Position numbers and translations under genes: made by a program
Virus record (IMG/VR): IMGVR_UViG_3300045988_034719
Coordinates: 1 to 5,894 of that record
DNA: 5,894 bases
Source: a virus
Reading direction: 5' to 3' (one strand)
Shown: piece by piece, positions 1-5,894 of the stretch
Layout of the letters: every line of letters starts with the position of its first letter
How positions within the stretch are numbered: the first letter of the stretch is position 1
The notes under the pieces: model-generated
Database searches by the model: none
What the model was told of the DNA's origin: nothing
Seen by the model: only the letters and a program-made list of their open reading frames with translations

Positions 1-55
1 AGCAGGCAGCGAGAGCAGCACAGGCAGCGAAAGCACAACCGGCAGTGTGACAGCA
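1..55. repeat. Terminal redundancy, left copy. Exact 55-nt duplicate of 5840..5894, the signature of a circular genome or assembly overlap.
   Basis: Base-by-base comparison: agcaggcagcgagagcagcacaggcagcgaaagcacaaccggcagtgtgacagca occurs at both window ends. The reading frame of the 3' end ORF (5736..5894) continues seamlessly into 2..757. Confidence 0.95.
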
Positions 56-757
56 CCGCAGCAGATCGGAACGGCACAAATCAGCACACCAACAGGCATT
101 GCCACATTTGGCAACCAGAGCAGTGTAAACACCGCAAACGCACTGCAAATGATGAGCGGACTACTGAGCAACCTCGCAAACGCCGGGAGCCAAGCAAGCG
201 CCAAGAAGTACAACAGCGCAGAAGCAGCAGCAGAAAGAGCGTTTCAGAAGGAAATGCGCGGGACAGCCTATCAAGACACTGTAAAAGATATGATCGCAGC
301 GGGCATCAATCCTATCTTAGCAGCGACCAACGGCGCAACAAGCTCACCGTCAGGAGCATCTGCAAGCATTGGAAGCCAACGTTATAACCAGCAGAGCGCA
401 CAAGCCGCAAGCGTATCCGCAATGTACGAATATGGCAACAACACAGCAGAGCTAGCAGACAAATACTTACAGCTAGCAAAACAGAGCACCAGCGCAAAAC
501 AGTATAAAAGCGCGAAAAGCTGGGAGCAGGCAGCAAGCGAGCTGGCAAGCTCAAGCGCAAAACAGGTGCAACAGTACACCTATACAGCTAACAAGTTAAG
601 CACAGGCCTTGCGGATGCTGGTAAAGCAGCAAAAGACGCTGTAAAAAAGGCTGGTAAAGCAGCCAAAGAAAGTATTGACAAGGCAGCAAAAAAATATGCA
701 GAAAAACAGATTGAAAAATACCGATCTAGAAAATTTGACGCATACAGAGGAGAATAA
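2..757 (+). CDS. VP2: Microviridae VP2 (DNA pilot / minor capsid protein), 3' portion. The ORF starts at 5736 and wraps across the circular junction. Full length is about 286 aa.
   Basis: The frame is open from position 2, and the track's GTG at 47 is an internal Val. It contains the conserved gokushovirus VP2 motif FQKEMRGTAYQDTVKDMIAAGINPILA (compare the ..STAYQR.V.DM.AAGLNP.L. family motif). The middle is Q/A/S-rich and the C-terminus is Lys/Ala-rich and helical. Stop TAA at 755..757, followed by a terminator. Confidence 0.85.
   Translation, partial: AGSESSTGSESTTGSVTAPQQIGTAQISTPTGIATFGNQSSVNTANALQMMSGLLSNLANAGSQASAKKYNSAEAAAERAFQKEMRGTAYQDTVKDMIAAGINPILAATNGATSSPSGASASIGSQRYNQQSAQAASVSAMYEYGNNTAELADKYLQLAKQSTSAKQYKSAKSWEQAASELASSSAKQVQQYTYTANKLSTGLADAGKAAKDAVKKAGKAAKESIDKAAKKYAEKQIEKYRSRKFDAYRGE
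617..669 (+). repeat. 33-nt-period direct repeat inside VP2, encoding 11-residue (hendecad) repeats AGKAAKDAVKK / AGKAAKESIDK.
   Basis: gctggtaaagcagcaaaaga (617..636) recurs as gctggtaaagcagccaaaga (650..669), with 19/20 identity and an offset of exactly 33 nt. Confidence 0.7.
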
Positions 758-763
758 GAAAGG

Positions 764-794
764 AAGGGGGGATGGCAAAACATCCCCCCTTTTT
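764..794 (+). terminator. Rho-independent terminator downstream of VP2.
   Basis: Stem ggggggatg (766..774) pairs with catcccccc (781..789), loop gcaaaa. AA/TT extension, then T-tract ttttt (790..794). It lies 7 nt after the VP2 stop. Confidence 0.8.
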
Positions 795-832
795 GTAACA
801 ATAATCCAAAAAATAAAGAATGTGGAAAACTT

Positions 833-1001
833 GAGTTTTCAACACTTTCAACAGGTTTTCAACAACAAGTTGCACAAAGAAATTCGTCAAAATGACGAAC
901 ATTCAACAATTCAACAAGTTTTCAACAAAGTATTCAACAGGAAAAAAGGCAATAAATAAACGTAGAAGCGTTAAAAAAACGAGTTTTCAACACTTTCAAC
1001 A
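833..1001 (+). repeat. Iteron array: nine same-strand copies of TTCAACA in three clusters, including a perfect 21-bp direct repeat.
   Basis: TTCAACA starts at 838, 847, 858, 902, 910, 921, 933, 986 and 995. Within-cluster spacing is 8-12 bp. gagttttcaacactttcaaca occurs at both 833..853 and 981..1001. The extended form (A/G)GTTTTCAACA occurs at 834, 854, 917 and 982. The region is non-coding by my assessment. Confidence 0.85.
883..899 (+). other. Small perfect hairpin between iteron clusters.
   Basis: ttcgtca (883..889), aaa, tgacgaa (893..899): a 7-bp inverted repeat with a 3-nt spacer. Confidence 0.5.
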
Positions 1002-1020
1002 CTACTACTACTACTACTAC
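1001..1020 (+). repeat. Trinucleotide microsatellite (ACT)6AC.
   Basis: actactactactactactac read directly. It abuts the last TTCAACA iteron (995..1001) and lies 7-10 nt upstream of an AT-rich TAATATATAAA box (1028..1038). Confidence 0.95.
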
Positions 1021-1044
1021 AACAAGTTAATATATAAAGAAAGC

Positions 1045-1095
1045 GAGGTGTCAACCGGCACAAGATAGACAAGGAAGCTTGTGCCGGTAACAAAA
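1045..1095 (+). promoter_or_regulatory. VP4 translation-initiation region: SD GAGGTG (1045..1050), an 11-bp-stem hairpin (1054..1064 / 1078..1088, 13-nt loop), then 7 nt before ATG 1096.
   Basis: accggcacaag (1054..1064) is the perfect reverse complement of cttgtgccggt (1078..1088). Loop atagacaaggaag contains a second SD-like AAGGAAG. The alternative GTG start (1081) is inside the 3' stem arm. Confidence 0.5.
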
Positions 1096-2085
1096 ATGCC
1101 ATGTACAAAACCATTAGTATTTCAGATGGACACGAAAAAACCGCAACTGTGGGGAAGTCTGGAAAACCTATCCAAACAAGGACTGCAAACGGACATCATG
1201 GACGGAATCAAAAAAGGAAAATTCGCATTGTTACCATGCGGTAAGTGTGAGTATTGCAGAAAACAGATGGCTGATCAATGGGCAACCAGAATAGAGCTAG
1301 AGGCCAAAGAATGGGACGATGTGATTTTTCTAACGCTGACATATGACGATGAACATATCCCATACGGCGAGATTATCAAAGGCTACAGAAGCATTCAAAG
1401 TCAGACAGTAAGCAAACGAGACGTGCAGCTATTTATAAAGCGGCTACGAAAAGCATACAAGAAACCAATAAAATATTTCCTAGCTGCTGAATATGGCGAC
1501 AGAACAAAAAGACCGCACTACCATGCAATAGTATTTGGACTAAAACCACCGGATGCACAATGGTATAAAAACCAAAAGGGCAACAGCTATTTTAAAAGCG
1601 AGTGGCTAGAAAAAATCTGGGGCAAAGGCATGATAGACTTTTCACCAGCGCAACCGGGAAGTTTCGCATATGTGGCACAATACGTCAACAAAAAAGCCAT
1701 AGGCGCAGAGCAAGCGGCGAAATACTGGATGGAAGGCCGAGAGCCAGAGTTCCGCATCATGTCGAAAGGCATCGGCGAAAAGTATCTGAACGAACACAAA
1801 AACGAAATCTTGAAAACAGATAGCATCATCTGTGCAGGAGGCCGCAAGAAAAGGCCTCCGCGCTATTTTGATAAGATTCTAGATAAAGATACCAGCCAAG
1901 ACACAGAAAACTATTTTAGGGCACATTCTGACGAGCTGAGAGAGGTTAGAGCCAGACGCAGACGCAGCGCAATACAAAGTTTGGTCAATCTCGAGCAAAA
2001 CACAAGTGTAGATTATGAAACCTATCTCAACATTCAGAAAGAAAAAGACAAGCTAAAGCAAAAGTGGCGTGAGCCGAAAGCATAA
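1081..2085 (+). CDS. VP4: Microviridae VP4 replication initiation protein (HUH rolling-circle endonuclease). The alternative start ATG 1096 is equally plausible.
   Basis: Motifs read from the translation: CGKCEYCRKQMADQW (Cys cluster typical of gokushovirus VP4), FLTLTY (RCR motif 1), RPHYHAIVFG (HUH motif, H146/H148, nt 1516..1524), YVAQYVNKK (catalytic Tyr motif, Y197/Y201, nt 1669..1683). Starting at ATG 1096 gives MPCTKPL, a typical VP4 N-terminus. Confidence 0.9.
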   Translation: MPVTKMPCTKPLVFQMDTKKPQLWGSLENLSKQGLQTDIMDGIKKGKFALLPCGKCEYCRKQMADQWATRIELEAKEWDDVIFLTLTYDDEHIPYGEIIKGYRSIQSQTVSKRDVQLFIKRLRKAYKKPIKYFLAAEYGDRTKRPHYHAIVFGLKPPDAQWYKNQKGNSYFKSEWLEKIWGKGMIDFSPAQPGSFAYVAQYVNKKAIGAEQAAKYWMEGREPEFRIMSKGIGEKYLNEHKNEILKTDSIICAGGRKKRPPRYFDKILDKDTSQDTENYFRAHSDELREVRARRRRSAIQSLVNLEQNTSVDYETYLNIQKEKDKLKQKWREPKA

Positions 2086-2199
2086 CGCGCACAGCGCTAA
2101 CAAGGAATGGATTAGCCGAGCTCCGCATACGCTACGCACGGCAAGGCGCTAAAGCGCCATTCAAAACAAAGGAGCAAGACCTGCGCAAAAAATAAAAAC

Positions 2200-2228
2200 T
2201 TGACAAATGTAAAATTTTATGATATAAT
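2200..2228 (+). promoter_or_regulatory. Consensus sigma70/sigmaA promoter P1 (TTGACA, 17 nt, TGnTATAAT).
   Basis: TTGACA at 2200..2205, exact 17-nt spacer, TATAAT at 2223..2228, extended -10 TG at 2220..2221, A-rich UP-like tract aaaaaataaaaac upstream. The predicted TSS is near 2235, just upstream of the SD and ATG of the 2254 ORF. Confidence 0.75.
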
Positions 2229-2253
2229 AGATCATAGAAAGGGGGCAAACATT

Positions 2254-2433
2254 ATGCCATACAAATACAACGAAAAAGGAAAGGTGATCGGATACACACC
2301 TAGTATAGGAGGATTCATGAGAGAACCATACACCACAAACAAAAAAACGGGCGAATGGGAGAGCCGATCAGGGCAACTCACAAGACAAAGAATCAATCAA
2401 TTAGACAAAGAGAAAAAAATAGCATGGTTTTGA
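2254..2433 (+). CDS. Hypothetical small protein, 59 aa (MPYKYNEKGKVIGYTPSIGGFMREPYTT...).
   Basis: ATG 2254 is preceded by SD AAGGGGG (2239..2245) with an 8-nt spacer, downstream of P1. The track's TTG start at 2200 coincides with the -35 box and would lie upstream of the TSS. I recognise no family. Confidence 0.55.
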   Translation: MPYKYNEKGKVIGYTPSIGGFMREPYTTNKKTGEWESRSGQLTRQRINQLDKEKKIAWF

Positions 2434-2445
2434 GAGGTAAGCAAT

Positions 2446-2616
2446 ATGAAAGAGTACAAATTTTTGGTGAGAGTATATTTCAAAAACGGTACAAAAGAAC
2501 AAAGAACGTGGATAGAGACAACCAAAGACGCCAAGGAAAAAGCAAAAAAATGCAGAGAGGAAACAAACGTAACAAAAGTAACGCTTTACAGAATAGACCA
2601 AACATTTGAGTTTTAA
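2446..2616 (+). CDS. Hypothetical small protein, 56 aa (MKEYKFLVRVYFKNGTKEQRTWIETTKDAKEKAKKCREETNVTKVTLYRIDQTFEF). Not in the ORF track because it is under 60 aa.
   Basis: Hand translation. SD GAGAGG (2432..2437) lies 8 nt before ATG 2446. The sequence has a globular-looking beta-beta-alpha-beta residue pattern. The stop at 2614..2616 lies 4 nt before the -35 box of P2 (tight packing). The competing 2355..2609 frame is Lys/Arg low-complexity. Confidence 0.5.
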   Translation: MKEYKFLVRVYFKNGTKEQRTWIETTKDAKEKAKKCREETNVTKVTLYRIDQTFEF

Positions 2617-2620
2617 AAAG

Positions 2621-2648
2621 TTGACAAAAATCAAAAACATAGTAAAAT
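2621..2648 (+). promoter_or_regulatory. Near-consensus sigma70/sigmaA promoter P2 (TTGACA, 16 nt, TAAAAT) in front of the peptidase gene.
   Basis: TTGACA at 2621..2626 and TAAAAT at 2643..2648. The upstream context AAAAAGTTGACAAA closely resembles P1 (AAAAACTTGACAAA). Caveat: the predicted TSS (about 2655) falls at the SD, giving a very short leader. Confidence 0.55.
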
Positions 2649-2667
2649 AAGAATAGGAGAATTAAAC

Positions 2668-3060
2668 ATGGAAATCAAAGCATATGTAGTAGAAGAACAA
2701 GGAAACGAACAAATCACAGACCACTTCAAAGTAAAAGAATTCGCTTGCAAAGACGGGACACCAATCGTATTTGTTGACGATTATTTAGCAGTCATTCTAG
2801 AGATCGCAAGAAAAAAAATCAATAAACCAATCGTCATCACAAGCGGATACCGCACAATAAACCACAACAAAAAAGTAGGAGGAGCAAAATACAGCTACCA
2901 TACGAGAGGCATGGCAGCAGACATCAGAGCGAACGGAGTAACGCCAAAGGAACTTGCAAAAGTGCTAAACAGCATCGTACCAAACAGCGGCGGAATCATC
3001 GTATATGAAAACTGGGTGCATTTCGACACAAGAAATGAAAAATACAGAAAGGGGGTGTAA
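2668..3060 (+). CDS. Zinc D-Ala-D-Ala carboxypeptidase-like cell-wall peptidase, Peptidase M15 (M15_3/M15A-type). Candidate endolysin, 130 aa.
   Basis: Motifs: ITSGYRTINHNKKVGGAKYSYHTRGMAADI and WVHFDTR, giving the H-x6-D...H zinc triad (H78, D85, H118) and the SxHxxGxAxD signature of LAS/M15 peptidases. SD AGGAGA (2655..2660) lies 7 nt before the ATG. No signal peptide or TM segment is evident. Confidence 0.85.
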   Translation: MEIKAYVVEEQGNEQITDHFKVKEFACKDGTPIVFVDDYLAVILEIARKKINKPIVITSGYRTINHNKKVGGAKYSYHTRGMAADIRANGVTPKELAKVLNSIVPNSGGIIVYENWVHFDTRNEKYRKGV

Positions 3061-3062
3061 CA

Positions 3063-3179
3063 ATGGCACACAGAAGCGGAGCAGGTCGAGGCGATCAAAG
3101 ACGCTTTACCCAGACAGCAAAGAGGGTAAAAAATGTCAACGTCCGACCGAAGGTCTCACGCGGCGGCATCCGACTGTAA
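3063..3179 (+). CDS. Small basic DNA-binding/packaging protein (phiX J-like / gokushovirus ORF8-like), 38 aa. Not in the ORF track.
   Basis: Hand translation: MAHRSGAGRGDQRRFTQTAKRVKNVNVRPKVSRGGIRL. It is rich in Arg/Lys and ends in RGGIRL, resembling the C-terminal (M)RGGIR(L/F) that I recall in gokushovirus ORF8 proteins. SD GGGGGTG (3051..3057) lies 5 nt before ATG 3063. The start is 2 nt after the peptidase stop. Confidence 0.65.
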   Translation: MAHRSGAGRGDQRRFTQTAKRVKNVNVRPKVSRGGIRL

Positions 3180-3210
3180 GCAATACAAAACAAAGAAAGG
3201 AGGTGACTTA

Positions 3211-3327
3211 ATGGCATTAATCAAAGTCAAGGACGTTAAAGAAGCAATCGCGCTGATGATGAACATCCTTGAAAAGCTAGATGAAATCTACCACGCACTG
3301 AAAGACGCAAACAAAGACAAAGAATAA
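3211..3327 (+). CDS. Hypothetical 38-aa amphipathic helical protein (MALIKVKDVKEAIALMMNILEKLDEIYHALKDANKDKE).
   Basis: ATG 3211 is preceded by AGAAAGGAGGTGA (3194..3206), a 13-nt perfect complement to the canonical 16S rRNA 3' end and the strongest SD in the window. The track's longer 3133 start has no SD and overlaps the J-like ORF. Confidence 0.55.
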   Translation: MALIKVKDVKEAIALMMNILEKLDEIYHALKDANKDKE

Positions 3328-3337
3328 AGGAGAAAAC

Positions 3338-3592
3338 ATGAAACTGAAATTCTACTCATTCCACGATGCACTGACCAACGGCTACTCTCAGCCGTTTCTG
3401 CAGAACAACAGGGCACAGGCAGTCCGGACGGCACGATGGAAGGCCAACGAAAGCAAACCGAGTGAAATTGAAGATATTTCACTCGTAGAACTGGGCGAAT
3501 TCGACACGGAAACCGGCTACATGAGCGAGGCAATGCCTGAACACATCGCACGACTCATCGACCTGAAGGAGACGACAAATGCTAAATCCTGA
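3338..3592 (+). CDS. VP5: Gokushovirus VP5-like protein (non-structural, implicated in ssDNA synthesis/packaging), 84 aa.
   Basis: The pattern MKLKFYSFHD..YSQPF......AVRT........ED..LVELGEFDTETG matches the conserved VP5 layout (Y.QPF, A.R.F, ED..L.E.G.FD..TG). SD AAGGAG (3327..3332) lies 5 nt before the ATG. Confidence 0.8.
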   Translation: MKLKFYSFHDALTNGYSQPFLQNNRAQAVRTARWKANESKPSEIEDISLVELGEFDTETGYMSEAMPEHIARLIDLKETTNAKS

Positions 3593-3998
3593 TGTGATGG
3601 TAAGATACTACGGACTGCCGACCGAAAGAGCGGCAAACAATCCGGGCAGCAAGACCTCGCCAACGTGGAAAGCAGTTAAACGACCGAACGGCACAACCGA
3701 CTACATCGAGCAGCCGGACGAGGACACATACGAAAAAATCCAGAAAGCGGGCGAGGGCTACGACCTTGCAAGCGCGATCGCACGGCTGGAAGCAGGGGAT
3801 ACGAGCATCAAGGCAAAGAGCATGGTGTACACCGAAAACACTGAACTCGAAAATCTGCCGAAAGACATCATGACGATGCACGAAAAAGCAGAAGCAGCAG
3901 CCGAAACAATGGAACAGCTGAAACAGGTGCAGCAGACCGAACAGCCGAAGCCAGAAGAAAAAAAGGAAGAGGTGAAGGAAAACGAACCGAAACAGTGA
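3579..3998 (+). CDS. Putative internal scaffolding protein (VP3-like), 139 aa. The functional assignment is tentative.
   Basis: SD AAGGAG (3566..3571) lies 7 nt before ATG 3579. There is a 14-nt overlap with VP5, and the gene sits immediately upstream of VP1. The protein is acidic with a highly charged C-terminal tail (EQPKPEEKKEEVKENEPKQ). I can verify only weak resemblance to VP3 motifs. Confidence 0.55.
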   Translation: MLNPDVMVRYYGLPTERAANNPGSKTSPTWKAVKRPNGTTDYIEQPDEDTYEKIQKAGEGYDLASAIARLEAGDTSIKAKSMVYTENTELENLPKDIMTMHEKAEAAAETMEQLKQVQQTEQPKPEEKKEEVKENEPKQ

Positions 3999-4023
3999 AA
4001 ACCATTTCGCGCAAGTGCCGCGA

Positions 4024-5697
4024 ATGGAACGACCACGAAGCAAATTTGACAGAAGCCATCAGCTACTGACAACCATCAACGAAGGCGATCTGGTGCCCAT
4101 CTACTGCGATGAAGTGCTTCCGGGTGATACAGCACGTGTACGCCTGAACGGACTTATCCGTATGAGTACGCCCATCTATCCGGTGATGGATAACGCATAC
4201 ATGGACACATATTTCTTCTTTGTTCCATGCCGTCTGCTGTGGGAACACTGGGAGAACATGTTCGGCGAGAATGACACCGACTACTGGGCGCAAAAGATGG
4301 AATACAGCACACCCAAATGCGAAATTGGTGGGGAGAGCGGACTTAACAACGGCAGCATTGGCGACTATTTCGGACTGCCTACCGGAGTAAAAAACAAAAT
4401 CAGAGTGAACGCGCTGCCAGCACGCGCCTACGCCATGATATATAACGAATGGTTTAGAGATGAAAATATTGAAGCGCCGTTAATGTTAGGGTACAAAAAA
4501 GAAGATAGCGGAGGAAAAGAAACAAATCCCGGGAACGCAACAAAAGATTACTACGCAAACAAACCAAAACTAACGACAAACACAAACGAAGCGATCTTAT
4601 ACGCACGACAACCGGCAAAGGTGGGAAAATTCCACGACTACTTCACATCCTGTCTTCCTACTCCGTTGAAAAATAACCCTGTTAACCCTGTGGAAATCAG
4701 CCTGACGGGAAATGCACCACTTAAACTAGGAGATATAAATGGTAAACCAATTCCAAGCCTAGAAACGGGCAATGGGCCAGAAATGGTAATAGCCGTGAAC
4801 CAAAATCTAAATACCCCGGGAACGTTAACTTACGCAAGAGCAACAGACAAAAAAGTAATGCAATTCACGGGAAAAAAGGATAACGAAATCGGCGGAGGCG
4901 GTTTTTTGTACACAGACCTCAGCGGAGTAAGCGCAATCAGCATTCAGGATTTGCGCATGGCTATTGCCTTGCAGCACATCTTTGAAGCAGATGCACGCAA
5001 CGGCACGCGCTACCGCGAGTTCCTTTCCGGCGCATGGGGCGTGACAAGTCCGGACAGCCGTTTACAGATTCCTGAATACATCGGCGGCCAACGCATCGCG
5101 ATCAATATCAACCAGGTTGTCCAGACGAGCCAGACAGACCCGACAACCAAACAGGCACTGGGCAATACGGCGGCATACAGTCTGACCACGTGCAGCAAGC
5201 AAATGGTGGACTATGCGGCGACCGAATACGGCTATATCATCGGTCTGGCAGTAGTGCGAGTAGAGCACAGTTACCAGCAGGGACTGGCAACCAAGTGGAC
5301 ACGTGGCGGGCGGTTCACCTACTACGACCCGAGACTAGCAGCACTGGGCGAGCAGCCGGTATATAACCGTGAAATCTATGCACAGGGCACAACCGAAGAT
5401 GACGAAATCTTTGGATATCAAGAGGCATGGGCGGATTACCGCTACAAGCCTTCCTACGTAACCGGAGAAATGAGATCCAATTACCAGACAAGTCTGGATG
5501 CATGGCACTATGCAGACGATTATAACGCTCTTCCGCGTCTCTCGGCAGAGTGGATCCAAGAGGGACAGGAGAACATCGACCGAACGATTGCAGTAACAAG
5601 CGCAAAAAGCCACCAATTCTTGTGTGACTTCTACTTCACAGAAGATTGGTATCGCGAAATGCCTATCTATAGCATCCCGGGCATCGAGAGAATCTAA
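4024..5697 (+). CDS. VP1: Microviridae major capsid protein VP1 (Phage_F family), 557 aa. An alternative GTG start lies at 4015.
   Basis: N-terminal RSKFDRSH....T.NEGDLVPIYCDEVLPGDT, plus LRMAIALQHIFEADARNGTRYREFLSGAWGV..PDSRLQIPEYIGG, are hallmark VP1/F motifs. No SD precedes either start. A 6-bp hairpin (4006..4011 / 4019..4024) spans the start region. Confidence 0.95.
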   Translation: MERPRSKFDRSHQLLTTINEGDLVPIYCDEVLPGDTARVRLNGLIRMSTPIYPVMDNAYMDTYFFFVPCRLLWEHWENMFGENDTDYWAQKMEYSTPKCEIGGESGLNNGSIGDYFGLPTGVKNKIRVNALPARAYAMIYNEWFRDENIEAPLMLGYKKEDSGGKETNPGNATKDYYANKPKLTTNTNEAILYARQPAKVGKFHDYFTSCLPTPLKNNPVNPVEISLTGNAPLKLGDINGKPIPSLETGNGPEMVIAVNQNLNTPGTLTYARATDKKVMQFTGKKDNEIGGGGFLYTDLSGVSAISIQDLRMAIALQHIFEADARNGTRYREFLSGAWGVTSPDSRLQIPEYIGGQRIAININQVVQTSQTDPTTKQALGNTAAYSLTTCSKQMVDYAATEYGYIIGLAVVRVEHSYQQGLATKWTRGGRFTYYDPRLAALGEQPVYNREIYAQGTTEDDEIFGYQEAWADYRYKPSYVTGEMRSNYQTSLDAWHYADDYNALPRLSAEWIQEGQENIDRTIAVTSAKSHQFLCDFYFTEDWYREMPIYSIPGIERI

Positions 5698-5707
5698 GAA
5701 AGGAGGA

Positions 5708-5733
5708 AGCCCCGCAAAAGCGGGGCTATTTTT
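5708..5733 (+). terminator. Rho-independent terminator between VP1 and VP2. It also acts as the hairpin bridging SD 5699..5706 to the VP2 ATG at 5736.
   Basis: agccccgc (5708..5715), loop aaaa, gcggggct (5720..5727), then atttttt... (tattttt to 5733). It lies 11 nt after the VP1 stop (5695..5697). Confidence 0.75.
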
Positions 5734-5735
5734 GA

Positions 5736-5894
5736 ATGGAAACATTATTAAGGTTTATGCCATACCTCATGCAAGGACTAAGCATGTTAACGGGCATCAT
5801 AACGAACAGCAACCAGAGCGGCGCCAAGAACAGCCAAGAAGCAGGCAGCGAGAGCAGCACAGGCAGCGAAAGCACAACCGGCAGTGTGACAGCA
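5736..5894 (+). CDS. VP2: VP2 (DNA pilot protein), 5' portion. It runs off the window end and continues at position 56 of the window (5840..5894 duplicates 1..55).
   Basis: The frame from ATG 5736 (METLLRFMPYLMQGLSMLTGIITNSNQSG..) is in frame with 2..757, since 5886 GTG equals 47 GTG. It has the hydrophobic N-terminus typical of VP2. An in-frame alternative ATG lies at 5757. Confidence 0.75.
   Translation, partial: METLLRFMPYLMQGLSMLTGIITNSNQSGAKNSQEAGSESSTGSESTTGSVTA
5840..5894. repeat. Terminal redundancy, right copy. Identical to 1..55.
   Basis: Same 55-nt string as 1..55. Implies a circular unit length of 5839 nt. Confidence 0.95.

Follow-up and report, generated by a model that had tools for sequence, protein, structure and literature searches.

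What is the repeat array upstream of the replication initiator gene for, and which protein reads it? The window (the whole analysed stretch, 5,894 nucleotides) carries a circular microvirus genome of 5839 nt, in which a 338-nt gap lies between the stop codon of VP2 (757) and the ATG of VP4 (1096). The first-pass annotation had described nine same-strand TTCAACA copies in this gap, in three clusters with a spacing of 8-12 bp, and had proposed a Rep-binding origin, a complementary-strand origin or an array of operators controlling VP4. An exact count on both strands of the genome gives nine copies of TTCAACA. They lie between 838 and 1001 on the + strand (starting at 838, 847, 858, 902, 910, 921, 933, 986 and 995), and no further copy occurs on either strand. 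The spacings within the clusters are 9 and 11, then 8, 11 and 12, and finally 9 bp. The expected number is 1.02 (sd 1.10), and nine copies were reached in none of 200 shuffles, which places the repeat far above chance. Moreover, the 21-nt direct repeat 833-853/981-1001 is exact, and is nested in a 28-nt pair with 89% identity. The other landmarks first seen by eye, namely the 7-bp hairpin between clusters 1 and 2, the AT-rich box and the 11-bp-stem hairpin, are likewise present (Table 1).

The gap had also been judged to lack credible coding capacity. Two open reading frames (675-959 and 892-1068) run across the repeats, and both were rejected as genes because they are not conserved in the relatives L003 and L004. 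A scan of 700-1200 against Rfam yielded no match near the gathering score, and the cassette formed by the repeats and the adjoining region has no match among the PLSDB plasmids. We found no prior description of such a DnaA-type cassette.

Table 1. Features in and around the predicted DnaA-type cassette of the window.
Feature	Position	Strand	Remarks
Terminator-like GC-rich hairpin and T-run	764..791	+	Context, outside the cassette; directly after the VP2 stop
Inverted DnaA-type box TGTGGAAAA (TTTTCCACA on the - strand)	821..829	-	Tenth box
Box cluster 1	836..864	+	TTTTCAACA 836-844, CTTTCAACA 845-853, TTTTCAACA 856-864
Spacer word GTTGCACAAA	869..878	+	Conserved columns
Palindrome TTCGTCA-aaa-TGACGAA	883..899		Between clusters 1 and 2; 7 bp, 3-nt loop
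Box cluster 2	900..939	+	CATTCAACA 900-908, AATTCAACA 908-916, TTTTCAACA 919-927, TATTCAACA 931-939
Fused tandem boxes	984..1001	+	TTTTCAACA 984-992, CTTTCAACA 993-1001; adjoin the unwinding region
(CTA)6, six perfect predicted DnaA-trios (3'-GAT-5' on the - strand)	1002..1019	+	Abuts the fused boxes
AT-rich candidate unwinding element	1020..1043		Opens with the conserved word CAACAAGTT (1020-1028)
Predicted VP4 translational control structure, separate element	1045..1100	+	SD GAGGTG 1045-1050, hairpin 1054-1088, ATG 1096
VP4, HUH rolling-circle replication initiator	1096..2085	+	Pfam REP_ORF2-G2P 9.6e-21; PHROG 942 1.7e-108

The terminator-like hairpin upstream of the array is a perfect 11-bp inverted repeat (764-774/781-791) followed by TTTTT, and is kept in close relatives. 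Comparison across relatives gave 88 distinct cassettes, in which box cluster 1 is at least 90% conserved. The spacer word GTTGCACAAA, with two mismatches to the relaxed DnaA-box consensus TTWTNCACA, is possibly a weak box, and TTGCACA is found on the box strand in 77 of the 88 cassettes. The slot of the palindrome is occupied in other lineages by a different palindrome, CGTCAtaaTGACG or TGCACAAAtggtTTTGTGCA.

Which protein recognizes the repeats? The substitutions among the 88 cassettes point to DnaA. Slot 3 of cluster 1 alternates between TTTTCAACA (45 cassettes) and TTTTCCACA (41), and slot 919-927 holds TTTTCAACA (37), the canonical box TTATCCACA (36) or TTTTCCACA (8). TTTTCAACA differs at one position from TTWTNCACA and at two from TTATCCACA. 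The E. coli relaxed consensus alone finds one perfect and four one-mismatch boxes (5 per 250 bp), a count no higher than the shuffle maximum, and the DnaA assignment therefore rests on the dialect of the host. A genome-wide pattern scan located same-strand irregular arrays between dnaA and dnaN, as identified by Pfam and tblastn, in at least four bacterial assemblies. Among the matches listed, these are the Oscillospiraceae contigs L133 and L084, the Ruminococcus contig L101 and the Clostridiales contig L106, and it is on these four assembled, metagenome-derived contigs that the host link rests. TTTTCAACA is the dominant 9-mer in the dnaA-dnaN intergenic regions of the matching assemblies. In L133, the 833-bp intergenic region contains 24 TTC[AC]ACA words, as compared to 2 in the 3057 bp outside it. 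The dnaA-dnaN intergenic regions of L133 and L106 contain no TTWTNCACA, which leaves the TTC[AC]ACA words as their sole candidate DnaA boxes. None of the contigs from the scan encodes microvirus proteins, indicating host loci rather than prophages. Many further matches to the triple-TTCAACA pattern come from Bacteroidales, cyanobacteria and Stappiaceae; they form regular satellites of 8-12 bp, lack a neighbouring dnaA and were discounted.

The DnaA proteins of the hosts fit an altered box. As compared to the E. coli, B. subtilis and C. difficile proteins, three of the six base-contact residues are changed in the four host DnaAs (P423 to V, A or N; T435 to S; H439 to Y). A DnaA box of the form TT(T/A)TCAACA has been proposed for Mollicutes, and ttttcaaca has served as a non-perfect DnaA box. 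Judged by sequence, the dialect of the window, in which TTTTCAACA is interchangeable with TTTTCCACA and TTATCCACA, is the one found at chromosome origins in Oscillospiraceae and Ruminococcus of the gut.

Could the same words instead be read by Spo0A? Binding of this sporulation regulator would then halt the phage and enclose its genome in spores, after the manner of phi29 and Nf, and many Oscillospiraceae do sporulate. TGTtGAA has been proven to act as a weak 0A box: in phage Nf, a pair of these boxes separated by 3 bp is footprinted by Spo0A of B. subtilis (PMC2731898). The boxes of the window are spaced by about 10-11 bp. However, the TTNNACA words of the 88 cassettes include 685 TTCAACA and 51 TTCCACA on the box strand, and zero TTCGACA/TGTCGAA. 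The perfect 0A box is also absent from the host intergenic regions, which have only the one-mismatch TGTtGAA. Furthermore, the variants drift toward the DnaA consensus (TTCCACA, TTATCCACA), two mismatches away from the 0A box, and both the trios described below and the dnaA-dnaN location of the host arrays favour DnaA. The window thus resembles the phi29-family arrays as a case of a lytic phage with arrays of host master-regulator sites, but it lacks consensus 0A boxes, its variants follow the DnaA consensus, and trios are attached. We regard Spo0A boxes as a quite improbable explanation of the array; a joint use of the boxes by DnaA and Spo0A is possible.

How would DnaA open the duplex? The fused pair is followed by (CTA)6, a run unique in the genome, which arose in none of 200 shuffles and is at least 90% conserved in the 88 cassettes. 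We compared this arrangement with the basal unwinding system and its DnaA-trios, as defined previously (PMC8287927, PMC7561715, PMC8235120, PMC13220808). First, the boxes of this system deviate from the standard motif of the species by at most two mismatches, and TTTTCAACA lies within this limit, as judged by the host intergenic regions and the slot swaps. Second, a tandem pair is located by the trios, with at most 16 bp (peak 10-13) between the better box and the first trio. Here, the boxes 984-992 and 993-1001 are adjacent, and the first trio starts at 1002, which leaves a spacer of 9 bp; the box-trio spacer is 13 bp in the relatives with CTCC or CCCC. Fused boxes of this kind beside the unwinding element have been described in both B. 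subtilis and H. pylori (PMC8235120). Third, at least three trios (3'-NAN-5', best GAT) occur in the correct polarity relative to the boxes. The window has six perfect units, with the polarity of the host origins read from dnaA to dnaN and of the C. difficile trio (PMC7561715). Fourth, a GC-rich spacer of 4-5 bp separates box and trios. The window has none, and its trios start at once, while most of the other cassettes have CTCC/TCCC, CCCC or GCCC; this spacer was reported to be non-essential for unwinding in H. pylori (PMC8235120). Finally, the trios are followed by an AT-rich stretch, which is short (~24 bp). Among the 5839 positions, the region 1003-1043 (windows starting at 1003 and 1024) ranks second in duplex instability, for windows of both 20 and 40 bp. 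The (CTA)6 run also yields the + strand TnnT periodicity of the DnaD recognition element. With high confidence, we predict that the repeats, (CTA)6 and the AT-rich stretch constitute DnaA boxes with a trio and unwinding unit.

The host origins support this prediction. The fused box pair before the trios is also present in L133, L084, L106 and L175, and the layout of L084, 'TTTTCAACAgTTTCAACAccccCTACTACTACTACTA + AT-rich', matches that of 984-1043 in the window, 'TTTTCAACAcTTTCAACA(CTA)6 + AT-rich'. The succession of fused boxes, CTA/GAT trios of the same polarity and AT-rich stretch is shared with the basal unwinding system of the Firmicute oriC (B. subtilis boxes 6/7, C. difficile oriC2), where boxes 6/7 of B. 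subtilis are the counterpart of the fused pair 984-1001. Upstream box clusters are also common to both, and the agreement with the Oscillospiraceae/Ruminococcus dnaA-dnaN layout is nearly word for word. Unlike the Firmicute oriC, the unit of the window is about 220 bp long, lies in a 5.8-kb ssDNA virus away from dnaA, lacks the GC spacer, carries the virus-specific word CAACAAGTT, moves between lineages and is invertible. A chromosomal origin is found beside dnaA/dnaN, and this unit sits between VP2 and VP4; it would thus be oriC-like in its working, and not a chromosomal oriC.

Does the cassette belong to the Rep or to the host? The cassette, ~220 bp long, is shared by at least four lineages of gokushoviruses, in which the Reps are 35-45% and the VP1 proteins 40-48% identical, and the cassette itself is about 75-80% identical. 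The boxes-plus-trios pattern was found in 91 viral contigs of IMG/VR, all 91 of which are microvirus-sized, and the cassette is also present in 32 GenBank records; nowhere is the region annotated. It is always intergenic and flanks rep, either upstream or downstream; it is inverted in 49 genomes, and in groups B-D it lies on the opposite side of rep. The same boxes are retained even though the Rep of the window is 37% identical to that of L005, and the Reps of groups C and D are 45-59% identical to the L005 Rep. The cassette is absent from 33 related gokushoviruses, and is therefore dispensable for the family. Apart from coding FYFFF codons and T-runs that fit the relaxed trio pattern, no other BUS-like units were found in these 33 relatives. 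In addition, the A>>T skew at four-fold sites tracks the genes and not the cassette, which argues for an action on double-stranded DNA. As far as sequence comparison tells, the cassette follows the host type and not the Rep.

These observations bear directly on the initial proposal that the repeats serve as Rep (VP4) iterons within a rolling-circle origin, or as operators that control VP4. Helically spaced direct repeats by rep with a hairpin nearby, in a cassette that is always intergenic and flanks rep, are what this proposal was built on. However, identical boxes accompany Reps of about 33-45% identity, the boxes are words of the host origins and swap with canonical DnaA boxes, and in most lineages the cassette is inverted and on the far side of rep. 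An operator function is further opposed by the lack of a detectable sigma-70-type promoter on the + strand in 795-1095 and of a fixed promoter geometry across the lineages. Moreover, the hairpin is separable from the repeats. Its arms (1054-1064/1078-1088) are 100% complementary over 11 bp, and GGUGU (1047-1051) pairs with AUGCC (1096-1100); the RNA fold at the VP4 start has an energy of -22.4 kcal/mol (z = -4.03) and is the same in most of 28 sequence variants, a few of which pair differently. Compensatory changes preserve the stem, with A-U, G-C and C-G at one pair and C-G replaced by U-A at another. L024 has its cassette downstream of rep, in inverted orientation, and keeps the hairpin at the beginning of VP4; in L003 and L004, about 250 nt separate the two. 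According to the folding model, the 11-bp hairpin is a separate VP4 translational control element, in which the SD is paired with the start codon. Rep iterons or a VP4 operator thus appear highly improbable. What survives of the proposed origin or regulatory hub is a conserved, non-coding, probably protein-binding and origin-like array, while Rep as its binder and the logic of a nick-site hairpin of the RCR/CRESS type are abandoned. As with the phiX174 and RCR-plasmid/CRESS origins, the array is AT-rich and near an HUH initiator gene; in contrast to the RCR/CRESS origins, its repeats do not track the Rep, and its hairpin is an mRNA structure.

A second way to involve VP4 is nicking assisted by DnaA, in which the opening of the duplex would free the word CAACAAGTT/AATAT on the CTA strand for the VP4 cut and make the cassette the rolling-circle origin. 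HUH nucleases require a single-stranded substrate, and three of the four arrangements have the AT-rich end turned toward rep. The word CAACAAGT is virus-specific and as conserved as the boxes (at least 90% in the cassettes), and CAACAAGTT/CAACAAGT is absent from the host origins seen. A loose likeness to CAACTTGATATTAAT of phiX, which by eye agrees at 10 of 18 positions, points the same way. Against such nicking, the word is wholly missing from the 33 cassette-less relatives, whose Reps are similarly divergent. Furthermore, if the cassette held the nick site, the viruses with inverted cassettes would package the antisense strand, yet the coding-strand composition skew is unchanged in the 49 inverted cases. 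The origin of phiX174 itself is 30 bp long and lies inside gene A. The conserved 30-bp phiX origin CAACTTGATATTAATAAC... has no match with up to three mismatches on either strand, which agrees with the initial view that the layout differs from that of phiX174. DnaA-assisted nicking is unlikely on these grounds.

If DnaA is the ligand, would it merely be titrated? In this alternative, the multicopy replicative form (RF) would soak up DnaA-ATP and either shut off host initiation or tie the phage to the growth state of the host, with no replication start at the cassette. Plasmid-borne DnaA-box clusters disturb initiation in B. subtilis, each RF offers ten boxes, and a sink or sensor would be independent of orientation and dispensable, as observed. 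The cassette also resembles datA and other DnaA-titrating clusters in having many boxes in a short stretch on a possibly multicopy replicon. However, titration sites are devoid of the trio and unwinding unit, whereas the window has both: a sink needs neither phased trios of correct polarity nor an AT-rich stretch, and these are conserved like the boxes. Titration as the sole role is therefore an unlikely reading.

The cassette could also act on the single-stranded genome as a complementary-strand origin, either through a DnaA-box hairpin of the ABC-primosome type or as a primase start on CTA. Indeed, 821-844 can fold into a hairpin with a duplex box, and Firmicute primases prefer d(CTA) templates. 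Nevertheless, the DNA fold is weak (z = -1.66, matched by 10 of 200 shuffles), the centroid structure retains only the 883-899 hairpin, 56 of the 88 cassettes lack the inverted box, and the cassette has no conserved polarity with respect to the genes. This part of the initial proposal is thus very hard to maintain.

The repeats suggest, by their mimicry of the chromosome origin of the likely gut-bacterial hosts, that the phage recruits DnaA. Mobile replicons such as P1 oriR, F, pSC101, RK2 and R6K borrow the host DnaA via boxes in their origins. These plasmid and phage origins combine a few DnaA boxes with iterons of their own, whereas the window has no second repeat family and a unit of the chromosomal type.

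From the observed anatomy, host-origin match, conservation and mobility of the cassette, we infer DnaA binding, duplex opening and a purpose in the following manner. Host DnaA-ATP would first bind to the ten boxes, in three clusters, on the double-stranded RF. DnaA would then polymerise from the tandem pair 984-1001 onto the trio strand, and the duplex would open at about 1002-1043. Subsequently, DnaA, DnaD and DnaB would load the helicase, creating an initiation site of the host-chromosome type on the RF. The RF could finally be amplified or maintained by bidirectional replication without VP4, a mode that is independent of the orientation of the cassette. On balance, we lean toward this whole chain, in which 821-1043 would be a mobile oriC-like module that recruits the host DnaA to the RF, opens the duplex, and serves replication or maintenance. 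Replication or maintenance of the RF as the purpose of the module, taken for itself, stands at about even chances. Several points count against the chain, among them the missing GC spacer, the shortness of the AT-rich stretch, the conserved virus-specific word, the 33 relatives that have no cassette, and the binding of TGTtGAA pairs by Spo0A. Moreover, microviruses are not known to use DnaA, and the function of the B. subtilis oriC normally also involves the box cluster upstream of dnaA. More tentatively, and with a probability that we put well below that of the chain, the RF might persist as a DnaA-driven, Rep-independent minichromosome in a plasmid-like carrier state. The cassette would then be a host-compatibility module that is swapped between lineages, its dialect revealing the host clade.

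Microviridae are the textbook case of Rep-driven rolling-circle replication, and gokushoviruses dominate the ssDNA phage fraction of mammalian guts. A mobile DnaA unwinding cassette in at least four of their lineages would imply that an ssDNA phage uses the host initiator directly. The minichromosome reading, if true, would add a carrier state to phages that are thought to be strictly lytic rolling-circle replicators. The box dialect, which points to Oscillospiraceae/Ruminococcus, may serve as a sequence-based host predictor for uncultured microviruses. On the bacterial side, the variant DnaA box TTTTCAACA and the altered DNA-contact residues would characterize a major gut bacterial family.

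Two points were recognized in addition to those of the first-pass annotation: the importance of (CTA)6 (1002-1019) and the inverted box at 821-829. The latter is the only perfect match to TTWTNCACA in the genome and is present in 32 of the 88 cassettes. It is spanned by a 29-nt match (96.5%) to the Ruminococcaceae assembly L099.

The nine same-strand TTCAACA copies that the first-pass annotation had described upstream of VP4 (Rep, the HUH rolling-circle replication initiator) are borne out by exact counting. All of them lie on the + strand, one being expected and none of 200 shuffles reaching nine, and a whole-genome count of both strands finds zero copies outside the array. The reported direct repeat is exact over 21 nt, the 7-bp palindrome and the AT-rich box are confirmed, and the arms of the 11-bp hairpin are perfect. 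The region was also correctly described as lacking credible coding capacity: two ORFs crossing the repeats are not retained in relatives. In relatives with genomes 75-86% identical, TTCAACA is near-invariant while the spacers drift. Two elements had been overlooked, namely an inverted tenth box and a (CTA)6 run, the sole such run in the genome. The boxes, as 9-mers, read TTTTCAACA (four copies), CTTTCAACA (two), TATTCAACA, AATTCAACA and CATTCAACA (one each). Hereafter, the ~220-bp module of putative DnaA boxes, CTA trios and AT-rich stretch is called the “cassette”. Conservation across 88 distinct cassettes is at least 90% for the boxes, for the CTA run and for the CAACAAGT that comes next. 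The duplex stability of the trio and AT-rich segment is the second lowest of the genome, the lowest being that of a strong promoter at 2200. Between box clusters 1 and 2, each lineage has a palindrome of differing sequence (TTCGTCAaaaTGACGAA, CGTCAtaaTGACG or TGCACAAAtggtTTTGTGCA), as compared among the window, the related viral contig L184 and the group B cassettes described below. GC-rich inverted repeats containing runs of alternating purines and pyrimidines (e.g., GCGCGTGCGCACGCGCGCGAAAACGCACGCGCGCGCACGCG) lie beside the cassette in most lineages, and are missing in the window.

What are these repeats? TTTTCAACA is one step off the relaxed DnaA box TTWTNCACA, which the inverted copy matches perfectly. 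In homologous slots of the 88 cassettes, TTTTCAACA and TTTTCCACA occur 45 and 41 times, respectively; in another slot, TTTTCAACA occurs 37 times and TTATCCACA, the canonical high-affinity DnaA box, 36 times, in addition to eight TTTTCCACA. For mollicutes, TT(T/A)TCAACA has been put forward as the DnaA box, and a non-perfect DnaA box used previously reads ttttcaaca. Scored by the E. coli consensus alone, the box cluster of the window does not stand out. The 7-mer is also a proven weak 0A box, but the TTNNACA words of the 88 cassettes include zero consensus 0A boxes, which makes Spo0A binding in the style of phi29 and Nf very unlikely.

We scanned one bacterial genome per species for three closely spaced TTCAACA. 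Among the matches listed are many unrelated satellites; also listed are Oscillospiraceae, Ruminococcus and Clostridiales assemblies with irregular arrays whose copies share one strand. In at least four assemblies (L133 and L084, Oscillospiraceae; L101, Ruminococcus; L106, Clostridiales), the array occupies the dnaA-dnaN interval, where the origin is usually located in Firmicutes. Since no microvirus proteins are encoded on the array contigs, these are host loci. The L133 intergenic DNA (833 bp) contains 24 TTC[AC]ACA, as compared to 2 in the other 3057 bp, and zero conventional DnaA boxes; in the L133 and L106 origins, no other sequence could act as a box. In the L084 and L101 arrays, TTTTCAACA and TTTTCCACA are intermixed. 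Three of the six base-contact residues of DnaA, reported to be conserved between E. coli and Firmicutes, are substituted in these four hosts (P423 to V/A/N, T435 to S, and H439 to Y). Together with the use of TTTTCAACA instead of TTATCCACA, these changes look like a DnaA-box dialect specific to the lineage. Four observations concur in identifying the cassette repeats as probable DnaA boxes: the alternation at homologous slots, the lack of any other box candidate in the L133 and L106 origins, the DnaA substitutions, and the published TCAACA-type boxes.

The top short matches to the viral cassette are L175:2432-2771, in a MAG labelled Mesoaciditoga (36 nt at 94%), and L099:971-999 (29 nt at 96.5%). 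The 8 kb examined there contains no dnaA; these matches may represent mis-binned contigs, the second half of an origin, or a different locus under DnaA control. Long satellite-like arrays with a regular TTCAACA period of 8-12 bp or ~78 bp (L143, L152, L154, L161 from a Stappiaceae assembly, L064, L075, L086 and L164) occur in unrelated bacteria, not near dnaA, and appear unconnected with the viral cassette.

The same terminal layout is present in each host origin and in the window. This layout is that of the basal unwinding system, which has been described for B. subtilis and occurs in most bacterial origins, namely a tandem, often fused, DnaA-box pair, a short spacer, trios and an AT-rich region, with DnaD recognising TnnT opposite the trios (PMC8287927, PMC7561715, PMC8235120, PMC13220808). 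By the published search criteria, the window has a 9-bp spacer, six perfect trios and the correct polarity; the one part missing is the GC spacer, which is optional and present in most sister cassettes. Judged by its sequence, this segment is a putative basal unwinding system. In all cassettes, CAACAAGT(T) stands directly 3′ of the trios and is conserved as strongly as the boxes. It was not found in the host origins or in cassette-less gokushoviruses. Possible roles are as a nick site or as the place where helicase or primase enters.

When 2.9 million viral contigs were scanned for two boxes plus CTACTACTA, 91 matched, every one microvirus-sized, in four lineages. Group A has a window-like Rep and a forward cassette upstream of rep. 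In the other groups, the cassette is downstream of rep: forward in group B (Rep 37% identical to that of the window), and inverted in groups C and D (Rep 55-59% and 45% identical to group B, respectively; 49 genomes). The related genome L024 has a group-A Rep, yet its cassette is inverted and downstream of rep, with the hairpin remaining at the VP4 start. Between groups, VP1 is just 40-48% identical, as compared to ~75-80% for the cassette DNA, and 33 gokushoviruses with VP1 51-55% identical contain none of the boxes, trios or CAACAAGTT word. The 32 GenBank records with the cassette are all gut Microviridae (human, pig, mink, raccoon, monkey and dog), none of which annotates the region; no PLSDB plasmid matched. 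The M15 peptidase was found in 69 of the 114 genomes that have the cassette, versus 2 of 32 cassette-less ones, which fits a common Gram-positive host type. The cassette is mobile and appears to follow host type rather than Rep, and the earlier suggestion that the repeats are Rep-binding iterons is hardly plausible on this distribution.

On which strand does the cassette act? If it contained the nick site, viruses with an inverted cassette would have to package the antisense strand. At four-fold degenerate sites of the coding strand, the whole window and ~90 related genomes have an extreme A>>T bias, the opposite of the T-rich phiX174 (in VP4, A 0.46-0.52 versus T 0.10-0.12). This skew keeps to the coding strand to an equal degree whichever way the cassette is oriented (VP4, 0.68 versus 0.59; VP1, 0.48 versus 0.41). 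As inversion leaves it equal, it is unlikely that DnaA helps to expose a VP4 nick site at CAACAAGTT. Folding of the cassette as a single strand is weak (z = -1.66), which leaves a single-strand origin scarcely credible. The skew and the weak fold both suggest that the cassette works on the double-stranded replicative form (RF), although the skew is a weaker argument than it looks, given that transcription and codon choice are gene-oriented as well.

From the observed anatomy, host-origin match, conservation and mobility of the cassette, we infer that host DnaA-ATP would bind the ten boxes on the RF, extend from the fused box pair onto the trio strand, and melt 1002-1043. The purpose we prefer, at an even chance, is a host-type initiation site, used for RF amplification or maintenance by bidirectional replication. 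Such a site would explain why orientation and position do not matter, why the full unwinding unit is conserved beyond the boxes alone, and why the cassette moves among lineages as an accessory. A sink or sensor for DnaA is a rather unlikely purpose. As a kind of element, the oriC unwinding system is already known, as are DnaA boxes carried by mobile replicons. Full-text literature searches turned up no report of a microvirus, or of any phage, whose genome carries DnaA boxes or trios. A swappable oriC-type cassette in single-stranded-DNA phages, whose function we infer, appears to be new.

The VP4 leader hairpin is an element distinct from the cassette. A GAGGTG Shine-Dalgarno sequence lies 46 nt 5′ of the VP4 ATG, and a covarying hairpin joins both. 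In the leader RNA, GGUGU (Shine-Dalgarno) pairs with AUGCC (start codon), with a 9-11-bp inner stem as the clamp (-22.4 kcal/mol, z = -4.03). Most of 28 sequence variants share this fold, with compensatory stem changes, and a few pair otherwise. The loop conservation arises partly by construction, as the loop was the search anchor, and is also seen in an unanchored alignment. The hairpin looks like a translational throttle on VP4.

Positions of features in the window and, where a handle is given, in host assemblies or related viral genomes
Feature	Position	Strand	Detail
Terminal overlap	1-55 = 5840-5894		55 nt
VP2	5736..757	+	286 aa, spans circle junction
18-nt tandem repeats	3-56		N-terminal part of VP2
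Tenth box	821-829	inverted	TGTGGAAAA
TTCAACA array	838-1001	+
Direct repeat	833-853 / 981-1001
Palindrome	883-899; L184:~4055-4075
Terminal layout	984-1043		TTTTCAACAcTTTCAACA (CTA)6 CAACAAGTTAATATATAAAGAAAG
(CTA)6 trios	1002-1019
Low-stability segment	1003-1043
CAACAAGT(T)	1020-1028
Leader hairpin	1045-1100
Hairpin arms	1054-1064 / 1078-1088
VP4/Rep	1096-2085	+
Recombining block	2084-3069		promoter, small ORFs, M15 peptidase
Conserved element, promoter	2088-2228
Second promoter	2621-2648
Small ORFs, several		+
M15 peptidase	2668-3060	+	Peptidase_M15_3, endolysin-like
VP5, VP3		+
VP1	4015-5697	+
dnaA	L133:272-1633		origin end ...ccccCTATTACTACTACTG + TATTTATATTATATAT
dnaA	L084:2330-3712	-	origin end TTTTCAACAgTTTCAACAccccCTACTACTACTACTA + AT-rich
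dnaA	L101:5092-6477		origin end TTTTCCACAgTTTCAACAtaccCTACTACTACTACTA
dnaA	L106:~3511-4821		origin end TTTTCAACAttTTCAACAcCACTACTAATACTACTA
GC-rich inverted repeats	L003:2975-3020, L004:5405-5450, L005:1120-1170, L184:3875-3905

The window is a single gokushovirus genome of 5839 nt, circular as its 55-nt terminal overlap shows, with every gene on the + strand, and its nearest GenBank records are human-gut gokushoviruses (KX513876, 86.5% identity). Downstream of VP4, a perfect TTGACA-17-TGnTATAAT promoter comes after the conserved element cgcgcacagcgct...ggcaaggcgctaaagcgcc; the second promoter, at 2621, is an 11/12 match. The block containing them shares 85% identity with genomes that are distant elsewhere (KX513868), and is therefore a second recombining module. 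The only cassette-bearing viral contig of about twice the microvirus size, IMGVR_UViG_3300045988_004182 (L255; 10711 nt), could be either a dimer or a concatemer produced by assembly.

Follow-up and report, generated by a model that had tools for sequence, protein, structure and literature searches.

Microviruses are among the most abundant phages in the gut. In lambdoid phages, extra transcription units called morons lie between core genes, and expression from the prophage is the classical rationale for them. In T4-type phages, the hyperplastic regions contain PeSL (promoter-early stem-loop) cassettes (Arbiol et al., 2010, PMC2839356). PeSL motifs are dispersed over the genome in many copies, carry a stable stem-loop in or beside the promoter as terminator or attenuator, and can form mini-circles. 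According to Kirchberger et al. (2022, PMC9239249), microviruses have rigid genomes with few accessory genes, and exchange beyond the genus level is rare. The same paper reports recombination of the peptidase region, and also a region of raised identity between divergent microviruses. A horizontally acquired M15_3 peptidase of gut Gokushovirinae is reported by Roux et al. (2012, PMC3394797).

The window, i.e. the whole stretch of DNA analysed (5894 nt), corresponds to a complete circular gokushovirus genome of 5839 nt, and all core genes were assigned in the circular genome. The features of the interval between VP4 and VP5 are as follows.

2084..2184, + strand: CE, conserved structured element with three hairpins, directly 3' of the VP4 stop codon; left anchor of the variable slot
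2194..2228, + strand: predicted promoter P1; A-tract, -35 TTGACA (2200-2205), 17-nt spacer, TG-extended -10 TATAAT (2223-2228); 12/12 match
2254..2433, + strand: ORF59, basic globular 59-aa cargo protein (pI 9.8) of a microvirus-only family
2446..2616, + strand: ORF56, basic 56-aa cargo protein (pI 9.5) with a predicted beta-beta-alpha-beta fold
2615..2648, + strand: predicted promoter P2; A-tract and -35 TTGACA (2621-2626), 16-nt spacer, -10 TAAAAT (2643-2648); 11/12 match
2668..3060, + strand: M15_3 zinc peptidase, probable endolysin (Pfam PF08291, 1.5e-22; phrog_894, endolysin, 7e-42)
3063..3179, + strand: ORF38a, predicted J/VP8-like DNA-binding protein of 38 aa (11 K+R, 1 D+E, pI 12.0; phrog_10695, 5e-6)
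3211..3327, + strand: ORF38b, unannotated, core-like 38-aa gene for an amphipathic helical protein with a near-invariant ILEKLDEIYH core

Judged by analogy, the closest counterparts of this locus are the T4 promoter-stem-loop cassettes and phage morons. As in PeSL cassettes, promoters that match the sigma-70 consensus and follow an A/T-rich tract are located directly upstream of ORFans in a variable region, and the motif is directly repeated on either side of genes that a close relative lacks. The flanking repeats and the presence/absence pattern fit the gain and loss of genes through recombination between copies of the motif. Unlike the PeSL cassettes, the locus belongs to a 5.8-kb ssDNA microvirus and not to a 170-kb dsDNA myovirus, and it is a single slot in which the promoter has one or two copies, as compared with about 50. 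The hairpins form a separate covarying element, CE, which lies upstream of P1 only and has no terminator features, and P2 has no stem-loop. The many dispersed copies of a PeSL motif are not found, since this genome has 2. Thus, with two promoter copies and no stem-loop at P2, the match to PeSL is incomplete. As in morons, close relatives lack the cargo at this site, and the cargo has a deviant base composition and its own promoter directly upstream. Unlike morons, it has no terminator on its 3' side, and therefore the cargo is not an autonomous unit. As the phage has no integrase, the prophage-expression rationale of morons is inapplicable. The peptidase treated in PMC3394797 and PMC9239249 resembles the one found here in gene family, in Clostridiales affinity and in its adjacent 'unknown' ORFs. 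A defined cargo slot with many ORFan families, a conserved and duplicated promoter, a structured flank and a conserved 38-aa gene are not described in the available text of either paper.

Variability of the slot

About 100 related genomes were compared. The slot contents were counted in the 76 loci with both CE and M15, and a slot without an ORF of at least 40 aa was regarded as empty. Two automated clusterings of the slot ORFs were flawed by VP4 fragments and CE-spanning frames, and the family counts given here rest on strict boundaries. The comparison indicates that the interval from CE to M15 is a hyperplastic cargo slot, with CE and a near-consensus sigma-70/sigma-A promoter at the left edge and M15 at the right edge. 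The slot is empty in 35 of the 76 relatives. Elsewhere it holds one or two small genes, which belong to at least 11 unrelated families. In the window it holds ORF59 and ORF56, followed by P2 just ahead of M15.

According to the alignments, the slot blocks are exchanged between two backbones of 35–48% core-protein identity, and seven of the nine multi-member cargo families occur on both. The relatives L001 and L002 show 88–92% nucleotide identity to the window up to 2184 and from 2722, and no similarity in 2185–2721. The nearest relatives (88–92% over the core) lack the cargo of the window, and their M15 is about 60% identical. L008 carries 2084–3069 without a gap at 95.05% nucleotide identity, whereas its VP4 and VP1 are 35% and 48% identical. 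L007 and L012, which have the same backbone as the window, share its M15 allele and differ across 2182–2665. Remnants of the C-terminus of the ORF56 family are found in L002 and L046. The stretch had been proposed to be non-core, and for 2185–3069 these alignments bear this out, together with its horizontal exchange.

The exchange junctions are located at intergenic motifs, namely the 3' end of CE with the A-tract of P1, the spacer between ORF59 and ORF56, and the A-tract of P2; further junctions fall at the Shine-Dalgarno/ATG and at the stop codon of M15. Several right-hand junctions (2664–2667) are downstream of P2 and not within it. Thus, the promoter repeat is not the sole crossover site. 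As CE is about 100 nt and near-identical between the lineages, it could in principle mislead an assembler, and the mosaic would then be a chimeric assembly joined at CE. This reading is effectively refuted. An independent assembly from another sample (L159, a different ENA assembly, k=119) matches the window at 100% over the two junctions, and there are 2 differing bases in a third assembly.

The initial annotation had noted that the stretch is A/T-rich relative to the core genes, and the GC content is indeed 0.366 at 2190–3060 versus 0.526 at 4900–5700 (genome mean, 0.457). The A/T content of the genome peaks in the region 2185–2667. With a GC content of 0.333, this region ranks among the lowest 0.6% when the circular genome is scanned in 483-nt windows, and the genome minimum starts at 2187. 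The GC3 values of ORF59, ORF56 and M15 are 0.40, 0.37 and 0.43, as compared with 0.54–0.61 for VP1, VP3 and VP5. Low GC is, however, found in 33 of 36 filled-slot loci and in both lineages, and therefore it is no evidence for one particular import here. Horizontal acquisition had been argued from the composition shift and the non-core content; the argument holds for the content of 2185–3069 and fails for the composition, which is general to filled slots.

Promoters

P1 and P2 are the two best sigma-70 matches of the genome, and no other match of at least 9/12 is present on the coding strand. They are thus predicted to be its only two strong promoters of the sigma-70 type. The A/T-rich tract AAAAA[C/G] abuts the upstream side of both -35 boxes. 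The near-identical upstream context reported for the two promoters was confirmed, as the 14-nt AAAAA[C/G]TTGACAAA has exactly two copies, at 2194 and 2615, versus 0.01 expected. P2 ends 19 nt upstream of the M15 ATG. In 61 of 69 related loci (2.3 expected by chance), the interval from CE to M15 has a promoter of at least 10/12, at the P1 position directly after CE. In an empty slot, the sole promoter ahead of M15 is about 25 nt from it; in a filled slot, the promoter is upstream of the cargo. The P1 position, occupied in 61 of 69 relatives and holding the sole pre-M15 promoter when the slot is empty, thus appears to be the conserved site of the main promoter. The promoter is duplicated in nine genomes. 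P2 is kept in L003 and L008, even with a different ORF upstream, and a second promoter is located at the position of P2 in six more relatives.

No terminator was found between ORF56 and M15. The P1 unit (the ORFs at 2254 and 2446) had been regarded as a separate early or constitutive transcription unit; the absence of a terminator at this point and the conservation of the P1 position contradict this. Transcription from P1 would cover ORF59 and ORF56 and read through into M15, the J/VP8-like gene, ORF38b and the structural genes. P2 would add transcription from M15 on.

Cargo proteins

The ORFs lie beside M15 at the positions given in the initial annotation, and each has its own purine-rich Shine-Dalgarno sequence 6–9 nt upstream, as had also been stated. 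Between the window and L003 and L008, ORF59 shows four silent and no replacement differences; its matches to L009 and L092 in the selection analysis are spurious alignments. The ORF59 family comprises 37 clusters (42–59% identity), always in the same slot. The ORF56 family comprises about 60 clusters (71–96% identity), and it is present on both backbones, with either M15 allele. The dN/dS of ORF56 is 0.02–0.21 in frame, and about 1 or above in most off-frame comparisons. AlphaFold models have pLDDT values of 92.6 (ORF59) and 82.5 (ORF56). According to the patterns of substitution, ORF59, ORF56 and the two 38-aa ORFs are all real genes, and each is under purifying selection. The frames might have turned out to be unconserved or frameshifted in close relatives, as the initial annotation had allowed; they are intact and conserved. 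A-rich DNA does give long chance frames, and the off-frame 84-aa ORF at 2355–2609 is one. It is a shadow of ORF56, with dN/dS of about 1 or above. It is hardly credible, however, that the micro-ORFs themselves are non-functional frames, since selection is confined to the annotated frames, the families are full-length with 37 and about 60 clusters, and the predicted folds are confident. ORFs on the minus strand are unsupported, because selection tracks the plus-strand frames. By their distribution, ORF59 and ORF56 appear to be dispensable, microvirus-specific proteins.

ORF59, ORF56 and ORF38b have no match in Pfam, PHROGs, NCBIfam or PADLOC. Profile searches of ORF59 and ORF56 against PDB sequences gave nothing, and none of the Foldseek matches in the PDB was significant (E of at least 0.35 for every match). 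A BFVD structure search returned only a member of the ORF59 family and an uncharacterised 'Podoviridae sp.' protein (TM 0.70, E 0.017). The beta-beta-alpha-beta cargo families were compared as a possible single superfamily: ORF56 shows P = 7e-4 and 27% probability against the 'YEL' family, and the remaining families are unrelated. A match to Lar (8e-4, below the cut-off) belongs to another cargo family in other genomes, and not to ORF59 or ORF56. The phi29 p56 and T4 Dmd proteins were rejected as relatives of ORF56 (E 0.6–2.4, TM 0.37–0.52). The p56 protein of phi29 has an acidic, DNA-mimicking surface, whereas ORF56 and ORF59 are basic, unlike DNA-mimic inhibitors.

The position of ORF59 and ORF56, directly upstream of M15 and predicted to be co-transcribed with it, raises the question of whether they are lysis accessories, such as a holin, an antiholin, or factors for the timing, release or activation of the enzyme. 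A signal peptide is absent from M15, and the genome has no evident holin. In L021, the slot protein has 55 aa and includes a strongly hydrophobic stretch (19-residue Kyte-Doolittle maximum, 2.50), and thus the slot is able to hold a holin-like gene. No transmembrane segment is present, however, in ORF59, ORF56 or ORF38b (maxima of -0.18, -0.59 and 1.07), and none of them resembles a holin. Moreover, M15 occurs without any cargo in 35 of 76 genomes, the cargo families assort independently of the M15 allele, and the slot is occupied by at least 11 unrelated families. A role in lysis is therefore quite improbable. Slightly less so, and still unlikely, is a role as nucleic-acid-binding modulators that tune replication or expression of the phage to the host, like the non-essential K, A* and C of phiX174. 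Both proteins are basic, small and predicted to be well folded, and their genes lie beside the replication gene and the conserved, structured CE. The structure searches gave no similarity to DNA- or RNA-binding folds. The genes are also dispensable in close relatives and are swapped for unrelated families, which would be unexpected if the target were conserved phage sequences.

Among the functions considered for ORF59 and ORF56, host interaction or counter-defence is ranked as the most likely. We tentatively suggest that the small basic cargo may act on the host, in counter-defence or takeover, with no part in lysis or virion assembly.

Conserved element CE

The nucleotide identity of CE is 85–100% across both backbones. 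Covariation is seen at pairs 42–57 (UA, 27 sequences; CG, 26), 41–58 (GC, 41; AU, 12) and 36–63 (GC, 48; UA, 5). In total, 99.4% of cells are paired; the observed value was reached by none of 500 shuffles, and slid controls collapsed. Hairpin 3 (GGCGCTAAAGCGCC) is located about 35 nt upstream of the -35 box of P1, and no T-run follows it. CE and the rest of the window have no match in Rfam. An open frame spans CE; in the window, however, it lacks a start codon at this place, and the stem variation is compensatory. A coding role was rejected. CE adjoins the stretch delimited in the initial annotation and falls outside it.

Proposed mechanism

The best overall explanation, which we consider probable, is that the locus serves a gut gokushovirus as a hyperplastic slot for accessory genes. 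In co-infection, homologous recombination at the repeated regulatory sequences would exchange blocks. If the 14-nt direct repeats of P1 and P2 recombined with each other, the cargo would be lost and an 'empty' form with a single promoter would remain, as seen in 35 of 76 loci. The rarity of exchange beyond the genus level, as found by Kirchberger et al. (2022, PMC9239249), counts against this explanation. A wider proposal is speculative and rather unlikely to hold in full: the slot would be a dedicated platform for gene capture and exchange in Clostridia-infecting gokushoviruses, the host would recognise CE as an origin or recombination signal, crossovers would take place at the repeated promoter, and the at least 11 ORFan families, including ORF59 and ORF56, would form an unrecognised counter-defence or takeover repertoire of ssDNA phages.

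If the accessory-gene slot is correctly identified, even ssDNA phages of 5.8 kb keep a flexible accessory compartment, in which many unrelated small genes turn over and cross lineages. A recombination hot-spot behind the replication gene, with strong predicted promoters and interchangeable small genes ahead of a cell-wall-cutting enzyme, would be unexpected in a virus family thought to be rigid. The slot yields a compact set of 50–80-aa proteins, predicted to be well folded, to be screened for host targets or inhibition of defence, along with two features open to direct testing, the structured DNA element and the conserved promoter.

M15 endolysin and the 38-aa genes

The M15 gene scores 80.2 bits against PF08291 (gathering cut-off, 23.2). 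Its H-x6-D zinc-ligand motif SYHTRGMAAD is aligned with SRHMYGHAAD of 1LBU; for the third histidine (WVHFD), the assignment comes from the sequence only. The dN/dS is 0.07–0.15. The closest cellular homologues are from Clostridia. The M15 endolysin gene was acquired horizontally, and it is the right edge of the slot.

ORF38a is the second 38-aa ORF of the interval and was not named in the initial annotation. It fits the definition of J/VP8 proteins as 25–40 aa and rich in Arg and Lys (PMC3091885), its dN/dS is 0.02–0.13, and its C-terminal RGGIRL is common to the lineage-B homologue. These features indicate that ORF38a is a core gene, J/VP8-like, and not cargo. ORF38b (3211–3327) had been counted among the accessory ORFs; its presence in 100 loci (ATG start in 94) and in 31 GenBank gokushoviruses, some of them without M15, argues against this. 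It is hardly ever annotated in the GenBank genomes. The annotation is thereby corrected for two conserved 38-aa genes missed by deposited genomes and gene callers. Between the window and L001, ORF38b shows 11 silent and no replacement differences.

Genome organization

Bases 1-55 of the window recur at 5840-5894, and thus the window represents a circular genome of 5839 nt. The closest deposited genomes are human-gut Gokushovirinae. All genes are carried on the plus strand.

Features of the genome (window coordinates)
5736 through the origin to 757, plus strand, VP2 pilot protein
1081/1096-2085, plus strand, VP4 replication initiator
2084-2184, conserved structured element (CE)
2200-2228, plus strand, predicted promoter P1
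2254-2433, plus strand, ORF59
2446-2616, plus strand, ORF56
2621-2648, plus strand, predicted promoter P2
2668-3060, plus strand, M15_3 peptidase (M15)
3063-3179, plus strand, ORF38a
3211-3327, plus strand, ORF38b
3338-3592, plus strand, VP5
3579-3998, plus strand, VP3 scaffold
4015-5697, plus strand, VP1 capsid

Terminator-like sites on the coding strand are found only after VP1 (strong hairpin at 5708-5727, GC-rich stem with a T-run behind it) and after VP2 (strong hairpin at 764-791, G6/C6 stem with TTTTT behind it, as seen in the plus-strand sequence). Therefore, one long operon from P1/P2 is likely.

Exchange of the cassette

The initial annotation regarded 2190-3330 as an A/T-rich cassette, probably acquired horizontally. 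The closest relatives, KX513876 and MT121961, align with the window at 88-92% as far as 2184 and then from 2722 onwards, and the stretch between does not align. Their M15 is only 58-60% identical to that of the window. In contrast, KX513868 and the IMG/VR contig L008 show identities of only 35% for VP4 and 42-48% for VP1, yet 2084-3069 of the window is 85% identical overall in KX513868 and 95% identical, ungapped, in L008. Two loci on the backbone of the window (L007 and L012) carry the same M15 allele but differ over 2182-2665, and ORF56 is present on both backbones, A (that of the window) and B, with either M15 allele. These sequence comparisons indicate both an indel and recombination at the cassette, and horizontal exchange is upheld. 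Five junction sites were located: the 3' end of CE/A-tract of P1 (2173-2184), the ORF59/ORF56 spacer, the A-tract of P2, the M15 Shine-Dalgarno/ATG (2664-2667) and the M15 stop codon (3069).

An assembly artefact is ruled out as the source of the mosaic by an independent ENA contig (k=119), which is 100% identical to the window over both junctions; another assembly shows a two-base difference.

The shift in composition is also real. The GC content is 0.366 at 2190-3060, compared with 0.526 at 4900-5700 and 0.457 genome-wide. With 0.333, the segment 2185-2667 ranks in the bottom 0.6% of 483-nt windows; the minimum of the genome begins at 2187. A low GC content is, however, a general feature of filled slots (mean 0.359, compared with 0.453 for the locus; 33/36 loci). 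Thus, the low GC marks the compartment and not one import event.

The cargo slot and its promoter

Loci containing both CE and M15 were collected (76 loci: 29 on backbone A, 46 on backbone B and one unassigned). No ORF of at least 40 aa lies between CE and M15 in 35 of them, and the interval was 60 nt or shorter in 22 of the 69 loci of an earlier set. The other 41 loci hold one ORF, rarely two, from 11 unrelated families. Seven of the nine multi-member families occur on both backbones. Genes of the ORF59 family are always located in this slot, and truncated remnants of the ORF56 family persist in MT121961 and the locus L046. Searches of the cargo families against Pfam, PHROGs, NCBIfam and PADLOC gave no match, except for a zinc-ribbon family of other genomes, which showed sub-threshold generic matches only.

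Both promoters of the initial annotation are genuine consensus matches. P1 matches at 12/12 positions with an extended -10 TG, P2 matches at 11/12, and no other plus-strand site reaches 9/12. Their common 14-nt context occurs exactly twice in the genome (0.01 expected). In 61/69 loci (2.3 expected), a near-consensus promoter lies behind the last CE hairpin. It is located about 25 nt before the M15 ATG in the case of an empty slot, and upstream of the cargo in the case of a filled slot. Nine genomes, the window among them, have a second copy 17-23 nt before M15, and no terminator was found between ORF56 and M15. According to these positions, P1 is predicted to drive the M15-J-38b-VP5-VP3-VP1 operon as its conserved main promoter, with the cargo placed behind P1, and P2 to be the duplicate. 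A recombination event across the two 14-nt repeats would remove ORF59 together with ORF56 and leave the empty form.

The -35 motif is present in tandem in two other loci, as three copies of CAATTGACA in L039 (~1355-1395) and two copies of AAAAACTTGA in KX513868 (~1515-1540). These duplications point to slippage, or to recombination, within the promoter sequence itself.

ORF59 and ORF56

The small ORFs are located as initially annotated, each preceded by a Shine-Dalgarno sequence, and the interval also holds a second 38-aa ORF (3063-3179). In comparison with relatives, substitutions cluster at silent sites in the annotated frames only. ORF59 shows four silent and no replacement differences, and ORF38b shows 11 and none against KX513876. 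The dN/dS values are 0.02-0.13 for ORF38a, 0.07-0.15 for M15 and 0.02-0.21 for ORF56; most comparisons of ORF56 out of frame give values near or above 1. About 60 database clusters were found for ORF56 (71-96% identity). ORF59 has 37 (42-59%, with divergent members as query), whose members are all 56-63 aa and whose longest contigs are microvirus-sized. The AlphaFold model of ORF59 (pLDDT 92.6) has four short strands and a C-terminal helix, and that of ORF56 (pLDDT 82.5) has a beta-beta-alpha-beta topology. According to the silent-site bias, the clusters and the confident models, the frames are neither unconserved nor frameshifted. These results strongly indicate that the small ORFs are real genes.

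Structural and profile searches with ORF59 and ORF56 gave no significant match. An uncharacterised 61-aa protein in BFVD (A0A8S5MDJ1), from a gut assembly labelled 'Podoviridae sp.', resembles the ORF59 model (TM 0.70, 27% identity, E 0.017), and the fold may also occur in tailed phages.

Both proteins are basic and soluble, and therefore neither a holin nor an acidic DNA mimic. A role as lysis accessory is quite improbable, and modulation of the phage's own replication or expression is also unlikely. The dispensability, rapid family turnover, spread across lineages and first place behind a strong predicted promoter tentatively point to action on the host, in counter-defence or takeover.

The flanking element and the 38-aa genes

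CE is a non-coding element of about 100 nt directly 3' of the VP4 stop codon. Between the two backbones it retains 85-100% identity, compared with 35-48% for their proteins. It forms three hairpins with compensatory substitutions (99.4% of cells paired); the observed covariation is reached by no shuffle, and slid controls collapse. CE has no match in Rfam and was not found in the fetched genomes without M15 or with a different gene order. CE may act as a complementary-strand origin, as an anchor for recombination or as a transcript element.

ORF38a fits the J/VP8 definition, and DNA binding is predicted from its sequence. The gene was overlooked by the gene callers of three public assemblies of this genome; four GenBank relatives contain it, and none of them has it annotated.

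ORF38b had been counted among the accessory orphans, and this assignment was not retained. It is core-like, being present in 100 loci, where its ILEKLDEIYH core hardly varies, and also in genomes without M15. Its conservation across lineages (68-79%) is above that of VP1 or VP4. It is present, almost always unannotated, in 31 GenBank gokushoviruses. The protein is amphipathic and helical (hydrophobic moment 0.83), with a heptad pattern by eye. In some lineage-B genomes, the start of ORF38b adjoins the M15 stop codon or overlaps with it. Three gene orders are observed: M15-J-38b in the lineage of the window, M15-38b-ORF75-J in lineage B, and J-38b-M15 in KT264784 and KX513864. In the last two, a divergent M15 allele (43-45% identical) follows J and ORF38b; thus, the probable endolysin gene has been set at different points in the VP4-VP5 interval.

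Host and lysis

The closest cellular homologues of M15 are from Clostridia (36-50% identity), as also reported by Roux et al. (2012; PMC3394797). From the TG-extended -10 boxes and the strong Shine-Dalgarno sites, we infer a pattern typical of Firmicutes. M15 retains the zinc-ligand motif and has no signal peptide, and no transmembrane protein is evident in the genome besides the VP2 N-terminus. In the lineage-B locus L021, the slot protein directly upstream of M15 (2775-2942, 55 aa) contains a segment of high hydrophobicity (Kyte-Doolittle maximum 2.50 over 19 residues) and is a holin-like candidate.

Comparison with known systems

Acquisition of M15 with adjacent unknown ORFs (PMC3394797) and occasional recombination around the peptidase (PMC9239249) are already known. 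The portions of the literature covered gave no account of a delimited slot, of numerous ORFan families shared by different backbones within it, of a promoter both conserved and duplicated, of a flanking element with covariation or of the conserved 38-aa gene. In mechanism, the slot most resembles the promoter-early stem-loop (PeSL) cassette of T4 (PMC2839356). The slot shares several defining PeSL features, whereas the multi-copy distribution is absent from the window. As for a terminator stem-loop at each promoter, the third CE hairpin is located about 35 nt 5' of the -35 box of P1 but lacks a T-run, and no stem-loop accompanies P2.

The VP2-VP4 intergenic region

This A/T-rich region contains nine copies of TTCAACA at 838-1001, all on the plus strand (1.0 expected), and a (TAC)6 microsatellite at 1003-1020. 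In lineage B, the TTCAACA element has the opposite orientation and is located between VP4 and CE, adjoining the cargo slot (KX513868, 1206-1404; L004, 3742-3939). A perfect 10-bp inverted repeat, CCGGCACAAG ... CTTGTGCCGG, was spotted by eye only at 1054-1086. AAGGAAG is located in its loop, and the GTG at 1081, a short distance before the VP4 ATG (1096), falls within the 3' arm. This repeat may form a translational control hairpin.

Follow-up and report, generated by a model that had tools for sequence, protein, structure and literature searches.

How would a microvirus with a genome of less than 6 kb open the cell wall of its host? Gokushoviruses lack a gene like E of phiX174, and some of them have acquired bacterial peptidases (Kirchberger and Ochman 2020). 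The DNA analysed here, a stretch of 5,894 nt from a virus (IMG/VR record IMGVR_UViG_3300045988_034719, positions 1 to 5,894; hereafter the window), had been described in an initial annotation as a microvirus genome that encodes a candidate endolysin of the M15 peptidase type behind a promoter of its own and that carries no recognisable holin. The locus thus raises two questions: what such an enzyme does for the virus, and how it would reach the wall.

A circular gokushovirus genome

The 5,894-nt window ends in a terminal direct repeat of 55 nt and therefore represents a circular genome, of 5,839 nt. Every recognisable gene lies on the + strand. The window is a Gokushovirinae genome: the characteristic set of VP1 (Phage_F), VP2 pilot protein, VP4 Rep, VP5 and VP3 scaffold is present on one strand of a circle within the range of ~4.5–6 kb, and the Human gut gokushovirus KX513876 shares 88% nucleotide identity with the window across 83% of the length. 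The genes other than the peptidase are the following.

Across the junction, ending at 757, + strand: VP2 pilot protein (phrog_18604, E = 1e-103)
1081–2085, + strand: VP4 replication initiator (PF23343, phrog_942)
2254–2433, + strand: orf59, an accessory ORF of 59 aa with no Pfam, PHROG or NCBIfam match and no transmembrane (TM) segment
2446–2616, + strand: orf56, an accessory ORF of 56 aa with no TM segment and no family match
3063–3179, + strand: J/VP8-like arginine-rich protein of 38 aa, next after the peptidase (phrog_10695, E = 5e-6)
3211–3327, + strand: orf38, a 38-aa amphipathic-helix ORF conserved among relatives
3338–3592, + strand: VP5 (PF20577)
3579–3998, + strand: VP3-like scaffold protein (weak Chlamy_scaf match, under the cut-off)
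4015–5697, + strand: VP1 (PF02305, E = 1.5e-145)

The gene order M15, J-like, orf38, VP5, VP3-like, VP1, as it had been read initially, agrees with the ORFs and with their Pfam and PHROG matches, the VP3-like match being the one under its cut-off. The J-like protein was found in 78 of 80 relatives and orf38 in 77 of 80; among the matches listed, the best are 92–97% and 95–100% identical, respectively. Both are well conserved even in genomes whose peptidases are only ~63% identical. Orf59 and orf56 each occur in just 3 of the 80 related genomes. A scan of the whole window against Rfam returned nothing close to any gathering score.

The intergenic region between VP2 and VP4 contains a repeat element, with nine copies of TTCAACA within positions 838–1001 and then a series of ACT repeats. 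The number of copies expected there is 1.0, and none of 200 shuffles reached nine. Of 114 related genomes, 107 have a TTCAACA element of ~200 nt next to VP4. In 52 of them the element is in + orientation immediately before VP4 and is ~97% identical in nucleotide sequence among the examples listed, the VP1 proteins of this set being ~75–88% identical; in 55 others it is inverted and located between VP4 and the peptidase, mostly at ~75% identity and in some cases partial. We regard the element as a possible origin of replication or binding region for Rep.

A predicted M15 zinc peptidase with an intact active site

2668–3060, + strand: Peptidase_M15_3 gene (130 aa, 14.7 kDa, pI 9.3), catalytic domain alone
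2899–2901, + strand: codon of candidate zinc-site residue H78
2920–2922, + strand: codon of candidate zinc-site residue D85
3019–3021, + strand: codon of candidate zinc-site residue H118
3025–3027, + strand: codon of candidate zinc-site residue D120

The 130-aa ORF reported at this position, together with its motifs, was recovered as described. It starts at an ATG that leaves no possibility of an in-frame N-terminal extension, and its sequence contains YSYH78-TRGMAA-D85 and WVH118FD120. The protein matches PF08291 (Peptidase_M15_3, clan Peptidase_MD) with 80.2 bits and E = 1.5e-22, from position 2 to position 108 of the 108 in the profile, and it also matches PF05951 with 27.6 bits; the curated Pfam cut-offs are 23.2 and 27 bits, respectively. 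Among the PHROGs it matches phrog_894, annotated 'endolysin' (E = 7.1e-42). With 42.5 bits, the match to the NCBIfam equivalog for MepK, NF053624, stays under the cut-off of 185, and at the sequence level the protein is a domain related to MepK, an L,D-endopeptidase of E. coli, and no MepK orthologue.

In an alignment of 39 diverse homologues, which extend down to 38% identity, H78, D85, H118 and D120 are invariant; they are likewise invariant across 39 full-length microviral copies. In the Streptomyces albus zinc D-Ala-D-Ala carboxypeptidase (PDB 1LBU), the residues aligned with H78 and D85 are 154 and 161, which we take to be zinc ligands of that protein; either H118 or D120 is a candidate for the third ligand. 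LAS enzymes have a C-terminal H-x-H motif, whereas the window peptidase has H-x-D at this place.

An AlphaFold2 model built on the alignment of homologues has a mean pLDDT of 97.3 and a pTM of 0.91. Foldseek matched it in the PDB to 1LBU, VanY, the endolysin domain of Ply500, the L-Ala-D-Glu endopeptidase ChiX, LysB4, LdcB and Shh-N (the hedgehog N-domain), with TM-scores of ~0.5 and sequence identities of 14–21%. A sequence-profile search of the PDB likewise gave 1LBU as the best match (E = 7.6e-12) and found VanY also; from the single sequence, 1LBU is a weak match. The PDB copy searched holds no M15_3 structure. In the viral structure library, which contains several entries named 'Peptidase [Microvirus ...]', the top matches to the model are phage peptidases with TM-scores of 0.93–0.96. 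With 1LBU, VanY, Ply500 and ChiX the window peptidase shares H-x6-D, a C-terminal His and the hedgehog/DD-peptidase fold.

Sequence and model together predict an intact M15/LAS zinc peptidase with the hedgehog/DD-peptidase fold. The complete LAS/M15 zinc site that had been recognised initially in YSYH78-x6-D85 and WVH118FD120 therefore withstands scrutiny, with all four residues invariant. The two comparisons that the initial annotation had proposed, with profile HMMs and with LAS structures, came out in its favour, the former with PF08291 and phrog_894 and the latter with a model that matches LAS peptidase folds. Its reading of the gene as a candidate endolysin is supported by the PHROG label, the Pfam family and the intact site.

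A recurrent promoter ahead of the structural genes

2200–2228, + strand: predicted promoter P1, TTGACA-17-TATAAT, 12/12 match, with a TG-extended −10
2621–2648, + strand: predicted promoter P2 of the sigma-70/sigma-A type, TTGACA at 2621–2626, 16-nt spacer, TAAAAT at 2643–2648, 11/12 match
2655–2659, + strand: Shine–Dalgarno sequence AGGAG, 8 nt before the peptidase ATG
5708–5727, + strand: terminator-like GC hairpin and T-run just past the VP1 stop (−18.2 kcal/mol, z = −4.0)
764–791, + strand: terminator-like hairpin after VP2

P2 ends, at the last position of its −10 hexamer, 19 nt from the peptidase ATG. Matches of at least 11 of 12 positions occur twice on the + strand of the window, against 0.054 expected, and none of the 500 dinucleotide shuffles that served as the null model contained two. 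A looser scan, for 9 of 12 matches, gave 9 sites against 6.5 expected, which is not above chance. Across 80 related microvirus genomes (449 kb), the + strand has 75 sites of at least 11/12 and the − strand has 0. Such a site ends 0–60 nt before the peptidase ATG in 37 of the 80 genomes; the remaining strong sites are mostly found at most 450 nt upstream of the peptidase, 13 of them at 200–300 nt. The sequence around these promoters is often unrelated from one relative to another. Since the promoter recurs in 37 of 80 genomes, on the coding strand alone and within unrelated flanks, it is a recurrent, selected feature. AGGAG/GGAG-type motifs are also found upstream of the peptidase in relatives. 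The TTGACA-16-TAAAAT promoter and good Shine–Dalgarno sequence of the initial annotation are thus corroborated by the 11/12 match, the AGGAG, the shuffles and the relatives.

P1 would drive orf59 and orf56 and would read on into the peptidase, and the hairpin at 5708–5727 is probably the end, or an attenuator, of the unit begun at P1 or P2. The peptidase had been placed first in an apparent late operon. The gene order behind that statement stands; the peptidase is not strictly first, because P1, a 12/12 match 420 nt upstream, precedes the two small ORFs orf59 and orf56, and the word 'late' has no support. We propose that the peptidase is the first conserved gene of a unit that also encodes the J-like protein, orf38, VP5, VP3 and VP1.

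Fixation, selection and exchange of the gene

An M15 gene is present on each of the 54 viral contigs with a VP1 at least 67% identical, and the only contigs that lack it are six distant ones, with VP1 at most 50% identical. For the microviral peptidase, dN/dS has a median of 0.18 and a maximum of 0.33 (460 pairs from 38 unique ungapped copies). The peptidase is fixed in this lineage and is under purifying selection. A protein search found 1,341 relatives, and most of the best 120 of these 1,341 are on contigs no longer than a microvirus genome (at most ~6 kb). The GenBank gokushoviruses KX513868, KX513876 and KX513877 carry the annotation 'peptidase M15'. With the gene in 54 of 54 genomes, in GenBank annotations and in papers from 2012 on, the earlier impression that M15 genes had been noted only sporadically in microviruses was mistaken.

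Nucleotide identity to relatives delimits a region that appears to move as one piece:

2084–3069, + strand: mobile accessory-plus-peptidase block (orf59, orf56, peptidase)

This block is 95% identical to its counterpart in one relative, L004, the rest of which is barely alignable at the nucleotide level, and 85–92% identical (depending on the BLAST mode) to that of KX513868, whose backbone is also barely alignable. Outside the block, the window is 82–92% identical in nucleotides to KX513876 and to another relative, L003. The peptidases of KX513876 and the window share 59.7% amino acid identity, and the window peptidase is 92% identical to that of KX513868 and 95% identical to a metagenomic cluster named 'peptidase [Microviridae sp.]' (P0001). 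The window genome is a new recombinant that unites a KX513876-like backbone with a KX513868/L004-like peptidase block, and the peptidase block has recombined between backbones. The exchange resembles the kind reported by Kirchberger et al. 2022 (PMC9239249), who documented block recombination and described peptidases as recurrent microviral accessory genes.

Mobility between backbones would be expected of a passenger that recombination carries along without benefit to the virus, and the gene might alternatively have a non-lytic role, in wall remodelling or in the exclusion of competitor phages. We consider either of these highly unlikely, given that purifying selection acts on the gene, its catalytic residues are invariant, every genome of the lineage has it and a genome of 5.8 kb devotes a strong promoter to it.

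Affinity to the endolysins of Oscillospirales phages and prophages

The closest non-microviral relatives in the phage collection are the endolysins of the Faecalibacterium phages Lelie and Toutatis, which are 47% identical to the window peptidase. Both are bare domains with two TM proteins behind them; the Toutatis endolysin has 137 aa, and its two neighbours with TM segments follow directly after it. A scan of bacterial genomes, which took one genome per species and used narrow peptide patterns that favour the nearest relatives over the whole family, found 41 loci at 36–47% identity, all in Clostridia and nearly all in the order Oscillospirales (Oscillibacter, Dysosmobacter, Faecalibacterium, Papillibacter, Acutalibacteraceae and Ruminococcaceae). 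The same scan returned no prophage copy of the microvirus in bacterial genomes, the best match being 47% identical.

The surroundings of these loci resemble those of lysis genes. A TM ORF on the same strand lies within 900 nt at 25 of the 28 bacterial loci with enough flank, and at several loci a holin-like ORF of 60–85 aa with two TM segments stands immediately upstream of the peptidase. The peptidases at bacterial loci are mostly longer, in ORFs of 190–340 aa, and the more distant homologues are fusions with GH25 muramidase, PG_binding_1, SH3_3 and lectin domains; the family as a whole counts 11,576 cluster representatives at E ≤ 0.001. The holin-like neighbours and the fusions to wall domains indicate that this clade within M15_3 belongs to the enzymes of the assembled wall. 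The Toutatis, Lelie and Oscillospirales prophage endolysins have the same M15_3 domain as the window peptidase, at 36–47% amino acid identity. By contrast with the microviral gene, which has neither, the Oscillospirales endolysins are found beside TM holin-like proteins (the 25 of 28 loci) and mostly carry extra domains. This comparison suggests that the microviruses retained the catalytic domain alone of the M15_3 endolysins.

Much of this picture has been drawn before. Among the Microviridae associated with humans, Roux et al. 2012 (PMC3394797) described 11 that encode M15_3 peptidases; five of the 11 were Gokushovirinae, and four of these five were affiliated with Faecalibacterium. The same authors showed the bacterial homologues in a holin-containing context, named a 'possible endolysin gene' obtained by horizontal transfer and speculated on Gram-positive hosts. 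The human-gut Gokushovirinae genes and the one described here have in common the virus group, the Pfam family, the position after VP4, the Faecalibacterium/Clostridiales affinity and the proposed endolysin role. Nothing of kind sets the window peptidase apart from them, and the new element is the pairing of backbone and block in a recombinant. M15 genes are also present in cultured microviruses whose hosts are Roseobacter and Bacteroides fragilis (PMC11499846, PMC13064476); the first of these sources, like PMC9239249, likewise reads microviral M15 genes as endolysins. The gene, its horizontal origin, its probable endolysin role and the hint of a Clostridiales host are, in sum, already known. 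The statement that microviral M15 enzymes had never been characterised holds for the literature searched, which contains no biochemical characterisation of one.

The Oscillospirales affinity of the peptidase is evident in its sequence relationships, and from it we infer an Oscillospirales-type host for the window virus. The sigma-A-type promoters, the extended −10 and the good Shine–Dalgarno sequence fit a host among the Clostridia better than one among the Bacteroidota, judging from general knowledge of promoter and ribosome-binding-site usage. CRISPR spacers have tied some gut Microviridae to Clostridiales (Shkoporov et al. 2019, 10.1101/657528).

No holin, signal or membrane partner in the genome

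A cytoplasmic endolysin by itself is normally harmless. Taking a mean Kyte–Doolittle hydropathy of at least 1.6 over 19 residues as the mark of a TM segment, we found none in any of the three + frames across the whole window, with ORFs down to 25 aa included. The highest mean in these ORFs, at the N-terminus of VP2, is 1.23. The peptidase itself reaches a maximum of 1.16 and begins with an acidic N-terminus (MEIKAYVVEEQGNEQ), and neither its N-terminus nor its hydropathy reveals a signal peptide or SAR domain. These values bear out the initial observation that a signal peptide, SAR domain and TM holin candidate are all missing here.

The same is true of the relatives, 77 of 80 of which also have no + strand TM ORF. 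The three exceptions are an ORF overprinted on VP1 (L058), a contig of 10.9 kb (L037) and a genome in which a holin-like ORF of 55 aa overlaps the peptidase start (L017), an arrangement seen in 1 of the 80 genomes. This 55-aa TM ORF was considered as a captured prophage holin and rejected, since it has no similarity to the holin-like ORFs of Oscillospirales.

Three further candidates were set aside. Orf59 and orf56 were examined as lysis partners; neither has a TM segment or matches any family, and with each of them present in only 3 of 80 relatives, there is no consistent linkage to the peptidase. An overprinted gene like E was discarded because no + frame scanned holds a TM ORF. Hydrophobic ORFs on the minus strand, for example one of 153 aa at 3582–4043, were weighed as hidden holins and are expected from base composition: A makes up 38% of the + strand and T 16%, and 56% of dinucleotide shuffles contain an open stretch on the minus strand that runs to 153 codons or more. 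The 75 strong promoter-like sites in the 449 kb of relatives are all on the + strand.

Of the canonical holin–endolysin cassette the genome has the gene for a predicted muralytic enzyme and no adjacent holin with 1–3 TM segments. The peptidase has no N-terminal signal or SAR domain of the kind found in secreted or SAR endolysins. The three + frames scanned contain no small membrane protein of the phiX174 E type. What phiX174 has in common with the release proposed here is that a small phage lyses its host without a holin–endolysin pair; the difference is that protein E is an overprinted membrane protein that inhibits MraY, whereas the window peptidase is a predicted enzyme in a genome with no TM ORF in its + frames.

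An enzyme that worked where it is made would need no partner. In such a form of single-gene lysis, the cytoplasmic peptidase would cut the peptide stem of UDP-MurNAc-pentapeptide or lipid II, wall synthesis would run short of precursors and growing cells would burst. Lysis of this kind would account for the missing holin and signal (77 of 80 genomes) as well as for the lost wall-binding domains. VanX and VanY, which are M15 relatives, act on substrates containing D-Ala-D-Ala, and VanY is among the fold matches of the model. Blocked wall synthesis is a known mode of lysis for microviruses and ssRNA phages (PMC10614894). We nevertheless think such a mechanism quite improbable here, for the literature searched offers no precedent, the same bare domain adjoins TM proteins in Faecalibacterium phages, close homologues are fused to domains that bind the sacculus, and the microviral copies share no sequence feature that sets them apart from those endolysins.

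Release or entry

Another use of the enzyme that would require no holin is entry. A few copies of the peptidase, carried in the virion, would open the peptidoglycan during DNA delivery, and progeny would be released by other means. The peptidase shares its transcription unit with the structural genes, as would suit a virion protein. M15 domains also occur in phage proteins of 800–1,200 aa and beside a gp5 OB-fold domain; if the large proteins are virion-associated, as we assume from their size, a role in entry is possible for the M15 family. The T=1 capsid of Microviridae offers little spare volume, and the peptidase has no recognisable capsid-interaction or pilot-like segment. Its closest relatives in tailed phages are lysis-cassette endolysins beside TM proteins and not structural proteins.

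An analogy in favour of entry comes from Ebor Gp7, a microvirus peptidoglycan hydrolase of which traces were detected in virions (PMC11980548); in the literature searched, no other peptidoglycan hydrolase of an ssDNA phage has been verified by experiment. Like Ebor Gp7, the window peptidase would be a peptidoglycan hydrolase encoded by a microvirus, in our case a proposed one. The two differ in that Gp7 has an HHpred match to 6SSC_A and is not described as an M15 peptidase (PMC11980548), and in that Ebor, a member of the Tainavirinae with the alphaproteobacterial host Rhodobacter, belongs to a different microvirus subfamily from the window virus. On balance we judge a role in entry unlikely.

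Several lines of evidence support the interpretation that we consider probable, namely that a soluble M15_3 domain captured from a (pro)phage cassette of Oscillospirales serves this gokushovirus as the endolysin for progeny release: the match to phrog_894, the invariant site, the LAS fold, the holin-flanked relatives, the dN/dS of 0.18 and the recurrence of the promoter. Against it stands the lack of an evident route to the wall, with no TM ORF here or in 77 of 80 relatives.

As we picture it, the gene would have been acquired from tailed phages or prophages of Clostridia, in the order Oscillospirales (Faecalibacterium/Oscillibacter group), as a part of their lysis cassette, and the holin and the wall-binding domains would have been left behind at that step. 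The captured gene would then have become fixed in the lineage, where recombination carries it between backbones. Transcription of the peptidase, at the head of the structural-protein unit, would start from a strong promoter of the sigma-A type and give a short leader, and the soluble zinc peptidase, consisting of the catalytic domain alone, would lyse the cell from within and so release the progeny. We infer this lysis from within, and with it an access to the wall that needs no dedicated holin: the enzyme might pass after late damage to the membrane or loss of membrane potential, or with the help of an unrecognised helper that has no TM segment. Because there is no holin, the timing of lysis would be set by accumulation of the enzyme.

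As a discovery, the addition made here is small, the M15 gene being already annotated in public records. What the analysis sharpens is the question of release without a holin, by setting the 77 of 80 genomes that have no TM ORF against the holin-like neighbours at 25 of 28 bacterial loci. If the enzyme did act on wall precursors, it would stand beside the 'protein antibiotic' lysis proteins (phiX174 E, Qbeta A2 and phage M Lys) as an equivalent that works by catalysis, which would explain why the lineage keeps an enzyme without holin, signal or wall-binding domain. If abundant gut gokushoviruses do infect Gram-positive-type Oscillospirales, they would have a kind of host that, to our knowledge, no cultured microvirus has. 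The enzyme is small, conserved and easily expressed, and it would be the first characterised M15 lysin of a microvirus.

Genome form and elements flanking VP2, VP1 and VP4

The window carries an exact 55-nt terminal direct repeat (1-55 is identical to 5840-5894), so it represents a 5839-nt circular genome, whose junction is spanned by the VP2 (pilot) ORF, running from about 5736 to 757. Two strong hairpins, each followed by a T-run, lie directly 3′ of stop codons and are probably terminators or attenuators:

764-791 (+): GC hairpin and T-run directly after the VP2 stop codon (−25.2 kcal/mol, z = −5.7)
5708-5727 (+): GC hairpin and T-run directly after the stop codon of VP1, the Phage_F capsid gene (−18.2 kcal/mol, z = −4.0)

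Beside the Rep gene VP4 lies a further element:

820-1040: iteron-like element, with TTCAACA copies at 838-1001 and an ACT repeat run at about 1003-1020

The + strand holds nine copies of TTCAACA against 1.0 expected, a count reached in 0 of 200 shuffles. We found the element in 107 of 114 related genomes, always adjoining VP4, either upstream in the + orientation (52 genomes; about 97% nucleotide identity among the matches listed) or downstream and inverted (55 genomes; mostly about 75% identity, with some matches only partial). The element is a candidate for either an origin of replication or a region bound by VP4.

ORFs around the peptidase gene

Upstream of the gene for the M15 peptidase, a candidate endolysin, window 2200-2616 is a variable accessory region with the following features:

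2200-2228: promoter TTGACA-17-TATAAT, a perfect match with a TG extended −10, 5′ of the two small ORFs
2254-2433: small ORF, 59 aa, with a ribosome-binding site
2446-2616: small ORF, 56 aa, with a ribosome-binding site

Neither ORF has a family match or a transmembrane segment, and each is present in only 3 of 80 related microvirus genomes. Across these 80 whole genomes, promoter-like sites (at least 11 of 12 matches to the TTGACA/TATAAT hexamers) number 75 on the coding strand and 0 on the opposite strand; nearly all are grouped within 450 nt upstream of the peptidase gene. About 17 sites coincide with the 5′ end of the peptidase ORF or fall slightly within it.

The only holin-like candidate adjoining the peptidase gene among the 80 genomes is found in a single relative, L017 (IMGVR_UViG_3300045988_062519):

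L017 2775-2942 (+): 55-aa ORF overlapping the peptidase gene start

Its product has a strongly hydrophobic core (mean hydropathy 2.5) and a charged C-terminus, and does not resemble the products of the holin-like ORFs beside the Oscillospirales homologues of the peptidase.

In the window, a hydrophobic ORF lies opposite VP3:

3582-4043 (−): antisense ORF, 153 aa

A match is present in 23 relatives. Roux et al. 2012 (PMC3394797) mention a 153-codon complementary-strand ORF, possibly the same one, for Human_gut_33_003. Shuffles indicate that an A-rich, T-poor sequence would by its composition give antisense ORFs of this length.

Exchange of the accessory-plus-peptidase block

Two ORFs immediately downstream of the peptidase gene (window 3063-3327), one for the 38-aa J-like protein and then an amphipathic one of 38 aa, both overlapped by a third frame at 3133-3327, are found in 77-78 of the 80 genomes, with 92-100% identity in the best matches listed. 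Peptidase identity in the same genomes is about 63%, far below that of these two ORFs. Window 2084-3069, comprising the accessory ORFs and the peptidase gene, is 95% identical at the nucleotide level to L004, a relative with an unrelated backbone. Outside this block, the genome is 82-92% identical to the human gut gokushovirus KX513876 and to another relative, L003, and the KX513876 peptidase shares only 59.7% amino acid identity with that of the window. The accessory-plus-peptidase block 2084-3069 has been swapped between backbones.

Follow-up and report, generated by a model that had tools for sequence, protein, structure and literature searches.

Split initiation at gene 25 of bacteriophage T4 was reportedly described by Nivinskas et al. 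1999 and by Malys and Nivinskas 2009 (as reviewed). In T4, hairpins shorten the distance between the Shine-Dalgarno (SD) sequence and the AUG codon from 22 to 5 nt for gene 38 and from 27 to 11 nt for gene 25; mutations that destabilise the hairpins lower initiation, and the arrangement is limited to close T-even phages (PMC3014915). An SD sequence acting at a distance has also been described for metA of Sinorhizobium meliloti, in which the SD inside a SAM-II riboswitch is needed for initiation 74 nt downstream and a Rho-independent terminator lies between the two; a standby-like local-concentration effect was proposed by the authors, the mechanism being undefined (PMC9373788). Within the Microviridae, phage phiX174 carries the leaky terminators TJ, TF, TG, and TH, with a block of 20-40% at TJ, TF, and TG (10.1101/2020.03.05.979765).

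In the genome analysed here, which belongs to a group of gokushoviruses of the human gut, an SD sequence, a hairpin of terminator form, and a start codon follow each other in this order between the genes for the major capsid protein VP1 and for VP2, and the sequences make it rather likely that one and the same hairpin acts as a leaky terminator and also bridges SD and AUG. The stretch of DNA analysed, hereafter the window (IMGVR_UViG_3300045988_034719; 5,894 nt), is a complete circular genome with a unit of 5839 nt and a terminal overlap of 55 nt, positions 5840-5894 being an exact repeat of positions 1-55. With its circular form, a size within the range of about 4.5-6 kb, and the genes for VP1, VP2, VP3, VP4, and VP5, all carried on the plus strand, it belongs to the Gokushovirinae (Microviridae). 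Pfam searches gave Phage_F for VP1 (E = 1.9e-145), REP_ORF2-G2P for VP4 (the replication initiator), and Phage_ORF5 for VP5; the match of VP3 to Chlamy_scaf (the Chlamydia-phage scaffold) was weak, and an M15 peptidase was also matched. Over 83% of its length, the genome shows 88% identity with Human gut gokushovirus KX513876. Since the genome is circular with the 55-nt overlap, VP2 runs through 5736-5839 and then through 1-757, and its product is 286 aa long. A search of Rfam returned no family at the VP1-VP2 junction, and two sub-threshold chance matches elsewhere in the genome. The features discussed below are listed in the table.

Table. Positions in the window of the genes and signals considered in the text.
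Feature	Position	Strand	Remarks
VP2 gene, 3' part	1..757	+	frame continuous with 5736-5839; stop TAA 755-757
Second terminator-like hairpin, 3' of VP2	764..794	+	AAGGGGGGATG-GCAAAA-CATCCCCCCTT, then TTT
VP4 leader, SD-hairpin-ATG	1045..1098	+	GAGGTG 1045-1050, TCA, stem, AACAAAA, ATG 1096
Promoter-like site	2200..2228	+	TTGACA-17-TATAAT with TG; consensus
Promoter-like site	2621..2648	+	TTGACA-16-TAAAAT
VP1 major capsid gene	3982..5697	+	annotated ATG 4024; probable start ACG 3982; Phage_F
VP1 stop codon TAA	5695-5697	+	
Shine-Dalgarno sequence AAAGGAGG	5699-5706	+	conserved core AAGGAGG 5700-5706
Hairpin AGCCCCGC-AAAA-GCGGGGCT	5708-5727	+	8 bp, G+C-rich, AAAA loop
Spacer ATTTTTGA	5728-5735	+	8 nt; A5728, TTTTT 5729-5733, in-frame TGA 5733-5735
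VP2 start codon ATG	5736-5738	+	
VP2 gene, 5' part	5736..5839	+	crosses the circular junction

The SD core begins 2 nt past the VP1 stop codon and ends 1 nt before the hairpin. As the initial annotation had claimed, the SD at 5699..5706 is read directly at a distance of 29 nt from the VP2 ATG (G5706 to A5736), and inspection of the spacer revealed no SD-like sequence beside this ATG. The further claim that the 8-bp GC-rich hairpin cuts the spacing to about 9 nt was borne out by the sequence, in which subtraction of the 20-nt hairpin leaves 9 nt (1 + 8), and by the predicted energy of the hairpin alone, -16.6 kcal/mol (z = -4.0; 3 of 200 shuffled sequences were as good). RNA folding, which had been suggested as a check, predicted the hairpin with pair probabilities of 0.94-1.0 in three contexts of 70-160 nt. 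The predicted cost of freeing the SD, the spacer, and the AUG with the hairpin kept was 3.3 kcal/mol, and that of melting the region 5700-5750 was 23.6 kcal/mol. In the fold model, GGAGG is partly paired with the U-tract by weak G-U pairs, the unpaired probability of 5703-5705 being about 0.2, and the start region around the VP2 AUG is A/U-rich and weakly structured. The hairpin together with its T-tract had also been described as an intrinsic terminator, and this form is indeed found: the stem of 8 bp (7 G-C) and the loop of 4 nt, within the 5-12 bp and 3-8 nt usual for such sites, are followed by A-UUUUU and the stem starts 10 nt after the VP1 stop, the site 5708-5733 was picked up by a terminator scan, and the T5 run (5729-5733) is invariant in 51/51 related sequences.

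Single-sequence motifs in this genome do not exceed chance. Terminator-like sites in the window numbered 9 versus 9.7 expected, without excess, and AGGAGG occurred 5 times versus 2.2 expected, a count reached in 19/200 shuffles and not significant. Comparison carries the significance, which comes from 84 junctions with the same architecture, a near-invariant SD core, compensatory changes in the stem, and no insertion or deletion between SD and ATG.

Relatives were gathered from IMG/VR, metagenomes, GTDB genomes, and GenBank, and the census comprised 217 distinct VP1-stop contexts, of which 84 belong to the clade of the window (VP1 at least about 73% identical); variation per position was counted in 51 unique sequences. 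Every one of the 84 clade junctions consists of the stop codon, the SD heptamer, A, a 20-nt hairpin, an 8-nt spacer, and ATG, with a distant SD, none adjacent to the ATG, and a constant SD-to-ATG length. The SD heptamer was AAGGAGG in 75, AAGGAGA in 7, AAAGAGG in 1, and GAGGAGG in 1, and the spacer, always of 8 nt, was ATTTTTGA in 60, ATTTTTAA in 23, and ATTTTTGG in 1. The only indel is an insertion of 10 nt in one genome (L108) between stop and SD, by which the SD is placed 12 nt from the stop; this is the only interval whose length is immaterial to the bridging model. Positions 5700-5711 showed 0-3 variants in the 51 sequences, whereas position 5699 varied in 25 of them and the two bases just before the SD core vary freely. 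Flanking third codon positions on both sides were variable in 20-30 of the 51 sequences, close to saturation, and it is against these near-saturated neutral neighbours that the conservation of SD and hairpin is seen to be local. The pattern of substitutions thus points to purifying selection on the SD despite its distance of 29 nt from the ATG.

The stem is maintained by compensatory changes. In the stem alignment, 96% of the cells were paired, two pairs showed double changes, and the covariation score was reached by none of 500 shuffles. The stem CCCCGC/GCGGGG is replaced by CCGGG/CCCGG, with C-G changed to G-C at two pairs; it is CCTCGC/GCGAGG after a change from C-G to U-A via U-G (L054 and L023), the U-G intermediate being found in L054; and it is CCCTGC/GCAGGG in L240, with a further C-G pair changed to U-A. 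Counted as independent events, the compensatory changes are few (about four). Covariation is equally expected for a hairpin that acts as terminator only, and the support for bridging therefore rests on the conservation of the SD, the fixed spacing, and the comparison with the sister clade. The 3' arm of the stem, GCGGGG, was considered as a cryptic SD and ruled out, the arm being CCCGG in subclade B.

The start codon of VP2 was examined along the same alignments. With a single exception, the sequences have an in-frame stop codon (TGA or TAA) directly before ATG 5736, and third-position wobble starts at codon 2 of VP2 (5739; GAA/GAG in 26/51 and ACA/ACG in 25/51). The VP2 proteins of the window and of the sister clade are homologous (E = 1e-22 to 1e-35), with their first Met residues aligned. 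Three downstream codons were rejected on the ground of the coding signature across VP2 codons 2-11: ATG 5757 is preceded at 3 nt by no more than AAGG and is changed to TTG or CTT in many relatives, ATG 5769 (Met-12) is without an SD, and ATG 5784, although AAGGA lies 6 nt before it, is replaced by ATA, CTG, or CTA in relatives. The aligned sequences thus identify ATG 5736 as the VP2 start, the codon so named by the initial annotation: the in-frame stop upstream, the wobble from codon 2, and the aligned Met-1 all support it, and the ATG codons at 5757 and 5784 are not conserved. The protein would thus begin with METLLR.

Outside the clade of the window, the VP1-VP2 junction is organised in other ways. 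In the sister clade (VP1 about 54% identical), TAA is followed by GGAGGTG, GGGGGTG, or AGAGGTG, 5-7 nt, and ATG, and the hairpin is absent. Prophage relatives on 38-153 kb contigs of Clostridia/Christensenella metagenome-assembled genomes (MAGs) carry TAA-(T)AGGAGG-6 or 7 nt-ATG, again without the hairpin; many aquatic gokushoviruses show an overlap of VP1 and VP2 as TAATG. A terminator-like hairpin after VP1 was found also in L057, L137, L138, L145, L195, and L279, in which an SD follows downstream at the canonical distance. Judged from this census, the order SD-terminator-ATG is specific to the clade of the window. Since the sister clade and the prophages have the same SD after the stop and no hairpin, the hairpin looks inserted into an existing ribosome-binding site (RBS), and the simplest history would be that hairpin and U-tract were inserted into an ancestral TAA-SD-spacer-ATG, the SD not being moved, and that the arrangement was then long kept. 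A host among the Firmicutes is made probable by the relatives integrated in Clostridia contigs. The clue to the host was taken only from these integrated relatives on 38-153 kb contigs; a Bacteroides host, as might be read from L214 (an 82%-identical genome in the bin 'Bacteroides sp. CAG:545'), was disregarded, this genome being an unintegrated contig of 5.7 kb from a metagenomic bin.

The use of SD sequences elsewhere in the genome was then compared. Seven other genes have an SD 4-8 nt from the ATG, and for this reason the host appears to be SD-dependent. No SD precedes ATG 4024 of VP1. Between the VP3 stop and ATG 4024 lie 25 nt in which nearly all variation falls on third positions of the VP1 frame, and the upstream reading in this frame, (T)NRNSENHFAQVPRM, is homologous to the N-terminus of sister-clade VP1, MNRNAEQHY. 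Among 76 unique sequences, the codon at 3982 was ACG in 62, ATA in 7, ATG in 2, GTG in 2, and GCG in 1, and two further sequences had GGA at the 3982 offset owing to extra bases upstream, one of them (L019) having GTG when aligned; GAGGTGA lies 6 nt upstream of 3982. Most likely, as far as these alignments indicate, VP1 starts at a non-AUG codon (ACG 3982) with a canonical SD, and its N-terminal peptide would then be (M)NRNSENHFAQVPR. With a VP1 start at 3982 served by an SD, one can no longer object that the phage manages without SDs. Relative to the ATG annotated in GenBank relatives, the start at 3982 would add 14 codons. A conserved structure of the VP1 leader bridging an SD to ATG 4024 was also considered and rejected, RNAalifold giving only -4 kcal/mol and no compensatory pairs; the upstream non-AUG start fits better. 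A literature search for ACG starts in phages returned nothing relevant.

A second SD-hairpin-ATG leader in the same genome precedes VP4. Its stem consists of 11 bp (1054-1064 with 1078-1088) with a 13-nt loop and covaries, one pair being A-U, G-C, or C-G and another C-G or U-A. Most genomes have an effective spacing of 9-10 nt, but L012 has one of 16 nt, so that the spacing is less strict than that of VP2. In the sister clade, the VP4 leader has a GTGTCA-hairpin homologous to this one, and a canonical SD comes after it. Two other assignments were rejected: GTG 1081 as VP4 start is GGG or GCG in subclade B, in which ATG 1096 persists, and the loop sequence AAGGAAG as VP4 SD is AAGTAAG in subclade B, in which the upstream GAGGTG persists.

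With respect to transcription, a scan of the plus strand for promoters found only the sites at 2200 and 2621 and none between 2648 and VP2, so that the mRNA of VP2 must be read-through RNA. The second terminator-like hairpin, downstream of VP2, is kept in most clade members; its palindrome (764-794) was listed by the terminator scan on the minus strand. We infer that transcription terminates at the junction hairpin, that this termination is leaky, and that translation of VP2 depends on both the SD and the folded stem. Transcripts from the two strong promoters at 2200 and 2621 would extend over the small genes and over VP5, VP3, and VP1, and at 5708-5733 the GC-rich hairpin and U-tract would stop some of the polymerases, giving messages that end with VP1. 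On the read-through RNA, the hairpin would re-form and hold the SD core (5700-5706) about 9 nt from AUG 5736, and a 30S subunit bound to the SD could reach this AUG with the hairpin looped out, as in T4 genes 25 and 38. The output of VP2 would then be set twice, by the frequency of read-through and by a sub-optimal bridged site; the width of the helix adds to the nominal 9 nt, and for that reason the bridged site may be a poor one.

The position of the hairpin close to the VP1 stop raises the question of what the ribosomes that finish VP1 contribute. A stem starting 10 nt after the stop lies at the edge of the range in which a terminating ribosome can disturb hairpin folding (PMC4824070), and because of this distance the translation of VP1 could modulate read-through, if transcription and translation are coupled in the host. 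A ribosome terminating VP1 stands a mere 10 nt before the stem, so that de novo initiation at the bridged site is indistinguishable from reinitiation or from interference with the hairpin. An alternative built on this proximity is that VP2 is translated mainly by ribosomes finishing VP1, which upon release are retained as 30S (or 70S) by the SD and capture AUG 5736, the hairpin being mainly a terminator and the SD a tether for these instead of a landing site for free ribosomes; it agrees with the ribosome standing at the foot of the hairpin, with an SD within 2 nt of the stop throughout the clade (the one exception being at 12 nt), and with the TAATG or TAA-SD-ATG junctions of many gokushoviruses, which are typical coupling arrangements. 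On the other side, 38 nt separate the AUG from the stop, a hairpin of -16.6 kcal/mol stands between them, and the genome with the 10-nt insertion tolerates these extra nucleotides between stop and SD. Since a ribosome that does not translocate must bridge or melt the hairpin, such reinitiation also needs the bridge, and the two readings are not mutually exclusive; reinitiation in place of bridged initiation is considered unlikely.

It is quite unlikely, in turn, that VP2 is translated from a weak SD-independent start in the A/U-rich region AUUUUUGAAUGGAAACAUUAUUAAGG, with AAGGAGG as a standby or parking site, a modulator of read-through, or a stabiliser of the mRNA. The weak structure of the A/U-rich surroundings of the AUG would permit such a start, the SD upstream of the metA terminator acts at a distance in a standby-like manner (PMC9373788), and a purine-rich run also precedes the terminator at 764. 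That run, however, is variable and forms part of the stem of its terminator, whereas the SD of VP2 is near-invariant and lies outside the stem; moreover, SDs at 4-8 nt serve all remaining genes of the phage, the Clostridia-integrated relatives indicate a host of Firmicute type, and the strictly fixed flanks of 1 and 8 nt would be left without explanation. The hairpin could also act at the level of DNA, for example in complementary-strand synthesis or packaging, the placement between SD and ATG being incidental. The primosome assembly hairpin of phiX174 lies in the F-G intergenic region, which is a point in favour of such a role, and the junction hairpin is predicted to be stable in single-stranded DNA as well (5690-5760, -13 kcal/mol, z = -4.6). 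An 8-bp stem with a conserved T5 on the transcribed strand right after a gene is, however, the signature of a terminator, the conservation of the SD and the fixed spacing are not explained, and the lack of the hairpin in the sister clade makes an essential replication signal at the junction improbable; altogether, this role is very improbable.

The bridging of SD and AUG by the hairpin, as originally proposed for VP2, agrees with the sequences in every prediction that could be tested on them, namely selection on the SD, fixed spacing, covariation, the start codon, relatives without the hairpin, and the geometry known from T4. A broader scheme, advanced here only tentatively and judged somewhat short of an even chance, would combine a coupled two-level valve at the junction, in which an element of 26 nt restricts VP2 to read-through RNA and its translation to molecules with the stem folded, with a bridged SD for VP4 and an ACG start for VP1, giving three core genes each with a non-canonical initiation signal of its own. 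If the reading of the junction is true, one short hairpin would set the ratio of capsid to pilot protein twice, by attenuating transcription and at the initiation of translation; so compact an arrangement would be a design principle suited to very small genomes and a part of use in synthetic operons. The hairpin-bridged SD, experimentally documented in T4-type phages of E. coli, would then extend to single-stranded DNA phages, probably with Firmicute hosts. Gene callers that need an adjacent SD or an ATG/GTG/TTG start would misjudge VP2 and VP4 (distant SDs) as well as VP1 (ACG), and the natural series of junctions without a hairpin, with the terminator before the SD, and with the terminator after the SD would offer ready-made constructs.

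Among the systems described, T4 gene 25 is similar to the present junction in that a long stretch (27 versus 29 nt) containing a hairpin separates SD and AUG and the flanks of 1 and 8 nt are the same, the arrangement in the T4 genome being GAGG-1 nt-18-nt hairpin-8 nt-AUG. Both sites are intercistronic, and both are confined to one clade with a contiguous site in distant relatives. The hairpin of gene 25 is of 18 nt, A/U-rich, weak, and without a U-tract (centroid of the 61-nt region, -5.6 kcal/mol), whereas that of the window is of 20 nt, G+C-rich, and strong (-16.6 kcal/mol) and takes the form of a terminator with its U-tract; in addition, the function of gene 25 was proven by mutagenesis and probing, while that of the site in the window is predicted. 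T4 gene 38, arranged in the T4 genome as UAA (the stop of gene 37)-GGAG-8-bp hairpin with UUCG loop (20 nt)-AAAU-AUG, runs through the same elements as the window: after the stop of a structural gene come an SD, a hairpin of 20 nt (8 bp, G+C-rich, 4-nt loop), a short spacer, and an AUG. In gene 38, however, the SD extends into the base of the stem, just 4 nt separate the stem from the AUG (a folded spacing of about 4-5 nt), and no U-tract is present and no terminator role implied; the host is E. coli for T4 and probably a Firmicute for the phage of the window.

The metA leader is similar with respect to the position of the SD upstream of an intrinsic terminator (validated in metA) and of the AUG downstream, the read-through transcripts of metA being translated, but is different in its distance of 74 nt, complex structure, decoy AUG1, and location in a regulatory 5' leader instead of an intercistronic junction. 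The closest parallel for the terminator within the Microviridae is phiX174, in which Rho-independent terminators also lie right after the capsid genes and downstream transcripts drop stepwise; phiX174 belongs to another subfamily, its terminators are not described between an SD and a start codon, and the block is a measured one in phiX174, whereas termination at 5733 is predicted. Those features of a split RBS of the T4 gene 25/38 type that can be read from sequence or from a predicted fold are all found in the window: an SD too distant to act linearly (beyond about 15 nt), a hairpin that in the predicted fold leaves SD and AUG single-stranded, a folded spacing of 9 nt within the T4 range of 5-11 nt, conservation in the clade together with compensatory changes, and relatives with a contiguous site. 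The split RBS itself is known from T4, and what appears to be new here, as judged from these comparisons, is a split RBS in a microvirus with a bridge that has the form of a terminator.

A total of two promoter-like sites of the sigma-70/sigma-A type were identified on the plus strand of the window, one of them being a perfect TTGACA-17-TATAAT sequence with an extended TG, and each lies ahead of a block of small genes. As no other promoter-like site was found on this strand within the window, the sequence implies that all the late genes, VP2 and VP4 would be transcribed from these two starts. The genome is a circle of 5839 nt, the exact terminal repeat of 55 nt (1-55 and 5840-5894) being an assembly overlap.

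Features identified in the window in addition to the VP1-VP2 junction
Feature	Position	Location	Composition
Terminator-like hairpin, second	764-794	directly 3' of VP2	AAGGGGGGATG/GCAAAA/CATCCCCCCTT, then TTT
Non-coding region with repeats	800-1040	between VP2 and VP4	
VP4 leader	1045-1098		GAGGTG, 3 nt, 11-bp stem with 13-nt loop, 7 nt, ATG 1096
Promoter-like site (sigma-70/sigma-A)	2200-2228	plus strand	
Promoter-like site (sigma-70/sigma-A)	2621-2648	plus strand	
VP1 start region	3969-4026		candidate start ACG 3982, annotated ATG 4024

Ahead of the terminator-like hairpin that follows VP2 there is a similar TAAGAAAGGAAGG run. The hairpin is conserved; in some relatives a different insert takes its place. 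If both this hairpin and the terminator of VP1 act, the level of transcripts should decrease in steps, in the order VP1 > VP2 > VP4. A long stop-free frame that overlaps VP2, +2 relative to it, was noticed by eye from 5732 onward and into 1-400. The T-poor composition of the plus strand is the likely cause, and this frame is regarded as spurious as a gene because the codon-phase pattern, the third-position wobble among 51 unique junction sequences, supports the VP2 frame alone.

Between VP2 and VP4 the sequence is non-coding and carries recurring units of the TTTTCAACA type, including two repeat pairs, 826-853 with 974-1001 (89% alike) and 847-865 with 910-928 (95% alike); (ACT)6 occupies about 1002-1019. 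Iterons or an origin may be located in this region. The leader of VP4, the replication initiator, repeats the order of SD, hairpin and ATG found at VP2, and covariation is present in its stem. The SD-like AAGGAAG of the loop and GTG 1081 are not kept among the relatives compared. In the sister clade, of which VP1 is about 54% identical to that of the window, a normal SD is preceded by a homologous GTGTCA-hairpin, the loop of which fits the pattern A(A/C)ATCAAGA(G/A)GG, and for this reason the hairpin may have another primary role, for instance at an origin or as an operator.

Three relatives of VP1 (L215, L216 and L217; 45-48% identical) are located inside contigs of 38-153 kb from Clostridia and Christensenella MAGs, and are probably integrated gokushovirus prophages. 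Their location provides a clue to the host, consistent with the SDs in the window, which are strong and extended.

As judged from sequence comparison, VP1 itself probably starts at ACG, 14 codons upstream of the annotated ATG. GAGGTGA is located 6 nt before this ACG, and along the 25 nt from the VP3 stop to ATG 4024 variation is almost confined to the third positions of the VP1 frame. The VP1-frame peptide upstream of the ATG, NRNSE(N/S/D)HFAQVPR, is kept among relatives, with its Ser encoded by TCN codons as well as AGC, and aligns to the N-terminus MNRNAEQHY of sister-clade VP1. At 3982, 62 of 76 unique sequences have ACG, the codons of the others including ATA (7), ATG (2), GTG (2) and GCG (1). 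If true, a non-AUG start on VP1, the most abundant protein of the virion, would be unusual for a phage.
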